Notes under the pieces: generated by a model | Databases searched by the model: none | The model's input: the letters and a program-made list of their open reading frames with translations, nothing else | What the model was told of the DNA's origin: nothing | In this document: positions 1 through 64,000 of the stretch, one piece after another | Layout of the letters: each line of letters begins with the position of its first letter | How positions within the stretch are numbered: position 1 is the first letter of the stretch | From: Candidatus Parcubacteria bacterium | Lineage (GTDB): Bacteria > Patescibacteriota > Minisyncoccia > Phycocordibacterales > Zambryskibacteraceae | DNA: 64,000 nt | Direction: 5' to 3' | Assembly: GCA_019661865.1 (NCBI GenBank) | Contig: JAIFWJ010000001.1 | Coordinates: 110,809 to 174,808, forward strand | Program-made: the position numbers and the translations under genes

Positions 1-1097
1 ATCTCTTCTGCGACCAGCTTGGCCGCATCAGGCTTCTGGAGTGCTCTCTGTCCTTCTTTCATTCTCTCCCCTATCTCAGGGTGATCAATGATTCTTTTTA
101 TCTCACTTAATAATATATGTGGAGTTAGATTTTTCTCTTCTATTACTTCTGCTGCTCCAGCTCGAGCTGCGGCGAATGCATTCTTGGTCTGGTCGTGCGA
201 GACCGGTTCAGGAATGGGTATAAGTATCGCTGGTATCTGCCAGGAAGCAATTTCAAATATGGTCGAGCCAGCACGTGATACTACCACGGCTGCAGCACCG
301 GCTCCCATGCGTAATGCTAAGGGATTGAGATACGGGTAGGGTTTATAGCGTTTTTTATATTGGGTACCAGTTAAGACTGCGTCTGCAGTACGTTTAACTT
401 CATCGAAATTCTTCGCTCCAGTCTGATGAATTATTTGTACATCCTTCACAAATTCTGGTAGAGCCTCGATGATCGCATCATTTATGGTCACTGCTCCTTG
501 TGACCCACCAAGTACTAAGACAATGGGTGTGTCCTCCTCAAGTTCCAGATATTCTCTTGCTCCGCTTGAGACAGCCATGACAATATCTTTACGTACAGGA
601 TTACCGGTCAAAGCCACTTTTCCTTCCGGGAAAAATTGTGCAGCTTCTGGCCAAGAAACAGCAATACGCCGCGCGAACTTCCCTGCCCAGAGACTTACTC
701 TCCCTGGTACAGTATCAGACTCGTGTATAACCACAGGAATAAACAGAAGCCTGGCTGCCATAAGTACTGGAAAGCTAGCATATCCTCCCTTAGAAAAAAC
801 CACATCGGGATAAAGTCGGAAGACGGTAAAAATTGAAACTAGTATTCCCCAAGCCGTCTTAAAGAGATCGAAGAAATTTAAAAGTGAGAAATATCTTCTT
901 ATTTTCCCGGCCCGGATCTTCTTGTACTGAATATTATGCTCGAAGAGCACACCCTCATCGTACGGTGTGGGTGCCATGTAGTAGAGTTCTGGAGGTAAGA
1001 GATGCTTATCTTTAACCACCTGGTCCACAGCTTCTGCCACAGCAATGATTGGATAGAAGTGTCCACCTGTACCGCCTCCGCTAAATAAAATTCTCAT
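1..1097 (-). CDS. murG: UDP-GlcNAc:lipid I GlcNAc transferase MurG (3' end outside window)
   Basis: Not in ORF track. Reverse translation from ATG at 1097 gives MRILFSGGGTGGHFYP...SKGGYASFP...IHESD...TGNPVR...VLGGSQGA; ATGA overlap with ftsW stop. Confidence 0.95.
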   Translation of the reverse strand, partial: MRILFSGGGTGGHFYPIIAVAEAVDQVVKDKHLLPPELYYMAPTPYDEGVLFEHNIQYKKIRAGKIRRYFSLLNFFDLFKTAWGILVSIFTVFRLYPDVVFSKGGYASFPVLMAARLLFIPVVIHESDTVPGRVSLWAGKFARRIAVSWPEAAQFFPEGKVALTGNPVRKDIVMAVSSGAREYLELEEDTPIVLVLGGSQGAVTINDAIIEALPEFVKDVQIIHQTGAKNFDEVKRTADAVLTGTQYKKRYKPYPYLNPLALRMGAGAAAVVVSRAGSTIFEIASWQIPAILIPIPEPVSHDQTKNAFAAARAGAAEVIEEKNLTPHILLSEIKRIIDHPEIGERMKEGQRALQKPDAAKLVAEE

Positions 1098-2197
1098 TTA
1101 ATTGCTCGTGATTTAGAAATTGAGAGGATGATGCCCACCTCGACCAAGGTTATGAAGAGCGAGGTGCCGCCATGGCTAACGAAAGGAAGTGTAATACCCG
1201 AGAGGGGTAAGACACCAAGCATGGCTCCAATATTTACAAACGCCTGGGCAACTATCATTATAACAATCCCTACAGTGAGCAGTCTACCGAAGGTGTCTGA
1301 GGTTTCTGAAGCTATTTTAAGTCCTCTTACGGCGAAGAATACATATAGGAGAATGAGAAGGCTAGCCCCCACGAATCCGAATTCTTCTGCTTCAACAGCA
1401 AAGATTGAGTCTCCGATAGGCTCTGGTAGAAAATTAAATTTCTGAACGCTTTGTCCGAACCCTCTACCGAAGACTCCTCCAGATCCTATGGCTATAAGTG
1501 ATTGCTGAATCTGGTAACTTGATCCTTGGCCATTTGCTTCAGGATGGAAGAAGGTATTTATCCTCTGCATTACATATGGGCGCGACAAGGCTAAGGCCGT
1601 TATTCCAAGTACACCCACAATTGTAAGTAGTACCACGTATCTCCACCTGCCCCCTCCACTCAGATAAATAGCCAGTCCTGCGAATATAATCATGAGAAAG
1701 TTGTCCGTGTCTGGCTGAGCTAGTAGAAGTACCGCCGCAAGTGTAAAGAGTCCGACCAAGGGCACGAAACCTTCTTTAAAATTTTTCATCTTTTCTTTCT
1801 TGGCAGCGGCCCAAGCAGAAAGATATACCACGAAGGCAAGTTTAAGAACTTCACTGGGTTGAAATGAAATTCCGAAGACGACGAACCATCTTCTAGCTCC
1901 CCCATGTTCAAACCCAAGTCCAGGAATAACTACTAAGACATTTAAAATAACCGCAATGATAAGAAACGACAGGGCATATTTCCTTAAATTTTTATAATCT
2001 CGTTTAGCTACGAGATACATGGCAAGAGAGCCAAGACAGAATCCAAGAACGGTTTGTGAAAATGCCACTGAGGAATACTGTGTGCTGTCCTTGGCAAGTA
2101 ATCCAAGTGAAGCAGAACTAAATATAAGCAGTCCTGCCACTATTAGAATTATTACAGACAGGAGAAACTGCTTATCTACTTTGAGTTTAGAAGCCAT
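1094..2197 (-). CDS. ftsW: SEDS peptidoglycan polymerase FtsW
   Basis: Multi-TM; GARRWF, QPSE, QPD, YQIQQSLIAIGSGG, LPFVSHGGTS motifs; between mraY and murG. Confidence 0.93.
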   Translation of the reverse strand: MASKLKVDKQFLLSVIILIVAGLLIFSSASLGLLAKDSTQYSSVAFSQTVLGFCLGSLAMYLVAKRDYKNLRKYALSFLIIAVILNVLVVIPGLGFEHGGARRWFVVFGISFQPSEVLKLAFVVYLSAWAAAKKEKMKNFKEGFVPLVGLFTLAAVLLLAQPDTDNFLMIIFAGLAIYLSGGGRWRYVVLLTIVGVLGITALALSRPYVMQRINTFFHPEANGQGSSYQIQQSLIAIGSGGVFGRGFGQSVQKFNFLPEPIGDSIFAVEAEEFGFVGASLLILLYVFFAVRGLKIASETSDTFGRLLTVGIVIMIVAQAFVNIGAMLGVLPLSGITLPFVSHGGTSLFITLVEVGIILSISKSRAIK

Positions 2198-2215
2198 AAA
2201 CACAATTATACACGC

Positions 2216-3301
2216 TTAGATTATCCCCAATACGAGTCCTAAAAGAGCGAAGATCACTCCAATGATCCAATACCGCATCGTCACCTTGTATGGTGGCCAA
2301 CCTAGAGCTTCGAAATGGTGGTGTATGGGAGCGACAAGGAAAACCTTTTTCCCCTTACGAGTTTTTTTCGAGGTCACTTGGATAATGTTAGAAAGTGTAG
2401 TGACCAGAAGCGGGAGAGCAATTACAGGTAAGACCATGATGCCATGACCGTGTCCAAGTGCGTCTGTCATGAAGGCCACAACGGCAAGTGTAATAGTCAG
2501 TCCCATAGTGCCGGTCTCAGACATGTAATAACGCGCCGGTGGAATATTAAACCACAAAAATGCCAAGAGTCCTCCCACTACTACTGCACAGAATGCGGCC
2601 AAGTTTATCTGATTCTGATAGAAGGCGATGCCAGCGTATGCTGCGAACATTGTGGCAAATATTCCACCAGCCAGTCCATCTATGCCATCTATCACTCCAC
2701 CTGAGTAAAGTGCCAAGGTTACAAATATAAAGAATGGTACAAAAGCCCAACCCAAGTAAAGCTCTCCACCACTAAACGTTAACAATCCAAGAGTTCTTAC
2801 TTCAAGCTTTGTATAGAACCACCATGCACATATAAGGGCGATGAAAGTGACTATGAGAAGACGCTTCACTAGTGAGAGTCCCCCGGCTGCATAGTCTCGA
2901 CTACCGCGAGCCTCTAGATAATCATCGATAAGTCCTACTAGGCCACCAGCCACAAGAGTAAAGAGGGGAATCCAGGTTTGATTACGGCTCAGAAGGTCAA
3001 GCTTAGATGTGACATCTCCGGGAAAGTATCTTGCTACCAGGGATCCTACTACTACCGTGACAGCTACGGAGAGCCAGACCACTATACCTCCCATTCGAGG
3101 AGTACCAACTTCTTTATATTTATGAAGCTCGTTAAATATTGGTGTTCCACCGCCGCCCAGGCCGACATCCTTCCCTGCCTTCTTCTTCCACATCTCACGT
3201 TTATATAGGAAGTTAGTAAGTACTGGGGTAATACCTACTCCCAATGCGAAAGCAATGATGGTGGGGATGAAAACTTTAACTACATCAGCGATGATCACCA
3301 T
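2216..3301 (-). CDS. mraY: Phospho-N-acetylmuramoyl-pentapeptide transferase MraY
   Basis: GTPRMGG, GLIDD, DGIDGLA, FLWFN-PA, APIHHHFE motifs. Confidence 0.95.
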   Translation of the reverse strand: MVIIADVVKVFIPTIIAFALGVGITPVLTNFLYKREMWKKKAGKDVGLGGGGTPIFNELHKYKEVGTPRMGGIVVWLSVAVTVVVGSLVARYFPGDVTSKLDLLSRNQTWIPLFTLVAGGLVGLIDDYLEARGSRDYAAGGLSLVKRLLIVTFIALICAWWFYTKLEVRTLGLLTFSGGELYLGWAFVPFFIFVTLALYSGGVIDGIDGLAGGIFATMFAAYAGIAFYQNQINLAAFCAVVVGGLLAFLWFNIPPARYYMSETGTMGLTITLAVVAFMTDALGHGHGIMVLPVIALPLLVTTLSNIIQVTSKKTRKGKKVFLVAPIHHHFEALGWPPYKVTMRYWIIGVIFALLGLVLGII

Positions 3302-3310
3302 ATGAGTATA

Positions 3311-4282
3311 CTAGTTTTGGACTTGAGTAGTTGTTGATATAGAACTACTCTGGATAGTTTCTAGGGCAGCTTTCACAAGCTTCTGTACATCTTGGAAGCG
3401 AGCTTCATCGGTAGAACCTAAAACTGATATAACGATTGGCCGGCCTATTTCTGGATCGAAGGCAATTACTAGGTTACCTCCAGCCAGATCTGTAGAACCA
3501 GTCTTCGAGGCCCGAAGACCTGGGATCTCATTTACTATCACATCAGTATTCTTAGCCGTATGGACTGTATGGTCTAGCGTAGGAGTGGTGATATAAGGCA
3601 GTCTTGTAGCCTCGAACAAATCAGGGTGAGTCCTAAGCACATATGCAAAGAGTACTGACATGTCTCTGGCTGTGCCGTAAGCTCCGCTGCGATGGAAAGA
3701 TTCGTCGAGCCCAGTTTCGTTAAAATAATATGTGTTATCAAGGTTTAACTCCTCGGCTTTCTTATTCATAAGCCTAATGAATTCCTGGCGGGCTGCTTCG
3801 GGCTCCGAGGTAGGATTATCGAGAGATCCCAGAGTCAATGCTACAGCTCTCATGCCGTCGTTTGAAGAAGATGTAAGTGAGAAGTCGAGTAAGTCCTTAA
3901 GTGTCCATCTTTCCCCCACGTGGAGACCTGAGTCTCCGTCAGCAAGTATTGCATCTTGGGTTATGGTCACAGTGGTCCCACTTGGGGCCAAGTCACGCGC
4001 CACCAGTGCTGTCATCACCTTAGTGATAGAGGCAAGTGGTAGTCTCTCGTTTTCTTCCTTAGCGAAGAGAGTGTTACCAGTACGCACATCATATACATAG
4101 GCTGCCTTGGCCTCTAGGGTTATGTGATCGAAGGCGGAGACCACTTGAGTGGGCACAGACACTGCTTGACGCTTAACTCTGTGGCTCAGGACGAAGGATA
4201 GTGCCAAGAGTCCGATAAGGATCACACCTAAGACGCCAAAAAACTTAACCTCACCTTCGCTTGTCAGAAATGGATTATTCAT
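3311..4282 (-). CDS. D-alanyl-D-alanine carboxypeptidase (peptidase S11), membrane anchored
   Basis: ASITKVMT (SxxK), SSN (SxN), KTG motifs; N-terminal TM. Confidence 0.9.
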   Translation of the reverse strand: MNNPFLTSEGEVKFFGVLGVILIGLLALSFVLSHRVKRQAVSVPTQVVSAFDHITLEAKAAYVYDVRTGNTLFAKEENERLPLASITKVMTALVARDLAPSGTTVTITQDAILADGDSGLHVGERWTLKDLLDFSLTSSSNDGMRAVALTLGSLDNPTSEPEAARQEFIRLMNKKAEELNLDNTYYFNETGLDESFHRSGAYGTARDMSVLFAYVLRTHPDLFEATRLPYITTPTLDHTVHTAKNTDVIVNEIPGLRASKTGSTDLAGGNLVIAFDPEIGRPIVISVLGSTDEARFQDVQKLVKAALETIQSSSISTTTQVQN

Positions 4283-4826
4283 CTTGCTCTTTGCCTTCTG
4301 TTTTGGCGAAAGTATTTAATTTTTCGAATGCAGTTTTAAATTCCGGAAGCTCTTCTATCTTAGTTATGCCTAAGAAGCGCAAGAGTTCCGTCGTGGCTTT
4401 ATAACTAAAACTTCTCTCCCCTGTTGTGGAGTCCACTCTCTCTATAAGTCCTCTTATGAGTAAGTTACGCAGAATAAAGTTTGAATTTACTCCTCGGATA
4501 TAATCAATTTCTCTTCTAGAAATCGGACCCTTATAAAGAATGATAGAGAGTGTCTCGAGCCCTGCCCTACCAATGTCACGAGAGAGTTCTTCCTTCTGAA
4601 TTTCTTCAATTAACGAGCTTAGATTTGGGTGAGTACCGAAGCTTATTTCTTCACCATTTGACACGATGACTATGCCACGACCCTCATGACTTCTTTGTAA
4701 TTTGGAAATAGCGGAATCTATATTTTCGCGTGGTACTCCAAGTATCTTAGAGAGAGCTGTAAGTGAGATAGGCTCGTTTTTGAAAAGAAGTATGGCTTCT
4801 ATTTTCTGCTCGAGAGTAATGGACAT
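4275..4826 (-). CDS. scpB: SMC-Scp complex subunit ScpB
   Basis: IEAILL, LETLSIILYKGPISRREIDYIRGVNS, LEELP-like end. Confidence 0.93.
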   Translation of the reverse strand: MSITLEQKIEAILLFKNEPISLTALSKILGVPRENIDSAISKLQRSHEGRGIVIVSNGEEISFGTHPNLSSLIEEIQKEELSRDIGRAGLETLSIILYKGPISRREIDYIRGVNSNFILRNLLIRGLIERVDSTTGERSFSYKATTELLRFLGITKIEELPEFKTAFEKLNTFAKTEGKEQDE

Positions 4827-4829
4827 GAG

Positions 4830-5582
4830 TTATGCGTAATTAGGAATACCTACAGTTTCTGTTTCCATTTCAATATTCTTGCCTTCTTGAGTGACTTTTA
4901 TGGCTCCGCGCTTCACCAACTCTAGCATGGCAAGGAAGCCCACAATAACTGCCACTTTCTTTTCCTGTGTAAGCTTACCTGTAGCACCCAGGTGCTTAGA
5001 TGCAAAGTCATTGAAGCTCATCTTTATTCCGCGTGCAATTCTTTCTGAAAGTTTCTCTATAGTTTCTTCTAGAGTTATCATTTTCCTCACTATTGCTTTA
5101 GGAAGTACTTCTTTCTTTGGCAAGGCTTCTATGAGTGCAAGTAAAGCTTCGGAAAGATCTGATACAGTTGTTTTCTTATCTGGAGAGAAAACAATAACTT
5201 CTTTCTTGGATGGCAACTTTTCGAAAATGATTTGTTTGCCGAATATCTTTCGTATTTCTTGTGAAAGTTCTTTTACTCGAGCATAGATCTTAAGTCGATG
5301 TTCAAGGTCCTCGATACTCCCCTCTTCTTCATCTGTAAGTTCGAGATTCGGAAGTAATGAACGGGACTTCAAGAGCATGAGAGTTGAAGCCACTACGATA
5401 AACTCTGCGCTCTCACTTATGGGAAACTCTTCGTGACTCTCGAGGTACGCTATGAAGTCATCTGTCACTTGGGAGAGTGAGACGTCTGAGACGAAGAGCT
5501 TCCTTTTCTCTATAAGGTCAAGAAGAAGGTCCAGAGGACCTTCGAAGACAGCCGTTTTGACCGAGTATTTAAACGCCTCCAT
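4830..5582 (-). CDS. scpA: Segregation and condensation protein ScpA
   Basis: FEGPLDLLLDLI, LKSRSLLP, FLAMLELVK. Confidence 0.93.
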   Translation of the reverse strand: MEAFKYSVKTAVFEGPLDLLLDLIEKRKLFVSDVSLSQVTDDFIAYLESHEEFPISESAEFIVVASTLMLLKSRSLLPNLELTDEEEGSIEDLEHRLKIYARVKELSQEIRKIFGKQIIFEKLPSKKEVIVFSPDKKTTVSDLSEALLALIEALPKKEVLPKAIVRKMITLEETIEKLSERIARGIKMSFNDFASKHLGATGKLTQEKKVAVIVGFLAMLELVKRGAIKVTQEGKNIEMETETVGIPNYA

Positions 5583-5632
5583 TTCTTAAACCTTATCATT
5601 TCTAGCCCCCAATTCCAATAAATGGTTACAAC

Positions 5633-5660
5633 AAAAACCGCCCCTTGCGGAGCGATTTTT
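5633..5660 (-). terminator. Intrinsic terminator after the lytic transglycosylase gene
   Basis: ATCGCTCC-GCAA-GGGGCGGT stem-loop followed by TTTT on the minus strand. Confidence 0.75.
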
Positions 5661-5677
5661 GTCAGGCCAGTCATCCG

Positions 5678-6481
5678 TTAGGATCCTGCCTGTCTGAAGA
5701 GAGTTGCAGTGGCTACGACCTTGTACGGGTAGCCAGCAGAGTCGTCATGAAGACGTTTGGTGAACTTCTCTACAGATGCATCAGAGAGCAGTTTGTGAAT
5801 AGTCACATTGTGTGATTCCACATATGCTCTAAGTGTAGCTGAGTCGGAGACACCAGGAAGTGTGATTCCGTCATTTGCCTTGGCGTAAATCTGAAGCGCC
5901 TTTGTAACGTTACCCTCACCGGCATGGTATGCCCATGTGGCAAGACCCCAGTCGCCGAAGCGTTCGTAGTTCTCGGCAAGGTATGTAATACCGGCCGTGA
6001 TACTTTTCTCTGGGTCCTTGCGATCATCCTGCTTTTTATTCACAGTTAGACCAAGGTTACGAGCAGTACCTGGCATGAGCTGGTAGACACCAAGTGCTCC
6101 TGCACTAGACTTGGCCGTCTCAGATCCACCATTCTCGAGGAAAGCCACACCTATGGCCACGTCTTCTGGTACACCCTTCTTGGCAGCGACAGCCTTAATG
6201 GTATCGGCATGACGCTCGATCACATCTAGAGAAGCTGCATATGCTGGACGAGTACTCACGAAGTCCATTTGCTTGCCTATGATTGCGTCGCTCACATCTA
6301 CTGAGACATTACCGAAGAATGAGTCGACTATGGCTACTTCTGCCTTAACTACAGAGTTTGTAACATCTGTAAGAGGAGTAGTAACGGGACTTACAGGTAG
6401 TGCTGGGGCGAGTAGAGAGGTGCCCAGTATGGTACCGGACACAATGAGCTTAAAAGCTGCATTAATTTTTGTTGCTAACAT
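5678..6481 (-). CDS. Secreted lytic transglycosylase (SLT domain)
   Basis: Signal-like N-terminus; catalytic E in AFLENGG, SSAGALGVYQLMP, AYHAGEG motifs. Confidence 0.88.
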   Translation of the reverse strand: MLATKINAAFKLIVSGTILGTSLLAPALPVSPVTTPLTDVTNSVVKAEVAIVDSFFGNVSVDVSDAIIGKQMDFVSTRPAYAASLDVIERHADTIKAVAAKKGVPEDVAIGVAFLENGGSETAKSSAGALGVYQLMPGTARNLGLTVNKKQDDRKDPEKSITAGITYLAENYERFGDWGLATWAYHAGEGNVTKALQIYAKANDGITLPGVSDSATLRAYVESHNVTIHKLLSDASVEKFTKRLHDDSAGYPYKVVATATLFRQAGS

Positions 6482-6691
6482 AATTTTGGATTAGGACACT
6501 AACGAATGTGCGAACTTCTTACGAACTTGGCCTGGTCGCACATTCGTCTAAATCCCCAATCTAAGCTCACGAGAAAGTTTGGGCGCAAAAAAACCGCGTT
6601 TCCGTGGTATCTCGTCTACGGTGCCCCTTTCAGTGGCTCTCTATTCAGTTGTACACCACATATTATAGGCTTGGCTTAACCTTGACGTCAA
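6482..6691 (-). promoter_or_regulatory. Sigma70 promoter and structured ~175-nt leader with internal terminator upstream of the SLT gene
   Basis: TTGACG(6691-6686)-N18-TATAAT(6667-6662); two GAAA-capped hairpins, the second followed by T7; 13-bp stem 6501-6513/6536-6548. Confidence 0.65.
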
Positions 6692-6759
6692 CCATATGAC
6701 TTTGTCTAGTTGAGGCTTAAAATAACGATTTATTTCATCAGTACGAAATATATGAGAAA

Positions 6760-6781
6760 GGCCCCAACTTGCGTTGGGGCC
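6760..6781 (-). terminator. Intrinsic terminator after the lipoprotein gene
   Basis: GGCCCCAAC-GCAA-GTTGGGGCC followed by TTTCT. Confidence 0.75.
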
Positions 6782-6805
6782 ATAGTCAAACCTGTACTGT
6801 ACAGC

Positions 6806-7633
6806 CTACTGAACCAGCGTCGCCCAGCCGTTCTTCACCTCGAGGTGAGGCTTAGTGCGACGTGTGAGAGACGTGGAACGGAGGATCTCTGCGCCCAGGG
6901 CCGATTTGGCCGCGGTGACGCTCTCGTAGACGGCGCAATGGACGATCATCCGCCCAGTTTTCATGTCATGGTGGACGATCTCCCTGCGTGTATTGTTGGG
7001 AGTGCTGATGTTGAGGACTACACCCAGGCCAGCGGTGCTAGCGAAGGTCAGACTGTCGGTGCGCGAGCAGCCGAGCTCGTAGAGCTCCACAGGGAAGACG
7101 AAACGCTGGGTCAAGTCTTCGACATGGATCTCCTCGGTGACACTGACACTTCCTGTACGGACCCGACGTTCATGGGAACGCAATGGAAGCATTGTGCCTG
7201 ACCGGTTATCCATACCCCCGTCGCTGAACATAACCCTGGCAGTGTCGTAGGACATTACACCACGGTGATGCTGCGGATCCATCGGCTGCCAGTCAGAGAG
7301 AAACGAGATACTCGTCCTTTCCTGGCTGGTTGGGTAGATCCACCTCGCGCCGTTGACGCCCATGCCGATCGTGGCCCTGGGTCCGTCTTGCTCGAGTATC
7401 GTGGAAAACTTGTTCTCTCCTGTGGATACCCAGTGAAGACCGAAGGATACTTCCTCGAGGTTGAGACTCGACACAACACCGAAGAACGGCATCGTGTTCG
7501 GATCGGCGGACGAGTCCATCGAGATCGAAATGATCGAGACGGAGTTCGGGGCGATCGCGCGAGGAGACGTTGCACCGTCGCTGCACGCGGCCATTAAGGC
7601 TACGAGGCAAAGACCGAGAACGGATCGAGACAT
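6806..7633 (-). CDS. Hypothetical lipoprotein, GC-rich stand-alone gene
   Basis: Signal peptide with lipobox LMAA-C; AGGAG SD; own promoter and terminator; visibly higher GC than neighbours. Confidence 0.75.
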   Translation of the reverse strand: MSRSVLGLCLVALMAACSDGATSPRAIAPNSVSIISISMDSSADPNTMPFFGVVSSLNLEEVSFGLHWVSTGENKFSTILEQDGPRATIGMGVNGARWIYPTSQERTSISFLSDWQPMDPQHHRGVMSYDTARVMFSDGGMDNRSGTMLPLRSHERRVRTGSVSVTEEIHVEDLTQRFVFPVELYELGCSRTDSLTFASTAGLGVVLNISTPNNTRREIVHHDMKTGRMIVHCAVYESVTAAKSALGAEILRSTSLTRRTKPHLEVKNGWATLVQ

Positions 7634-7678
7634 TGAAGCTCCTGTATAGTTGGTTTGACTTAATGAACTTCTGTAGTC

Positions 7679-7707
7679 AGTATAGCACTTATAGCCTATC
7701 TTGTCAA
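7679..7707 (-). promoter_or_regulatory. Sigma70 promoter for the lipoprotein gene
   Basis: TTGACA-N17-TATACT with TGn extension. Confidence 0.8.
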
Positions 7708-8562
7708 GCTTGTCTGATCAGTTAGGCTTGCCTGTGCAACCAGGGGGAAACTATGGCTTAGAACATAGTCAATTAACTGTTTTTCATCGTGTATTCTGTC
7801 TTCTGATCCTAGGGCTATGAAGACCACCGGGTGGATTCCATCTACGCTTGGGAGGCCTAACACTGTGAGTATTGTCTGGCGAGCTGCAGTTGTTTGTCCA
7901 TTCTTCCCACCTACAAAGTATGGGTTATCTATAAAGTTATTGAAGTCATGCAGGTCGAGCCAAGTTCCCTGCCCTCCCTTACCTGCTGTAATCTTAAATA
8001 TTTCTGGATGCTTTTCATAAATATATTTAGCAAGTGTGTAGAGATCTTCAGCGGTAGAGATGTTGTCCTGGGATATACCAGAAGGGTCGGCATAGCGTGT
8101 ACTATTCATCCCGAGTGAAAGTGCTTTTAGATACATTAGTTTTAAAAAATTTGTCCAACCGACAGAGTGAGTAAATATATTCGCAGCTTCATTCGAGGAT
8201 TCCATAAGCAGTGGATACAAGAGATTCCTGTATCTTACATCGTCACCTATCTTAAAGCGTGTCTTAGAAGTACTTACAAGATCGTCAGGATATACCACTG
8301 TTATGTCATCTAGGTTCACATTCTCGAGTGCTATCACTGCTGTCATGAGTTTCGTTATTGAAGCGATGGGAACTCTCTTAGTATCATCTTTATTCAAGTA
8401 CATTTCTCCAGTCTTTAGATCCTTAACCAGATATACGGGTGCAGAAAATGTGGAAGAGGTACTTAACTCAGCTTTTAACGGATATTTCGTAGCATGGAGA
8501 AATACACTATATAAGATTGTGAGGGCTATTATTGCGACTATGGCTCCAGTTACTTTACGCAT
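7696..8562 (-). CDS. D-alanyl-D-alanine carboxypeptidase/endopeptidase (peptidase S11)
   Basis: ASITKLMT, SSN, KNG motifs; N-terminal TM. Confidence 0.88.
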   Translation of the reverse strand: MRKVTGAIVAIIALTILYSVFLHATKYPLKAELSTSSTFSAPVYLVKDLKTGEMYLNKDDTKRVPIASITKLMTAVIALENVNLDDITVVYPDDLVSTSKTRFKIGDDVRYRNLLYPLLMESSNEAANIFTHSVGWTNFLKLMYLKALSLGMNSTRYADPSGISQDNISTAEDLYTLAKYIYEKHPEIFKITAGKGGQGTWLDLHDFNNFIDNPYFVGGKNGQTTAARQTILTVLGLPSVDGIHPVVFIALGSEDRIHDEKQLIDYVLSHSFPLVAQASLTDQTSLTR

Positions 8563-9857
8563 TATGGGTTCAAACGTTTAACGTCTCGAGGTAGGTATGT
8601 GGCTTCGCGGACATTGGGTAGGTCAAGGATCTTCATAATAAAGCGTCCAGGACCTATGCCTGCACCACCGTGTGGAGGGCAGCCGAAGCGGAAGAAGTTT
8701 AGGTAATCCTTGAGAGGTTCAAGGTCCATACCTTTCTCAAGGGCTTGGCTCTCTAGTATCTCTGGTCTGTGCTCACGCTTTGCGAGAGTTGTCACTTCCA
8801 CTCCGCGGAATATAAGGTCTGCACGTTGGGATCTGTCTGGATCTTCCTTTGTGCGCATATGGTAGAAGGCAGACTTGGACTTATGATAATCAGTTATAAA
8901 TACAAAGTCGTGATTATATTTCTCTTTTACATATTCAGAGATTGCTCGTTCTTCTTCGGGAGATAAATCATGCTCTTCTCCTGACTCGATCCCTCTCTCC
9001 CTCAAGATTTTCTTGGCTTCTACAATCTTCACCCGCGGGAATGGCTGAGTAGGTAGAGTGATATCAAGATCAGGGAAGGCAGCAAGTAGAGACTTGAATC
9101 CAGAAATGATCATCCCTTCTTCCATATCCATAACATCATGATGACTCTCTACGTAAGCCATTTCGAAATCCCAACCAGTAAACTCAGTCAGGTGTCTTGT
9201 AGTAAAGGAAGGTTCAGCGCGGAAAACCGGGCTCACCATAAAAACTCTTTCAAAGCCGGATGCAATACCCATCTGCTTGTAGAACTGTGGTGATTGAGCC
9301 AAGTACGCCTTACGGTCGAAATAGTCCACCGAGAAGACCTCTGCACCAGTCTCTGAAGGAGTGGACATAAATGCAGGTGGGTAAAGCTGTATGAAGCCGT
9401 TTTCATCCCAGAATTTTCTCCACCCTTTCTCGAACTCTGTCCAGACCTTGAAGATGCGAGCCTTCTCAGGTTTACGAAGGTCAAGCCATCGGTAGTCGAA
9501 GCGTAGTGGTGCCTCTGTCTCCTCTCCACCCTTCTTAGTAAACACTGGTATAGGAAGTTCGGGTGCTGCTTCAGAGATGATCTCGAGATTACTTACTTGT
9601 ATCTCTACTCCGCCGGGAGCATTCTTCTCTTCCTTCACCTGACCGGTCACTGAGACTACTGACTCGAGATGAATCTCTTTAGCCTTATCGAACATGCCAC
9701 TTTCGGGTAAGATCACAGTTTGTATAACGCCATGTATATCACGAAGGATTAAGAATATAACCTTGGACTGGATTCGGAGTGCATATACGAAGCCGCGGAC
9801 AGTTACCTCCTTGCCGGCGCACTCACAAACTTCCTTAGTATTAAAAGTTTTTTTCAT
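8562..9857 (-). CDS. aspS: Short (archaeal-type), probably non-discriminating aspartyl-tRNA synthetase
   Basis: 431 aa without GAD insert; LAQSPQFYKQ, FRAE, GCPPHGGAGIG, PRD; APGG loop as in non-discriminating enzymes. Confidence 0.9.
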   Translation of the reverse strand: MKKTFNTKEVCECAGKEVTVRGFVYALRIQSKVIFLILRDIHGVIQTVILPESGMFDKAKEIHLESVVSVTGQVKEEKNAPGGVEIQVSNLEIISEAAPELPIPVFTKKGGEETEAPLRFDYRWLDLRKPEKARIFKVWTEFEKGWRKFWDENGFIQLYPPAFMSTPSETGAEVFSVDYFDRKAYLAQSPQFYKQMGIASGFERVFMVSPVFRAEPSFTTRHLTEFTGWDFEMAYVESHHDVMDMEEGMIISGFKSLLAAFPDLDITLPTQPFPRVKIVEAKKILRERGIESGEEHDLSPEEERAISEYVKEKYNHDFVFITDYHKSKSAFYHMRTKEDPDRSQRADLIFRGVEVTTLAKREHRPEILESQALEKGMDLEPLKDYLNFFRFGCPPHGGAGIGPGRFIMKILDLPNVREATYLPRDVKRLNP

Positions 9858-10811
9858 CTACTCGTGATGTATTAGCCCAGTCCTCTTTCTTACTTCCATC
9901 ATCTTACTATGCACTACCTGGCGCATCTTGTGTCCTGCTTCTACCACAATATCTCGTACCTTATCTCCACTCTCTTCCCATTCCTTCCTTCTCTCGCGCA
10001 TTGGGCCGATAAATGATTTAAGATCCTGAATGAGCGCTTCCTTAAGGTCTTTGTACTTGCCCCTATTCTCCTCGTAGAGTTTATCTAAACTTTCTTTGTC
10101 TCGTATCAGTGAGTGTATGGCGTAGACATTTGTCGGTACTCCCGCACTTGAGTCTGTGACGATACTCATGACAGATTCTTCTATCTCTTTGTCTGTGGCG
10201 AAGAGTGGAATGATGTTCCCGTAACTCTTACTCATCTTCTGTCCATCGGTGCCAGGTACGGTGGCTACATCTTCCAGAATAAGGGGCTCAGGGAGCTTAA
10301 ATGTCTCGCCGAATAATCTATTAAACTTCTCTCCAGTATCTCTGGAAATCTCTAAGTGCTGTTTCTGATCCTTCCCTACTGGTACCACGTCTGCGTCATG
10401 TACCAGTATGTCCGCCGACATAAGAAGTGGGTAATTAAATACTCCTGCGTTTATCTCTTTGTTCTTTGTCTCTGCATCCTTAAAGGCATGGGCGCGTTCA
10501 AGATAAGGTACCGTAGTTATACATTCGAAGATCCATGCCAATTCTGTGACATGCGGCACATCAGACTGAAGGTAAATAGTGGCTCTCTTAGGGTCTAGAC
10601 CGATGCCTAAGTAATCGAGAACTAGATCTTTAGTATTCTTCTCAAGCTCGCTCTTGTCTGTGACAGAAGTAAGAGCGTGGAGGTTCGCTACGAAGATTCT
10701 AGAGTCATATTCATTTTGGAGATCTACGAACTGCTTAAGAGCTCCGAAGTAGTTACCCAAGTGCGGCCTTCCTGTCGGTTTAACCCCAGAAACTAGTATC
10801 TTCTTAGCCAT
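9858..10811 (-). CDS. trpS: Tryptophanyl-tRNA synthetase
   Basis: SGVKPTG, HLGN, YPLLMSADIL, VPVGKDQKQH, KMSKS. Confidence 0.96.
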   Translation of the reverse strand: MAKKILVSGVKPTGRPHLGNYFGALKQFVDLQNEYDSRIFVANLHALTSVTDKSELEKNTKDLVLDYLGIGLDPKRATIYLQSDVPHVTELAWIFECITTVPYLERAHAFKDAETKNKEINAGVFNYPLLMSADILVHDADVVPVGKDQKQHLEISRDTGEKFNRLFGETFKLPEPLILEDVATVPGTDGQKMSKSYGNIIPLFATDKEIEESVMSIVTDSSAGVPTNVYAIHSLIRDKESLDKLYEENRGKYKDLKEALIQDLKSFIGPMRERRKEWEESGDKVRDIVVEAGHKMRQVVHSKMMEVRKRTGLIHHE

Positions 10812-10866
10812 GATATGGGTTTATGGTATCAGGATTGACTCTATCTGCCAATTAAAAAGCCGCTTG

Positions 10867-11373
10867 TTACAGCGGCTTGTCATCCGGCACAATTTGATAC
10901 TCGAATGGCCTTTCGAGTGAGGCCTTGCCCTTGGTGTAGTAGACGTCGCCTTTAATTCTCTGTCCTCTAAATAGCGGTGTCATCCACTCCCTATCTGCTG
11001 GCATCATCTCCTCAAATGGCAAAAACGCCCACGAGAACCAAGTGCCTGGCCCCATCTCATCTGTTTCGGCCAGTTCGCCATTCCACATGCCGTGGTTATC
11101 CTTGTAGCCGAAGAAGACGTGACACTTGAAGATACGCTCACCAGCCTCGAAGAAGTTGATTACAGCAACTCGCTTGAGCTGGTCACGCCTAAGCACTGCT
11201 CCTTGGGTTTCAGCTTTGAACTCGCGTATGGCTGTGTCGAGAATTGTTCTATCTCGCTTAATTCTCTTCCCTCCCCATCCGTTCCATAAACCTGCACCAA
11301 CCTTTCTTTTCTTTCTTGCGAGCCAAACCAAATCCCATTGTCGTGGTATGACAATCGTACATTGTACACACAT
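10867..11373 (-). CDS. Nudix hydrolase, MTH1/8-oxo-dGTPase-like, with degenerate Nudix box
   Basis: GAGLWNGWGGK...AIREFKAET, ETDEM-P-WF, M-PAD-W motifs. Confidence 0.8.
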   Translation of the reverse strand: MCVQCTIVIPRQWDLVWLARKKRKVGAGLWNGWGGKRIKRDRTILDTAIREFKAETQGAVLRRDQLKRVAVINFFEAGERIFKCHVFFGYKDNHGMWNGELAETDEMGPGTWFSWAFLPFEEMMPADREWMTPLFRGQRIKGDVYYTKGKASLERPFEYQIVPDDKPL

Positions 11374-11436
11374 AGAAATACCCTTGTTCTAGGTCTAATT
11401 AATGTTAGCACTAAATGAACCTAAGGGTTATCCACA

Positions 11437-13020
11437 CTAGCTTAATGCTAGTTCTAAGTAGAAAGTTGAGCCTTTTCCCTTCCCTTCTGACTCTGCCCAA
11501 ACCTTACCATTATGTGCTTCTATAACTGCCTTTACGAAAGAGAGCCCGTATCCAGTGCTATTCACATTAACCTTGAGAGAGTCTTTACCTCTTCCACCTT
11601 TAGTAAAGAGTCTTGGTTCATCCTCTGGATCTATACCTACTCCAGTATCTTTGATTGTGAGGAGTGCCTTACCATTATGCTTGTTTAAACTCACCTCCAC
11701 TCTTCCTTCTGGTGTATACGCTATGGAGTTTTCGACCAAGTTCCGCACAACTTCTTTAAGTTGCAGTTTATCTCCTCTAAGCTTGTATCCATCGTCCTCA
11801 GCATTAAATTTAAATTCTAGTCCTTTACTCTTAGCATTCTCACTTTGTGTCTTAATCACATCTTCAACTACGTTTCTAAAGTCTATATCTTCGAAGTTAT
11901 AAATCAGTATGCCACTCTCTGCACTCGATCCCTGAAGTACCTGTCGAACGAAGTCCACACCCTCTGTGAGAGACTTGAGACCTTCCTCAAGCATGGGCTT
12001 AGCTTCAGATTGAACAGCACCATAATCACCACTGAGAAGCTCGCTGAAGATACCTTTAGACTTTGAAAGGTACCCTTTAATCTGATGATTCATTATATGT
12101 ATAAGATTCGTCTGTCCCTCATTAGCAATTTGCAACTGTTCAGTCTGTTGTCTTTCATGAATAAGAGATCTAATTAGTTCAATACTTCCAATAAGAATTA
12201 CAATAAATGCTGTTATGTTTACTGCAACGGCACTAGTAGATTTCGAAAAGATAATATTTGCAAAACTAAAGGTAGTAACAAGAAAAGCGATGAATGTAGC
12301 CGCAGCAAGTTTTAGGTTAAACAGCTTATATTTATAGATAGAATAAGAGGTCAAACCGATAAATGGTAATAAGAATAAAGCTGCAAAAGGTATAAATCCG
12401 GTGTTATTAAATGTAACTGGTAAAACGACATTAAATAAAATAATTAAACACGCAGTTAAAAACATACCAAGGAATACAAATATTGCCTGTTTCTTTAAAA
12501 CACCTACTGCTCTGCTTGCCTTAATAGATAACATGGTTACAGCTGCAAAAAGAAGACCGAAGGCCACTATTCCAAATAAAGCAATTCCCGGTCCCCTTTC
12601 TGGGTTAGTGACCTGGCCGATAGGAGCAACATACATAACGCTGGGGAATACTAATGGGCTTAAAGTTAAAAGTGCAACCAAAATTACAGTTGGAACGATT
12701 ATATATCTATACCATCGTGGAAATTCTAAGTCCTGTTTAGGAAAAACATATGCCAGTTGAAAAAAAAGCAGAGCATGTAAAGAGGAAATAAAAAGATGAA
12801 GTCTTAAGGACCAAAGAATAAGATCGGGCGCGCGAAATTGATATTCAAAATAATTTGAAATACCCCAGATTGCAGTTAGTAATGAAAAAGCGAAAAAGGT
12901 TCTAGTTGTAATACTTTTCCTATCATTTAGGTAGACAATAACTCCTAGTAGGGCAATTGCCGCTGTTGCTATACCAACAGTTAAAAGATCAAAATTTATT
13001 AAAGTTGGATCTAAATTCAT
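11437..13020 (-). CDS. Membrane sensor histidine kinase with multi-TM (7TM-type) N-terminus
   Basis: About 9 hydrophobic helices; H-box MNHQIKGYL, N-box NLVENS, DTGVGI, GYGLSFVK, GKGSTF. Confidence 0.92.
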   Translation of the reverse strand: MNLDPTLINFDLLTVGIATAAIALLGVIVYLNDRKSITTRTFFAFSLLTAIWGISNYFEYQFRAPDLILWSLRLHLFISSLHALLFFQLAYVFPKQDLEFPRWYRYIIVPTVILVALLTLSPLVFPSVMYVAPIGQVTNPERGPGIALFGIVAFGLLFAAVTMLSIKASRAVGVLKKQAIFVFLGMFLTACLIILFNVVLPVTFNNTGFIPFAALFLLPFIGLTSYSIYKYKLFNLKLAAATFIAFLVTTFSFANIIFSKSTSAVAVNITAFIVILIGSIELIRSLIHERQQTEQLQIANEGQTNLIHIMNHQIKGYLSKSKGIFSELLSGDYGAVQSEAKPMLEEGLKSLTEGVDFVRQVLQGSSAESGILIYNFEDIDFRNVVEDVIKTQSENAKSKGLEFKFNAEDDGYKLRGDKLQLKEVVRNLVENSIAYTPEGRVEVSLNKHNGKALLTIKDTGVGIDPEDEPRLFTKGGRGKDSLKVNVNSTGYGLSFVKAVIEAHNGKVWAESEGKGKGSTFYLELALS

Positions 13021-14087
13021 TTAATTTCTGCTACTTCGTTTACATTAAACCTGCTCGAATGGGCGGAGGGAGAATCGGCATGTCCAACCCTGAACATAAA
13101 GGTGATAATTTCCTCGGGCTTAATTTTAAATGCCCTACCTATATTTTCATATGCTTCCTCAATCATTGCAATCTGCTTTGAAGAAAACTTCTCAGTATTT
13201 CCTGCTCTGATTTGATACATAAAAAACAATACTCCAGTTAAAGGCTGCAGACTTAATCCAAGTTTGGTTGAAGTAAGCCATAGTCTTTCTAAAATTCGAC
13301 CAACATTAACGAAGGTTTCTGGTGAGGTACTCTTTATTGTCAAACAACCAAAGGCTCCTGTCTTTGAATTTATCTCACCATTTTGTCTACCTACAGTTTT
13401 GTAGAAACCTATCTTATTTAGAACATTTATTACTGGCCAACTTTTAATTATTTTAAAAAAAATCTTTGCAGGAGAAGGAAGTTCTAAAGTCTCAATGTAA
13501 AATCCAATTTTTTTTCTAGCATCTTCTTCTTTTGTCCAATTTAAGTGGGTAAAAAAGAAATTATGTAAATGCTTATTACTGAACATTACTCTTTCATTTG
13601 TACTCCCAGCATGACCCAAAGTTTTCTTATTATTACTATCTATCGTCATATAAAAACCTATATCCTTGTTATTAAAAATGCCTTTTAGAATATCAATTTC
13701 ATGAGAACTCAGAGGGTCGGTTTTATAAGGTTTTCTATTAGTTGATCTCATACTAATATATTGAAAAAGAGAGTCTTTTTGTGGTGAGGCTGGAGTAAGT
13801 TTAATATGTGCTACATGATTTTTGTTTGTATCAGGAAAAGTATTAACTTCAGGGTTAAATCCAAAATGTTTAGCGGCTATAGTGATATTTTCAATTGCTG
13901 CTCCATTAGCCATATATGAGGCGCACTGTTCCCAGTTGTACAATGATCTGTCTCTATCAGGTAAGTTATATACATCAATCTCATTATCAGACACAATAAA
14001 TCTCCAAGGCTGGGCGTTCTCTCCAGATGGTGCTTTTGTTCCAGCCTCAATTATTTTTTTTATATTCTCATCCATTTTATAATCCAA
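13017..14087 (-). CDS. Nitroreductase-family flavoprotein (tandem-domain, Acg/MoeY C-terminal-like)
   Basis: APSGENAQPWRF, RSTNRKPY, GRILERLWLT-TKLGLSLQP, FRVG motifs. Confidence 0.85.
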   Translation of the reverse strand: MDYKMDENIKKIIEAGTKAPSGENAQPWRFIVSDNEIDVYNLPDRDRSLYNWEQCASYMANGAAIENITIAAKHFGFNPEVNTFPDTNKNHVAHIKLTPASPQKDSLFQYISMRSTNRKPYKTDPLSSHEIDILKGIFNNKDIGFYMTIDSNNKKTLGHAGSTNERVMFSNKHLHNFFFTHLNWTKEEDARKKIGFYIETLELPSPAKIFFKIIKSWPVINVLNKIGFYKTVGRQNGEINSKTGAFGCLTIKSTSPETFVNVGRILERLWLTSTKLGLSLQPLTGVLFFMYQIRAGNTEKFSSKQIAMIEEAYENIGRAFKIKPEEIITFMFRVGHADSPSAHSSRFNVNEVAEIK

Positions 14088-15258
14088 ACATTTTTCTAAA
14101 ATTTTCTGTAATTTCTGCTCTTCTAGAAACTTGATCTGAGTTGTGGTATGTAGGATCGAGCATGCTATCCATATTTACAAGAGATCTGTTCGATTCCAGT
14201 GGCTGATTATTTAGTACTTTTCTTACTCCATACGCTACAGCGGCTCCATTGAGTAGGGCTGCACCTCCTAATTGTGGCCAAGAGACGATTGTTTTTCCCG
14301 TCTCAAGTAAAGAGCCTTGCATTCTTTCAGTAACGTTCTCAGGGCCAACTAGTTGTGTGATAGTCTTTCCAATACCAAATTTGTCCAGATTTTTAAACAT
14401 TTCTAAAGTCACTTCTCCCAATCGGCCATGAAAGAAAGGTGTGTTTGGATCTATGTCATATCTTTCAATATCTACCACTCCATTATCACCATTATCAGCA
14501 GCTTGAAGCAGAGCGATTCCATGCTTTTTACATTGTTCGCGAATTAAATATTTTATTGGAAAGCTATCTAACTCATCGATCATAATGTCCAGACCGTCAA
14601 AAAACTTATCAATGTTATTTTCTTGAAGACCCTCTGGAAAAGTTTCAACTTCAGCATAAGGGTTTATTTGGTAAATTAACCTAGATGCCATATCAACCTT
14701 AAGAATTCCTAAATTTTCAGCTCCAGAAAGTATTCTATTAGTATTGGACAAGGCTAATTTATCCATATCAGCTAGCTTCATCCTTTTTGGCCCGCCCTGA
14801 AGTACTAGAGCGTAAGCAATGTTTGAGCCAACACTTAATCCGCCAATGCCAACTGTTGCGTTATAAAAATTCTTTTGTTCCTCTAAGTTTATGAGATTTC
14901 TATTGCGATTTGTTCGAACAAGCCAAAAGTCTTCTTCCGGGAGGATGTGAACCAGTGTGGAGTTCCAAGGGAAATAAACCCATTTGCCATGTTGCCAAGG
15001 AGGAGCTTCTTTTTTTAAACTTTCGAAGTATTTACTGAATTCCTCTTTATATGTGAGAGTATAAACTTGAGATGGGTTTTTAACTCCAAAAAGCTCAAGA
15101 TGTTGTTCCTCAAAATCATCAGATACATGTTGGATTCGCTTTTCAGATAACAATTTTTCAACCTTGTTCTGATCTGATTTATGTGAAAGATCAAAAATTA
15201 TAGGTTTCGAAATAACCTTATCATTTGAAATCGACTCTAGGGCTTTTTCTAAGCTCAT
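14077..15258 (-). CDS. ThiF-family adenylyltransferase (Rv1355c/MoeY N-terminal type)
   Basis: WVYFPW, RTNRNRNLI-EEQ, VGIGGLSVG, LADMD-L-LSN-NR, DELD, DIERYD, SWPQL. Confidence 0.88.
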   Translation of the reverse strand: MSLEKALESISNDKVISKPIIFDLSHKSDQNKVEKLLSEKRIQHVSDDFEEQHLELFGVKNPSQVYTLTYKEEFSKYFESLKKEAPPWQHGKWVYFPWNSTLVHILPEEDFWLVRTNRNRNLINLEEQKNFYNATVGIGGLSVGSNIAYALVLQGGPKRMKLADMDKLALSNTNRILSGAENLGILKVDMASRLIYQINPYAEVETFPEGLQENNIDKFFDGLDIMIDELDSFPIKYLIREQCKKHGIALLQAADNGDNGVVDIERYDIDPNTPFFHGRLGEVTLEMFKNLDKFGIGKTITQLVGPENVTERMQGSLLETGKTIVSWPQLGGAALLNGAAVAYGVRKVLNNQPLESNRSLVNMDSMLDPTYHNSDQVSRRAEITENFRKMFGL

Positions 15259-15312
15259 TTAAGTATTAAAAGTATAGCAAGGTGATGTTGTATAACAATG
15301 GAGATCTATCTA

Positions 15313-15340
15313 TTGACAATATGCAAATTTGGTGTATTAT
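15313..15340 (+). promoter_or_regulatory. Sigma70 promoter
   Basis: TTGACA-N16-TATTAT upstream of the 15376 ORF. Confidence 0.7.
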
Positions 15341-15375
15341 TATGTAAGTAACTGACCTTTCAATCGTGAGGAAAT

Positions 15376-15837
15376 ATGCTCAGAATCAATGCGATCTTCG
15401 TCTGCCCGACATTAGCGCTTCGCAATGCCTTGATAAAGGTTATCAGCGAAACTGGGGGTCCAACGCCTGTGCTAAGGAGCGACACTGTCTCGGCACAACG
15501 GGCACACTATCTACCAGTGGAATCTAGTACCATAATCAATCACCCAGAACCAATGATGGTCTCGGCTCTGGGCCAGCACTGTGCGTGTATTGCAATAGAG
15601 ACCGCTGATCGCTGGGCGGCAGCCGAAAAGGCTGCGGCCATTTTCAGATCAGAAGGTATTGAGGCTAGTGCACGTCATGATATTCAACCTGAATTCCCGA
15701 AAGGATTGCTGAGCTTCGTGGTGGTACCAGCACTCGAGGGAATTACACTGATGTACTGGCCCCGGCCAGAAGATCTAACACCGGATGTCATCGCGGCATT
15801 ACCGAGTCGTATTCCTTGGGAACGGCCTAGCGCTTAA
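15376..15837 (+). CDS. Hypothetical protein inside the AT-rich island
   Basis: 153-aa ORF with own promoter and GAGG SD; higher GC than flanks; stop shares TTAA with the convergent gene. Confidence 0.7.
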   Translation: MLRINAIFVCPTLALRNALIKVISETGGPTPVLRSDTVSAQRAHYLPVESSTIINHPEPMMVSALGQHCACIAIETADRWAAAEKAAAIFRSEGIEASARHDIQPEFPKGLLSFVVVPALEGITLMYWPRPEDLTPDVIAALPSRIPWERPSA

Positions 15838-17336
15838 TTGCGCTGGGCTGTTTTGTTTCTTACCCACTTCTGTTTAGTGCCGGGTTTAAAGTAAGTGGGA
15901 TGTTCATATGGCCAAAAGACTATTTGGGGGGTGATGCGATCTTTAATTGTTGCTGATAGATAATGATATTCTGTACTCTTCTCCATTAATGCATCAAACA
16001 CTGCGCTTGTGACAAGTTTTTTGATATTCGGATCCTGCTCAACTCCAGGTCTTAATTCTATATTTAGCTCTAAATACTCGTTCTGTTCATTGTTGTGTTC
16101 AGTAAATAGAGTAAATTTACCAGTTATGTAATCCTCTAAAACAGGATGCTCTAGTCCAGCCTTAACATATTCAGGATAAATTATTGCACCATATAACTTA
16201 GTGGAAAGATCAGTTCTCTCGTAGATATACACAAATGGAAGTTCAGTTATGGTTTTTCTTATACCGGCTTTCTGAATTTCTTTCTCGAGATCGTAACCAT
16301 TTTGCTTAAAAATTGCCTTTATATCATCGAATGTATGTACTCCACCATTGTCCCCTATCTCATATCTGACAAGAGGTAATGCGCTCATCCCACTGACTAG
16401 AATTTTTTTGTTCTGTGATTCAAAGTTTGTAAAATCAGGGTTAAATTGAGCCAGAGTTGGAAGTCGGGTCGCATCTATGAAGAGATCTTTGTAAAGTTTT
16501 TTATTTTTAAGTGCAATCCTTCTAATTAAAATAGATAGTGGGGTCTCTTCTGCCATAGTTCCCAAATCTGCGCTACCGTATATATTCATTGTATCCCTAT
16601 AAATATTTTTGATGCCAGTCTTCTTGGCTATGTAATCTCGAAATTTCTCGGAGAAAGCTTCCGCAGCAAACACAACTTTTAAATCAAAATCTTTCCAATT
16701 GACTTCATTATTTTTTCCTTCGTCTATTACATCTTTGAGAAATGGTGGGTAACCACAAAGAATGACTTGATCAAATTTTGGAGCAATATTTCTCATTGCT
16801 TCAAAAATTTCTTTTTTATTTACACCTGGAGTAAGGATAGAGAATGGATAGCCAGCATCAGATAGATATCTAAATGCCTGATATGTGATAACTCCACCAA
16901 TCCAAACACCCATTCCGAAGCCAACAATTACTAATGTAGATTTATCTTTTTTAAGCCCGCTCGATTTAATAAATAATTCATGTAAGACTGCAGATTGAAA
17001 ATCCACGTCCTTGCTTCTTGGGAAATAGAACGGTGCACCAGTAGATCCAGAGGTGCTTGTAAAAACCATTGGTTGAGACAGTGTACCTTTGAGACAAAGA
17101 TCCTGAAGCTGGTTTCCTTTTAAATATTCAGATCGAGTAACAGAAGGAAGGTTTTTGAAATCATCAAAATTTCTGATCTTTTTTGGATCAATTCCTTTTT
17201 TGGTCAGAAAATCTTTATAGGCGGGCACCTGCTTGGAACACAGGTTGAAGAGCTCAAGTAGTTTTTTTTCGCTCTCTTTTTTCCAATAATTGCTTTTCTT
17301 ACTTTTTATCGAATTTATTACCTTTCCAGAGTTCAT
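15834..17336 (-). CDS. Phenylacetate-CoA ligase-like (PaaK/F390 synthetase family) ANL adenylate-forming enzyme
   Basis: VPAY, TSGSTG-P P-loop, YGSAD, PLVRYEIGD, ERTD, IYPE motifs. Confidence 0.85.
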   Translation of the reverse strand: MNSGKVINSIKSKKSNYWKKESEKKLLELFNLCSKQVPAYKDFLTKKGIDPKKIRNFDDFKNLPSVTRSEYLKGNQLQDLCLKGTLSQPMVFTSTSGSTGAPFYFPRSKDVDFQSAVLHELFIKSSGLKKDKSTLVIVGFGMGVWIGGVITYQAFRYLSDAGYPFSILTPGVNKKEIFEAMRNIAPKFDQVILCGYPPFLKDVIDEGKNNEVNWKDFDLKVVFAAEAFSEKFRDYIAKKTGIKNIYRDTMNIYGSADLGTMAEETPLSILIRRIALKNKKLYKDLFIDATRLPTLAQFNPDFTNFESQNKKILVSGMSALPLVRYEIGDNGGVHTFDDIKAIFKQNGYDLEKEIQKAGIRKTITELPFVYIYERTDLSTKLYGAIIYPEYVKAGLEHPVLEDYITGKFTLFTEHNNEQNEYLELNIELRPGVEQDPNIKKLVTSAVFDALMEKSTEYHYLSATIKDRITPQIVFWPYEHPTYFKPGTKQKWVRNKTAQRN

Positions 17337-17416
17337 GTATCCTGCTAAACCTGTGTTTATTAGACGACAATATTATACCAGAAATGTGGGCAAAGCGCTA
17401 GTGGCTGGGGATAACG

Positions 17417-18283
17417 TTAAAACCCTTGGCTTTTGAGCTCCTCGACCGCTTTTTTAGCCTCTCGGGAGAGTTTTTCTGGGAGTTTTACAGTGATGCGGAC
17501 ATATAAGTCCCCTCTCCTGTCCTTGGCACTGCCAGAGAATGGCACACCCTTATTCTTAACGCGTAAGATGGTGCCAGAGTTCGTGCCCTGGGGGACTCTA
17601 AGGAGTATTTCCCCATCGAGGGTAGCAATGTGCTTCTCTACCCCGAGGAGAGCCTCAGAGAGCTTCAGAGTCATATCCATGATGAGGTTGTATCCCTCTT
17701 TTCTGAAGGTTGGATGGCGGCGAACATGTACCTTTATAAAGAGGTCTCCAGGCATACCACCCTCTATAGTCTCACCCATGCCGCTCATACGGATCATCTG
17801 ACCATCATCTATACCCGGCGGCACTTGAATCTTCACTTCCTTCTGCTTCACAAGGCGACTATTTATAACTACCTTGCGCTCTGTGCCGAATATGGATTCT
17901 TGAAATGAGAGCTCAATGTCTACGGCAATATCTCTACCACGACGCACACGTTTTCCGCCGAATATAGATGAGAGTATGTCGCTCAGATCTCCGGGGTCGA
18001 AGCCCTGGCCCGAGAAGTTTGAGAAGTCGAAGCCGAAGTCCGATGGATTGAACCCGCCTTGGAACCCACTGTTTGCATCTGCTGAGCCGAAGGTGTCATA
18101 CTGCTGCCTCTTCTTTTTGTCTCCTAATACTGAGTAGGCCTCATTGACCTCCTTGAACTTAGCTTCGTTCCCAGTCTTCTTGTCTGGGTGATACTCGTGA
18201 GCAAGCTTTCTGAAAGCTTTTTTTATATCGTCCTCACTTGCCCCTTTAGGAACTCCTAGAATTTTGTAATAATCTTTCGCCAT
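17417..18283 (-). CDS. dnaJ: DnaJ chaperone (no zinc-finger region)
   Basis: KDYY-ILGV, HPD, G/F-rich linker, GDL C-terminal repeats; next to dnaK. Confidence 0.92.
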
Positions 18284-18308
18284 GTGATTAGCTTATAGGT
18301 TCTTGGTA

Positions 18309-20231
18309 CTAGCTGCTAGCTCCACTAGTATCATTGTTCTCGTCCTTAAAGTCTGCGTCTTTAACATCTGGATTTGTATTTTGTTGTGAATTGTCAGACG
18401 GTTGCTGTTTATTTAGGTATTCACCGATCTTCTGGATTTCTGCAGATAGAGCTTCTGTAGCACTTTTTATAGACTCAAGTGTGCCACTGTCCTTCTTTTT
18501 CCTTAGAGCTTCAATCTTCTGATTCACACCTGATTTGATGTCATCTGGAATGCTGGGAACGCCTGACTGCGCAGGCAGGTCCTTAAGAGCTTTTTCTGAT
18601 GTATATATGAGTTGTTCTGCATTATTCTTCGCATCGACAAGTGCTTTTTTCTTCTCGTCTTCTCCAGCATTCATTGCAGCTTCCTTCTGCATCTTATCAA
18701 TGTCTTCCTTAGAGAGACCAGAGCTCGCCTCTATGCGTATGGACTGCTCCTTGTTGGTGGTCTTGTCCTTGGCCTTCACGTTCAAGATACCGTTCGAGTC
18801 TACGTCGAATGTTACTTCTACTTGTGGCATGCCACGTGGTGCTGGAGGTATGCCGTCTAAGATAAATCTGCCTAAAGACTTATTATCTCCCGCCATGGCT
18901 CGCTCACCTTGGACAATATGGATCTCTACAGAAGTTTGGTTATCTCCTGCAGTAGAAAATGTTTGTGACTTGGCTGTTGGGATTGTGGAGTTCTTTTCAA
19001 TAAGCTTAGTGGCTACTCCACCAAGAGTTTCAATACCAAGTGAGAGAGGTATAACATCAAGAAGTAGAATGTCCTTCACATCACCAGCCAGCACTCCTCC
19101 CTGTACAGCGGCACCAAGAGCCACCACTTCATCAGGGTTAATGGACTTGTTGGGCTCCTTGCCGAAGAACTTCTTCACTGCATCTGCTATAGCTGGCATA
19201 CGTGTCTGACCTCCTACGAGCACTACTTCCTGAATTTCCCCAACTTGGAATGGTGATGCTTCCATGGCCCGCTTGGTGATAGACATAGCACGCTCGATGA
19301 ACTCACTTGAAAGCTCTTCAAGCTTGGCTCGAGAGAGTTTAAGAAGTAAGTGCCTTGGTCCCGATGCGTCGGAAGTTATATATGGAATATTTATTTCAGT
19401 CTCTGTAGCTGTAGAGAGTTCGATCTTGGCCTTCTCTGCAGCTTCATCGAGACGCTGAAGTGCCAGTGCATCACTACGCACATCTATGCCACTTTCTTTT
19501 TTAAACTCTTCTGCGATCCAACCGATAATCTTCTGATCAATATCTTTACCGCCTAAGTGGGAGTCGCCATCTGTGGAACGCACTTCTATGGACTGCTGAC
19601 CATCTACATCAGCAACTTCAAGTATGGAGATGTCGAAGGTACCTCCTCCGAAGTCAAATACTGCTATCTTCTCGTTCTTCTTTTTATTGAAACCATATGC
19701 AAGAGCTGCTGCTGTGGGCTCGTTTATAATACGCTTCACATCGAGACCTGCTATCTGTCCTGCATCCTTGGTGGCCTTTCTCTGCGCATCGTTAAAGTAT
19801 GCTGGCACAGTGATAACAGCCTCAGTGATCTTCTCACCTAGCTTGGCCTCTGCGTCGGTCTTAAGCTTCTGTAAGATCTGCGCCGAAATCTCTTCTGGTC
19901 TATAGTCTCTGTCCCCCATATGGACTAGTACACCTCCATCTGGTCCTGGCTTTACTTGGTATGGTACTGCAATAGTGTCCTTCTGTACTGCTGGATCGGA
20001 GAAACTATGTCCAATAAAACGCTTGATACCGAAGATTGTGTTCCTCGGGTTGGTCACTGCCTGACGCTTGGCTAGGAGTCCCACTAGGCGCTCACCAGTT
20101 TTAGAGACAGCCACAATAGAGGGAGTTGTGCGTGCTCCTTCTGCATTCTCAATGATGCGAGGACTACCCACTTCCATCACTGCCACTGCCGAGAAAGTTG
20201 TACCTAAATCGATACCAATTATTTTGGCCAT
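18309..20231 (-). CDS. dnaK: Chaperone DnaK
   Basis: [36 protein letters not shown]. Confidence 0.98.
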
Positions 20232-20237
20232 ATGAGT

Positions 20238-20777
20238 TTAGTTAGAGTTAATAAATTCCCCAATCCTTACCTTGGCAGGTCGGATTATTTTCCCAGATAG
20301 TATATAACCTTTACTTAGAACTTCAAGAACCTTGTGATCGTCATTCTTATTTTCTGTCGGAGTGGATCCAATTGCTTCATGCCTAGAGGGGTCAAATTTT
20401 TCGCCCTTCGGATCGAACTCTTCTAGTCCATGTTCTCTTAGCACTTTAATAAATTGATTATAAATTGGAAGTATATCTTTATGTCCATGTGTGAGTGCCA
20501 TATCGAAGCTGTCCAAGACTGGTACCAAGTCTTCTACTAAGCCTTCCACAGCATACTTCATGAAGTGGGCTCGGTCAGCCTCGTCGCGCCTACGAGCATT
20601 TATGAAGTCTGCTTGAGCTCGCTCATGTGATTCCCGGACTTCCTTGGCTGCCTTCTCCGCTTCCTTTACTCTCGCCCGGAGCTTCTTTATAGCCTCTAGC
20701 TGGTTCTCTTCTGCCACTACTGAGTCATCGAGATCGGCATGAGAGCTGTCGAATACAATGTCGTCTTCCTCTGCCAT
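20238..20777 (-). CDS. grpE: Nucleotide exchange factor GrpE
   Basis: ADF-N-RRR, FDP-HEA, GY-IIRPAKV. Confidence 0.95.
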   Translation of the reverse strand: MAEEDDIVFDSSHADLDDSVVAEENQLEAIKKLRARVKEAEKAAKEVRESHERAQADFINARRRDEADRAHFMKYAVEGLVEDLVPVLDSFDMALTHGHKDILPIYNQFIKVLREHGLEEFDPKGEKFDPSRHEAIGSTPTENKNDDHKVLEVLSKGYILSGKIIRPAKVRIGEFINSN

Positions 20778-20874
20778 AGACCCATACAATAATGAAAATT
20801 AGGGCTTAAATCAAGAGCAGGATAACTTAACGTATTGACTTTATATATAAACCGTGCTAGGGTAGAAGTTAGAT

Positions 20875-21153
20875 ATGTTCACCCCAACCCGAGAGACAAT
20901 GACTTTCGAGGAAATCAAAAAGAAGGATGCGGAGCTACGTACAGAGTGGCACTGCGAGTACCCAGTACCACGAAAGAAGATCGAGGAAGCTCAAACTCTA
21001 GTGGCATTGGCGAAGTCCATGAAGCAGAACCTCACGGACAAGTCCGAGCTCTCTCTGCTCAGCCACATGGTCGCCAGATGGAACGTACGGCTCAAGAATC
21101 TTACGACTTCAGAGAGTTCACCGAGTTCCACCTTCATGCAAGTAGCAGGCTAA
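20875..21153 (+). CDS. Hypothetical small helical protein (start may be 20899)
   Basis: TTGACT(20835)-N17-TAGGGT promoter upstream, terminator downstream. Confidence 0.6.
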   Translation: MFTPTRETMTFEEIKKKDAELRTEWHCEYPVPRKKIEEAQTLVALAKSMKQNLTDKSELSLLSHMVARWNVRLKNLTTSESSPSSTFMQVAG

Positions 21154-21175
21154 CAAGCCTTCTACTTCTACACCG

Positions 21176-21237
21176 ACCGCGCTACACACCAGTGTGCGCG
21201 GTTTTAGTTTGAAAAATCGGCCTCGGCCGATTTTTTT
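21176..21237. terminator. Back-to-back terminators between the orphan gene and rpsI
   Basis: ACCGCGC..GCGCGGT-TTT hairpin and AAAAATCGGC-CTCG-GCCGATTTTT bidirectional hairpin. Confidence 0.7.
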
Positions 21238-21634
21238 ATCTCTTGCTCCACTGTGGAGCCTTGCGGGCTTTCTTCAGACCGAACTTGCGACGTTCCTTAG
21301 CGCGGGGGTCACGCTTTAAGAGACCCTTAACCTTAAGTTTCCTACGGAGTTCGCTATCATACTCGACGAGTGCACGTGCAATACCGTGACGAACTGCACC
21401 TGCTTGAGATGAGATACCACCTCCCTCTGCTTTAACTGTTACTGAGAACTTCTGAGTAAGTTCGGCTGTATCAAATGCTGAAGTGACTGAACGACGGAGT
21501 TCAGGAGTTGGGAAATAAGTGTCGAAGTCTTTCTCATTTATGGAAATGTGGAGTTTAGAAGCAGGAGTAATACGCACGCGCGCTATGCTGGTCTTTCTTC
21601 TTCCTGTTGCTTCGATGTATTTAGTCTCTGCCAT
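21236..21634 (-). CDS. rpsI: 30S ribosomal protein S9
   Basis: TGRRKTSIARV, RDPR-KERRK-GLKKARKAPQWSKR. Confidence 0.98.
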   Translation of the reverse strand: MAETKYIEATGRRKTSIARVRITPASKLHISINEKDFDTYFPTPELRRSVTSAFDTAELTQKFSVTVKAEGGGISSQAGAVRHGIARALVEYDSELRRKLKVKGLLKRDPRAKERRKFGLKKARKAPQWSKR

Positions 21635-21638
21635 GAAT

Positions 21639-21986
21639 TTAATCTTTAATAGTTAAATTCTTTATCATTCTGGCACGGAGTTTATTCTTCGGAAGCATGC
21701 CCATGACAGCTTTCCTTAGTACTTCCTTGGCTCCCTTCTTCTCGACCACTTGTTCTACCGAAAGGGTCTTAAGAGAGCCTGGGTAGCCTGAGTGACGAGA
21801 GTAGGTCTTACCGGTTCGCTTTTTCTCACTGATAGAAAGCTTGGATGCATTGGTAACCTCGACAGAGATGTCAGGTATATCATTACGTACATAATCAGTG
21901 CGGTTCTTACCCATAAGAAGCACGGCCACCTCTGTGGCGAGGCGTCCTGGTCTCTTATTCGTAGCGTCTAAAGTAACTTTTTGCAT
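21639..21986 (-). CDS. rplM: 50S ribosomal protein L13 (short)
   Basis: GRLATEVA-LLMGK, Y-RHSGYPG, AV-GMLPKN. Confidence 0.96.
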   Translation of the reverse strand: MQKVTLDATNKRPGRLATEVAVLLMGKNRTDYVRNDIPDISVEVTNASKLSISEKKRTGKTYSRHSGYPGSLKTLSVEQVVEKKGAKEVLRKAVMGMLPKNKLRARMIKNLTIKD

Positions 21987-21990
21987 AATT

Positions 21991-22338
21991 TTATACGAAC
22001 TCTATTACGGCCATAGGAGCGCCGTCTGATGCTCTGCGTACAAGCTTGGTGATGCGTGTGTATCCACCAGCTCTCTCCTTGTAGGTGGGAGCTATATTAA
22101 CATAAGCGCGTTTAGCTGCCATCTTACCCACACGTGCTTCCAGTAAACGGCGAGCTGCTGGCGTCTGCTTCTTGGCAAGGGTAACTAACTTCTCGGTGTA
22201 AGGACGGAGTTCCTTGGCCTTGGCCTCAGTAGTCTTAATCTTACCTTTAGTGATGAGTGAGTGCGCCAAGGACTTCAAGAGAGCTTTTCTCTGGCTTCTT
22301 TCACGACCGAACTTTCTGTTAGCGTTATGATGGCGCAT
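21991..22338 (-). CDS. rplQ: 50S ribosomal protein L17
   Basis: Start MRHH at 22338; TTEAKAKELR, GGYTRI. Confidence 0.97.
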   Translation of the reverse strand: MRHHNANRKFGRERSQRKALLKSLAHSLITKGKIKTTEAKAKELRPYTEKLVTLAKKQTPAARRLLEARVGKMAAKRAYVNIAPTYKERAGGYTRITKLVRRASDGAPMAVIEFV

Positions 22339-22342
22339 AAGT

Positions 22343-23302
22343 TTATTTAAGAGTAATGCCGAACTCTCCAAGAGCTTTCTTGATCTCCTGGATACCCTTG
22401 GCACCAAGACCTTCTATAGTGAGAAGATCCTTCTCCTTCTTCCTAGCTAGACCTCCGACAGTGCGGATGTTCGCATTAGCTAAAGCATTTTGAGTTCTAG
22501 CTGAGATATCAAGCGACTCAACACGGGTCTTAAGAACTTCAGGATCAATCTCTGTTCTTGAGTTGTTGGATTCCTCTGTGTGAGACTCTTCTACTACTGG
22601 AGCCTCTTCCTCCTTGAAGCCCACGATTGCCTTAAGCTGGTTAATCATGATCTCTATCGACTGAGTTAAAGCTTCAGTAGGAGTGATGGTGCCGTCGGTC
22701 TCTATAGCAATCTTAAGTTTGTTGAAGTCTGTTCTGTCACCTACGCGCATGTTTTCTACTTCGTAACTTGCACGACGGATAGGGGTGAAGCTTGCATCGA
22801 GTGCATATGTTCCAACTTCTACTCTGTCTTTCTGAAGAGCCTCCTTAGATACAAGACCAATACCTCGCTCAGCCTTTATCTCCATCTCAAGCGTAGTGTT
22901 CTTACCAGTAATAGTAGCAATATGCTGCTCTGGGTTAGCGATGGTAACCTGGCCTGGGATTTCTAAGTCTGAAGCTTTAACCTCTCTTTCTCCTTTAATC
23001 TTGAGAGTTAGTATCTGAGGCTCATCTGTGGTGAAGCGCATACGAATTTTCTTCAAGTTCAAGAGAATAGTGATGACGTCCTCCTTAATACCATCAATGG
23101 TCGAAAACTCGTGAGTAACTCCTGGGATCTTCACAGAAGTAATAGCTACACCAGGAAGTGAGGAAAGAATGATTCGACGAAGAGAGTTACCTAGAGTGTG
23201 TCCGTAACCGGGGTAAAGTCCCTCGATCTCGTAGACACCGCTCGTAGCCTCGTCTGTGACGATCTTTGGCTTCGAAGGAAGGATGATTGTGTAATCTGCC
23301 AT
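22343..23302 (-). CDS. rpoA: RNA polymerase alpha subunit
   Basis: GYGHTLGNSLRRIILSS, HEFSTI-G-KED, alpha-CTD. Confidence 0.98.
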   Translation of the reverse strand: MADYTIILPSKPKIVTDEATSGVYEIEGLYPGYGHTLGNSLRRIILSSLPGVAITSVKIPGVTHEFSTIDGIKEDVITILLNLKKIRMRFTTDEPQILTLKIKGEREVKASDLEIPGQVTIANPEQHIATITGKNTTLEMEIKAERGIGLVSKEALQKDRVEVGTYALDASFTPIRRASYEVENMRVGDRTDFNKLKIAIETDGTITPTEALTQSIEIMINQLKAIVGFKEEEAPVVEESHTEESNNSRTEIDPEVLKTRVESLDISARTQNALANANIRTVGGLARKKEKDLLTIEGLGAKGIQEIKKALGEFGITLK

Positions 23303-23322
23303 AAAAATTAAATTATTTTTTG

Positions 23323-23925
23323 TTATCTACTATAAAATTCGAGCACTGCTCCCAGATCGAATACGTGCTCTGACTGCACGTAGGCTGGCAATCCCACCAC
23401 ACGTACACGCTTACCGGGCTCTACCTGAAGCCAGGCAGGAACAGTAACTTGGTTCTGTCTCTCCACGACTTCAGCGAACAAAGGACTGGCTTGGCTTCCC
23501 TCTCGCACCGAGACTTCATCTCCAATGCGAAGGTGCATTGAAGGTATGGTCACGCGGCGGCCATTCACCACTCCATGACCGTGGGCGGCCATCTGGCGAG
23601 CAGCAGCACGAGTCTTGGCGAAACCAGAGCGGTAGAGAATGTTATCAAGGCGAAGTTCAAGTGCACGGAAGAGTTTCTGAGTAGGCTCAGGAGAGTTTAC
23701 TGTTGACTTCACATAAGTTTTAAACTGTCTTTCGGCAAGACCGTAAGTGAGACGAGCCTTCTGCTTTTCTATAAGTTGCTTACCGAACTCTGACTTGGGT
23801 CTCTGTGGAACCATGCCGTTCTTTTCCTTGCGAGAATATGAAAGTGCGTATTTCTGAGTTTGAGTTTTCTCAAATATTGGAGCACCGAGTCTGCGAGCAA
23901 TTTTATATTTTGGTCCGATTTTCAT
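23323..23925 (-). CDS. rpsD: 30S ribosomal protein S4
   Basis: QLIEKQK, LELRLDN, ARQ-HG, EFYSR. Confidence 0.97.
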   Translation of the reverse strand: MKIGPKYKIARRLGAPIFEKTQTQKYALSYSRKEKNGMVPQRPKSEFGKQLIEKQKARLTYGLAERQFKTYVKSTVNSPEPTQKLFRALELRLDNILYRSGFAKTRAAARQMAAHGHGVVNGRRVTIPSMHLRIGDEVSVREGSQASPLFAEVVERQNQVTVPAWLQVEPGKRVRVVGLPAYVQSEHVFDLGAVLEFYSR

Positions 23926-23942
23926 AAGTTATTATATTTAAA

Positions 23943-24377
23943 TTATGCACGACGAGGCTTAGGTGCTTTGGTTCCGTTGTGAGGAACTGGAGTTCTGTCT
24001 TGGATAGAGACAAGGTTAATGCCTTTAGATATAAATCCTCTGATAGCTGATTCTCTACCAGACCCTACGCCCTTCACCACTACCTTCACTTCCTTAACAC
24101 CGAACTGTTGGGCTTTCTCACCTATGACTTCTCCGATCTTGGCAGCTGCAAATGGAGTTCCCTTCTTAGCGCCCTTAAAGCCGAGTGCTCCTGAGGTAGA
24201 CCAGGCCAGTACGCCACCCTTGGAGTCAGCTAAGACAAGCTTAGTATTATTGTATGTGGATTCAACATTTAAAATACCTGACTCAACGCGCTTCTTAGAG
24301 CTTGATCTTGAAGTAGCCTCAGCCGGCTTCTGAGTCTCGTTTTCTCCCTCTGTCTTTACTATGCGTTTCTTACCCAT
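23943..24377 (-). CDS. rpsK: 30S ribosomal protein S11
   Basis: STYNNT, KGTPFAA, G-GRESAIR, TPVPHNG. Confidence 0.97.
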   Translation of the reverse strand: MGKKRIVKTEGENETQKPAEATSRSSSKKRVESGILNVESTYNNTKLVLADSKGGVLAWSTSGALGFKGAKKGTPFAAAKIGEVIGEKAQQFGVKEVKVVVKGVGSGRESAIRGFISKGINLVSIQDRTPVPHNGTKAPKPRRA

Positions 24378-24406
24378 TGTTTATATTGTTTATATAAGGT
24401 CATGAA

Positions 24407-24787
24407 CTATGTCTTCTCAACTATCTTGCGGCCGGTACCCATGGTCTTACGGACGTTACCGCGACGAGTGCGAGAATTGGTCTTGGTTCTCTGACCTCTG
24501 ACTGGAAGCCCTCTCTGGTGTCTTATCCCTCGGTAGGCCTTAATATCCTTGAGACGTTTAACATTGGCAGCTACCTCACGCTTGAGGTCACCCTCGAGAG
24601 TTAGAGACTCAATAATAGAGCGGATCTTGTTCTCAGACTCTACGCTGATGCTCTTAGGGCGGAGAGAGGGGTCAATCTTGGCTTCCTTAAGGATACTTGT
24701 TGCGCGGGAACGACCAATACCATAAATGACGGTTAGGCCGATATCAATACGCTTCTCCTCTGGGATAGTTATACCTAGTATTCTCAT
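24407..24787 (-). CDS. rpsM: 30S ribosomal protein S13
   Basis: IYGIG, EGDL-R, YRG-RH-GLPVRGQRTKTN. Confidence 0.97.
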   Translation of the reverse strand: MRILGITIPEEKRIDIGLTVIYGIGRSRATSILKEAKIDPSLRPKSISVESENKIRSIIESLTLEGDLKREVAANVKRLKDIKAYRGIRHQRGLPVRGQRTKTNSRTRRGNVRKTMGTGRKIVEKT

Positions 24788-24789
24788 TA

Positions 24790-24906
24790 TTAACCTTGCC
24801 TCTGTTTATGGCGTGGATTAGCGCTACAGACCACATATACATACCCCTTGCGCCTTACAATTTGGCACTTGGAGCACATCTTTTTTACCGACGCCTTTAC
24901 TTTCAT
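24790..24906 (-). CDS. rpmJ: 50S ribosomal protein L36
   Basis: Not in ORF track: [38 protein letters not shown]. Confidence 0.97.
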
Positions 24907-24978
24907 AGAGAGATAATATTGTAACCGAGCTTCAAATTTTGTCAACACGAGACTATCCAAGACCCCTTATTCTGGGGC

Positions 24979-25194
24979 CTATAGGCGCTTCACTATTCTG
25001 GCCTTCCCTCCGTAGGGCTCGAGCTCGAGTTGTACTCTATCTCCCACCAGAACTCTTATGCGGTGGAGTCTCATCTTACCAGAAAGGTACGACAAAAGCT
25101 CACCCTCTTCATTGTCGAGTCTTACTTTGAACATAATATTAGGTAGCGCTTCAGTAACTACCCCGGTGCGCTCCAGGTCTTTATTCTGTGGCAT
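24979..25194 (-). CDS. infA: Translation initiation factor IF-1
   Basis: EALPN-MF-V-L, SGKMR-RI-VL-GD-V. Confidence 0.97.
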   Translation of the reverse strand: MPQNKDLERTGVVTEALPNIMFKVRLDNEEGELLSYLSGKMRLHRIRVLVGDRVQLELEPYGGKARIVKRL

Positions 25195-26596
25195 TCGTCT
25201 CTACAATCTTAATCTTTGTTGGATCACTTGGGAAGGTGTTACGCCAGAAAGGCTTAATACTTGCGCTTCCAGTCACAACGCTAGGATAATTTTTTAGGAT
25301 AGTTACAAAATCAGTTTTAGGCTTGCCAGCCAAGTCAGAAGCAAGTGCCGACTCATCGGTCTTCCACTCTACCTTAGCAGAACCAGAAACTTGGAAACTA
25401 ATATTTTCTGTCGTTTGGAGATTGGCTTGTGATGAACTAGCCAGAGTAAATGTAAGTGAAGTGTAGTCTGGGATCACCACGGTCTGTCCAGCTTGACTGC
25501 CCAGCTTCTTCTCTGTGAGACTTCTGTCCAAGTCAGTTTTCTTAAATGCCACTCCATATAAATCTCCTTTTTCTGTAATTAAGGCCTGTGAACTTGAACC
25601 TGCTTGAGTAGGCACGACTTCGAAACTCATTTTAGCTAGACTCGGGATAAGTACATAGTCCTCTGGCACTTGAGCCTTAGCTTGAGTTGAGAGATCATTC
25701 TTAATCTGAGCTTCTAGAGTAGTTTTAGCACGCTGTACATCTGCTGCACTGGCTTTCTTTATCGTACCGACGAAACCGCCTGTAATCGGAGTCTTCGACC
25801 TGCCATACATAGCAGTGAACCTAGGATCGCCCTTAAGTCCAGGAATAGTAAAGTCTGTCGGAGAAATATTGTATGTATCACCTGGTTGATCTGCTACTAC
25901 GGTTACTTCAAGTGAGCCAGGTTCACTGCCGTTCGGAGTTTGCTTCTTCCCTGGGACAGTTATATCTGATTGAATTCTATAAATCTTACCATCGGTTGTC
26001 TCGAAGCGAGTGTTGGTGATAAGTTTTTGAGGATCAGCACTGAAGTCATTGTAGACAACGAGAATGCCTGAAGCCTTTTGAGATACTTGTTCTTCTCCAG
26101 AAGCTGGAGCAGTAGTATTCTTTTGTGAACTGAGTTTAACGATACTAAATAATAGATTTCCTTGAGTCTTAGAAGCAGAGAATGAGTCGTTCGAGAGTGT
26201 TAACACCGATGTCTTCGGCACGTATGTGAGTGTCGCACCTGAAAGCAGGGTGAAGATAACCCCAAGAGCGATGAAAATAGCTATAACTCCTAAAGAAATC
26301 CAGACACCCCTTCGAGATTTCTTGCGAGACTCTCGAGGTTCTACATATTCTGTCTCACGCGAGGTTGGCACACTCGACCCATAGGCTTGATCTGAGCGAT
26401 ACTCAGGTATAGCTGTGCTTCGAGGTCCTTCATTTACTCTCACAGACTCACGAGGTGGTAGATCCATCCTCTGTGGCGGAGCGATGTCTCGAGGGCCGTT
26501 TAATATATTTATATTTTTTCTTCTGCTTTCTGGTATGGGTATATCTCTTATAGAGCGACGTTCTGGAGGGGTAATATCTTCAATGTTCTTTGCCAT
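25181..26596 (-). CDS. Single-pass membrane protein with large extracellular beta-rich (baseplate-J-like) domain
   Basis: Disordered N-tail, one TM, then ASG-L-VYN, TRF, ADQPG-YN, FTIPG, GGF motifs typical of this CPR family. Confidence 0.6.
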   Translation of the reverse strand: MAKNIEDITPPERRSIRDIPIPESRRKNINILNGPRDIAPPQRMDLPPRESVRVNEGPRSTAIPEYRSDQAYGSSVPTSRETEYVEPRESRKKSRRGVWISLGVIAIFIALGVIFTLLSGATLTYVPKTSVLTLSNDSFSASKTQGNLLFSIVKLSSQKNTTAPASGEEQVSQKASGILVVYNDFSADPQKLITNTRFETTDGKIYRIQSDITVPGKKQTPNGSEPGSLEVTVVADQPGDTYNISPTDFTIPGLKGDPRFTAMYGRSKTPITGGFVGTIKKASAADVQRAKTTLEAQIKNDLSTQAKAQVPEDYVLIPSLAKMSFEVVPTQAGSSSQALITEKGDLYGVAFKKTDLDRSLTEKKLGSQAGQTVVIPDYTSLTFTLASSSQANLQTTENISFQVSGSAKVEWKTDESALASDLAGKPKTDFVTILKNYPSVVTGSASIKPFWRNTFPSDPTKIKIVETNATE

Positions 26597-26648
26597 TTGA
26601 TAATTTTACTAGACTTTTCCCTTAAGGCAATGTGGAAACTGGGTCTAG

Positions 26649-27818
26649 TTAGAATATTGACTTTAAATAAGCGATTATTATGTTAAGTGCATCGTCTCTC
26701 CTGCCGCCGCTAGCCGTCTTTACCAGCTCATCAGTAAATTTGTTATCCTCACCTATAAGTGTTACTCCTCCAGGTACCACTGACTCAAGAAGCACTTTAC
26801 CAAGCTCTGTGTGGGATCTTCCAGAAACTAGGAATACGTTCTGGGGCAAGTTACCGAGCTTAGTAGCCTTCACTACACTTGCCTCCCACATTTTCTTCCA
26901 CTCATCCTCTCCACTTTGTAATATTTTATTCAGAGCCTCTCTGGTTGCATCATCCAGGCTATTAGATGCAAAGAGGGCTAGGTATGAGTACGCTAGAGTC
27001 AGAGGGATGTTCATCTTATCCTTTATTAGACGGGCCACTGTGGTCGATCCGAATGGCAAGATAAAATTTTCTGCTGGAAAATCTTTATGGATTAAGAACA
27101 CGTCCGTAGTCTCGTGGCTCATGTCTACCAGGAGTGCAGTATGAGTATTCTTGAAGCTCCTGGTCAAGACATTCCAGAACGTAAACATGAATCCTTGAAT
27201 ATGAAAACCACGCCTTATGCCGAAGGATCTTATGACCTCCTCCTCAACTCTCTTTATCAAGTGTCTCTCCGCAGCCGACATATGGATGCTAACTTCTGCA
27301 GATTTAGTGTACTTAGAAATGGGAAGGGATGCCTCGTAGCCATTTAATCTTATGTTGGCTACTTGAGATTCGAACACTTCACACTCGGACTGATATGCGT
27401 TCTTAAGATCTTTCTTAAACTGCTCCTCTTCTTTACTTATGACCTCATCCACCATGCGTTTATCGAGAAGAAATTCTTTATCCTTACTTACAGTTACAGG
27501 TTTAAGTCTCGAGAGTATCCAAGGTGAAGAAAGTATGACACTTACATACTCGAAGTGTGGAGAGAGCTTCCTTCTACTCAGGGTAGTTAAACCATCTTTC
27601 GACACCAGAGAGAAAACGTCTCTTATAGTGCGAAGCATCTTAGCTTCTAAATTTTCAAAGGCGGGTTCTTCTTCTAGAAAGAATGCCAGACGAGCGTTAG
27701 AAATAATTTCTGGAAGGCTCCCGTGCCTGAAGTGGACAATAGCCGCTCCCACACTTCCGGAGGTTAAGTGAAGAACAAGAACAGTTCGATCATTCTGTTT
27801 CGAAGATCCAAACAACAT
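26649..27818 (-). CDS. Divergent FtsA/PilM-like actin-fold protein
   Basis: VLHLTSGSVGAA (phosphate-1-like), LNGY, LLVDMS-ETTD, PFG motifs. Confidence 0.55.
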   Translation of the reverse strand: MLFGSSKQNDRTVLVLHLTSGSVGAAIVHFRHGSLPEIISNARLAFFLEEEPAFENLEAKMLRTIRDVFSLVSKDGLTTLSRRKLSPHFEYVSVILSSPWILSRLKPVTVSKDKEFLLDKRMVDEVISKEEEQFKKDLKNAYQSECEVFESQVANIRLNGYEASLPISKYTKSAEVSIHMSAAERHLIKRVEEEVIRSFGIRRGFHIQGFMFTFWNVLTRSFKNTHTALLVDMSHETTDVFLIHKDFPAENFILPFGSTTVARLIKDKMNIPLTLAYSYLALFASNSLDDATREALNKILQSGEDEWKKMWEASVVKATKLGNLPQNVFLVSGRSHTELGKVLLESVVPGGVTLIGEDNKFTDELVKTASGGRRDDALNIIIAYLKSIF

Positions 27819-27832
27819 ACATTCATTGTACC

Positions 27833-28315
27833 CTAACTATTGGTTGAGTTAAGTATATACTTCGGGACAATTCCAAGAGCCATGTACTCTTCTTGGAGTT
27901 CTTTGGGCAAGATGAAGAAATTCCTCACTACCTTTCTACAGTTCTTACTTCCACAGTTACATTTCATCTTCCAAATATCATCTTTACCAATTATGGTTGA
28001 GTAATCCATGACCAGTTCTTGGCCAATTTGAATTGGTGTAATTGCAAACAGCTCTAAATTACTCCCCGTCTTCCTTACTCCACAGTTTGGACTGCATGAA
28101 TGATTCAAGAAGTCTCCTATTTCTCCTTCGGGACTTAAGTACATTTCTGGGCCAAATCTAAAAGCATTATCTCCAATTTTTCCACCAATTTTAAATAACT
28201 TAGACCAGTGGTAGACCTTACCTTTAATTATAAAAAGCTTTTGTTTCGACCTAAATTCTCGTAAAGCAAAAATGCCTCTACCACTCCTGGCATCTCTTAC
28301 CTCTAAGCCCCTCAT
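27833..28315 (-). CDS. SET-domain lysine methyltransferase with post-SET cysteines
   Basis: GRGIFA, FLNHSCSPN, ELVMDY, CNCGSKNCR. Confidence 0.9.
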   Translation of the reverse strand: MRGLEVRDARSGRGIFALREFRSKQKLFIIKGKVYHWSKLFKIGGKIGDNAFRFGPEMYLSPEGEIGDFLNHSCSPNCGVRKTGSNLELFAITPIQIGQELVMDYSTIIGKDDIWKMKCNCGSKNCRKVVRNFFILPKELQEEYMALGIVPKYILNSTNS

Positions 28316-29934
28316 TCCAAGACTGCTTTAATGCGTCTCACTCCAGCTGACACGGCTTCTTCTTTCTGAATTTTAAATTTCCCAAGCTCGCTTGTATTAG
28401 ATACATGTGGACCACCGCAGAATTCCTTCGAATAAGCATGTTCCATGGAGTCTCCTATATAGTAGACACTGATCTCATCACCATACTTGTCGCCGAAGAA
28501 GTGCAGGGCACCTGTCTTCTCCGCCTCTGCCTTAGGTAGTATTACTCTATTTACTGGCAATGCTTCACTTATTTTCTCGTTTACAATTTCTTCTACTCTT
28601 TTCTTCTCCTCATCTGTCATCTTACGAGGGAAGGCGAAGTCGAAGCGCAGTCTCTCTGGAGTAATATTACTCCCCTTCTGACTCACATCATGCCCCAACA
28701 CATCGCGTAGAGCCTGATGGAGCAAATGTGTAACCGTGTGATACTGAACTTCCTTATCCGAGTGCCCGGCAAGACCACCTTTGAACTTGGCCTCCATGCC
28801 TCTGCGAGACATTTCTTGATGTTTTTTAAATCTTTCTTCGAAATCTTTTTCGTTAATCTCGATCCCCTTTTCTTTAGCAAGTTCCTTGGTGAGCTCAAGA
28901 GGGAATCCGTAAGAAGTGAAAAGTACAAAAGGGTCGCGACCCTTCTCAAACTCTTTAAGTCCCGCGTCCAGTGTCTCCTTAAATTTATTTGTCTCTGTTT
29001 CAAATACAGACCAGACTTCGTTTAAATTAAATTCATAAAAATCTTTATAACTTAAGTGATTTACCACTGCTTCTACAACCGGCTTCAAATCCCTTTGGTA
29101 CACAAATGCGCGTCTTATGAGTCGTCTTAGAACATATCCTCGTTCAGAATTTGACGGTCTGACTCCGTCAGAAATCATAAATACTGCACTTCGTACATGG
29201 TCAGCCACTATTCTAGATTTAGCTACGCTTAAAATTGAGACGAATAAATCTGTATCGAAAACTGTCTGTACTTCTTGTGAGACCATGGCGAGCCTTTCAA
29301 GCCCCATGCCAGTATCTATGCCTTTTATATCAAGTGGACGGAGAGTCTTGTCAGCGCTCTGATAAAATTCGTTGAAGACAATGTTCCAGATCTCGATACC
29401 GTCCACATATATTTCTGTCGTGGGACCACAAGGTCCCTCAGTACCTGTTGGTCCCCAGAAGTTATCTGCACGACCGAAAGCTCGAACACGAATACTTGGG
29501 TCAATAGATTTCCAAATTCTCTCAGACTCTTCATCCTTAGGCACTCCTTCTTCTCCCTCAAATATTGTGACGTAGTCAATCTTAAGACCCATTACTTCTG
29601 TGACGAACTCGTGTGCGTACTCTATAGCCTCCTTCTTCCAATATCCGCCGAAGCTGAAGTTACCGAGCATTTCAAAAAAAGTTAAGTGTCTCTCGTCTCC
29701 TACTTCTTCTATGTCAGAAGTTCGAACTGACTTCTGCACAGATACAGTGTTCTTAGAACCGAAATCTGACATAGGATCCTTCACTCCTAAGTAGTACGGC
29801 TTGAACTGCTGCATGCCGGCCGTGGTGAAGAGTACTGACGGGTCGTCGGTGACAAGCGGAGACGAAGGCACAACCTTGTGTCCCTTACCCTCGAAAAATT
29901 CTAAAAATTTCTGTCGTATTTCTCGTGATTCCAT
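28312..29934 (-). CDS. alaS: Alanyl-tRNA synthetase (compact, no C-Ala domain)
   Basis: FTTAGMQQFK, HLTFFEMLGNFS, IDTGMGLER, HTVTHLL, EFCGGPH, GVRRI-A. Confidence 0.96.
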   Translation of the reverse strand: MESREIRQKFLEFFEGKGHKVVPSSPLVTDDPSVLFTTAGMQQFKPYYLGVKDPMSDFGSKNTVSVQKSVRTSDIEEVGDERHLTFFEMLGNFSFGGYWKKEAIEYAHEFVTEVMGLKIDYVTIFEGEEGVPKDEESERIWKSIDPSIRVRAFGRADNFWGPTGTEGPCGPTTEIYVDGIEIWNIVFNEFYQSADKTLRPLDIKGIDTGMGLERLAMVSQEVQTVFDTDLFVSILSVAKSRIVADHVRSAVFMISDGVRPSNSERGYVLRRLIRRAFVYQRDLKPVVEAVVNHLSYKDFYEFNLNEVWSVFETETNKFKETLDAGLKEFEKGRDPFVLFTSYGFPLELTKELAKEKGIEINEKDFEERFKKHQEMSRRGMEAKFKGGLAGHSDKEVQYHTVTHLLHQALRDVLGHDVSQKGSNITPERLRFDFAFPRKMTDEEKKRVEEIVNEKISEALPVNRVILPKAEAEKTGALHFFGDKYGDEISVYYIGDSMEHAYSKEFCGGPHVSNTSELGKFKIQKEEAVSAGVRRIKAVLE

Positions 29935-29995
29935 GTGTGAAAATATATCAGAAAGTAAACAAAAAAGCCTGCCCCGGCAGGCTGACCAGAATCGT

Positions 29996-30304
29996 TTATG
30001 ATCCTCCTTGAGTCTTAGGCACCTTACGGGGGCTCACAGCAGTCTCTAGAACCTTGAAGGCTTGAAGTGGAGTGTTTTTCAGTAGAACATCGTTCAGGTC
30101 ATTCATGTGTTCTTCATCCATGATCTCCTGAAGACGAGTGCTGGCTCGAGAGATCTGATCAATTCTTTTTTTAGCTCTCTCGGCGATCTCCTTGTCTGGC
30201 CTGACTAACATTATTCTCAAGTTACCCAAGTCTTTTCTTGCCTTTTCAAGTAATTTCCGAGCCTTTCCCACTGTGATAGGTACTTCTGACTTCTTTTGAG
30301 TCAT
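29996..30304 (-). CDS. Hypothetical basic helical protein
   Basis: ATG at 30304 preceded by GGGGG; hairpin AGCCTGCC..GCAGGCT plus T-run downstream. Confidence 0.55.
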   Translation of the reverse strand: MTQKKSEVPITVGKARKLLEKARKDLGNLRIMLVRPDKEIAERAKKRIDQISRASTRLQEIMDEEHMNDLNDVLLKNTPLQAFKVLETAVSPRKVPKTQGGS

Positions 30305-30355
30305 ATATCCCCCAGGTTTGTCTAACCTCAAATTAACACAAAAATTGACCTAAGT

Positions 30356-30946
30356 CTATACCAATGTTTTTAAAATTTTGAAATCCTCTTTCAGAAGCTC
30401 CCGAGTACTTCCGTTATAAAGTGCCACAGCTGGGTGGTAGAGGGGAACGACCTTCACACTTTGTCCTTCTACTTCTGTATCGAAAACTGTTCCATGTAGC
30501 TTACTTATAGGTCCAAGTTCGAAGTCGAGTCCGTATCTATTCATAATGTACTGCATGGAGAAGCGACCAAGAGTAGCTATGACCTTCGGCTTTATAATAC
30601 CAATCTGTCTGTCTAAATAAGGTGCGTACTCTGCTATCTCGTCTGGTTGTGGGTCTCTATTCTTGGGCGGCCTGTCCTTCACAATATTAGTTATATACAC
30701 ATCCTCACGCTTGATTCCCACTCCCTCTAGTAACTCATTTAAAAATTGTCCTGCACGGCCCACGAAGGGTCTCCCGGTCTTAGCTTCATTCTCTCCTGGT
30801 GCCTCACCGATAAATATTATTTCTGCATCATGCGACCCTTCTCCAAGTACTGGAAAGTACTTGCCCTCTCGCCTCATATCTGCAAGTCTCCCCTTCATCG
30901 CCACCACTTCATCCTTAATCTTTCTAAGTTCATCAGTCTTAGACAT
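30356..30946 (-). CDS. Uracil-DNA glycosylase, family 4-like
   Basis: FIGEAPG-NE-TG-PFVG-AG, YITN-VK-RPP-NR-P, YHPA. Confidence 0.92.
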   Translation of the reverse strand: MSKTDELRKIKDEVVAMKGRLADMRREGKYFPVLGEGSHDAEIIFIGEAPGENEAKTGRPFVGRAGQFLNELLEGVGIKREDVYITNIVKDRPPKNRDPQPDEIAEYAPYLDRQIGIIKPKVIATLGRFSMQYIMNRYGLDFELGPISKLHGTVFDTEVEGQSVKVVPLYHPAVALYNGSTRELLKEDFKILKTLV

Positions 30947-30969
30947 AGACCAATTCTATCAAAATGATG

Positions 30970-31686
30970 CTAGAACGGGAGCGTTTCAGTCTCTGGCACA
31001 CTTTCAAATATCATGCGCTTATATACGGCTCGGACAGTCTCTACGTCTCGTTTGCAGTAATTACAAATATCTTCTAACTTCCCCGCTTTGAAAAATTCAT
31101 TTACCTGGCTACCATCTATCCCTTCCTTTGGTGTCGGTATGCCGAGAGCAAGTGCAATGTGCTCGATGCTTTTATTGTTCCACTTGTCTACCCAGTGTGA
31201 CCATTCCCACATGGTGTCGTAGACTGGACAACTTGTGTACCTGGCAAAGTCTAGAAACTTAACACCCGGTGGAAGCCTAAACTTACTTTCTCCCGGTTCT
31301 ATGGTGATCTTCCATGTGGGCTTCACTCCTAATATAACTGAGCGTTGCATGATGAAAGGAAGATCGAAGTCGCGGATGTTATGTCCCACAAGTAAGTCTG
31401 CCTTCGCTGCAATGTCCCAGAACTGTATTAGCATTTTTCTCTCGTTCTCAGGCCCTGAGATAGCTTCTACCCTATCATCATTCATGGCGAATCCGATGCA
31501 ACAGATTCTTCCGTAGGTACCGTCCGTCCCCGTGCCATCCCAGAATTCTTCAAATGTCTGCGCTTCCACAGCTGGATCTCTCTTCTGTTTCTTTGTCACT
31601 TTCTTCTCGTGTAAAAGACGGAGCGTCTTTTCATGTACCCCATCTGCTGGGAGTGTTTCTATATCAAAATAAAGTTTATTGACCAT
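30970..31686 (-). CDS. DEDD 3'-5' exonuclease (PolB-exonuclease-like)
   Basis: FDIET, GHNI-FDLPF, YC-RDV motifs. Confidence 0.85.
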   Translation of the reverse strand: MVNKLYFDIETLPADGVHEKTLRLLHEKKVTKKQKRDPAVEAQTFEEFWDGTGTDGTYGRICCIGFAMNDDRVEAISGPENERKMLIQFWDIAAKADLLVGHNIRDFDLPFIMQRSVILGVKPTWKITIEPGESKFRLPPGVKFLDFARYTSCPVYDTMWEWSHWVDKWNNKSIEHIALALGIPTPKEGIDGSQVNEFFKAGKLEDICNYCKRDVETVRAVYKRMIFESVPETETLPF

Positions 31687-31696
31687 TGGTCAGAAT

Positions 31697-32111
31697 CTAG
31701 TCCTGCTTCTTGTACTCCTCAATCTTTATCATCATGTGCTCAATAAGAAGGAGGATGCTAAATACGAAGAGCGTAGCAATTGTAGCAAATATAGCCAGTA
31801 TTGATAAACGTGGTGAGACCAGAGAGCCTGGAGTCCTTGAAGACTATTACTCCACCGCAAAGGAAACCTATGCCCATGATAACTCCCGCTGCAGTACGCA
31901 TAGGGTCAAATGTGTATCCGCCTGTCTCTGGTATGACTATACGGGAAATAAGTATAAAGAGGCAGGATCCCATGGAGACCAGAGCGTAAGTTCTCATGCC
32001 AGCGGTCTTACCTGCAAATGTGCGCTCGATCCCAAGACACGCTCCCAAGATAAGAGCCAGGAGTAAATTTGTAAACGGTACCAAGTTACTGGTTGTATCT
32101 AAAATATTCAT
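31697..32111 (-). pseudogene. MgtC/SapB-family membrane protein, internally deleted and frameshifted
   Basis: GIER, AGMRT, GIGFLCGG, GLTT, then frame break; the C-terminal TM helix continues in another frame to a stop at 31697. Confidence 0.75.
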
Positions 32112-32116
32112 GAGTC

Positions 32117-32950
32117 TTAAAGTTCACTGATTTCTTGTAAAACTTTCTCCACTCTATCTTTACCCAGAACTGTTTCAAGTATTACTGGATTTTCTACAAG
32201 TGAGGAACAGAGGACTGTACCAGAAGTTAAGATTTCTTTCTTCTCTACTGATGTAAGAGAACTCAAGCATGTGAGTGGATGCAGATGCTCTTCCACAATC
32301 ATATCCTGGAGATTACCCTTCTCCGGATAGTTCCATCCTATCATGGTTAAGTTCATGCAGACTCCGTAATGTATAGCGGTTGAGGAAAACTTGGTGTTAG
32401 TGATGAGCCAACTTTCATTTACCGGTCTGTTCATACCACCGTAGTTATAAACATTTTCTTTAAGGTCATCGAAGCGAGCCTTCACATATAGTGCTACCTT
32501 GAGGTCCGACTTGCTGCCGAGCTCATTGTGGAACTTGGCTTCAGCCATGAGGAGCTTCTTATCGTTCCATGCCACCACATCAATCTCATGAGGCACGCAG
32601 CCGCCAAGTACATTTTGCCGAGTTAAGGTCTGGTAGCCCTTGGCCTTGAGAATTTCTGCTACGAAGTCCTCGAATGGGAAACCAGATGGACCAAGGTCTA
32701 GGAGAGCGCGGCGGATAGAATATCTGTAAGCAACTGGCTTCTCATGCTCATGGAGGAGCCTAAAGGCCTTGGAGTATATCTCCGCCGTAGGCATGTCATT
32801 GTGGAGACTCTCTAAAATGTTCTGCATCACTGATTCCACCGACTCTGTATCAGCACCAGAACGCATGAGTGATGAGCGCAACTTCTCCGGCTCGAAGACC
32901 TCTCTTTTACCTGTAGCCTTGATAACAGTAAACTGCACTCCGTTTGTCAT
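32117..32950 (-). CDS. ATP-cone plus PD-(D/E)xK (Mrr-like) nuclease-fold protein
   Basis: N-terminal ATP cone (VIKATG-RE-F-KL); GFPFEDFV, EIDV, EAK motifs. Confidence 0.8.
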   Translation of the reverse strand: MTNGVQFTVIKATGKREVFEPEKLRSSLMRSGADTESVESVMQNILESLHNDMPTAEIYSKAFRLLHEHEKPVAYRYSIRRALLDLGPSGFPFEDFVAEILKAKGYQTLTRQNVLGGCVPHEIDVVAWNDKKLLMAEAKFHNELGSKSDLKVALYVKARFDDLKENVYNYGGMNRPVNESWLITNTKFSSTAIHYGVCMNLTMIGWNYPEKGNLQDMIVEEHLHPLTCLSSLTSVEKKEILTSGTVLCSSLVENPVILETVLGKDRVEKVLQEISEL

Positions 32951-33007
32951 CAGACTAGTATAACAGTGTTCATTTATAAAAATATCCCCAACAAACTGTT
33001 GAGGACA

Positions 33008-33961
33008 TTACTTGGCATCTAACTTCCGACGGATATCGAGAACAGCTGTTTCTAGCTTGTTATCAGAGCCAATTTTTTCTGCCTTGGCAATGATCTCGTT
33101 CACGGCACTGGGCCCTTCAATCTGGCCGAGAGCACGGAGTTCGAGCCGTTGTTTGACTAGCTCAAGTGGCACAAGCCTTTCGAAGACTGGTCGTAGAGCT
33201 TCAAGAAGAATACTTCGCGACTCTTCTCTGACCAGATCAACTCGACCTTGGAGCTTACGTAAGCGAGTCTCGTATTCTATGTCGGAAAAATGAGCTTCTG
33301 CCTTCGGGATGAATGTTTCAACCTCCCGAAAGAATCTCAAAGCAGCCTGCTGATCACCTTCAAGCTCAGCGTAGAGCTTCTTATACTTCTCTACCTCAAG
33401 TTGTGCCTCATCTGCTAAACTACGGGCACCTGGGTCATACGTCTGATCAAAACGCTCCTGCCAGTATCTTAGAATCGTGCGTGCTTCATTGAGCTCCAGC
33501 TTGATCTTGTTCATCTGGCGCACCACTTGTGACCTTTCACCTTCGACACTGTCCTTGGCCGCCATAATTACGCTCTTCTGTTTTTCAAGAATGAGCTTTA
33601 GGATAGCGGCTGTGTCAGGTTCTGGTACTGGGTCCTGAACAAAGTTTTGAATTTTCTTCCTGCGGATTTTCATCAAAAGAAAGGCACGCAACGTCCAAGT
33701 TGTAAGGATTCCGGCAACAGTTCCTACTAAAGCCAGCAATAAACTGTTTTTACTGTAATCAACCCCTGGCAAAAGTAGAAAGGTAATACCTATTCCTAGC
33801 AAGCATGATGCAAGAAGGGCTCTAATTGAGTCACCTAACGCTTGAACAAAGCTGAGTGGTTGAGGTTGTATTCTGACAAAGACAGACTTGGGAGTCACGT
33901 CTTTGATTACTTCTTGAATCCGTTTATCGAGTTCTCGATCATCAAGCTCAAATAACCACAT
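33008..33961 (-). CDS. Hypothetical 2-TM coiled-coil protein
   Basis: Two TM helices then long charged helical region; TTGACA-N17-TATAAA promoter, AGGAG SD, terminator near 32985-33007. Confidence 0.7.
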   Translation of the reverse strand: MWLFELDDRELDKRIQEVIKDVTPKSVFVRIQPQPLSFVQALGDSIRALLASCLLGIGITFLLLPGVDYSKNSLLLALVGTVAGILTTWTLRAFLLMKIRRKKIQNFVQDPVPEPDTAAILKLILEKQKSVIMAAKDSVEGERSQVVRQMNKIKLELNEARTILRYWQERFDQTYDPGARSLADEAQLEVEKYKKLYAELEGDQQAALRFFREVETFIPKAEAHFSDIEYETRLRKLQGRVDLVREESRSILLEALRPVFERLVPLELVKQRLELRALGQIEGPSAVNEIIAKAEKIGSDNKLETAVLDIRRKLDAK

Positions 33962-34028
33962 GTTGTAGCTCCTAGCGAATGTGAACTAATGTGAAGGTTC
34001 GTCTTGACTATTTATATAACTAATTATG

Positions 34029-35117
34029 CTAGTTGTCAATCACACCTCCACCTAGACATTCTTCACCCGCGTAAAATACTAGTGACTGTCCAGGAGCGGC
34101 TGTGTGTGGATCTTTGAAAATTACTTTGTCTCCTTTAACTTGGATCGGAAATCTCTCTTGTCTGTAGCGGATTCTAGCTTCGAGGTCCTTAGTATCAGGT
34201 TCTAGCTTACTTACCCAATTCAACTTCTCTAGTCTCACAGATGTCGGAGATGCTGAATTTATTTCTTCTGGATTATCCGAGACAGTTATAGTGTTTCTCT
34301 CTATGTCCTTAGAAATTATATAATGTGGTTTCCTCTTAGAATTCTTCTCGAATATTTCAAAGCCGTGCCTCTCACCGAGTGTGTAGAGTAATGCGCCATT
34401 GTGCGTTCCTATAACTTCACCAAGTGTATTTAGAACTTGTCCATGTTTAGTACTTATATAGTGAGATAGAAATACTTCAAGATCCACTTGGCCTAAGAAA
34501 CATATTCCCTGACTGTCCTTCTTCTCTGCTACAGGCAGATCGAACTTATGGGCAAGCTTCCTCACCTCGCTCTTCTCATATCCACCAACGGGGAAAAGTG
34601 TATGTGATAAGTCCTCCTGTGTGAGGGTCCATAGGAAGTAACTCTGATCCTTTTCCTTATCATCACTCTCATGAAGCGAGAATTGATCAGAAGTTTTTCT
34701 GACAATTTTCGCGTAATGACCTGTCGCAATATAATCTGCGCCCATCTCGCGGGCCTTCTTCCAGAATGCACCGAACTTAATCTCGCGATTACACATCACA
34801 TCCGGGTTCGGAGTTCTGCCACGCTTGTATTCTTCAATCATATAATCCGCCACACCCTTCTTATACTCCTCTTCGAAATCGAAAAAGAGAAATGGAATCT
34901 TCAAATGTGCTGCCACACGCATGGCGTCTCTTCTCTCTTCTCTCCATGTGCACGGTAAGAAGTCCGGCTGCCAGACCTTTATAAATACTCCTGTGACATC
35001 GTAACCCTGTGTCTTAAGAAGCGCAGCGGAGACTGCACTATCTACTCCACCAGAAAGACCCACAAAGACTTTTTTCGGGCTAGAGATACTTCTGGATATT
35101 TGCGACATGTTCTTCAT
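34029..35117 (-). CDS. mnmA: tRNA 2-thiouridylase MnmA
   Basis: SGGVDS, TPNPDVMCN, ATGHYA, KDQSYFL, DSQGICF, PGQ. Confidence 0.96.
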   Translation of the reverse strand: MKNMSQISRSISSPKKVFVGLSGGVDSAVSAALLKTQGYDVTGVFIKVWQPDFLPCTWREERRDAMRVAAHLKIPFLFFDFEEEYKKGVADYMIEEYKRGRTPNPDVMCNREIKFGAFWKKAREMGADYIATGHYAKIVRKTSDQFSLHESDDKEKDQSYFLWTLTQEDLSHTLFPVGGYEKSEVRKLAHKFDLPVAEKKDSQGICFLGQVDLEVFLSHYISTKHGQVLNTLGEVIGTHNGALLYTLGERHGFEIFEKNSKRKPHYIISKDIERNTITVSDNPEEINSASPTSVRLEKLNWVSKLEPDTKDLEARIRYRQERFPIQVKGDKVIFKDPHTAAPGQSLVFYAGEECLGGGVIDN

Positions 35118-36081
35118 GAGTTTTGGCGTAGTGCATATTACCCTTTTTGTCGCTTAAAAAGTAGAGATACGAGGTGCTAGTTGGATTAATAGCCGCATCG
35201 AGTGCAACTAGGCCTGGGTTTCCTATGGGGGTTGGTGGTAATCCTCTGTATTTATACGTGTTATACGGAGTGTCGAGTTCCAGATCAGACTGAGTAAGTT
35301 CACTACTTGCTTTATAAACAATGTATCCAAGTGTGGCATCAACCTGAAGTGGCATACCCAGGTTAATCCTCTTCCATAAGATCCCTGAAACAATTTTCAT
35401 ATCAGTCTCAGTCTTGGCTTCTGCTTCTAGTATTGATGCCATGGTTACTAAGTCACTCTTGGTGTGTCCCGAGGCAAGAATCTTACTTTCAAGTGGTTTA
35501 ATCTTTTTATCGAATGTTTCTTGGAAGAATTTTGAGGTGGAGGAAGCGGTGGTATTTACTCCGACGAAGTATGTGTCAGGAAATAAGTAACCTTCTGGTG
35601 AGTGTCTCTCGAAGTATGAGTGATCGAAGAAGACAAACTTTTTATCAAAAAGATTTGAGATTTCTTTCACGGTTAGTCCTTCAGGAATTGTAATCTTTAT
35701 CGTCTCAATGTCGTGCTTACCGTTTACCATCCTCCAAGCTAGGTGCCAGACACTCTCTGGACCTCCAAGGTAGTAGTCTCCTGCCTTAATGCTTTTCTCC
35801 CCGCCTAACGCGATAACCACACTTCTAAACCAGACTGCGGAGCGTATGGCATGACTTTCTTTAAGTGTGTTAGAAAGTTCTAGGAGTCCTGCGCCTTCAC
35901 GCAGGGTGACGATAGAATTCTTGGGGAAATTTCTCGGTGCAGTAGCTGTAAATGTATAAACAACAGCTATAACGATTATCAAGATAGAAATATAGAGCCT
36001 CGGATCACGCCTGAACTTCTGCCAAGACGCATGAATATGATCGAGTGCAAGGCTCGCACCGTTAAATATAGGGTTCTGCAT
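35080..36081 (-). CDS. mltG: Endolytic transglycosylase MltG
   Basis: TIPEG, EGYLFPDTY, ASILE-E, LQVDAT, YNTY-GLPP-PI-NPG. Confidence 0.93.
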   Translation of the reverse strand: MQNPIFNGASLALDHIHASWQKFRRDPRLYISILIIVIAVVYTFTATAPRNFPKNSIVTLREGAGLLELSNTLKESHAIRSAVWFRSVVIALGGEKSIKAGDYYLGGPESVWHLAWRMVNGKHDIETIKITIPEGLTVKEISNLFDKKFVFFDHSYFERHSPEGYLFPDTYFVGVNTTASSTSKFFQETFDKKIKPLESKILASGHTKSDLVTMASILEAEAKTETDMKIVSGILWKRINLGMPLQVDATLGYIVYKASSELTQSDLELDTPYNTYKYRGLPPTPIGNPGLVALDAAINPTSTSYLYFLSDKKGNMHYAKTHEEHVANIQKYL

Positions 36082-37323
36082 TTATATAGGTAAGTTTGAA
36101 GGTGCTTCAGCTTTCTTCGAAGGTATGCGAGAGAGCGTAGGGGTAGCTGCCACCTCGCCTGGGAAGTGGTAGATAGTTGCGAGCTCTTCTACAGACATGA
36201 CGAAAGGTTTACTCTTATAATTTTTAAATGGTCGTTCGAAAAAGGCTCTTCGTTTATAAGCTTCCAAGTATTTAAGCTCTGACTCCTTCCTATCTCTTCC
36301 GAATGGATCTTGCCATGGATATTCAGAAGCGATATTTCCTTGTGGTCTGAAGCCATTTAAGCTTGGGGATCCGAACTGGCTAATGCTTCCAATCAGCCCT
36401 CCAATGTTTGTCGGATTAAATGCTTCCTTCTCAGCGAAGTAAGTAGCCCGGATCATAGTATCAAATGCTGTCTTACCTGCATTTCTTTCTATAGCCACAA
36501 TGACATCTCTTTGTCCTTGACTCAGATGTTTGGTTGAGTCTAAGGTTTTATCCTCGGCAGGTTTAAGAAGTCCTTTCTTTAAAATTTCTTTTATCTCTTT
36601 CTCTACACCTCCTTTCCAGTCCGGCTTTACGAATATTCTGCCGAGTTTGAGCCCCTCCTTAGCATGAGCACGGATAAGTATCTGAATCCAAACTTGCTCC
36701 CCTCTCTTTAAAGAACCCAGAAATTCTAATACAGAAACTATAGGATCAATTTTAAACTCCTCATCAGGATTCTTATCGAGGCCATAATCAATGTAAGTCT
36801 TTATGGGATATGCTTCTGCTTTAGTGGGAATGAAGTTACTAAACCAGCCGAAGGTCAGTTTTTCTGGATTACGCTCTACTCCGAGTGAGTAGTCAGCCAC
36901 TTCATGTACTTCTACATTGGGAAACTGTGCATAGAGCTGGGCCTCAGTCCTGTTTCTCAATCCCTTGTGACACCACAAGAAGAAATGGACATTTCCATCT
37001 ATAGATACAAGTTCGAGCGAGTACCACACACGTACCTGACCCTTGATATAGACGTTTATAAGACTGCCCGCTGCTGAGTTATATAAGTTACTTAAGAAAA
37101 GTTCCATGGCTGCCGGAGACTTGGTCATCTCACGCGGCAGGCGGATCTCCAACAAGACTGAACCTTGAGTCTTGATCCATTCTCTGCGCTTCCAAGTAAG
37201 CCAAACGTCGAAGGCAATCATAACGAAGAGCATTGGAATCCAGAAAGGACTTGAAACCTTGGCCGCATGCAGAACTGTATGTACTGCTCCAGTATTAAAT
37301 GCAGCCAGAAACGCTTCTTTCAT
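36082..37323 (-). CDS. Conserved CPR membrane protein resembling the N-terminal region of CPR VirD4/TraD-like coupling proteins
   Basis: One TM; SLELVS, QLYAQFP, YPIKTY, WIQILI, EELATIYHFP motifs recognised from this family; no ATPase domain. Confidence 0.55.
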   Translation of the reverse strand: MKEAFLAAFNTGAVHTVLHAAKVSSPFWIPMLFVMIAFDVWLTWKRREWIKTQGSVLLEIRLPREMTKSPAAMELFLSNLYNSAAGSLINVYIKGQVRVWYSLELVSIDGNVHFFLWCHKGLRNRTEAQLYAQFPNVEVHEVADYSLGVERNPEKLTFGWFSNFIPTKAEAYPIKTYIDYGLDKNPDEEFKIDPIVSVLEFLGSLKRGEQVWIQILIRAHAKEGLKLGRIFVKPDWKGGVEKEIKEILKKGLLKPAEDKTLDSTKHLSQGQRDVIVAIERNAGKTAFDTMIRATYFAEKEAFNPTNIGGLIGSISQFGSPSLNGFRPQGNIASEYPWQDPFGRDRKESELKYLEAYKRRAFFERPFKNYKSKPFVMSVEELATIYHFPGEVAATPTLSRIPSKKAEAPSNLPI

Positions 37324-37343
37324 AATTTAATTGTACAGCCTAT

Positions 37344-37886
37344 TTACAGAAACTTGAAGGAGTCGCTCATCTGACTGTCTGAGTCACCAAACGTAGTACC
37401 TTCGCCAAGGTCCCACTCTGCAAGTCTATGTGTAGTAGGAGAATATTTCAAAACTGTACCAGAGCCTACTTCACAAGCTGGACTAGATGCAATCTCCACA
37501 TCGAAGGTGCCCTCCTGAGCTCCGGGCTTCAAGCTGTCGAAACTACAATCCTTGCCAAACTGAGTTTTTATAAATGCGTCTATGCCACCGGTATATACAT
37601 TATCTACTTCTTGAATATTCCAAGATTTGGAAGGGTTATTAGCTGGAGTGATGGTTAAGACGTTCCAGTTTTTACTGACAGTGGCATCCTTTGGAACTTG
37701 AATGCTGAAACCAAGCATGTCGTTACTGTAGGTAGTCCAGTCAAGAGAGTTGAGGACATTCGCAGAATTGGATTTAGAGGTTGGACGAACTCTAGTCATG
37801 TAAAAAGCTCCACCGAGTATCACCACCAGAGCCGCTACCCCGGCTAGGAATTTATAATCTCTAAGATAGTTTAAATATTTTTGCAT
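37344..37886 (-). CDS. Membrane-anchored exported protein (PsbP-like fold suspected)
   Basis: N-terminal TM, W-TY-N-GFSI-P, terminal SFKF. Confidence 0.55.
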   Translation of the reverse strand: MQKYLNYLRDYKFLAGVAALVVILGGAFYMTRVRPTSKSNSANVLNSLDWTTYSNDMLGFSIQVPKDATVSKNWNVLTITPANNPSKSWNIQEVDNVYTGGIDAFIKTQFGKDCSFDSLKPGAQEGTFDVEIASSPACEVGSGTVLKYSPTTHRLAEWDLGEGTTFGDSDSQMSDSFKFL

Positions 37887-37901
37887 TATTTTAATATTGC
37901 T

Positions 37902-38939
37902 TTATACCGTGTGGTACTTACTCTCTTTGTCCTTCTTGAAGAACTTGGTGTTCTGAAGATTCACCATTATGGTGTTCTCCTTCACATAGCGCTCCTTCAA
38001 GACTTTCTTCACAATCTCCTCACGGGTCAAAGGTCCTTCCTTTTCAATTATTTTCCTAATAACATCCTTCACCACACCGGACATGTAACCCCACTCAGCA
38101 AGTGCATAAAGACCACGACCCACCAGGACGAAGCGTGGATCCTTAATGAGCTCATTATGAGTAGTAGCTACATGAGCCTTCTTGTTGAAATACTGTGAGA
38201 TAGCCTTGGCCACTTCCTTGAAGTGTATAGGCGAGCCGTGCTTACGGATAACGAGGAAGGCATAGTCACGCATGCCCTTGGCATTTACATTCGGAGAATC
38301 AGTCTTACCCCATTCACCGAGAGGGTTCTTACCAATTTTCTGAGAGATTGAGAGCCAGCGGCGAATCACTTCCTCATTCTTGTATTTCTCATTAATATCC
38401 TTAACTTCCTCTAGGAAAGTGTTTATAAGATCACCTTCAACTACGAGCTCATCATCAGAAAGTCTACTATAGAGCTTCCTTAATGCATTCTGGATCTTTT
38501 TAGCCAACTCTGGATCAGCGTGCCAACGATGAGTAAACTCGTCGTCTTCCCTCTCACGTATAAATTCCTCACCGACTACAAGTAAGAAGTTAACCTGGTT
38601 CTGTGTAGCTTGATCTTTAGCAAGGTGCTTCAAGAGATCTTTCTCAGAGACGATGCCTCCAAGACTTACGACAACGGCTTTAAGTTCATCAAATGCACTC
38701 TGAACATCCTTATACTCTTTAGATTTTCTGACGAGAGCCAGAGAGTGGTTCTCAATCTGACGTACACGCTCACGAGTGATGTCATACTTCTTACCTATAG
38801 CATCGAGGGTCATGCGTGTACCCTTGGCACCGAGGCCGTAGCGGTTCTCGATGACGTCTTGACCGCGTTTTGTGAGGACAGAAAGGAGGCGTTTAACTAT
38901 TGTCTTAGGCTTGAAACTTAATTGGATTTTCTCTGCCAT
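37902..38939 (-). CDS. Sigma70 region-4 HTH plus RNAP delta/HARE-HTH-like protein
   Basis: RYGL-TLDAIG-ITRERVRQIE; C-terminal HNELIKD-RFVLVGRGLYAL-EW; no sigma region 2. Confidence 0.75.
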   Translation of the reverse strand: MAEKIQLSFKPKTIVKRLLSVLTKRGQDVIENRYGLGAKGTRMTLDAIGKKYDITRERVRQIENHSLALVRKSKEYKDVQSAFDELKAVVVSLGGIVSEKDLLKHLAKDQATQNQVNFLLVVGEEFIREREDDEFTHRWHADPELAKKIQNALRKLYSRLSDDELVVEGDLINTFLEEVKDINEKYKNEEVIRRWLSISQKIGKNPLGEWGKTDSPNVNAKGMRDYAFLVIRKHGSPIHFKEVAKAISQYFNKKAHVATTHNELIKDPRFVLVGRGLYALAEWGYMSGVVKDVIRKIIEKEGPLTREEIVKKVLKERYVKENTIMVNLQNTKFFKKDKESKYHTV

Positions 38940-39011
38940 AACTTTACCCAGTCTTTTTATCATCTGCCAGAGCTAGTGTCAAGCATATGATCATTTTCTT
39001 TTATTATCTTA

Positions 39012-41831
39012 TTATAACACAATATTGACAAGCCTGCCAGGGACTACCACTATGCGCTGTGGAGTGGCTCCGTTAAGCCATTTTTTCACTTCTGGGATAT
39101 CTAATGCAAGGGTCTTGACCTGACTTTCGTCTGTGCTCTTATCCAGAACGATAGTTGCTCGAGTTTTACCATTTACTTGCACAACGATGGTTACATCCTT
39201 CCCCTCGAGCTTCTTTTCATCGAATTCTGGCCAACTCTCAGTATGAATTGAATTTTTCTCCCCGATGCTCGACCAGAGTTCCTCTGTCACATGTGGTGCA
39301 AAGGTCGCTAACAACTTAAGAATAACCTTATACTCCATGGAGGATATAAAACTTTGTTTCTCTACACTATTAACATGAATCATAAGCGTAGAAATTGCCG
39401 TATTGAAGTTCATGGTCTCAATGTCATCCGAGACTTTTTTAATCGTTTGGTTTAGATGAATAATACTCTCCTCCGAGATCCGAACCTTGTCCGTCGAAAC
39501 CTTATCCTTCAATTTCCAAACTCTCTCAATAAACCTATATGGTCCCACAAGTGCATCCTCACTCCAGGCTATAGCTTGATCGAAGGGTCCCATAAACATT
39601 TCATACAGGCGCAATGTATCTGCACCGAAGCGCTTCACTATAGTGTCCGGATTTATGACATTCCCTTTGGACTTACTCATCTTCTCTCCCCCTTCGGCGA
39701 GTATTAGCCCATGAGACGTGCGCTTCTTGTACGGCTCATCTGTGGGTACGAGCTTAAGATCATATAAAAACTTATTCCAGAATCTGGAGTAGAGGAGATG
39801 GAGAGTAGTATGTTCCATGCCACCGTTGTACCAGTCCACAGGCATCCAATACTTGAGAGCCTTTTTCGATGCGAACTCCTTATCATTCTCTGGATCTGCA
39901 TATCTTAAGAAGTACCAAGAAGAGCCCGCCCAGTTCGGCATAACATCTGTCTCTCGCTTGGCGGGACTCTCACACTTGGGACACTTCACATTTACCCAAG
40001 TTTCTACATTAGCAAGTGGTGACTCGCCATCTGGACCTGGTTCGTACTTCTCCACTACTGGAAGCTCCACTGGTAAGTCGCTCTCTGGTACTGGTACAAC
40101 ACCACACTTCTCACAGAGGATGACGGGTATGGGCTCGCCCCAATATCTCTGGCGTGAGAAGACCCAATCGCGGAGTTTAAACTTAGTGACGAGTGTGCCA
40201 CCTGCGAATTTAATAATGTCTTTATAAACTTCTTTAGAAGTTTTACCATCGAACTTTCCAGAATTAGTAAGTATGCCAGTACCAGTGTATGGTTTATTCC
40301 GGATAAATTTCTGAAACAAAAGCGCATGATTCTCATCCACCACCTTCTGTTCTGCTTCATCTTTCGATAACCAGTGAACAGTAAAAAGATTCTTCTCATT
40401 CTCCTCCAACTTCTGATCATCCTTCTCTTCGTCTATAAGCTTAAAGTGGACTCCTGTGACTTCAATATTACGAGCAACATTTTTAGAAAAAGCGAAGTAA
40501 TGATGGTGACTCTTACCAGCAACCTGAACCACTTTCAAATTTTTATATCCTGTCTCTTCTTTAATCTCGCGAATTGCAGCTTCGACTGGATCTTCATCAC
40601 CTTCTAATCCTCCACCGATAAACAGAATTCCTCCATACTTCGGAGTCCAATCAAGTGCAAGAATCTTTCCGGTTTTCGGATTCTCGACTATTGCCACAAT
40701 GCTGTTTCTTAACTGCTCATCAGGTAGCACTTCTCCAGTAACAGGCTCAATAACCTCTCGTATAGGCAGTTTAAATTTAGTGGCAAATTCAAAATCACGC
40801 TCATCGTGTGCAGGTACGGCCATGATGGCACCTGTTCCGTAATTCGGCAGTACATAATCTGCAATCCATACAGGAATCTTTTCCTTAGTGGCAGGATTTA
40901 TGGCTTCGAAACCTTGGATCTCTACACCAGTCTTCTCCTTACCTTCTGACACGCGGTCAATCTCGGCCTTGTTCTTGGTTTTACTTATATAATCTTCAAC
41001 CTCACCATAATTCTTTATGGCAAGGTTACTAAGGATGAGTGGGTGTTCTGGTGCCAGTACAAGGTATGTGGCGCCGAAGATAGTATCTGGTCTGGTGGTG
41101 AAAATTTTCACCGACTTCCCGGTAGTGAGGTCAAATTCAATTTCCGCACCTTCGCTTCTCCCAATCCAGTTCTTCTGGCTTAACTTAATGCGTTCAGAAT
41201 AATCCAATCCTTCGAGATCTTTCTCCAGTCTGTCGGCATACTTAGTTATGGCAAGCATCCATTGCTCCTTCTCGCGCTTCTCCACAGTAGTACCGCAGCG
41301 CTCACACTTACCGTTTATCACTTCTTCGTTAGCAAGACCAATCTTGTCTTTCGGGCACCAATTTATAAATTGTTTATCCTTATATGCTAGACCTTTTTCT
41401 AGAAATTTAAGAAATATCCACTGAGTCCACTTGTAGTACTTCGGATCTGTAGTATTAATCTCCCGCGACCAGTCGAAGGAAAGTCCGAGGGACTTGAACT
41501 GCTCACGGAAGTTATCGGTATTCTCCTTAGTTACTACTCTCGGATCCTTACCAGTCTTAAGAGCGTAGTTTTCTGTTGGGAGTCCGAAGGCGTCCCAGCC
41601 TATAGGAAACATTACATTGAAACCCTGCATCCTACGTTTCCTAGAGATAATATCCATGGCCGTGTAGCCGCGCACATGCCCAGTATGAAGACCATCACCG
41701 GATGGATACGGGAATTCCATAAGTGAGTAGTACTTTTCTCTCTTATCTCCTGTTTTGGATTCGTAGAGTTTTTCTTCCTCCCACTTTTTCTGCCATCTGG
41801 ACTCTATTTCTTGATAGTTATACTCCGACAT
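39012..41831 (-). CDS. leuS: Leucyl-tRNA synthetase with inserted Nudix domain
   Basis: FPYPSG-GLH-GH, FTTRPDT editing domain, DWVFSRQRYWG, KMSKS; Nudix box insertion. Confidence 0.96.
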   Translation of the reverse strand: MSEYNYQEIESRWQKKWEEEKLYESKTGDKREKYYSLMEFPYPSGDGLHTGHVRGYTAMDIISRKRRMQGFNVMFPIGWDAFGLPTENYALKTGKDPRVVTKENTDNFREQFKSLGLSFDWSREINTTDPKYYKWTQWIFLKFLEKGLAYKDKQFINWCPKDKIGLANEEVINGKCERCGTTVEKREKEQWMLAITKYADRLEKDLEGLDYSERIKLSQKNWIGRSEGAEIEFDLTTGKSVKIFTTRPDTIFGATYLVLAPEHPLILSNLAIKNYGEVEDYISKTKNKAEIDRVSEGKEKTGVEIQGFEAINPATKEKIPVWIADYVLPNYGTGAIMAVPAHDERDFEFATKFKLPIREVIEPVTGEVLPDEQLRNSIVAIVENPKTGKILALDWTPKYGGILFIGGGLEGDEDPVEAAIREIKEETGYKNLKVVQVAGKSHHHYFAFSKNVARNIEVTGVHFKLIDEEKDDQKLEENEKNLFTVHWLSKDEAEQKVVDENHALLFQKFIRNKPYTGTGILTNSGKFDGKTSKEVYKDIIKFAGGTLVTKFKLRDWVFSRQRYWGEPIPVILCEKCGVVPVPESDLPVELPVVEKYEPGPDGESPLANVETWVNVKCPKCESPAKRETDVMPNWAGSSWYFLRYADPENDKEFASKKALKYWMPVDWYNGGMEHTTLHLLYSRFWNKFLYDLKLVPTDEPYKKRTSHGLILAEGGEKMSKSKGNVINPDTIVKRFGADTLRLYEMFMGPFDQAIAWSEDALVGPYRFIERVWKLKDKVSTDKVRISEESIIHLNQTIKKVSDDIETMNFNTAISTLMIHVNSVEKQSFISSMEYKVILKLLATFAPHVTEELWSSIGEKNSIHTESWPEFDEKKLEGKDVTIVVQVNGKTRATIVLDKSTDESQVKTLALDIPEVKKWLNGATPQRIVVVPGRLVNIVL

Positions 41832-42363
41832 TTCTAAACTTTTTCATTGCTACCCAGAAGAGGAGCGCCAGGGCAATGAGAAGAATCACGACGCGGATGA
41901 GATCGTTGGCCGCACTCCAGTAACGCAAAGATGCAATGACAAAGGAGAGCACTCCGGCAAGAGCTAAACCTTGTGATATGACATCATTACCCTTGAAGAA
42001 GTTACCAGCAAACACTATCAGTGCACCGAGAAGTACGAGAATGACGAAGACGTTTCTATTATATGAATTGTTAGAGGTTTCGAACTGTTGTCTGCACGTG
42101 AACTGCAGATCACAGTATCCGGCTGGCTCTGTGAATCCAGCTGGAGTGGGCTTCGTATAGTATGCGTTTTCTGTCCACTGGCCACCCTTGGTAGTACATT
42201 CATTCTGAGTCTTGGGCTGCGTCACTATTTGCTCCGCTGGACAGAAGTTGTTGTACTCGGGTGACTTATAGACAAGTGAGAGTGCGTAATTAAAGAAAAG
42301 ATTAGTAACGATGATAATGCCTAATATAACTGACCACTTGAGGATTCTGGGTTGTGTATTCAT
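41818..42363 (-). CDS. Hypothetical 4-TM membrane protein with Cys-containing external loop
   Basis: Hydrophobic helices; C...C-GG-W...YCD-C loop. Confidence 0.7.
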   Translation of the reverse strand: MNTQPRILKWSVILGIIIVTNLFFNYALSLVYKSPEYNNFCPAEQIVTQPKTQNECTTKGGQWTENAYYTKPTPAGFTEPAGYCDLQFTCRQQFETSNNSYNRNVFVILVLLGALIVFAGNFFKGNDVISQGLALAGVLSFVIASLRYWSAANDLIRVVILLIALALLFWVAMKKFRNVGV

Positions 42364-42425
42364 ACATCTAGCTTATAGCCTGGGAGATAAAAAGCAAAGA
42401 GCTTTAACAAAAAGACTAGCTTACG

Positions 42426-42731
42426 CTAGTCTCGAGACTTGAGCTCACGAAACCTCTCCAGAGCTTCCGAAATGACTATTCTCCTTGGCGTTCTGGGCCA
42501 ACGACCAGCCCGTTTCAAAACTAGAAGAAGTAGCTCCAGATCATGACTGACACACGTGCATGAGTTGGGAAGAGGTTCTCTTCCGTCGCCGCGTCCGATC
42601 CACGGACATTCTGCAGATGCCTCTCCATGCTTCATCAGAAGCTTATATAACCTATCGAATGCGGCCTTGATTTCTTTGGGCTTCTTTGCACGCTGAAGAA
42701 TGAAGTCAGGATGATGTCTGTTCCGAGTCAT
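42426..42731 (-). CDS. Hypothetical protein (Cys/His cluster)
   Basis: 101 aa; GGGGG before ATG; H..C..CTC..H. Confidence 0.55.
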   Translation of the reverse strand: MTRNRHHPDFILQRAKKPKEIKAAFDRLYKLLMKHGEASAECPWIGRGDGREPLPNSCTCVSHDLELLLLVLKRAGRWPRTPRRIVISEALERFRELKSRD

Positions 42732-42866
42732 TTATCCCCCATGATGTTCTTCGGACACTATACGCAGTTATATCTTAAACTCTATGACACTACTATCTTC
42801 ACATTACCAAATATTTATGGTAACGTGAAGCTAGTTTTGAACCACTAACAACAGAGGAGATTTACC

Positions 42867-43139
42867 ATGAATGCTCCGGGAGCAATTACGAAATTGATTC
42901 CGTACGCCTATGGTTGGTCACAACCACGATTTGCATTCATCAAGCAGGGTTCAGTTTTCTACGAAACCTGCGCGTCTAGTAATGCGGGCGGAAGCTCACA
43001 CACTATCTCTTTCCCCGTTAATATCGACGGAAAAACCTTGTCTGTTGTGGACCAATGGGAGAACTTGGCAGATGATGCAGTACAAGCTGTGAAGAATAAA
43101 ACAATTCGTTATAGCGAGTTCACCAGCAGCCACTGGTAA
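42867..43139 (+). CDS. Hypothetical protein
   Basis: AGGAG SD; TTCACA-N17-TAACGT promoter; terminator ATAGACCTCA-TC-TGAGGTCTAT downstream. Confidence 0.65.
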   Translation: MNAPGAITKLIPYAYGWSQPRFAFIKQGSVFYETCASSNAGGSSHTISFPVNIDGKTLSVVDQWENLADDAVQAVKNKTIRYSEFTSSHW

Positions 43140-43185
43140 CACTTCAAACCATTAGATAGACCTCATCTGAGGTCTATTTTCATGT

Positions 43186-44007
43186 TTAAATTAAGAACTC
43201 AATGACGTCACCATCTTTCACAATGTATTCCTTACCCTCGGTGCGTACCCAGCCCTTGGCACGTGCAGCGGCGTAGGATCCGGCTTCCATGAGCTTGTCG
43301 TAGGATATAACTTCAGCACGGATAAACTTATCTTGAAAGTCAGTGTGGATGGACTTGCCTGCCTCTGGTGCAGTGGCGTTTCTCTTAGTAGTCCAGGCGC
43401 GGCTCTCCTTCTCTCCAGTAGTGAAGAATGTAATGAGATCGAGAAGCTCGTACGATTTCTTAATAAGATTCTCTAAACCAGTTCCGAAGATCGGATCAAC
43501 TTCCACATATGGCCCTGGGAGTTTAGGAATTACCTCTCTTACATTTTTCTCACTTGCTTCTGAAGTATTAAGTACATACAGAGTAGGTTTATTGATACCG
43601 CCTAATTCAAGTTCAAGATTTATAACTTCAATATCAAATAATGGATCAACCTTCCCCGCTACATGGATGATGGCATCATCCTCGAAGATTCTTACTACTT
43701 CTGCCACGGCATCCACCTCGCGTATATGTGAAAGAAATTTATTACCTAGCCCCTCGCCTTGACTCGCTCCCTTCACAAGTCCTGCAATGTCCACGAACTC
43801 CACCACAGCGGGTATCTGCTTTTTCGACTTACTCATCTCGGCCAAATTATCCAGACGCGTATCTGGCACAGGTACGATGCCTACTGATGGGTCTATGGTG
43901 CAGAAAGGGTAGTTCTCTGCCGGTACAGACTTCTTGGTAAGTGCATTAAAAAGTGTGGACTTCCCCACATTCGGCAGACCCACAATTCCTACAGAAAGCT
44001 TCGACAT
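43186..44007 (-). CDS. ychF: Obg-family ATPase YchF (shortened)
   Basis: [26 protein letters not shown] domain with EGKEY-V-DGD; start at MSKLS 44007. Confidence 0.93.
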
Positions 44008-44068
44008 TGACAGTATGTAATTAAGCTCGTATTGTAACTGAAGACACCAAACCTCACAAGGAGACCCC

Positions 44069-44476
44069 ATGTGTTCTCGAGACCTCATGAGTCATGCGGA
44101 GATTATGGCTGAACGCGTTAGTGACATCAGGCGCTTCACTCTAGAGACTCGCCCTGCTTACAAGGGAGTCCAGGTTCGCATCGACACTCATCACGGGAGA
44201 AGATACTTTCGTAAAAGAACTTTTCAGACCCTTGCTGGTCCGATAGATACTACTGAGATTACCTTGCCCAGGGGTGCTAAAGTTGCCTTCACTGAACTCC
44301 CTGACAATGTGCGTCGACAGTTCCGCCTTCGGGCTCGAGAACCTGTAGCCAAGGTGATCAAACGTGGACTGGAGACTGGATTTCTCTTCGGAGCTGCGGG
44401 CATGGGATACTTCTTTCCTCTTCGCCAAGATGTGCAGATAGCTTTTGAAGTCAGAACTTTGCCTCGCGGATATTAA
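44069..44476 (+). CDS. Hypothetical protein
   Basis: TTGACA(44007)-N17-TATTGT promoter, AGGAG SD, CGCGGAT..ATCCGCG-TTTTT terminator. Confidence 0.65.
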
Positions 44477-44546
44477 TCCGCGTTTTTATTTGACAATAAT
44501 TCCATCCGGGCTAAGGTTATGTATGGAAGCTCATTCAGGAGGTAAT

Positions 44547-44930
44547 ATGCCAAGGTACAGAGGTCTGTCCATATCAAGCAAACTCACCATTCTGGTAGTT
44601 ATCGGAGTCGTTCTGGTGACGGCCTTCTCAAGACGGGTCCGGCATGAGATAGAGGCCACAGCTGTACCGCAGATGAAGGATCTCCTCGCGCAGATGGTTC
44701 CGCTCGAACAAGATTATGCCCAACAGTACGGAGCATTTACCAAGAACCTTAGGTTCCTTGGTAAGCTTGACTCTATCTCTCGTGCACAAGGCATCACTCT
44801 TGTAGTCGACTCCCTCAACTTCGACGGATGGCGAGGTTACGCGACCAGCACAAACATTAATCTAAGATGTCGCGTGGAGGTAGGTAGTTACGCCGTGAAT
44901 GGTACTCCCACCATACCAGTTTGTTTCTAG
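44547..44930 (+). CDS. Type IV pilin-like protein with degenerate prepilin motif
   Basis: GGAGG SD; MPRYRG then hydrophobic helix, MKD-L..Q-Y, GW-G-AT, C...P-C disulfide-loop end. Confidence 0.6.
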   Translation: MPRYRGLSISSKLTILVVIGVVLVTAFSRRVRHEIEATAVPQMKDLLAQMVPLEQDYAQQYGAFTKNLRFLGKLDSISRAQGITLVVDSLNFDGWRGYATSTNINLRCRVEVGSYAVNGTPTIPVCF

Positions 44931-44965
44931 GTTTTATAACCGCCAGTAACATGTGCGGTTTTTAT

Positions 44966-45667
44966 TTATCCTTTCATGCCTACTGTACCGGGGGGTATAT
45001 CTTTCGAAGTGCCTTTAGAAACTTCTGGCATGGGATGTGACTTTAAGAGCCTAGCAAAATAATTTAAGTTATAACTCATGACTTCAGCCATGTTCTTAAT
45101 AGGCTTGGACTTTTCTAACTGCTCCATAAGTTCTTCCTTATTCTTCGGATAATTACCAAGATAAGAAAGAGAGGGTGCAGGCGGAACAGTCAGCCCATTC
45201 CATGAAAAGAAGCCTGCGATCTGTCCGATAATATGCTCTGCACCATCTTCAGCTCCACTTATGACCATACCTCCAATTTTATTGGCTAACTCTGACTTGC
45301 CTGTCTCTAGAAGCTCATCATTGAGAGCATCCATACGTTCTATCACTCTCTGGATCAAGGAAGAGTATGTCCCCCACCATATAGGAGTAGCGAAGATTAA
45401 AATATCAGCAGCCAAAACTTTCTTTAAAACTTCTGGCCATTCGTCGCCCTCTCCCTCGTCGCTCTCGACCCCAGGTTTTAAATTATATTCAACTAGATCG
45501 ACGATTTCACATTTACAGTCATGTGTTTCAAAATGCTTCTCCAGAAACTCACACATTGTACGAGTATGAGAAAACTGATTACTTCTTTTAAGTGTTCCGC
45601 ACAGCATTATGACCTTGATCTCACCTTCGGCGATCATGAAGCTTAAGACGAGGTTCACTACCTCCAC
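44966..45667 (-). CDS. Flavodoxin-like NADPH-dependent FMN reductase (start may be 45637)
   Basis: ADILIFATPIWWG, IERMD. Confidence 0.85.
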   Translation of the reverse strand: MEVVNLVLSFMIAEGEIKVIMLCGTLKRSNQFSHTRTMCEFLEKHFETHDCKCEIVDLVEYNLKPGVESDEGEGDEWPEVLKKVLAADILIFATPIWWGTYSSLIQRVIERMDALNDELLETGKSELANKIGGMVISGAEDGAEHIIGQIAGFFSWNGLTVPPAPSLSYLGNYPKNKEELMEQLEKSKPIKNMAEVMSYNLNYFARLLKSHPMPEVSKGTSKDIPPGTVGMKG

Positions 45668-45673
45668 TTACTC

Positions 45674-46273
45674 TTAGACTGCTCTTCGTCCGTAGTTGTA
45701 GACAATACGTTTGATCCGATTTCTCCACCACATACCCAAGCTTAGCCACCCACTGTGCTTGAAGTATCCAAACTGCTTTTTACTAACCTTAAAACCAGCG
45801 AAGCCCAATATACCCTTGCGCAATTCGTTGGTCGTGTCTCCGAAGATGATTCTCTGAGCTAGAGGGATGGAGTCGGAGGTAATGATGATCCGAGCTGTCT
45901 TACCTTTCAGTAGCTTCTCCCATGTGAAGTCGCCAGTGAAGTGGAATGCGAAGCGCGGCATCCAAGAGCGATCGAAGAGACCCTTGAGTAAGGCAGGCAT
46001 AGTAGACCACCAGGAAGGATAGATAATAACGAAATGATCAGCCCATTTAATATTTTCCTGGAAAGCAAGTATGTCAGGCTCGTACTCTTGTATGACTTTG
46101 TAGCCCTTATGGAGTATGGGATCGAACTTCATATCACCTATATTCATCCTTCGCACCTCGTGACCTGCCTCAGTTGCCCCTCTTTCATACTCTCCTGCCA
46201 AGGTATTATTAAATGAATCAGTGTCTGGATGGCCTAGAAGGATAAAAACTTTTTTCTTCTTTGTACCGAACAT
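45674..46273 (-). CDS. NAD(P)H:quinone oxidoreductase (flavodoxin_2 fold)
   Basis: GHP-SFN, WADH-YP-WW-MPALLKG-FDR. Confidence 0.88.
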   Translation of the reverse strand: MFGTKKKKVFILLGHPDTDSFNNTLAGEYERGATEAGHEVRRMNIGDMKFDPILHKGYKVIQEYEPDILAFQENIKWADHFVIIYPSWWSTMPALLKGLFDRSWMPRFAFHFTGDFTWEKLLKGKTARIIITSDSIPLAQRIIFGDTTNELRKGILGFAGFKVSKKQFGYFKHSGWLSLGMWWRNRIKRIVYNYGRRAV

Positions 46274-46303
46274 ATACTTATATACTACAACAGGCGGCTG
46301 AAT

Positions 46304-46534
46304 TTATTGCATCAACCTTTGGAACTCACTCTGGTGAGAACGCATCACCTCCATAGCAGCTTCCATTTCCCCCTTGCCTTGCTTCTTCTTGGCCTCGATC
46401 TCCTCCCCAATTTTTTTAAAGAAGTCTGGATTCTTCTCCATCATCTCCATGATCATCTTCTGCTGTGCGGGAGGCATGCCCTTGAGCTTACTCTTGAGCA
46501 TCTGCTTCATGAAGAAATTTTGTATCTTTCCCAT
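46304..46534 (-). CDS. Small Met/Lys-rich helical protein
   Basis: 76-aa ORF co-oriented with neighbours. Confidence 0.7.
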   Translation of the reverse strand: MGKIQNFFMKQMLKSKLKGMPPAQQKMIMEMMEKNPDFFKKIGEEIEAKKKQGKGEMEAAMEVMRSHQSEFQRLMQ

Positions 46535-46590
46535 ACGAAAAGTATTAGTAGAAGTACTATTATAAGCTGGCTATTGAATTTTTCAAACGC

Positions 46591-46755
46591 TTAGGCTTGA
46601 GCCTTAGGGAGAATTTTGTACATTCCTGTACCGCAGACAGTGCAGATACCCTTAGCAGCTGGACGTCCAGGCTTGATCTCAACCTTCTGAACATCCTTCA
46701 TTTCACGCTTAGTCTTGCACTTAACACAGTAACCTATGATTTTGTTGTCATCCAT
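46591..46755 (-). CDS. Small zinc-ribbon protein (DUF5679-like)
   Basis: Not in ORF track: MDDNKIIGYCVKCKTKREM...KGICTVCGTGMYKILPKAQA, two CxxC. Confidence 0.85.
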   Translation of the reverse strand: MDDNKIIGYCVKCKTKREMKDVQKVEIKPGRPAAKGICTVCGTGMYKILPKAQA

Positions 46756-46895
46756 AATGTTTATATTTTAACCCTTGAAGTATACACAAATAATGGTCTT
46801 GTGGGAATCCACACCATATCCCCTGTGGATTAGTCAAATTTTATCAATTTTTCACTCCTGTGATACTCTAGTCTCAGACCCTTTCCTGGAGCCGT

Positions 46896-47207
46896 ATGTC
46901 TGACAACTTAAATCGCATAAGCATTGGAGATAGGATCAGCGGAGTAGTAGTATCGGTTGCCGAGGTTAGCTGGCTTAACCGGCCGTGGATTGATTACGAC
47001 AAACGCAGGTCTTGTTCGTACTATCTAGACAAAGAGAAGGGGCGACAACTTGTACGTGAGAAAAACTCTGATCACAAGCAACGAGCGTTAATTGCTGATT
47101 GGCTTGCAATCCGTCTCGATTACGGGAGATACCTGCTTCTGGACTATCACCACCGACATATTATTGAAATTTCAGATCTACCTGAGATTAGCGCCATACA
47201 AGACTAG
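46896..47207 (+). CDS. Hypothetical protein
   Basis: GGAG SD; ACTAGACA-C-TGTCTAGT plus T-run terminator over the stop. Confidence 0.6.
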   Translation: MSDNLNRISIGDRISGVVVSVAEVSWLNRPWIDYDKRRSCSYYLDKEKGRQLVREKNSDHKQRALIADWLAIRLDYGRYLLLDYHHRHIIEISDLPEISAIQD

Positions 47208-47226
47208 ACACTGTCTAGTTTTTTTG

Positions 47227-47299
47227 TGGACCCTAGCGGATTCGAACCGCTGACCTCCTCATTGCAAATGAGGCGCTCTACCAACTAAGCTAAGGGCCC
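47227..47299 (-). tRNA. tRNA-Ala(TGC)
   Basis: Cloverleaf GGGCCCT/AGGGTCC with G3:U70; anticodon stem CCTCA/TGAGG; CCA not encoded. Confidence 0.96.
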
Positions 47300-47357
47300 G
47301 TAGTACACCACATTACTGGACAAATGGCTCAAAATCAAGAAAAATATGGGCCTTAGG

Positions 47358-47428
47358 GGGCCTATAGTATAGCGGTAGAACGGTTCCATGGCATGGAACA
47401 GGTCGGGGTTCAACTCCCCGTAGGTCCA
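47358..47428 (+). tRNA. tRNA-Ala(GGC)
   Basis: GGGCCTA/TAGGTCC acceptor stem with G3:U70; anticodon GGC; TTCAA T-loop. Confidence 0.93.
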
Positions 47429-47439
47429 CAGGGCATATT

Positions 47440-47513
47440 GGGCGATTAGCTCAGCTGGTTAGAGCGTACGATTCACATTCGTAAGGTCACAGGTCCGATT
47501 CCTGTATCGCCCA
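47440..47513 (+). tRNA. tRNA-Val(CAC)
   Basis: GGGCGAT/ATCGCCC acceptor stem; TACGA-TTCACAT-TCGTA anticodon arm; T-loop TCCGATT. Confidence 0.92.
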
Positions 47514-47582
47514 CAAATTGTAATTTTCTACACACTCTTCTGCCAGAAGATATCCTGCTCCTCCTTTCGAATGATCTATTAG

Positions 47583-48485
47583 TTAGTGTGCGAGGGAGAT
47601 AATATGATGTATATAATTCTGCATTGGTACACCGACATGAGCGAGGGAATGCACAAGTGGGGACTCTTCATGGAACTTTGGGGATGAGTTGGTTTCTAAT
47701 ATATAAATATGCCCTCGTGGAGTAACGACAAAGTCTGACTCAGAGTAATGTCTAAGCCCGAGAGCCTTATGTGCTATGCGAGACATGTCCTCAATGCTCT
47801 TATGTATATGTGTGCTGAAAGAGGTTGGGTGTGGCATAAATGCATAAAGCTTTTCTCCTCTGAAGTTCTCAAGGATTCCACAACTCGCATCTTTACCCAT
47901 TACCTTTTCTTCAACTAGAACTTTATTTGAATGAGTTAAAGCATGTTTTATTCCCTCTTTCAGTTCATGAAATGTATGAGCGACCTTCATACCTATTGAA
48001 GATCCAGCTGTTGCAGGTTTTATAATTACTGGATGCAGATAATTTCTAAATATATATATAAGATGATCGTCATTTACATCACCCCTAATAAGTTCGTGCG
48101 AAGGAGTGAGGAGTCCATGACTTTTATAAACTTCTTTAGCCATGTCTTTATTCATAGCTAGTGCTGATGCTACAGCACGAGAACCCGTATACGGAATGTT
48201 AAGAGAGCTAAGAAGTCTTTGCACTTGACCATCTTCACCATAAGCACCATGCAGAGCATTAAAGACCACATCTATCCCATGTAGTGCTCTGTATGGAAGA
48301 GCTTCTGCCCCACGCAGGTGCCACTGACCATCGTGAGAGATAAATATATCTACCGGCTCGTATTTATCTGGCATGTCTCGGAGTATAGAAAGTACATGAC
48401 CACCAGTCTTAAGAGAGACATCGTACTCTGGTGATGGTCCACCACGCAGTACTGCTACACGGAGTTTAGGAGCGAACTCTGACAT
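47583..48485 (-). CDS. ddl: D-alanine--D-alanine ligase
   Basis: GG-S-EY-VSL, ALHG-YGEDG, YTGS, KP-GSSIG, LETN-P. Confidence 0.92.
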   Translation of the reverse strand: MSEFAPKLRVAVLRGGPSPEYDVSLKTGGHVLSILRDMPDKYEPVDIFISHDGQWHLRGAEALPYRALHGIDVVFNALHGAYGEDGQVQRLLSSLNIPYTGSRAVASALAMNKDMAKEVYKSHGLLTPSHELIRGDVNDDHLIYIFRNYLHPVIIKPATAGSSIGMKVAHTFHELKEGIKHALTHSNKVLVEEKVMGKDASCGILENFRGEKLYAFMPHPTSFSTHIHKSIEDMSRIAHKALGLRHYSESDFVVTPRGHIYILETNSSPKFHEESPLVHSLAHVGVPMQNYIHHIISLAH

Positions 48486-48497
48486 GCAAAAATTATA

Positions 48498-49757
48498 CTA
48501 TATCCTGAAGCCTTTGCTCCTCAACTTTCTATGATATGTAATGGCGAAGCGGTGTGCCTCAACGTTCGCAAGAAGTATGGATCTGTTCCAAGTCAGAGCA
48601 AGTTCTGGATTACCCAGCACCTCACGAGCCTTATGTGATTTATCTTTCACCACTGCGACTATGGGCACTGTCATATCGAGCTCACGCAATACTTCTTCTG
48701 CGGCATTCTTCTGTGCTATTCCACCATCTATGACTATAAGACTTGGTCCTTGCCATTCTGGGTGAGTGAACCTTCTACGTAGCATTTCTTTAAGATTGTT
48801 TGTGTCATCTACCTTTACTTTGCCGCGAGTACCTCGTATACGAAACTTTCTGTACTGACTCTTATTGAGTTCTCCATCTTCGACCACAGTCATTACACCC
48901 ACAGTTTCATTGCCCGCCAAGTGTGCAATATCATAAGCCTCAATGCGAAAAATCTCATCGTTATTTGTGCGCTCCATGTCTCGCTTTATAAGTGCGATGT
49001 CGTGGATATGCTCTAAAGCATAAAGAGTGCGCTTAAGTCGAGCTGCTTCCTCGAACTTCTCTTCCTTGGCACATTTATGCATGTCACGTTCTATGCTTCT
49101 TAGAAGTTGTTCCTTCTTACCTTCGAAAAACATTTCAATGCGCTTAATGGTCCTCTTGTATTCCTGACTAGGAATCTTCCCGATACATGTACCAGGACAC
49201 AGTCCTATCTGATAGTTCCAACAAGCTCTTGGGTGCATAGGATCCATCTGCTCATCTCGTGGAATACACTTCTCATCTCTGTAAGGGAAAATCCTTCTAA
49301 TAATCTTAAGAGCCTCTCTGAGTTCCCCTCCGTGTGGGAAAGGACCGGCCACGAACCTGGCATTAAGTTCAGGATCAGAACCGTAACTTATCTCACGACC
49401 TCGTACTACCCAAATCGCAGGAAATTCTTCATCAGTTATAACTACATAATTAAAACTTTTATTGTCCTTACCTAGAGTATTGTACGGAGGCTGACGCTTC
49501 TGAATCTCGTGAGCTTCTACCATAAGTGCCTCAAGCACGGAGTCTGTGGTGTGATGCTGAATGGTCAAGGCACGCTCGACCATTTCCACGAACCTCTCAC
49601 CACGAGTTTCCTCTAAATCTGAAGCGAAGTAGCTCTTTACCCGATCTTTGAGCGAGGTGGCCTTACCGACGTAGAGAATTTCCTTCTTTGGACCCACAAA
49701 GAAGTAAACTCCCGGAGAATCGGGTAAATTTAAAGCTAAAAGCTCTTGACTATTCAT
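48498..49757 (-). CDS. uvrC: Excinuclease ABC subunit C (no C-terminal HhH)
   Basis: GIY-YIG (PGVY..YVGKA), Cys-rich region, UVR, RIEAYDI, IDGG. Confidence 0.92.
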   Translation of the reverse strand: MNSQELLALNLPDSPGVYFFVGPKKEILYVGKATSLKDRVKSYFASDLEETRGERFVEMVERALTIQHHTTDSVLEALMVEAHEIQKRQPPYNTLGKDNKSFNYVVITDEEFPAIWVVRGREISYGSDPELNARFVAGPFPHGGELREALKIIRRIFPYRDEKCIPRDEQMDPMHPRACWNYQIGLCPGTCIGKIPSQEYKRTIKRIEMFFEGKKEQLLRSIERDMHKCAKEEKFEEAARLKRTLYALEHIHDIALIKRDMERTNNDEIFRIEAYDIAHLAGNETVGVMTVVEDGELNKSQYRKFRIRGTRGKVKVDDTNNLKEMLRRRFTHPEWQGPSLIVIDGGIAQKNAAEEVLRELDMTVPIVAVVKDKSHKAREVLGNPELALTWNRSILLANVEAHRFAITYHRKLRSKGFRI

Positions 49758-49807
49758 GCATACTATTTTACTATATAAGTAGACACACGGACAACCATTG
49801 GAGGCTT

Positions 49808-50089
49808 ATGTCCATAACCGAAAGCGGAAGAACTTCGCTCGAGGACATCAAGACCTCGATTGGAGAAATCCTAAGCGAAGTTGACCCAAGTAACGAACGA
49901 GTGGCTGAGTGGATGGGAACAGTGTTTCTTCCTTTAGTAGAGATAGCTCGAGTAAGACTGCTTGCAGTAGACGAGCACTTAGCTGAAAAGGAGAGAGACT
50001 CTGGTCCTCATCCCAAGCTACAGGATTCAGTGAAAGAAGGTCCGAGCACGTACATTCTACCCAATACTCTCACCGGAGAGAAAACCTGA
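49808..50089 (+). CDS. Hypothetical protein
   Basis: TTGACT(49746)-N17-TACTAT promoter; GGAGG SD before ATG 49808. Confidence 0.6.
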   Translation: MSITESGRTSLEDIKTSIGEILSEVDPSNERVAEWMGTVFLPLVEIARVRLLAVDEHLAEKERDSGPHPKLQDSVKEGPSTYILPNTLTGEKT

Positions 50090-50268
50090 TGCTTCTCGAC
50101 GGATCTAAACGATCTGAAGGAAGGAAGCAGAGAGGTGCGATCGAGAGAAATCCTTCACCGGAACGAAACATCATCATGTTTCGAGCCGAGAAGATTGATC
50201 TGCCGCTCCCTCGCTTGCCAAGAAAAGGTTCATGCGGATGCCTACATGGTTCCGAAGCCGCTGATTAA
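50089..50268 (+). CDS. Possible 59-aa protein translationally coupled to the upstream ORF
   Basis: TGATG overlap, GGAG SD, ends inside terminator AAGCCGCTGA..TCAGTGGCTT. Confidence 0.35.
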   Translation: MLLDGSKRSEGRKQRGAIERNPSPERNIIMFRAEKIDLPLPRLPRKGSCGCLHGSEAAD

Positions 50269-50281
50269 ATTCAGTGGCTTT

Positions 50282-52903
50282 TTATTTCTTTTTATCTGCC
50301 TGGGCAGCCAGGTCCTTTCTAAGAATTTTCCTTAAGTAGACACCTGTGTGCGAGTCGGTATTCGCAACTTCTTCCGGAGTGCCATGTGCAACTAACTTCC
50401 CTCCTCCTTCTCCACCTTCTGGTCCAATATCTAGGACATAGTCGGCATTTTTTATTAGGTCCAAGTTATGCTCAATAACTACGACAGTGTTACCTTTATC
50501 TACAAGTTTCTGAAGAATTTCAATTAAGAGCTTCACATCAGCATAATGAAGTCCAATTGTAGGCTCATCAAGGATATAAATAGTTTTCTGTAAGTGTGGA
50601 CGATAAAGCTCTGAGGCAATCTTCACACGCTGTGCCTCGCCACCAGAAAGAGTCGTAGCAGACTGACCAAGCTTAAGATAACCAAGTCCCACATCATTTA
50701 AAACTTTTATCCTGTCATAGATAGCTGGAATATCCTCAAAGAAAGTTAGAGCTTCTTCTATAGTCATCTCGAGCACATCAAATATAGACTTCTTCTTGTA
50801 TCTTACCTCCAAGGTCTCCTTCATAAACCTCTTACCCTGACAGACATCGCAAGGTACATAGACAGTGGGAAGGAAGTGCATCTCCACCTCGATCATGCCG
50901 TTTCCTTGGCATGTTTCGCATCTACCTCCCTTCACATTGAATGAGAACCTATTCGACTTCCAACCCCGAGCTCGTGCTTCACTAGTCTCAGCGAAAAGTT
51001 CTCGAATAAATGTGAATGCTCCTGTGTATGTAGCAGGATTCGAACGTGGAGTTCTGCCTATGGCAGATTGATCAATGAGAATAGCGCGACCCAAGTACTC
51101 TGCTCCACTCACGCTCTGTGCATTGTATGTTTCTGCGCTTCTATACTTCTTCTCAAGCCGAGCTTGTAAATTCTTATAAAGAATTTCATATATGAAAGAA
51201 GATTTACCCGAACCGGAGACTCCAGTCACTGCTATAAGCTTACCGAGTGGTATATCTACATTTAAATTTTTAATGTTAAATATTTTCCCGCCTCGTATTT
51301 GTATTTCACCTTTCTCTGACTCTCTGCGCTTTTCTGGTATAGGTACTCTCTCTTCACCACGCAGATATGCGAGTGTAAGTGACTTCGAGTCATTCTTCTT
51401 GGCAGTTAGGAGTGGTTCTAGATAATCTGCTACTACTACCTTACCACCATGTGTGCCTGCACCTGGGCCAATATCCACTATGTAGTCTGAAGAGTATATA
51501 GTATCTTCATCGTGCTCAACTATGAGTATGGTGTTACCAAGATCGCGCAAGTTAATAAGAGTTTGGATCAACCTGTCGTTGTCTCTGGCGTGAAGACCGA
51601 TGGTGGGCTCATCGAGGACATAGAGTGCTCCCACAAGACCAGAGCCGAGCTGACTAGCTAAGCGTATCCGCTGCGCTTCACCGCCGGAGAGAGTGTGAGC
51701 ACGTCTGTCGAGTGAGAGATACTCTATACCTACGTTTAGCATGAAGTCGAGTCTGGACTCGATCTCCTTAGTTACTACTTTAGAAATATTTTTCTCACGC
51801 TGAGTTATTTTTAACTTCTTGAAGAATTCATCACTGTCCTTAATGGACATCTTTGTAAGGTCCACAATATTCTTACCACCCACAAGTACATGTAGAGATT
51901 CTTCACGGAGCCTGGAGCCCTTGCATCTTGGACATGGCTGATTGCCGAAGAAGTACTTAGTACCCAGGCCATTACACTCCGGACATGCACCGTATGGTGA
52001 GTTGAAGGAGAAGAGACGCGGCTCTATCTCAGGGAACGAGAAGCCGTCGTTCGGACATGACCACTTGGCAGACATAAGAAATTCATCTGGCTTCTCACCT
52101 TCCTTGGCTGTGTCACGGAAGCGTATAACAAGAAGTCCATCAGACTCTTCAACTGCTTTCTCTATGGCTTCTGAAAGACGTTCATGGGCAGCTTTCTCAT
52201 CCGTTTTAAATTCGCTCACACTTATGGAATCCACAAGGACTGAAATGTTGTGAGCCTTGGTCTTAGTAAGCTCTATGCGCTCACGGAGTTTCTTCCTATT
52301 ACCATCCACAAGTACTTCCGTGTATCCCTTACCTAGGAGATCATAAAGAAGTTGGTAATACTCGCCCTTCCTACCGCGCACCAGTGGAGCATAGATCTCT
52401 ACATACACTGGCATGGGAATCTTTTTGTCTTTAGGAAGGCTTGCTACCTTCTCATCTACTCTCTCCAGGACAAAGTTCTTTATTTCTTCATTAGAAAGTT
52501 TCTTAATCTCTTCTCCACAGACGAGACAGTGCGGACGACCAATGCGCGCATAGAGAATACGCAAGTAATCGTAAATCTCTGTAATGGTAGCTACGGTGGA
52601 GCGAGGATTGTTCGAGCGTGACTTCTGGTCAATAGATATGGCTGGGGAAAGGCCACTGATTTCATCTACATCTGGCTTCTGCATCTGGCGTAAGAACTGG
52701 CGCGCATAAGAAGAGAGCGATTCTACGTATCGCCTCTGTCCTTCTGCGAAGATGGTGTCGAACGCAAGTGAGGACTTACCAGAGCCCGAGAGTCCGGTAA
52801 ATACAATCATCTTGCCTCTCGGCATTTCCACCGTGATGTTCTTAAGGTTATGAGTGCGAGCACCCTTAACTACAATAAGATCTCCTGGTTTGTCTTTTGC
52901 CAT
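50282..52903 (-). CDS. uvrA: Excinuclease ABC subunit A
   Basis: [14 protein letters not shown], two LSGGEAQR motifs, zinc fingers. Confidence 0.97.
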
Positions 52904-53025
52904 AGCATAGTGTCCCAGGGCGTGGCCCTAGGGTTACCCTATGAGTTTATCACATATCCACCATTGACGAAACTTGGAGGAGTTATATCGTTAATGCCAG
53001 AATGTTCTCATCTCTGGAGAGTACA

Positions 53026-53343
53026 ATGTCACACTCACCGGTGACCATAGAATTAGTCGACGTGAAAAATGTGTGTCGCATTGCCCAGATCACTCCACTG
53101 CGTCTTACCGACGCTCTCAGATCATCAGACGGAGCTCCATCTTCGCTTGATATGCTCGACAGGAGGATGCGGGCACGAGCAGATCTGAATCGTATCCGTC
53201 AAAAGCCAGATAAAGTGAAACTCGGAGCTGCCACACTTCTCTTTCAGTACCGCCGAGAATGTGAGCTAGGCAATAAGGAAATCGACTCTGAAGTCGAGAA
53301 CATCTTCATCCGCCGAATTGCTGATGTCACTCACTGGCCCTGA
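53026..53343 (+). CDS. Hypothetical protein
   Basis: TTGACG(52964)-N16-TATCGT promoter; GGAG SD. Confidence 0.6.
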   Translation: MSHSPVTIELVDVKNVCRIAQITPLRLTDALRSSDGAPSSLDMLDRRMRARADLNRIRQKPDKVKLGAATLLFQYRRECELGNKEIDSEVENIFIRRIADVTHWP

Positions 53344-53365
53344 TCACACCAAGCTGCCTGAGACT

Positions 53366-55411
53366 TTAGACAGCTTTTTTCTTTTTAGATTTATTCACTT
53401 TACCTAACTTTGTCTCTAGTGCTTTTATTTCATCTCGTAATATAGCTGCTGATTCGAAGTCGAGGTCGTGGACGGCTGTTTCCATCTCCTTCTCCTTCTG
53501 CTTAATGAGCTTCTCTGGATTCTTTTCAAAGAGCTTGGCATCTGTCTCAAGCAAGAGATCCACAGCTTGATGATGCTCGCGTTCAAGTGTGTCTGTAATA
53601 TCCTTAATCTTCTTAAGAATTGTTTTCGGGGTTATATTGTGTTCCTTGTTGTACGCCGTCTGTATGGTGCGTCTACGGTTGGTCTCGCCAATGGCTCTCT
53701 CCATGGATCCTGTTACTTTGTCAGCATAGAGGACTACATGTCCTTCCACATTCCTCGCTGCGCGACCAATGATCTGTATAAGAGAAGTTTCCGATCTTAA
53801 AAATCCTTCTTTATCTGCATCAAGTATTCCTATAAACATTACTTCAGGAAGATCTAGTCCTTCTCGAAGGAGGTTCACTCCCACAAGTACATCGAAGTCT
53901 CCTCTTCTAAATTGAGTTAATATTTCAATACGCTCTATGGTTTTAATGTCACTGTGAAGATATTCTGTTTTTATCTTTCTCTCCTTTAGATACTCTGCGA
54001 GATCCTCTGCCATCTTCTTGGTAAGTGTGGTGGCCATGGCACGTCCGCCCTTCTTGATTACTTTCTCTGCTTCGTCTATGAAATCCATGATCTGACCTTT
54101 GTAGGTAGATTTTTCTTGTATAGGTCTTACTTCTACAATAGGGTCAACAAGTCCTGTGGGACGTATGACTTGCTCAACTACTTTCTTGCTATTTTCTTTT
54201 TCGAACTTGCTTGGTGTGGCAGAAGTAAATATCACTTGTCCGACACGCTTCTCGAATTCATCGAACTTGAGAGGTCTATTGTCTCGCGCTGACGGCAGTC
54301 TGAAACCGTGCTCGACCAGTGTGTCCTTCCTCGACTTGTCTCCGGCATACATACCGCCAACTTGAGGTATGGTCACGTGCGACTCATCGATTATAGTTAA
54401 GAAATCCGGAGATCCATCTGCTTTGTGAGGAAAGTACGAGAGCAGAGTATCTGGTGGCTCGCCAGGTTTTTTACCAGAGAAGTGACGAGAATAGTTCTCT
54501 ATACCATTACAGTATCCAACTTCTCGGATGAGTGCCAAGTCATAAGAAGTTCTGCGTTTAAGCCTGTCTGCCTCAAGGATCTTGCCTTCTTTCTTAAATA
54601 ATTCTAGTTGATCCTCTAACTCACTCTTAATACTCTCTAGTGCACGCTTCAACTGGTCATCAGCCGTTATAAAGTGCTTGGCCGGGAAGAGATAGAAAAA
54701 ATCTAGTTCGTTTATGATACTTCTTGTCACTCCGTCTATACGTTTGATAGCCTCAATCATCCCTTCTTCTATTTCTATACGATAAATATTTCTCTCTGAT
54801 GTGGGCATTACCTCGACGGCATTCCCCAATGCTCTGAACTGTCCAGGAGTTAAATCTCCGTTTGTACGTGTGAAGTGAATACGAATAAGTTCACGAATGA
54901 AATCTGCTCGCGAGACTGGACTTCCTTTCACAATCTTCATATTCACCTTCTCGTATTCCTCAGGACTTCCTAGTCCGTATATACATGAGACAGATGCGAC
55001 GATGATTACATCCTTACGAGTCAAGAGTGCCTGAGTAGATGCGTGACGGAGTCTCTCAATCTCTTCATTTATCATTGCTTCTTTCTCTATATACGTATCA
55101 GTAACAGGAAGATATGCCTCTGGCTGATAGTAGTCATAGTAAGAGACAAAGTAATGCACAGCATTGTCTGGGAAGAACTCTCTGTACTCTTGTGCGAGTT
55201 GCGCTGCTAGAGTCTTATTATGAGCTATGACAAGGGTGGGCTTACCGATGTTCGCGATGACGTTCGCTGCTGTAAAGGTCTTACCTGAGCCAGTGACACC
55301 AAGAAGCGTCTGGTAGCGCAGACCATCTTGAACACCTTTTGTGAGCTCGTCTATGGCCTTAGGCTGGTCTCCTGCAGGCTGAAACTCATTGTTAATCTTA
55401 AAAATTGACAT
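53366..55411 (-). CDS. uvrB: Excinuclease ABC subunit B
   Basis: GVTGSGKT, YFVSYYDYYQPEAY, DESH, GRAARN. Confidence 0.97.
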   Translation of the reverse strand: MSIFKINNEFQPAGDQPKAIDELTKGVQDGLRYQTLLGVTGSGKTFTAANVIANIGKPTLVIAHNKTLAAQLAQEYREFFPDNAVHYFVSYYDYYQPEAYLPVTDTYIEKEAMINEEIERLRHASTQALLTRKDVIIVASVSCIYGLGSPEEYEKVNMKIVKGSPVSRADFIRELIRIHFTRTNGDLTPGQFRALGNAVEVMPTSERNIYRIEIEEGMIEAIKRIDGVTRSIINELDFFYLFPAKHFITADDQLKRALESIKSELEDQLELFKKEGKILEADRLKRRTSYDLALIREVGYCNGIENYSRHFSGKKPGEPPDTLLSYFPHKADGSPDFLTIIDESHVTIPQVGGMYAGDKSRKDTLVEHGFRLPSARDNRPLKFDEFEKRVGQVIFTSATPSKFEKENSKKVVEQVIRPTGLVDPIVEVRPIQEKSTYKGQIMDFIDEAEKVIKKGGRAMATTLTKKMAEDLAEYLKERKIKTEYLHSDIKTIERIEILTQFRRGDFDVLVGVNLLREGLDLPEVMFIGILDADKEGFLRSETSLIQIIGRAARNVEGHVVLYADKVTGSMERAIGETNRRRTIQTAYNKEHNITPKTILKKIKDITDTLEREHHQAVDLLLETDAKLFEKNPEKLIKQKEKEMETAVHDLDFESAAILRDEIKALETKLGKVNKSKKKKAV

Positions 55412-55490
55412 TATCTGTATTATTGACAGTATAAACTTTTCGATACTTAAAAACAAAAATGCCGGACTTTAGGTCCGGCGAGATCATCTG

Positions 55491-55655
55491 CTATCTGTTT
55501 CTTTGGAAAACTACGCTTCTCAGTCGGCAGCCAATATGAGGAGAGAGTCTGGGTACAGGGCCTTTGTATCGTCTCATCCGGGGAATTCGGACAAGATAAC
55601 CATGCACCTTGTTCTTGGCAGCGCGAACTTTAACGCGAAGCGCGGATGCAGACAT
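55491..55655 (-). CDS. Small Arg/Lys-rich hypothetical protein
   Basis: TTGACA-N17-TAGTTT promoter (55723-55695); GGAG SD; GCCGGAC..GTCCGGC terminator 55461-55479. Confidence 0.5.
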   Translation of the reverse strand: MSASALRVKVRAAKNKVHGYLVRIPRMRRYKGPVPRLSPHIGCRLRSVVFQRNR

Positions 55656-55740
55656 GGATCTCCGGACTGAGGTAACGAACAAAACCCAAATTTAAAACTA
55701 TCAATTTAGGGTTTAAGTGTCAAAGAAGAGGTGGGGATTC

Positions 55741-56946
55741 CTAGTGTAAATACCGAGCGAGAAACTCTTTCTTAAATTTTTCAAAGTTGTCTTCGAGTAT
55801 TGACTGCCTCATCCTCTTAACTAGGTTCACAATGAAATATAAGTTATGTATAGAACCAAGAGTCCCTCCAAGCATCTCATGTGCTCGCATAAGATGACAG
55901 ACATAAGCACGCGAGTAATTCTTGCACACATAACACTGACATTCTGAATCTATAGAAGTTGGATCATCTCTGAACTCGGCATTACGAATATTAATCTTGC
56001 CTTTATGAGTATAGAGTGTGCCACCTCTACCGTTTCTGGTGGGAGCCACACAGTCGAAGAGATCCACTCCATTCTCTACCCCCATGAAGAGATCTTCCGG
56101 CTCTCCTATACCAAGCAAGTGTCTAGGTTTATCCTCTGGTAGTACTTCATTTACCCAACGAACAGCAGTGGACATATCCTCCTTGGCGAATGATCCACCG
56201 ATACCGAAGCCGTCGAAGTCGAGTGAGGAAATATATTTTGCAGACTTCTTGCGTAGACCTTCGTCTCTGCCACCTTGTACAATACCGAAGAGTGCTTGCC
56301 GCTCAGAATTACCTTTCGACTTGTGATACTCCAGACTTCTCTTGGCCCATATGTGAGTTCTTTCTAATGCCTCTTCTTGGTACTTCAGAGTTTCTGTAGG
56401 AGATGTACATTCATCAAATGCGAATATTATATCTGCACCCAAGTCGTGCTGGATCTCTACTGACTTCTCTGGAGTTATGTAATGAAGAGATCCATCATGA
56501 TGTGATCTGAAGGACACTCCATCTTGTCCGATCTTAGCAAGTCTCGGTATTTCATCTTCACTTGACCTTTCGGCTATCATTAAAGAGGGGTCAGTGATTT
56601 GAGTAACTTTCGAAATCCCTTTCCCGTAAGCAGCACCCAAAGAGAAAACTTGGAACCCTCCTGAGTCAGTCATGATGGGCAGAGGCCAGTTCATAAACTT
56701 GTGGAGTCCTCCAAGATTTTTCACCCTACCGGGACCTGGGTCAAGATAAAGATGATATGTATTTGCAAGTACTACTTCCGCTCCAAGATCTCTAACCTCT
56801 TCTGGAGTCAGAGCTTTCACTGCTGCCTTGGTACCGACACTTACGAATGCTGGAGTATGGATAGCTCCGTGTGGTGTTAGAAGTATACCAGCACGACCGA
56901 GTTTCTGCTGTAACTTCTTTTCTATAGAGAATTTTAGAGAAGACAT
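55741..56946 (-). CDS. tgt: tRNA-guanine transglycosylase
   Basis: ANTYHL, TDSGGFQVFSL, FDEC, GIVQGG, FDCV-PTR, C-C-C..H zinc site. Confidence 0.95.
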   Translation of the reverse strand: MSSLKFSIEKKLQQKLGRAGILLTPHGAIHTPAFVSVGTKAAVKALTPEEVRDLGAEVVLANTYHLYLDPGPGRVKNLGGLHKFMNWPLPIMTDSGGFQVFSLGAAYGKGISKVTQITDPSLMIAERSSEDEIPRLAKIGQDGVSFRSHHDGSLHYITPEKSVEIQHDLGADIIFAFDECTSPTETLKYQEEALERTHIWAKRSLEYHKSKGNSERQALFGIVQGGRDEGLRKKSAKYISSLDFDGFGIGGSFAKEDMSTAVRWVNEVLPEDKPRHLLGIGEPEDLFMGVENGVDLFDCVAPTRNGRGGTLYTHKGKINIRNAEFRDDPTSIDSECQCYVCKNYSRAYVCHLMRAHEMLGGTLGSIHNLYFIVNLVKRMRQSILEDNFEKFKKEFLARYLH

Positions 56947-57043
56947 TACAGTACCATATCAAATTGTGTTCTAATTTGTAATAGAAAGTAAGACTCCCCG
57001 TCTTTCTACGTCGACAGCTCTTTCTCCTTCCCTTAGGTGAGCC

Positions 57044-57241
57044 ATGCTACGTTCCAGCCCAAGTATAGAGGTGAGTCGCTCTCATCTCCTAAACTCTAGG
57101 CCCTGCTTGCCAGACCCGCTACCAGATGACGAAGTTGAGCTTCAGACTCTGTATGATACCTTCCTCGCCTATCATCAGATAGTCCCGAAGTTTACTACAG
57201 AGCTGGATATAATTAACCGCAAGCAACGCAGAGTTGATTGA
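57044..57241 (+). CDS. Small hypothetical protein
   Basis: AGGTG SD; terminator AACCGGGA-CACAT-TCCCGGTT right after the stop. Confidence 0.45.
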   Translation: MLRSSPSIEVSRSHLLNSRPCLPDPLPDDEVELQTLYDTFLAYHQIVPKFTTELDIINRKQRRVD

Positions 57242-57341
57242 ACCGGGACACATTCCCGGTTTTTTGTATGGTAGAACTAGATCCTCCAAAGTGGTATAAA
57301 TACCGGCAGACTAGCACCTTAAACTCTCGCCCGGAGAAGAG

Positions 57342-58121
57342 ATGTCCACGTCTCAATGGGTACTCCTGTGCCTGGCATCAGTATTTTTAGGAATTTTTAT
57401 TACCTACAGACTGATGCGAAAGAGATACTGGTTCAAGAAGTCGGTCGAAGAAGTTCTGGAAAGTAGAGATCTCGAATGGTTGGTAGACCACACTGAAAGA
57501 GTACTTCAGCCATGGAGTGTGAGAGACCCGTTCCTACTGCGTATCGCTCGCGCTCACATTTTCTCAATCTGTAAGACAAGCGCTGAGTGCAAGTTCGTTT
57601 TAAAAAATCTGTCTCTACCAGATAGCGGCCGCGACTCGGATATCGTCAAGGACCTCAAACGTAAGTGGCAAGATTTTTCATCTCGAGATTTCGCCAGACC
57701 TCAGAACTTCTCAGGCTTAGTAAGAGCCTGCGAGAACTGTGGGGAAGATCATCCTGAGCGAAGTCCAAACCTCATGAGGCTTGTGCTCTTAGCCGATAAC
57801 TCAGACGAGTGTATGATCGCTGCCCGTCTGGCTCTAAGGGAAAGTGAGGTGAGAATCGAAGCACTTCTCAAGGCTTTGGCGCTCGAGGCTACCTCTCACG
57901 AAAGGAGAGAGATGCTCGACAAGTATATGCGGAGAGTGCCATACGACTCTAAGCTCTGGCGACGCTTCATGAGAACAGAATTCAATGAAGACCGGTTAAT
58001 AGAGGCCATGAAGATGGTCCCCGGAGACTCGTTGGCACGTCGTCTGGCCAAGTCGAGACTAAAGCATCTCAGCCATGTACCACGACAGCGATCACCTAAA
58101 CCAGAGATTGCTATCGTTTAG
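57342..58121 (+). CDS. Membrane-anchored helical hypothetical protein
   Basis: N-terminal TM; GGAG SD; terminator GCCTGGG..CCCAGGC-TTTTT. Confidence 0.65.
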   Translation: MSTSQWVLLCLASVFLGIFITYRLMRKRYWFKKSVEEVLESRDLEWLVDHTERVLQPWSVRDPFLLRIARAHIFSICKTSAECKFVLKNLSLPDSGRDSDIVKDLKRKWQDFSSRDFARPQNFSGLVRACENCGEDHPERSPNLMRLVLLADNSDECMIAARLALRESEVRIEALLKALALEATSHERREMLDKYMRRVPYDSKLWRRFMRTEFNEDRLIEAMKMVPGDSLARRLAKSRLKHLSHVPRQRSPKPEIAIV

Positions 58122-58151
58122 CCTGGGCACAGACCCAGGCTTTTTATTTAA

Positions 58152-59159
58152 TTATCTTTTAGAAATTATCGACTTTTTGTACATGTCGAGGTGTTCCAGT
58201 GCTATACCCGTACCCTTGGCCACACAGAAGTATGCATCCTTAGCAAGCTCAGCCTTCACTCCAGTTCTACGGAAGACAAGTTCAGGAAGATTACGAAGTT
58301 GTGATGATCCTCCAGTCATGATAATCCCTCTGTCGATAATATCTGACGAAAGCTCTGGTGGAGTTTCTTGCAAAACATCTTTTATAGCTTTCACCATTTC
58401 GCGCAGTTCTCGAGCGATAGCCTTCACCACTTCATTTGTCTTTATATCTATAGTACGTGGAAGACCGACTACCGAATCTCTTCCTTTCACAGATAAAGAA
58501 AGTTCTTCCTCCAGGGGTATTGCAGAACCAATTTCAATCTTTATGTCCTCGGCAGTCTTATCTCCAATGGTAAGGTTGTAAGTCTTCTTCATGTAGTCAA
58601 CTATGGCCGCATCAATTTTATTACCCGCTACTTTCACCGAGGTTGAGGCCACAATACCGCCTAGAGAGATCACCGCCACATCTATAGTTCCACCACCAAT
58701 GTCTACTATCATATTGCCTGCCGCTTCATGTATGGGCACCCCAGCTCCAATAGCCGCAAGTATGGGCTCCTTCACCACATAAGCATTCTTCGCACCAGCC
58801 TTGGTAGCAGCTTCCATCACTGCTCTACGCTCTGTAGAGGTCACTCCTGCTGGTACCGAGATGAGCACATCTGGTTTAAAAAGATTCCAACGACCCAGTG
58901 ACTTATTTATATAATGCTTGAGCATGGCCTCAGTCACTCGGTAGTCTGCGATGACTCCATCTTTCATGGGCCTGTAAGCTACGATGTCATCTGGAGTTCG
59001 TCCAACCATGGTCTTAGCCTCTGCTCCTATGGCTAGGATTTTATTATTTTCTGCAATGGCAACAACTGAGGGTTCATTCAGAATAATTCCTTTCCCTGGC
59101 ACGAAGACAAGAATATTTGTAGTACCAAGATCTATACCGAGCTTCTTAGCGAGTGGCAT
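58152..59159 (-). CDS. mreB: Rod shape-determining protein MreB
   Basis: GIDLGT, EPSVVA, DIGGGT, TPPEL, TGG. Confidence 0.96.
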   Translation of the reverse strand: MPLAKKLGIDLGTTNILVFVPGKGIILNEPSVVAIAENNKILAIGAEAKTMVGRTPDDIVAYRPMKDGVIADYRVTEAMLKHYINKSLGRWNLFKPDVLISVPAGVTSTERRAVMEAATKAGAKNAYVVKEPILAAIGAGVPIHEAAGNMIVDIGGGTIDVAVISLGGIVASTSVKVAGNKIDAAIVDYMKKTYNLTIGDKTAEDIKIEIGSAIPLEEELSLSVKGRDSVVGLPRTIDIKTNEVVKAIARELREMVKAIKDVLQETPPELSSDIIDRGIIMTGGSSQLRNLPELVFRRTGVKAELAKDAYFCVAKGTGIALEHLDMYKKSIISKR

Positions 59160-59195
59160 GGGCAATATGATACTCCTGTGTCATATAATGTGGCA

Positions 59196-61094
59196 ATGCG
59201 AGTTGTAGAAGTAGTGCCATTTGCCCGGGGTATAACACGGGATAAACTTTCTTACTTTACTAAGGAAGATTTACCGTTAGGCACTCTAGTGCGCATACCT
59301 ATCAGGAAAAGCTCGTATTTAGGCCTTATCATAGGATCTAGAGAGGTCGAGGAAGCTAAACTTGAGCTTAGGTCAGCTGACTTTACCCTAAGAAAGCTTG
59401 AAGAAATAGAACGAGTAGGCAGTGTTCCTGAAAGTCTAGTAAAAGCTTCTCTCAGGACTGGTGTCTATTTCGCCGCCACCACGGGGTCGGTTTTGGGCGC
59501 AATTCTACCGAAGATCTTTCTCGATATTCCCTCTCTTATGGGAGAAGGCCCAGAGATTCAAAAAGTGGGCAAGAAGGAAGCTCTACTCATCCAACTTCCG
59601 ACCAATGAACGGATGCAAGAGTATAACTCCATAGTGAGATCAAGCTTCGCCCGCAAGGAATCAGTACTCTTGATAGTTCCCACTCGCGAGGATGCGCTCA
59701 GACTTGAATTCCTACTTTCTAAAGGTATAGAGAAATTTACCTTCACCCTCTCAGGTAAGAGCGTCAATATTCAAAAAGAAATTCTGGCTAAAGCTCGTGA
59801 TGAAAAGCATCCAATCTTATTTATAACTACACCTGGATTTCTTTCTTTCACCAGGCGAGATTTATGCACCATCATAATCGAAAGAGAAAATTCTAGATCT
59901 TATAAGACTCTCAAGCGTCCATATCTAAATTATAAAATTTTCATCCAGTATCTCGCAGAAGAAACTGGAGCCACGCTTATACTCGGGGACACGGTACTCT
60001 CTCTCGAGTCGCTTAAAAAGGCCAAGGAAGATGTCTATAGTGAGTACACACCTTTGAGTTGGAATGTTAAAAGTAACTCTCAGATTAGGGTAATGAACAT
60101 GCGTGAGTCTCGTACCGAACGTGAGAGTCCGAGGGACTTCGAAATATTTTCTAAAAAAGCTACTAACCTTATCTCTAAAGCCCTAGAGGAAAAAAAGAAA
60201 ATTTTCCTCTTCGGTGCACGTAAAGGACTTGCTCACACCACTGTCTGTGGTCACTGTGGTGCACTCCTACTTTGTAAAAATTGTGGAGCTCCTGTGGTCC
60301 TACATAAGTTGAAGGACTCTAAAGAGCCCACTCAAGATCGGATTTATATCTGTCATCATTGCGGTGCAAGGCGCGATGCACTAACTACATGTGACAAATG
60401 TGGTAGTTGGAAGTTAATACCACTTGGTATCGGTACCGACAGGATTATAGAAGAACTTAAGTTGCAGTTTCCTAAAGCACCTATATTTATTTTGGATAAA
60501 GAACATACACCCACAGGAGCTAAGGCGAGTAAGGTTGCCAAGGAGTTCGCTTCTACTCGCGGTGGTATCCTGGTTGGCACAGAACTTGCTCTTCTCTATC
60601 TTGAGAAAGTTCCTTACTCCATAGTTGTCTCTCTGGACTCTCTCTTCTCCATACCGGACTTTACTATTAACGAACGCATCTTTTATTTATTGACTCATCT
60701 TAAGGAAGTTACAGAAGTCGATATGCTCATTCAGACACGTAACCGGGGAGAAGTTATACTCGACTACGCTACAGAGGGCACTATTTTAGAATTTTATAGG
60801 TTCGAGATGAAGGAGCGTGAGGAACTGTATTACCCACCTCTCTCACTCTTTATAAAAGTCTCTATTGAAGATGAAAGATCTTCTCTTAAAACTCATGCCT
60901 CTCTTCTGGAAAATCTTTTCAGACCATGGAACCCTGAGTTTATAGAAGAACGAGGCTTGGGAAGCCATAGAAGTATCCTGTCCATGATCATGCGCGTCGG
61001 TAGAAGTAACTGGCCTGTTAAGGAACTCTCCGAGAAACTTCTTTTGCTTCCGCCATCATTTTCCATTAAAGTGGATCCTGAGAGTATTCTATAA
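59196..61094 (+). CDS. priA: Primosomal protein N' (PriA), helicase motifs degenerate
   Basis: 3'-DNA-binding N-terminus, four CxxC, G-GT-R, PDF-ER, YPP, DP end; precedes def-fmt. Confidence 0.85.
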   Translation: MRVVEVVPFARGITRDKLSYFTKEDLPLGTLVRIPIRKSSYLGLIIGSREVEEAKLELRSADFTLRKLEEIERVGSVPESLVKASLRTGVYFAATTGSVLGAILPKIFLDIPSLMGEGPEIQKVGKKEALLIQLPTNERMQEYNSIVRSSFARKESVLLIVPTREDALRLEFLLSKGIEKFTFTLSGKSVNIQKEILAKARDEKHPILFITTPGFLSFTRRDLCTIIIERENSRSYKTLKRPYLNYKIFIQYLAEETGATLILGDTVLSLESLKKAKEDVYSEYTPLSWNVKSNSQIRVMNMRESRTERESPRDFEIFSKKATNLISKALEEKKKIFLFGARKGLAHTTVCGHCGALLLCKNCGAPVVLHKLKDSKEPTQDRIYICHHCGARRDALTTCDKCGSWKLIPLGIGTDRIIEELKLQFPKAPIFILDKEHTPTGAKASKVAKEFASTRGGILVGTELALLYLEKVPYSIVVSLDSLFSIPDFTINERIFYLLTHLKEVTEVDMLIQTRNRGEVILDYATEGTILEFYRFEMKEREELYYPPLSLFIKVSIEDERSSLKTHASLLENLFRPWNPEFIEERGLGSHRSILSMIMRVGRSNWPVKELSEKLLLLPPSFSIKVDPESIL

Positions 61095-61095
61095 A

Positions 61096-61650
61096 ATGCC
61101 CAACCCAGAAATAGTCCAGAAAGACGCGGCAGTCTTACGTGAGATGGCACACCCTGTCGAGGTTAAAGAAATAACTTCTAAGAAAATTCAGAGTGTCCTC
61201 TCACGGATGAAGAAGGCCCTGAAGTCCCAAGATGATGGGGTAGCTATTGCTGCACCACAGATAAGCGAGAGTTTACGCATTTTTATAGTTAGCGGTAGAA
61301 CTCTTCTTCTTATGCGGAAGGACGAGTCCACTCCGAAAGAATTGGAAAATGCTCCGGAAGATTTAGTATTTATAAATCCCACCATAACTAAACTCTCCAA
61401 GAAGAAACTTATGATGGAGGAAGGATGCCTCTCTATCCGTTGGCTGTACGGACATGTTGAGAGAAGTGAGAAGGCCACCATTACAGCCTATGATGAGAAT
61501 GGTAAGAAGTTCCAGAAAGGAGCTTCGGGCCTTATGGCTCAGATCTTCCAACATGAGGTAGATCACTTAAATGGTATTCTATTTATAGATAAGGCAGAAG
61601 GCTTACACGAACTTCCTCCAGAAGAAACCCATAATAAGATTAGTGAATAA
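61096..61650 (+). CDS. def: Peptide deformylase
   Basis: GVAIAAPQ, EGCLS, QHEVDHL-G. Confidence 0.96.
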   Translation: MPNPEIVQKDAAVLREMAHPVEVKEITSKKIQSVLSRMKKALKSQDDGVAIAAPQISESLRIFIVSGRTLLLMRKDESTPKELENAPEDLVFINPTITKLSKKKLMMEEGCLSIRWLYGHVERSEKATITAYDENGKKFQKGASGLMAQIFQHEVDHLNGILFIDKAEGLHELPPEETHNKISE

Positions 61651-61652
61651 CA

Positions 61653-62390
61653 GTGTCGATCAAATTTGTATATTTCGGTTCCTCACAATTCTCTAAATAT
61701 GTTTTAGAGGAGTTAGAGAAGGAAGGACTTACCCCTGTTCTTAATATTACTTCAGCTCAGGAACCATTAGATATAAAGAAGCTGCAAGAAGCAAAAGCAG
61801 ATGTATTTATCGTGGCATCATTCGGGAAAATTTTACCCAAAGAAGTAATTTATATGCCGCCTTATAAGACTCTCAATGTCCATCCGTCACGACTGCCCAG
61901 ACTTCGAGGTCCTTCCCCCATACAATCTTCCATAATTAGTGAACCAGAACCGCATTTAACCATTATGAGAATGGACGAAGAGATGGATACAGGTCCTGTG
62001 GTAGTCACAACCACTCAATTCATTACCCCCTGGCCAGATTATTATTCGATAATTGAAGAGAAGCTTGGACATAGTGGAGGACAAGTCCTAGCTCAGATTC
62101 TTCCCCTATGGATAGATGGAAAGATAGATGAAGTTCCCCAAGATAATTCAAAAGCCACTTATACAAAGAAAATAAAAAAAGAGGATGCGGATATTACAAA
62201 CGACTCGCCAGAGCTAGCATTACGAAAGATCATGGCCTATGAGACTTGGCCCAGAGCACGTAAGGGAGATTTGATAATAACCAAAGCACATTTAGAGAGT
62301 GGAGAACTCGTTTTAGACAAAGTCATCCCTCCCGGTAAGAAAGAGATGAGTTACAAGGACTACGAAAACGGTTTGAAAGGAAAAAGATAA
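61653..62390 (+). CDS. fmt: Methionyl-tRNA formyltransferase (compact)
   Basis: NVHPS-LP-RGPSPI, MD-MDTG, ATY-KI-KED. Confidence 0.93.
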   Translation: MSIKFVYFGSSQFSKYVLEELEKEGLTPVLNITSAQEPLDIKKLQEAKADVFIVASFGKILPKEVIYMPPYKTLNVHPSRLPRLRGPSPIQSSIISEPEPHLTIMRMDEEMDTGPVVVTTTQFITPWPDYYSIIEEKLGHSGGQVLAQILPLWIDGKIDEVPQDNSKATYTKKIKKEDADITNDSPELALRKIMAYETWPRARKGDLIITKAHLESGELVLDKVIPPGKKEMSYKDYENGLKGKR

Positions 62391-62404
62391 ACAAATAGAA
62401 ATAA

Positions 62405-62683
62405 AGAGAAAGCGCCCAACCGAAGTTGAGCGCTTATTTATGGATACAGTGACCGAAGTCACGGAAAGAACTTCTTCAGCCGGACAGAGCCCGCTTGGGA
62501 TGTCCGGCCGCGCCTTTTAAGTCGCTTCCAAGACCGGCGAACCAAGGAAGTCTATCCTCCTTTATATTGCTGTCACCGAATGCTAGGCGGAGGCCTCTTT
62601 ATACCATTGCAATCGGGCCGATTTAACAGATACGGGCCCGTACCTGTTAGAGCGGAAAACGGCATTTCAAACAAACCACTCTA
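62405..62683 (-). ncRNA. Candidate structured RNA (or structured mRNA for a 28-aa peptide)
   Basis: TTGACA-N16-TATAAT promoter at 62716-62689; many GC-rich stems, two UUCG loops, terminator 62411-62434. Confidence 0.55.
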
Positions 62684-62749
62684 TGTATATTATACACCCC
62701 CATCTGCTTTTGTCAAGCAGAGATTGATATTAAAGCTTAGGCTGGAGAA

Positions 62750-62932
62750 TTATGGCTTAGTATAGCGCTGAACTTGAGAAACTGTGGGAGCGAAGTCCAC
62801 AAATGCATCCAGCTTGCTCTCGATGCGCACAAGCATAAAGAGGATAAGTCCGCTTACCAATCCACCCATAAGCACCGCACCTGATACAAAGGGATTAGCT
62901 GTCTGTCTCCAATAATTTTGCCAATAATTCAT
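62750..62932 (-). CDS. Small single-TM protein
   Basis: 60 aa with one hydrophobic helix, downstream of hpf. Confidence 0.55.
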   Translation of the reverse strand: MNYWQNYWRQTANPFVSGAVLMGGLVSGLILFMLVRIESKLDAFVDFAPTVSQVQRYTKP

Positions 62933-62944
62933 GTCTTATGTTAT

Positions 62945-63358
62945 TTATATTGTATCAATGTCTTCACCGCGGCGAAATCTCTTGGGCAATCTCACCCACG
63001 GGAAACCCCGCACAATATCCTTCACCATCCTTCCGCCCTTACGCATCATGTGGAGACGTTTGGACTTGTCTCTGGTGATCTCTTGTACTACTTCATCGCG
63101 CACCATGTCTATGGCAGCATACAAGTCCTCTGCTTCACATACAGCATAGACATCTTTACCAAGACCGACTATCTTCACTTCCGCTCTAAAGAAAGGTCCT
63201 TCCTTATGATGCTTAGTGTTCTTCCCCACCTCCATCTGCACAACTGGAGATTTACCCTTTTCAATGTACTTTTCTATGGAAGAAATTTTCTTTTCTGCAT
63301 ATGAAGAAATAGCGGGTGTCATCTCGATACCCGTGGCTTTAATATTTATATTCATCAT
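62945..63358 (-). CDS. hpf: Ribosome hibernation promoting factor / RaiA
   Basis: T-AI-Y-KKI, F-AE, DLYAAID. Confidence 0.9.
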   Translation of the reverse strand: MMNINIKATGIEMTPAISSYAEKKISSIEKYIEKGKSPVVQMEVGKNTKHHKEGPFFRAEVKIVGLGKDVYAVCEAEDLYAAIDMVRDEVVQEITRDKSKRLHMMRKGGRMVKDIVRGFPWVRLPKRFRRGEDIDTI

Positions 63359-63376
63359 GGAATTTATTATATCAAC

Positions 63377-63547
63377 TTAGCTTTCAGCATGCTCCCTCTT
63401 CTGATCTGCCTCCTTCTGCGAAGCATCTGCGGCATCACGCTCGGCATCCGCCTTCCTTTGAGCAGCGTCGGCTTGCGCTTTCTCGGCTTCAGACTCATCA
63501 TCCTCAGCCTCCTTGGCTCTGTTCTCTGCATCTTCTTTTTCTCCCAT
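63377..63547 (-). CDS. Small acidic Ala-rich hydrophilic protein
   Basis: Not in ORF track: MGEKEDAENRAKEAEDDESEAEKAQADAAQRKADAERDAADASQKEADQKREHAES; TAATTT 6 nt before ATG. Confidence 0.65.
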   Translation of the reverse strand: MGEKEDAENRAKEAEDDESEAEKAQADAAQRKADAERDAADASQKEADQKREHAES

Positions 63548-63609
63548 AATAGTAAATTAGCTACTAACACAATGTTAGACGTAGATAGAAGAACAATGAT
63601 TACAAGCAA

Positions 63610-63774
63610 CTAAGCGGAAAGTTTAAATCCGAGCCATATACCAAGGATGGAGAAAACAGCTTGTGAGACTACACCAGAAAATGAGAAATAGTCCGCACCC
63701 CAGAGGTTCGGGACCAATCCGCCAATGAAAGATCCGATGAAGAGCCCTCCCCAGATGGCAGACTTACGACTCAT
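63610..63774 (-). CDS. Small 2-TM Gly-rich membrane protein
   Basis: Not in ORF track: MSRKSAIWGGLFIGSFIGGLVPNLWGADYFSFSGVVSQAVFSILGIWLGFKLSA. Confidence 0.7.
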   Translation of the reverse strand: MSRKSAIWGGLFIGSFIGGLVPNLWGADYFSFSGVVSQAVFSILGIWLGFKLSA

Positions 63775-63786
63775 TAAATTAGAAAA

Positions 63787-63975
63787 TTATTTCTTCTTGA
63801 GAAGAGCTGTATAGGCGAGATACCCTGCGACGATAACTGCTGCCCAACTGAGCCAAGTAGGTACCATATATGTACCGAACTTCACAGTAAGACCATTGAT
63901 CAGTCTCCAGAGATGAAGAACTGCAACTAATAAGAAAATAAAACCAGAAACCTTGTAGTAATTGTGTGTGTTCAT
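63787..63975 (-). CDS. Small 2-TM membrane protein
   Basis: IF-LVAVLH-WR, P-W-SW pattern. Confidence 0.7.
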   Translation of the reverse strand: MNTHNYYKVSGFIFLLVAVLHLWRLINGLTVKFGTYMVPTWLSWAAVIVAGYLAYTALLKKK

Positions 63976-64000
63976 TTAAATTTTAAAAGCTAGTACATAT

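What the first reader, a model, noticed from the sequence alone, without database searches (positions are those of the whole stretch)
11437..17336. Candidate signal-synthesis and sensing island: ANL ligase + split ThiF/nitroreductase + orphan 7TM histidine kinase
Seen: an AT-rich block with four co-oriented genes. ThiF, nitroreductase and kinase overlap one another (ATGA overlap at 13017-13020), and no response regulator lies in the window. Known: fused ThiF-nitroreductase proteins occur as mycobacterial MoeY/Rv1355c and as the oxazolone synthetase OxzB, which cyclises and oxidises N-acyl amino acids supplied by the acyltransferase OxzA. Inference: here the two domains are separate proteins, a PaaK-like adenylating enzyme takes the place of the acyl-supplying step, and the coupled membrane kinase senses the product. 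That would be a quorum-sensing or host-communication circuit in an organism expected to have little biosynthesis.
Basis: partly seen in the sequence, partly recalled or inferred. Interest (0 to 1): 0.85.

Follow-up and report, generated by a model that had tools for sequence, protein, structure and literature searches.

The report
Swappable signal-maker and sensor cassette
This tiny-genome (Patescibacteria) bacterium carries three enzyme genes that likely make a small ring-shaped (oxazolone-type) molecule, next to its only membrane sensor kinase; across relatives the sensing half of that kinase tracks the neighbouring enzyme set while the kinase half tracks the host family, so these bacteria likely swap whole chemical "languages" at one spot in the genome.

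Summary
The four genes are real and lie in the most AT-rich 2 kb of a 0.6-Mb genome. ThiF and nitroreductase are the two halves of the TrzS/Rv1355c oxazolone-synthetase family. In 401 class genomes the PaaK-like ligase (37) and a GNAT-like protein (8) never co-occur and almost always accompany this ThiF, so the ligase likely replaces the acyltransferase. The scan noted this cassette before in at least 15 genomes.

New here: the 7TM kinase is a class-wide resident gene (245 of 401), usually preceded by other small-molecule enzymes. Its sensor half clusters by upstream enzyme type (66 of 72), its kinase half by host family (33 of 40). This kinase is 58% identical to a same-genus kinase in the core but 17% in the sensor. 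That resembles comQXP pherotype exchange, but across unrelated chemistries. The genome's only receiver domain sits between pilB and pilT, so the output is likely pilus control. Product, ligand and output are untested; one TrzS oxidase arginine appears not conserved.

The parts
15834..17336 (-). PaaK-family adenylating ligase (500 aa); likely CoA-independent amide ligase
   Evidence: TIGR02155 E 4e-12, far below its cut-off; model pLDDT 90 matches PaaK1, NatL2, AjiA1, ClxA; S96-G97-S98-x-G100, Y253-G254, R324-x-x-x-x-D329, R374-x-D376, K488 conserved in 36 homologues
15376..15837 (+). Inserted opposite-strand ORF (153 aa), unknown function, probably unrelated to the pathway
   Evidence: GC 52%; one homologue, 61% identical; no Pfam or NCBIfam hit; not found in the 41 cassette loci; TTGACA-16-TATTAT at 15313-15340
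14077..15258 (-). ThiF-like cyclodehydratase, N-terminal half of the TrzS/Rv1355c family (393 aa)
   Evidence: PRK07877 positions 5-349, 322 bits; G140, D164, N172, R175, K187, D231 invariant in 42 rows; a single Cys, so no CxxC zinc motifs
13017..14075 (-). Acg-like flavin-dependent oxidase (nitroreductase fold), C-terminal half of the TrzS/Rv1355c family (352 aa)
   Evidence: PRK07877 positions 376-720, 187 bits; PRK14851 215 bits; Acg 2ymv E 2e-7; R110 and R114 invariant in 38 rows (numbers +1)
12150..13020 (-). Sensor half of the kinase: HisKA_7TM domain plus two further helices; travels with the enzyme cassette
   Evidence: PF16927 E 4e-12; GC3 0.23; model pLDDT 89, GPCR-like 7TM bundle, Z 16.1; inside the 41-row cassette group, SH-aLRT 99
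11437..12149 (-). Catalytic half of the kinase (His312, HATPase); resident, lineage-inherited part
   Evidence: PF02518 E 2e-24; GC3 0.36; 58% identical and sister (98) to the same-genus G308 kinase; identity crossover near residues 271-300, window about 12120-12210
17417..18283 (-). dnaJ, upstream flank of the variable slot
   Evidence: Same position in G308 and near the kinase in several other genomes
9858..10811 (-). trpS, downstream flank (followed by aspS); a NUDIX gene at 10867-11373 lies between it and the kinase
   Evidence: trpS directly follows the kinase in G308; aspS follows it in many class genomes

Best explanation
The ligase likely joins a scavenged carboxylic acid to an amino acid using ATP, the ThiF would cyclise that amide to an oxazolone, the flavoenzyme would desaturate it, and the 7TM sensor that travels with these genes likely binds the product and controls the genome's only histidine kinase, which would phosphorylate the single receiver protein encoded between the pilus motors pilB and pilT. 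Enzymes plus sensor half form an exchangeable specificity cassette that likely recombines onto a resident kinase core, in the manner of comQXP pherotypes. Shown by sequence: family identity, co-occurrence, ligase/GNAT exclusion, sensor-versus-core incongruence, one kinase and one receiver in the genome. Inferred: amide formation without CoA, an oxazolone product, ligand binding, recombination as the cause, pilus output.
For: Family: both halves tile PRK07877, and a fused version in a class genome with the same sensor type passes its cut-off (792 > 476). TrzS chemistry is from PMC12856293. Co-occurrence: 24 of 41 ThiF loci hold all four genes, in shuffled order; 33 of 41 hold a 7TM kinase. Exclusion: ligase in 37 of 401 genomes (34 ThiF-positive); GNAT/FeeM-like protein X in 8 of 401, all ThiF-positive, none ligase-positive, 3 of them not used to build the profile. 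CoA-free precedent: ClxA/NatL2 among the fold matches; CoaE and acyl-carrier domains not found in the 97%-complete genome. Sensor pairing: nearest sensor outside the own family has the same enzyme type in 66 of 72 against 19 of 72 for the core; nearest core among other types is same-family in 33 of 40 against 2 of 40 for the sensor. With one row per family and type, the 24 cassette sensors are one side of a branch (99.9) while the same cores are rejected as a group (p-AU 1e-29). Oxidase and ThiF identities correlate with sensor (rho 0.46, 0.19) but not core (0.04, 0.02). Output: one receiver, one kinase (the second HATPase hit is a 699-aa protein that reads as GyrB); receiver next to the kinase in 8 loci, a receiver-PilB-type fusion in L067.
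Against: No product, binding or expression data. Ligase identity does not correlate with sensor (rho -0.07) or ThiF (0.12, p 0.15). An inserted convergent gene separates the ligase from the rest. No amino-acid dehydrogenase, aminotransferase or lyase was found in this genome, although 11 of 18 ligases in its clade have one. Pilus-linked receivers also occur in genomes where this kinase was not found (7 of 20 loci against 9 of 30), and relatives have 1-14 receivers, so the pilus link rests on elimination in this genome. Holding the window and G308 sensors together was not rejected (p-AU 0.41, long branch). Physical linkage alone can give some co-phylogeny.
Confidence: 0.55

Rival explanations
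1. The sensor detects the pathway's substrate, a host- or community-derived acid or amino-acid derivative, and the enzymes convert it into an effector, storage form or detoxified product. Pairing is real but it is cue sensing, not a self-made signal.
For: The genome lacks precursor-making accessory enzymes, so substrates come from outside. Patescibacteria are predicted symbionts (abstract listing). Sensor-enzyme co-evolution fits a shared substrate as well as a product.
Against: The only receiver has no DNA-binding domain (129 aa), so the kinase cannot induce the enzymes in the usual way. The same slot holds homologues of known autoinducer synthases (CqsA/BioF-like, FeeM/LuxI-like, FabH-like). 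Sensor identity follows the last enzyme (oxidase), not the ligase.
Confidence: 0.2
2. The cassette makes a signal, but not an oxazolone: for example a 2-oxo-acyl amide or aryl amide closed into another heterocycle, or an uncyclised dehydro-amide.
For: A ligase replaces the acyltransferase; accessory genes are amino-acid dehydrogenases (11 loci), MIO lyases (5), aminotransferases (3) and M19 amidohydrolases (2); ligase plus amidohydrolase makes benzoxazoles elsewhere; the R540 position appears changed; both halves are below the family cut-off on their own.
Against: ThiF residues are shared column for column with fused Rv1355c-family proteins. The same ThiF/oxidase/sensor set also occurs with a GNAT-like protein, the canonical oxazolone layout.
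Confidence: 0.15
3. No functional pairing: the slot is a recombination hot spot, and exchange inside the conserved kinase core drags whatever lies upstream, sensor included.
For: The slot between dnaJ and trpS/aspS is very variable; an unrelated gene has inserted into this cassette; earlier scan notes describe recombination scars at this kinase (not tested here).
Against: One sensor lineage stays with the cassette across 24 families although gene order and the directly adjacent gene vary (NTR 20, ThiF 6, MT 3, ligase 2 of 40). 41 of 44 genomes with a sensor of 200 bits or more are ThiF-positive, 15 of 18 among those not used for the profile. UbiA and FabH types also have their own sensor groups.
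Confidence: 0.1

Closest known systems
TrzAS (Rv1356c/Rv1355c), OxzAB and TyzACB oxazolone pathways (PMC12856293; bioRxiv 10.1101/2020.06.11.147165; PMC10404671)
   Same: ThiF-like cyclase plus Acg-like flavin oxidase of the Rv1355c family; the split form matches TyzB/TyzC; 8 class genomes carry a GNAT-like partner as in the canonical layout.
   Different: Here a PaaK-family ligase replaces the acyl-CoA acyltransferase, and a dedicated 7TM kinase is linked. 'Kinase' and 'ligase' do not occur in the TrzS paper's main text, and 'kinase' does not occur in the OxzB preprint.
comQXP pherotypes of Bacillus (PMC4008528) and staphylococcal agr groups (recalled)
   Same: Synthase genes directly upstream of a membrane kinase whose N-terminal sensor varies with them while the cytoplasmic part is conserved.
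   Different: No precursor peptide and no adjacent DNA-binding regulator. The exchanged cassettes are unrelated small-molecule chemistries across a whole class, not alleles of one peptide system.
Synthase-kinase pairs predicted in CPR genomes (Bernard et al. 2020, PMC7567580): CqsA-, LuxI- and PpyS-like genes beside sensory kinases
   Same: Same group of organisms; similar enzyme types were found here upstream of the 7TM kinase family.
   Different: The paper's main text has no ThiF, nitroreductase, oxazolone, 7TM or recombination. Its Table S4 was not read and may list some of the same kinases.
PaaK-family aryl ligases NatL2, AjiA1, ClxA (PMC9400959)
   Same: Same fold family; activate an acid with ATP and link it directly to a second building block.
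   Different: 14-15% identity; their pathways close a benzoxazole with an amidohydrolase, not a ThiF/oxidase pair.

Membership tests
Rv1355c/TrzS oxazolone synthetase | ThiF domain with the family's N-terminal extension, closer to PRK07877 than to ThiF/MoeB/TcdA | tested here: met
   322 bits over profile 5-349 against 43-68 for TcdA, MoeB, ThiF
Rv1355c/TrzS oxazolone synthetase | Flavin-oxidase domain fused or adjacent | tested here: met
   Adjacent gene matches profile 376-720; fused in L064
Rv1355c/TrzS oxazolone synthetase | ATP-binding Asp (D217 of TrzS) | tested here: inconclusive
   D231 is invariant in 42 rows and maps to 217 by offset in P0146; the TrzS sequence itself was not available
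Rv1355c/TrzS oxazolone synthetase | Oxidase residues R540 and Q651 | tested here: inconclusive
   By the same offset Q651 = Q277 but R540 = M164, with R162 two residues away
OxzAB/TrzAS/TyzACB pathway | Adjacent acyl-CoA:amino-acid N-acyltransferase | tested here: not met
   Protein X profile finds nothing in G000; FeeM-like and X queries give no tblastn hit; a ligase stands instead
OxzAB/TrzAS/TyzACB pathway | Produces an N-acyl oxazolone | not testable with these tools
   Needs expression and LC-MS
Sulfur-carrier or tRNA ThiF enzymes (ThiF, MoeB, TcdA) | CxxC zinc motifs (ThiF/MoeB, recalled) and family cut-off score | tested here: not met
   One Cys only; all such profiles far under cut-off
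Phenylacetate-CoA ligase PaaK | Score at the equivalog cut-off and a CoA-dependent catabolic context | tested here: not met
   45 bits against 646; CoaE not found in the genome; same fold family only
Class I histidine kinase with HisKA_7TM sensor | 7TM domain, phospho-accepting His, HATPase boxes | tested here: met
   His312 aligns with the H-box His of the other kinases
Pherotype-type quorum-sensing cassette (comQXP/agr) | Synthase and sensor half co-vary while the kinase core follows the host | tested here: met
Pherotype-type quorum-sensing cassette (comQXP/agr) | Peptide signal and adjacent DNA-binding response regulator | tested here: not met
   The only receiver is single-domain, on another contig, between pilB and pilT
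Pherotype-type quorum-sensing cassette (comQXP/agr) | Density-dependent response to a self-made ligand | not testable with these tools
   Needs ligand and cultures

The most novel reading that the evidence does not exclude
Parcubacteria-type Patescibacteria have one conserved signalling socket: a resident kinase core onto which cassettes of signal synthase plus matching GPCR-like 7TM sensor are swapped. The cassettes span unrelated chemistries (oxazolones, fatty aldehydes, prenylated compounds, N-acyl amino acids, hydroxyketone- and pyrone-like compounds), and in minimal genomes like this one the socket steers the type IV pilus motors used to find or leave hosts.
Probability: 0.4. Interest if true: 0.92.

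Novelty: new variant of a known kind. Interest (0 to 1): 0.78.

Why it matters
It would give N-acyl oxazolones their first cognate receptor; their role is stated as unclear in the papers read. It would assign ligands to the HisKA_7TM domain, and show that bacteria with about 0.6 Mb genomes keep a chemically diverse, exchangeable communication system. The synthase-sensor pairs are a ready list of testable ligand-receptor pairs, and a one-kinase, one-receiver genome makes the output directly testable.

Tried and rejected
ThiF as TcdA/MoeB/ThiF: rejected by scores and lack of Cys motifs. Kinase as cassette-specific: rejected, 245 of 401 genomes match the sensor profile. The 153-aa insert as a relative of small proteins in other cassettes (L044, L047): no alignment. 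Repeats or insertion scars around the block: only short chance-level matches. Promoter and terminator scans: 13 and 5 sites against 18.6 and 4.7 in shuffles, so no evidence. ThiF-oxidase complex prediction: no answer, neither support nor evidence against. Sequencing runs: none was listed. Protein X has no Pfam, meaningful NCBIfam or PDB-sequence hit; its GNAT/FeeM label rests on the Atlas alone (feature scores 0.91-0.92, TM about 0.5). The nearest ligase relative in the plasmid set (Nonomuraea, 34%) has no ThiF or oxidase among the ORFs of 200 aa or more that I read by eye. Foldseek gave no match under E 0.001 for the sensor. No bacterial structure was in the top 50 of the wide search, and helical bundles score high easily. 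Ligase co-evolution with sensor or ThiF: not detected.
Full report
Observation. The minus strand carries a 500-aa ligase (15834-17336), a 393-aa ThiF (14077-15258), a 352-aa nitroreductase-fold protein (13017-14075) and a 527-aa kinase (11437-13020); the ATGA overlap is present. The block has 33-38% GC and contains the lowest-GC 2-kb window of 1166 in the 598,658-bp genome. A 153-codon ORF on the opposite strand (52% GC, one 61% homologue) lies between ligase and ThiF. Close homologues are named Parcubacteria, Patescibacteria or Kaiserbacteria by their sources; that and the genome size are the basis for calling the host a Parcubacteria-type organism.

Enzymes. ThiF and nitroreductase match positions 5-349 and 376-720 of the Rv1355c family profile (322 and 187 bits, each under the 476 cut-off for the fused protein), far above TcdA, MoeB and ThiF. 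A fused version in genome G202 passes the cut-off. Rv1355c is TrzS, which cyclises N-acyl-tryptophan with ATP and desaturates it with oxygen (PMC12856293; abstract, first two of seven parts and passages read; supplement unreadable). The split form TyzB/TyzC is known (PMC10404671, passages). ThiF core residues are invariant in 42 rows and shared with nine fused homologues. Using a constant offset in homologue P0146, TrzS D217 and Q651 fall on D231 and Q277, but R540 falls on M164; this is indirect. The ligase model (pLDDT 90) matches PaaK1, then NatL2, AjiA1 and ClxA; ClxA and NatL2 link building blocks directly as amide or ester (PMC9400959, passages). CoaE and acyl-carrier domains were not found in the 97%-complete genome.

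Co-occurrence. In 401 genomes of the class, 52 match the ThiF. Of 41 ThiF loci read, 24 hold all four genes in varied order and 33 hold a 7TM kinase; most of the other 8 end at contig edges. The ligase occurs in 37 of 401, 34 of them ThiF-positive, one of those only by a generic ThiF hit. A protein X, GNAT/FeeM-like by Atlas only, occurs in 8 of 401; all are ThiF-positive and none has the ligase; 5 of the 8 built the profile. After setting aside 6 weak core-only ThiF hits, the 46 remaining genomes split into 33 with ligase, 8 with X and 5 with neither, the last all with ThiF near a contig end. Accessory genes are amino-acid dehydrogenases (11 loci), MIO lyases (5) and aminotransferases (3). 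The window's ligase lies in an 18-row group where 11 have a dehydrogenase or aminotransferase, which hints at a 2-oxo acid or amino-acid substrate (inference); this genome has none of them.

The kinase is resident and chimeric. A profile of 28 cassette sensors matches 245 of 401 genomes. Of 44 genomes at 200 bits or more, 41 are ThiF-positive (15 of 18 among those not in the profile). I fetched 38 of the roughly 200 lower-scoring kinases, chosen from the top of that list and on longer contigs, plus the same-genus G308. Many lie just before aspS. In 30 of these 39, another small-molecule enzyme lies just upstream: acyl-ACP-reductase/PigE-like (16), UbiA (4), methyltransferase (3), FeeM-like (3), FabH-like (2), CqsA/BioF-like (1), fatty-acyl-reductase-like (1). 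G308 has a kinase in the same dnaJ-trpS slot with different upstream genes. It is 58% identical to the window kinase in the core, the best of 82, and 17% in the sensor; the best sensor matches are all cassette kinases. Identity switches near residues 271-300, and GC3 rises from 0.23 to 0.36.

Tests on 83 kinases. Same-family, different-cassette pairs average 22% (sensor) and 56% (core); different-family, same-cassette pairs average 32% and 41%; the background is 21% and 42%. Nearest-neighbour counts: sensor to same cassette type 66 of 72, core 19 of 72; core to same family 33 of 40, sensor 2 of 40. In quick trees the 41 cassette sensors need 1 change (SH-aLRT 99) and the cores 23; UbiA and FabH sensors also group, while reductase, FeeM and methyltransferase types group less cleanly. 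Caveats: L147 was labelled by score alone, L124 was loosely put with FeeM, and choosing controls by profile score favours separation. After dropping L147 and two second copies and keeping one row per family and type (58 rows), the 24 cassette sensors stay together (99.9) and the cores are rejected as a group (p-AU 1e-29); holding the window and G308 sensors together was not rejected (p 0.41), and one further test did not finish. With one genome per family, oxidase and ThiF identities correlate with the sensor (rho 0.46, p 0.002; 0.19, p 0.012) and not the core; the ligase correlates with neither. The sensor model (pLDDT 89) aligns to GPCR 7TM bundles (Z 16.1, rmsd 3.1, 216 residues); a shared fold shows no function.

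Output. The genome has one receiver match, a 129-aa single-domain protein between pilB and pilT on contig C9, and one kinase. A receiver follows the kinase in 8 cassette loci, and L067 has a receiver-PilB-type fusion. Against generality: relatives have 1-14 receivers (34 of 34 positive), 17 of 20 genomes without a detected sensor also have receivers, and pilus-ATPase-linked receivers made up 9 of 30 and 7 of 20 fetched loci in the two sets.

Mechanism and odds. Most likely (0.55): acid + amino acid to amide (ligase), to oxazolone (ThiF), to dehydro-oxazolone (oxidase), sensed by the co-travelling 7TM domain and relayed to the pilus receiver. Rivals: substrate sensing (0.2), another heterocycle (0.15), hitchhiking (0.1).

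Comparison. The pattern works like comQXP, where ComP's N-terminal domain is variable and its cytoplasmic domain conserved (PMC4008528, passages); agr is recalled. It is not a member of those systems. Bernard et al. (PMC7567580, passages; Table S4 not read) reported CqsA-, LuxI- and PpyS-like genes beside CPR kinases but not this cassette or sensor exchange. The OxzB preprint and a ThiF review were read as passages. Searches found no paper on the cassette or the swap; the library omits most subscription journals. The scan had the four-gene cassette in at least 15 genomes; two look-ups for the swap idea returned nothing, as did a third, though notes on the variable slot exist.

Verdict. Real, conserved, not found in print, already seen by the scan as a cassette; the sensor-core exchange is the added result. 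New variant of a known kind, interest 0.78.

Noticed in passing
L097-L129 (16 loci), e.g. L113:6476-7630: An acyl-ACP-reductase/PigE-N-like gene, usually with a PlsC-like acyltransferase, is the commonest partner of non-cassette 7TM kinases; a candidate fatty-aldehyde signal system in bacteria not expected to make fatty acids.
   Followed up: partly
L133:3839-5086: CqsA/BioF-like PLP enzyme directly upstream of a 7TM kinase that is followed by a receiver; layout like cqsA-cqsS.
   Followed up: partly
L140:9264-11914 (G308): In the same-genus genome the slot holds a 125-aa Cys-rich membrane-anchored protein, a 267-aa protein with no family hit and an EamA transporter, with a very divergent sensor.
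   Followed up: partly
L080 (G245) and L081 (G137): Divergent ligases of this family sit next to sensor-only 7TM proteins (344 aa in L080; contig-cut in L081); in L080 with two generic ThiF genes and no oxidase hit.
   Followed up: no
L067:2072-3820: Receiver domain fused to a PilB-type ATPase, two genes downstream of a cassette kinase.
   Followed up: partly
L034, L120, L127, L122, L123: Tandem 7TM kinases or sensors with different sensor halves at one slot; possible listening to more than one ligand.
   Followed up: no
window 6806-7633: GC-rich (about 52%) ORF with a lipoprotein-like N-terminus and no Pfam hit; G308 has a different lipoprotein-like ORF near the same place (L140:4637-5089).
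   Followed up: no
window 8562-9857 versus L140:5173-6585: The window's aspS (431 aa) looks like a different, shorter type from the 470-aa aspS of G308, and G308's is on the same strand and position; possible gene replacement.
   Followed up: no
L040:4968-6172: The ThiF in G023 is in two ORFs (187 and 217 aa), frameshift or assembly error.
   Followed up: no

Follow-up and report, generated by a model that had tools for sequence, protein, structure and literature searches.

The window, that is, the whole 64,000-nucleotide stretch of DNA analysed, very probably contains a genuine non-coding RNA gene between hpf and fmt, and its product is predicted to be a stable, strongly transcribed non-coding RNA. 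Related units form a family-restricted set, 20 in 19 of 86 family genomes plus one from a metagenome (L081), and occupy nine loci. We tentatively propose that the RNA may be an abundant decoy for the NusB-S10 pair; its conserved working part would be a GYUCUUU site near the 3' end, predicted to bind this pair. Here a 0.6-Mb genome gives one of its best promoters to an RNA without a curated family, and relatives keep the RNA slot and replace its content.

The genome that carries the RNA (G000) is 599 kb long and 97% complete, and it combines small size with a NusB-Nudix fusion and a 16S rRNA without anti-SD; these traits and the lack of SRP54 and Rho domains fit a bacterium of Parcubacteria type. 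As a sequence-only reading of this DNA had said, the RNA lies on the same strand as hpf and on its 3' side, but it does not adjoin hpf, as a 60-codon gene (62932-62750) with relatives in L081, G001 and G014 intervenes. The near-consensus promoter named in that reading, TTGACA(62716)-16-TATAAT(62689), agrees with sigma-70 at every scored position and ranks first among the 11 promoter-like sites of 61500-64000; transcription would start near 62682. An inverted repeat centred on the -35 box (62703-62721) was scored as a plus-strand terminator, and it could additionally end the hpf transcript. Upstream of hpf lies a 56-codon acidic ORF rich in Ala, Glu and Lys (63377-63547, minus strand), and similar ORFs precede hpf in several relatives. 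The tmRNA and RNase P genes of G000 sit elsewhere in the genome. A tRNA-like gene with a TTA anticodon (G000:C4:54619-54692) was called 'Stop' by ARAGORN.

Table 1 Features of the RNA locus and its neighbouring genes (positions in the window).
Feature	Position	Strand	Remarks
hpf (ribosome hibernation factor)	62945..63358	-	genomic context
Membrane-type ORF, 60 codons	62750..62932	-	between hpf and the RNA
Sigma-70 promoter TTGACA-16-TATAAT	62689..62716	-	12/12 match; similar promoters ahead of relatives' units
Weak 5' stem GAGUGG/CCGCUC, 20-nt loop	62650..62681	-	in MFE and centroid folds; pair probability < 0.5
11-bp hairpin, self-complementary tip (12-nt perfect palindrome)	62624..62649	-	mean pair probability 0.95
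Core helix CCGAUUG (62616-62610)/CAUUCGG (62582-62576), then UGA	62576..62616	-	formable in G017 and G001 too
Hairpin AAGGAGG/CUUCCUU holding GGAGG	62544..62562	-	pair probability 0.92; not a ribosome-binding site in G000
28-codon TTG frame	62459..62545	-	judged not a gene
13-bp hairpin, GGCCGGACA stem	62477..62510	-	pair probability 0.99; ends 5 nt ahead of the motif
boxA-core-like motif GUUCUUUC	62464..62471	-	common to 15 units; PMC3177189
GUGAC-UUCG-GUCAC hairpin	62449..62462	-	all 5 pairs with two-sided changes across members
Intrinsic terminator, 11-bp stem 62435-62410 and U-rich tail	62402..62435	-	predicted
fmt	61653..62390	+	convergent with the RNA

Folding of the 285-nt strand gives -102.1 kcal/mol (z -2.93), a stability reached by 1 of 200 shuffles, and pair probability exceeds 0.5 for four helices: 62649-62624, 62562-62544, 62510-62477 and the terminator. 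The long stem, the GGCCGGACA stem and the terminator had all been proposed from the letters, and each was recovered at its place. The proposed 5' stem appears in the MFE and centroid folds but did not reach P>0.5 in the pair-probability analysis; GUGAC-UUCG-GUCAC, present in the centroid, did not reach this value either, and it covaries across members. An AAUCG-GCC-CGAUU hairpin is formable as suggested, but it competes within 1 kcal/mol with the helix CCGAUUG/CAUUCGG, which two homologues also form. This core helix has 18 of 21 cells paired across G000, G017 and G001, with 2 two-sided changes, and its covariation over these three sequences is not significant (100 of 500 shuffles). The supposed pairing of CCUCC (62593) with GGAGG (62560) failed: both words are present, their pairing probability is 0.000, and GGAGG pairs within its own hairpin instead.

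None of the Rfam 15 covariance models, among them raiA, tmRNA, RNase P, SRP, 6S and the ribozymes, matched the RNA at gathering score; one snoRNA match had E=3.9. This agrees with the earlier remark that hallmarks of tmRNA, RNase P, SRP and raiA are missing, and together with the promoter-to-terminator units in relatives and the covarying 3' module it upholds the suggestion of a new class of non-coding RNA. Likeness to a group I intron or a hammerhead found no Rfam support. A kissing or dimer model was not convincing either, with palindromes of at least 10 nt in 8 of 21 bodies against 4.9 expected, and an antisense role towards fmt or dnaA was rejected, the 12-nt dnaA match sitting among 106 chance-level 11-mers. 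Elsewhere in G000, outside the window, a second RNA of the stand-alone, folded kind was seen at C3:53414-53690; it lacks the GYUCUUUC module.

Under the other proposal of the sequence-only reading, the RNA is a translationally locked mRNA that encodes a basic peptide, 28 residues long; we now regard this as extremely improbable. A base-paired GGAGG does stand 9 nt before the TTG, and GGAG with TTG recurs at the aligned place in G017. Against this, the 16S 3' end of G000 has no CCUCC anti-SD, the CCUCC:GGAGG lock has no probability, and the aligned G017 frame, 8 codons in all, is broken after codon 6. An SD-like word precedes 34 of 342 ORFs of at least 200 codons in G000; for Parcubacteria as a whole, the available part of PMC9297842 reports the anti-SD motif in only 48%. 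No reading frame shared across the unit members was found, the 28-codon peptide had no match in Pfam and NCBIfam, and no antitoxin partner was seen. Production of a small protein from the TTG frame is very unlikely.

The units in relatives were found at hpf|fmt, at tatD (with rpsF next in two), between rplE and rpsN, before gmk/prfA, before tuf, and beside recG, greA, mltG and one unnamed gene, the neighbour names being assigned by eye from translations. Nearly all genomes carrying units have one unit each. Only 6 of about 21 units lie near hpf, L081 being the sixth at hpf|fmt; among 20 genus genomes this junction holds a unit in 5, another insert in 3 and a small ORF only in 2, and is empty in 10. 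BLAST over 61 genomes gave matches mainly at the 3' end of the RNA. A 77-position model of the 3' module, which contained no promoter, gave 25 matches in 23 of the 86 family genomes. Twenty of them lay outside the training set: 14 were promoter-to-terminator non-coding units (10 recognized by pattern, 3 by eye and 1 cut by a contig end), 5 were plain terminators and 1 was ambiguous, and the 10 best-scoring of these matches were all promoter-to-terminator units. Furthermore, a body-only model found the G001 unit, which carries GCUCUUUC and a terminator, both absent from the matched part of the model.

Beyond the family, a strict module pattern over 401 order genomes matched in G000 alone. The 3'-module model over 151 order genomes returned mostly ordinary terminators, and only G052 was convincing among 29 loci inspected. 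The metagenome scan gave at least 120 matches, with 1 true unit (L081) among the matches listed, and 3 of 10 matches in a scan of a genome collection were units of this kind; the viral contigs, phages and plasmids scanned contained no such unit. G018 is an unpublished genome that supplies a single motif-less unit and a single tree tip; none of the conclusions rests on it.

The unit bodies, 110-480 nt long, are mostly unalignable to each other, and their folds are more stable than those of shuffled versions (z -1.4 to -7.9 from 25 shuffles per body). Clear matches among 782 pairwise body comparisons were those within the G008/G019/G021 clade, G000-G017 (z 7.8), G005-G014 (6.9) and G022-G029 (5.8). 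G001 matches G017 at z 12.7 and G000 at only 0.4, so the link between the G000 and G001 bodies runs via G017, their direct alignment not being significant. Matching body pairs occupy different loci. Conversely, the sisters G005 and G011 (support 100) have a near-identical promoter at the same site and unalignable bodies; the deep nodes of the genus tree are weak (support 16-51). From these comparisons, the body of the unit is replaced between relatives, with the slot kept. A length periodicity near 110 nt was rejected (p=1.0). Among individual bodies, those of L022 and L005 (G005, G014), related and at different loci, show by eye what looks like a 5' pseudoknot together with a bulged helix. 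L182, L180 and L185 (G019, G021, G008) hold a conserved structured RNA of ~400 nt with its own promoter and terminator that breaks up the spc operon, lying between rplE and rpsN. In L202 (G007), a stand-alone rod-shaped RNA of about 165 nt and 6S-like shape lies after 1530, with a GGGGCCCGGA hairpin in common with the G030 spacer insert.

GYUCUUUC stands near the 3' end of 15 units, 59-81 nt from that end. In 13 of them a 5-bp hairpin starts no more than 2 nt further on; in G009 and G001 this hairpin is degenerate or displaced. GCUCUUU and GUUCUUU are the top 7-mers among 19 units (16 of 19 versus 0.8), partly by selection. The small hairpin and terminator show two-sided changes at 11 of 12 pairs, a result equalled by 0 of 500 shuffles; across an alignment of 20 3' modules each of the 5 hairpin pairs has such changes, again with 0 of 500 shuffles matching, in an alignment fitted to the very structure whose covariation was scored. 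A strong hairpin ends at most 7 nt upstream of the motif in 12 of 15 units and 17 of 30 rRNA leaders (controls: background 0.19, within-body 0.52). The mean unpaired probability of the motif is 0.42 in G000 and 0.17-0.80 across 14 units. We found no cis pairing partner of the motif better than shuffles, and pairing to 23S (PTC) or 5S loop E was rejected, there being no matching variation. In G017 (15 of 16 nt) and in a G443 tandem the motif is directly repeated.

The heptamer equals the E. coli boxA core as quoted in PMC13753749. According to the available part of PMC3177189, NusB-S10 reads 8 nt, with G2, C5, U6 and U8 decisive and positions beyond 8 not read, and a double-stranded RNA site adjoins the 5' end of boxA. 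G2, C5, a pyrimidine at 6 and U8 are all present at 62472-62465, and the unit site differs from E. coli boxA positions 1-8 at 1 and 3 only. The A-rich 3' half of boxA found in E. coli, B. subtilis and the family leaders is largely missing from the units. G000 encodes NusB with the base-stacking Phe and the RNA-binding helix intact, fused to a Nudix domain and directly upstream of the RNase III gene rnc (G000:C7, L293:1483-2409). Co-occurrence is uninformative here, since NusB is present in 62 of 62 near-complete genomes. That the motif is read by NusB-S10 seems to us close to an even call, on the doubtful side.

The motif also recurs beside rRNA. We read 30 family 23S-5S spacers (L294-L323; 32 genomes had a 5S match). 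Of these, 23 are enlarged and contain between one and five tRNA-like genes inside long base-paired stems, many with irregular anticodon loops or arms, and other folded inserts alongside. GYUCUUU occurs in 15 of the 23 long spacers (shuffle mean 3.3, maximum 9; reverse strand 3) and in 0 of 7 short ones, an enrichment independent of the way the units were found. G052, outside the family, has the motif and a UUCG hairpin between 23S and 5S. The spacer of G000 is short. A strictly complementary distribution of spacer and unit motif was rejected, as G022 and G440 have both and G004 and G007 neither. The second folded RNA, at C3:53414-53690, weakly resembles the insert in the G022 spacer (z 3.9). 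The rRNA genes of G000 are unlinked (C5, C4, C2): about 9 kb separate 23S-5S from the 16S gene downstream, and the two have separate promoters and boxA-like sites; both leader sites deviate from E. coli at positions 4 and 6, and 19 of 30 family leaders have A at E. coli position 4. Known rrn boxA sites are placed in the leader and before 23S only in the available part of PMC10250234. Neither units (5 of 19 versus 4.2) nor spacers (9 of 23 versus 10.8) show an enrichment of leader-type boxA variants, so another reader of the motif is possible. In literature covered without most subscription journals and supplements, we found no description of these RNAs, of a NusB-titrating RNA or of such spacers; a member of the unit set could be listed in the motif tables of RNA-discovery papers.

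The genes downstream of the units vary in identity and direction, which favours action in trans. With boxA at the transcript end, no Rho domain found in G000 (97% complete) and inconsistent downstream genes, classical antitermination is ruled out, and from this we infer binding in trans as a decoy. Such a decoy would draw NusB-S10 off the weaker rRNA leader sites by competition, and the variable body would mainly provide a stable fold to carry the motif, open to duplication, exchange and transfer between loci. Several findings count against a decoy: about 67 of 86 family genomes yielded no unit; six units with hairpin and terminator (G005, G008, G014, G018, G019, G021) lack the motif; the motif is predicted to be more single-stranded than the body average in 9 of 14 units only; and the bodies are elaborate, with two-sided changes within subfamilies, which is more than a decoy needs. 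The leader sites of the family also count against it, their consensus being looser on the 5' side and stricter on the 3' side: A10 and A12 are present in 30 of 30 family leaders and each in 1 of 14 units, a partly circular comparison since both boxA sets were picked by self-written patterns. The main rival, which we rate as unlikely, takes the motif as a nuclease entry or maturation site, an RNase Y-like cut after G set by the downstream hairpin, which trims stable RNAs and spacer inserts while each body has its own function. Genes for both RNase Y and RNase III are present in G000, the motif is flanked by a helix on either side and tags spacer inserts needing excision, and RNase Y is described as preferring a cut after G with structure a few nt downstream (PMC11321564, available part). 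However, the B. subtilis RNase Y consensus in the accessible part of bioRxiv 2023.03.12.532304 is weak and GA-centred, unlike the invariant heptamer, and none of the 43 tRNA genes of G000 has the motif nearby.

Mobile or near-neutral passengers, with the motif as a recombination core for insertion or exchange of bodies, would fit the scattering of the hpf|fmt unit over the tree (5 of 20 genus genomes), the shared promoter and unalignable bodies of G005 and G011, related bodies at different loci, and the direct repeats in G017 and G443. We nevertheless consider this improbable: units are nearly always single, no reverse transcriptase or TnpB domain was found in G000, the scanned viral contigs, phages and plasmids had none, and two-sided changes indicate selection on RNA structure. 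A nut-like site in cis that loads Nus factors for read-through of the terminator into the next genes has in its favour the boxA-like word and 5-bp hairpin just before the terminator and the position of several units ahead of rpsF, tuf, gmk or prfA in the same orientation; since read-through would be antisense at hpf|fmt (G000 included), recG and greA, and the spc-operon units lack the motif, it appears quite improbable. Neither 6S RNA nor SRP RNA was found in the G000 genome, each genome mostly has one unit, and the promoter is strong, so the RNA could be a highly diverged 6S or SRP RNA that fills this gap; yet the fold has no long rod with a central bubble, no SRP54 domain was found in G000, sizes range over 180-550 nt and bodies are unalignable, which makes this highly improbable.

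Alongside the decoy we considered a broader scheme, improbable as it stands, in which unrelated folded RNAs and tRNA look-alikes would be swapped between stand-alone units and the 23S-5S spacer as contents of a modular slot, boxA-tagged to recruit the NusB-Nudix fusion, which would handle 5' ends or be titrated. If true, NusB would do a job other than antitermination in a cell that lacks Rho, and a parasitic bacterium would possess a rapidly evolving arsenal of RNAs. If the signal is a NusB-S10 site, it bears on the role of NusB/boxA where Rho is dispensable or absent, named as an open question in the available part of PMC13753749. The motif would then also be an inexpensive substrate to try first on the unstudied NusB-Nudix fusion. 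Its occurrence in expanded 23S-5S spacers that hold odd tRNA-like genes suggests that the lineage has more kinds of RNA than have been described.

Omega, retron and DGR RNAs are not a match, no TnpB or reverse transcriptase being found beside the RNA or in G000 (97% complete). Type I toxin mRNAs are folded transcripts with a paired GGAGG before a short frame, and the RNA resembles them in this arrangement; it differs in a host without anti-SD, a frame that is not conserved, a peptide that is not hydrophobic and the lack of a visible antisense partner. The raiA motif RNA is a structured RNA upstream of raiA/hpf genes. It is likewise a few hundred nt long and near hpf, whereas the present RNA is downstream of hpf, without Rfam match or conserved body. 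The domain IV motif and Ffh partner of SRP RNA were not seen, nor the rod of about 180 nt of 6S RNA. CsrB and 6S RNA are protein-titrating small RNAs. The units are like them in a strong promoter and terminator of their own, the absence of a frame and the proposed binding of a regulator in trans, but have one site rather than many, another proposed target, bodies unrelated between sister species and no Rfam match. Compared with rrn and lambda nut boxA (PDB 3R2C), the unit motif is a 3'-terminal element of a small stand-alone RNA, shortly ahead of the terminator, so the classical role of a 5' boxA protecting a long transcript does not fit; A-rich positions 10 and 12 and a spacer before the downstream hairpin are missing, and the host has no detectable Rho. 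The unit motif nonetheless has positions 2 and 4-8 of the 8-nt core in common with these sites, a hairpin immediately upstream as in rrn leaders, and a 5-bp hairpin downstream like lambda nut boxB.
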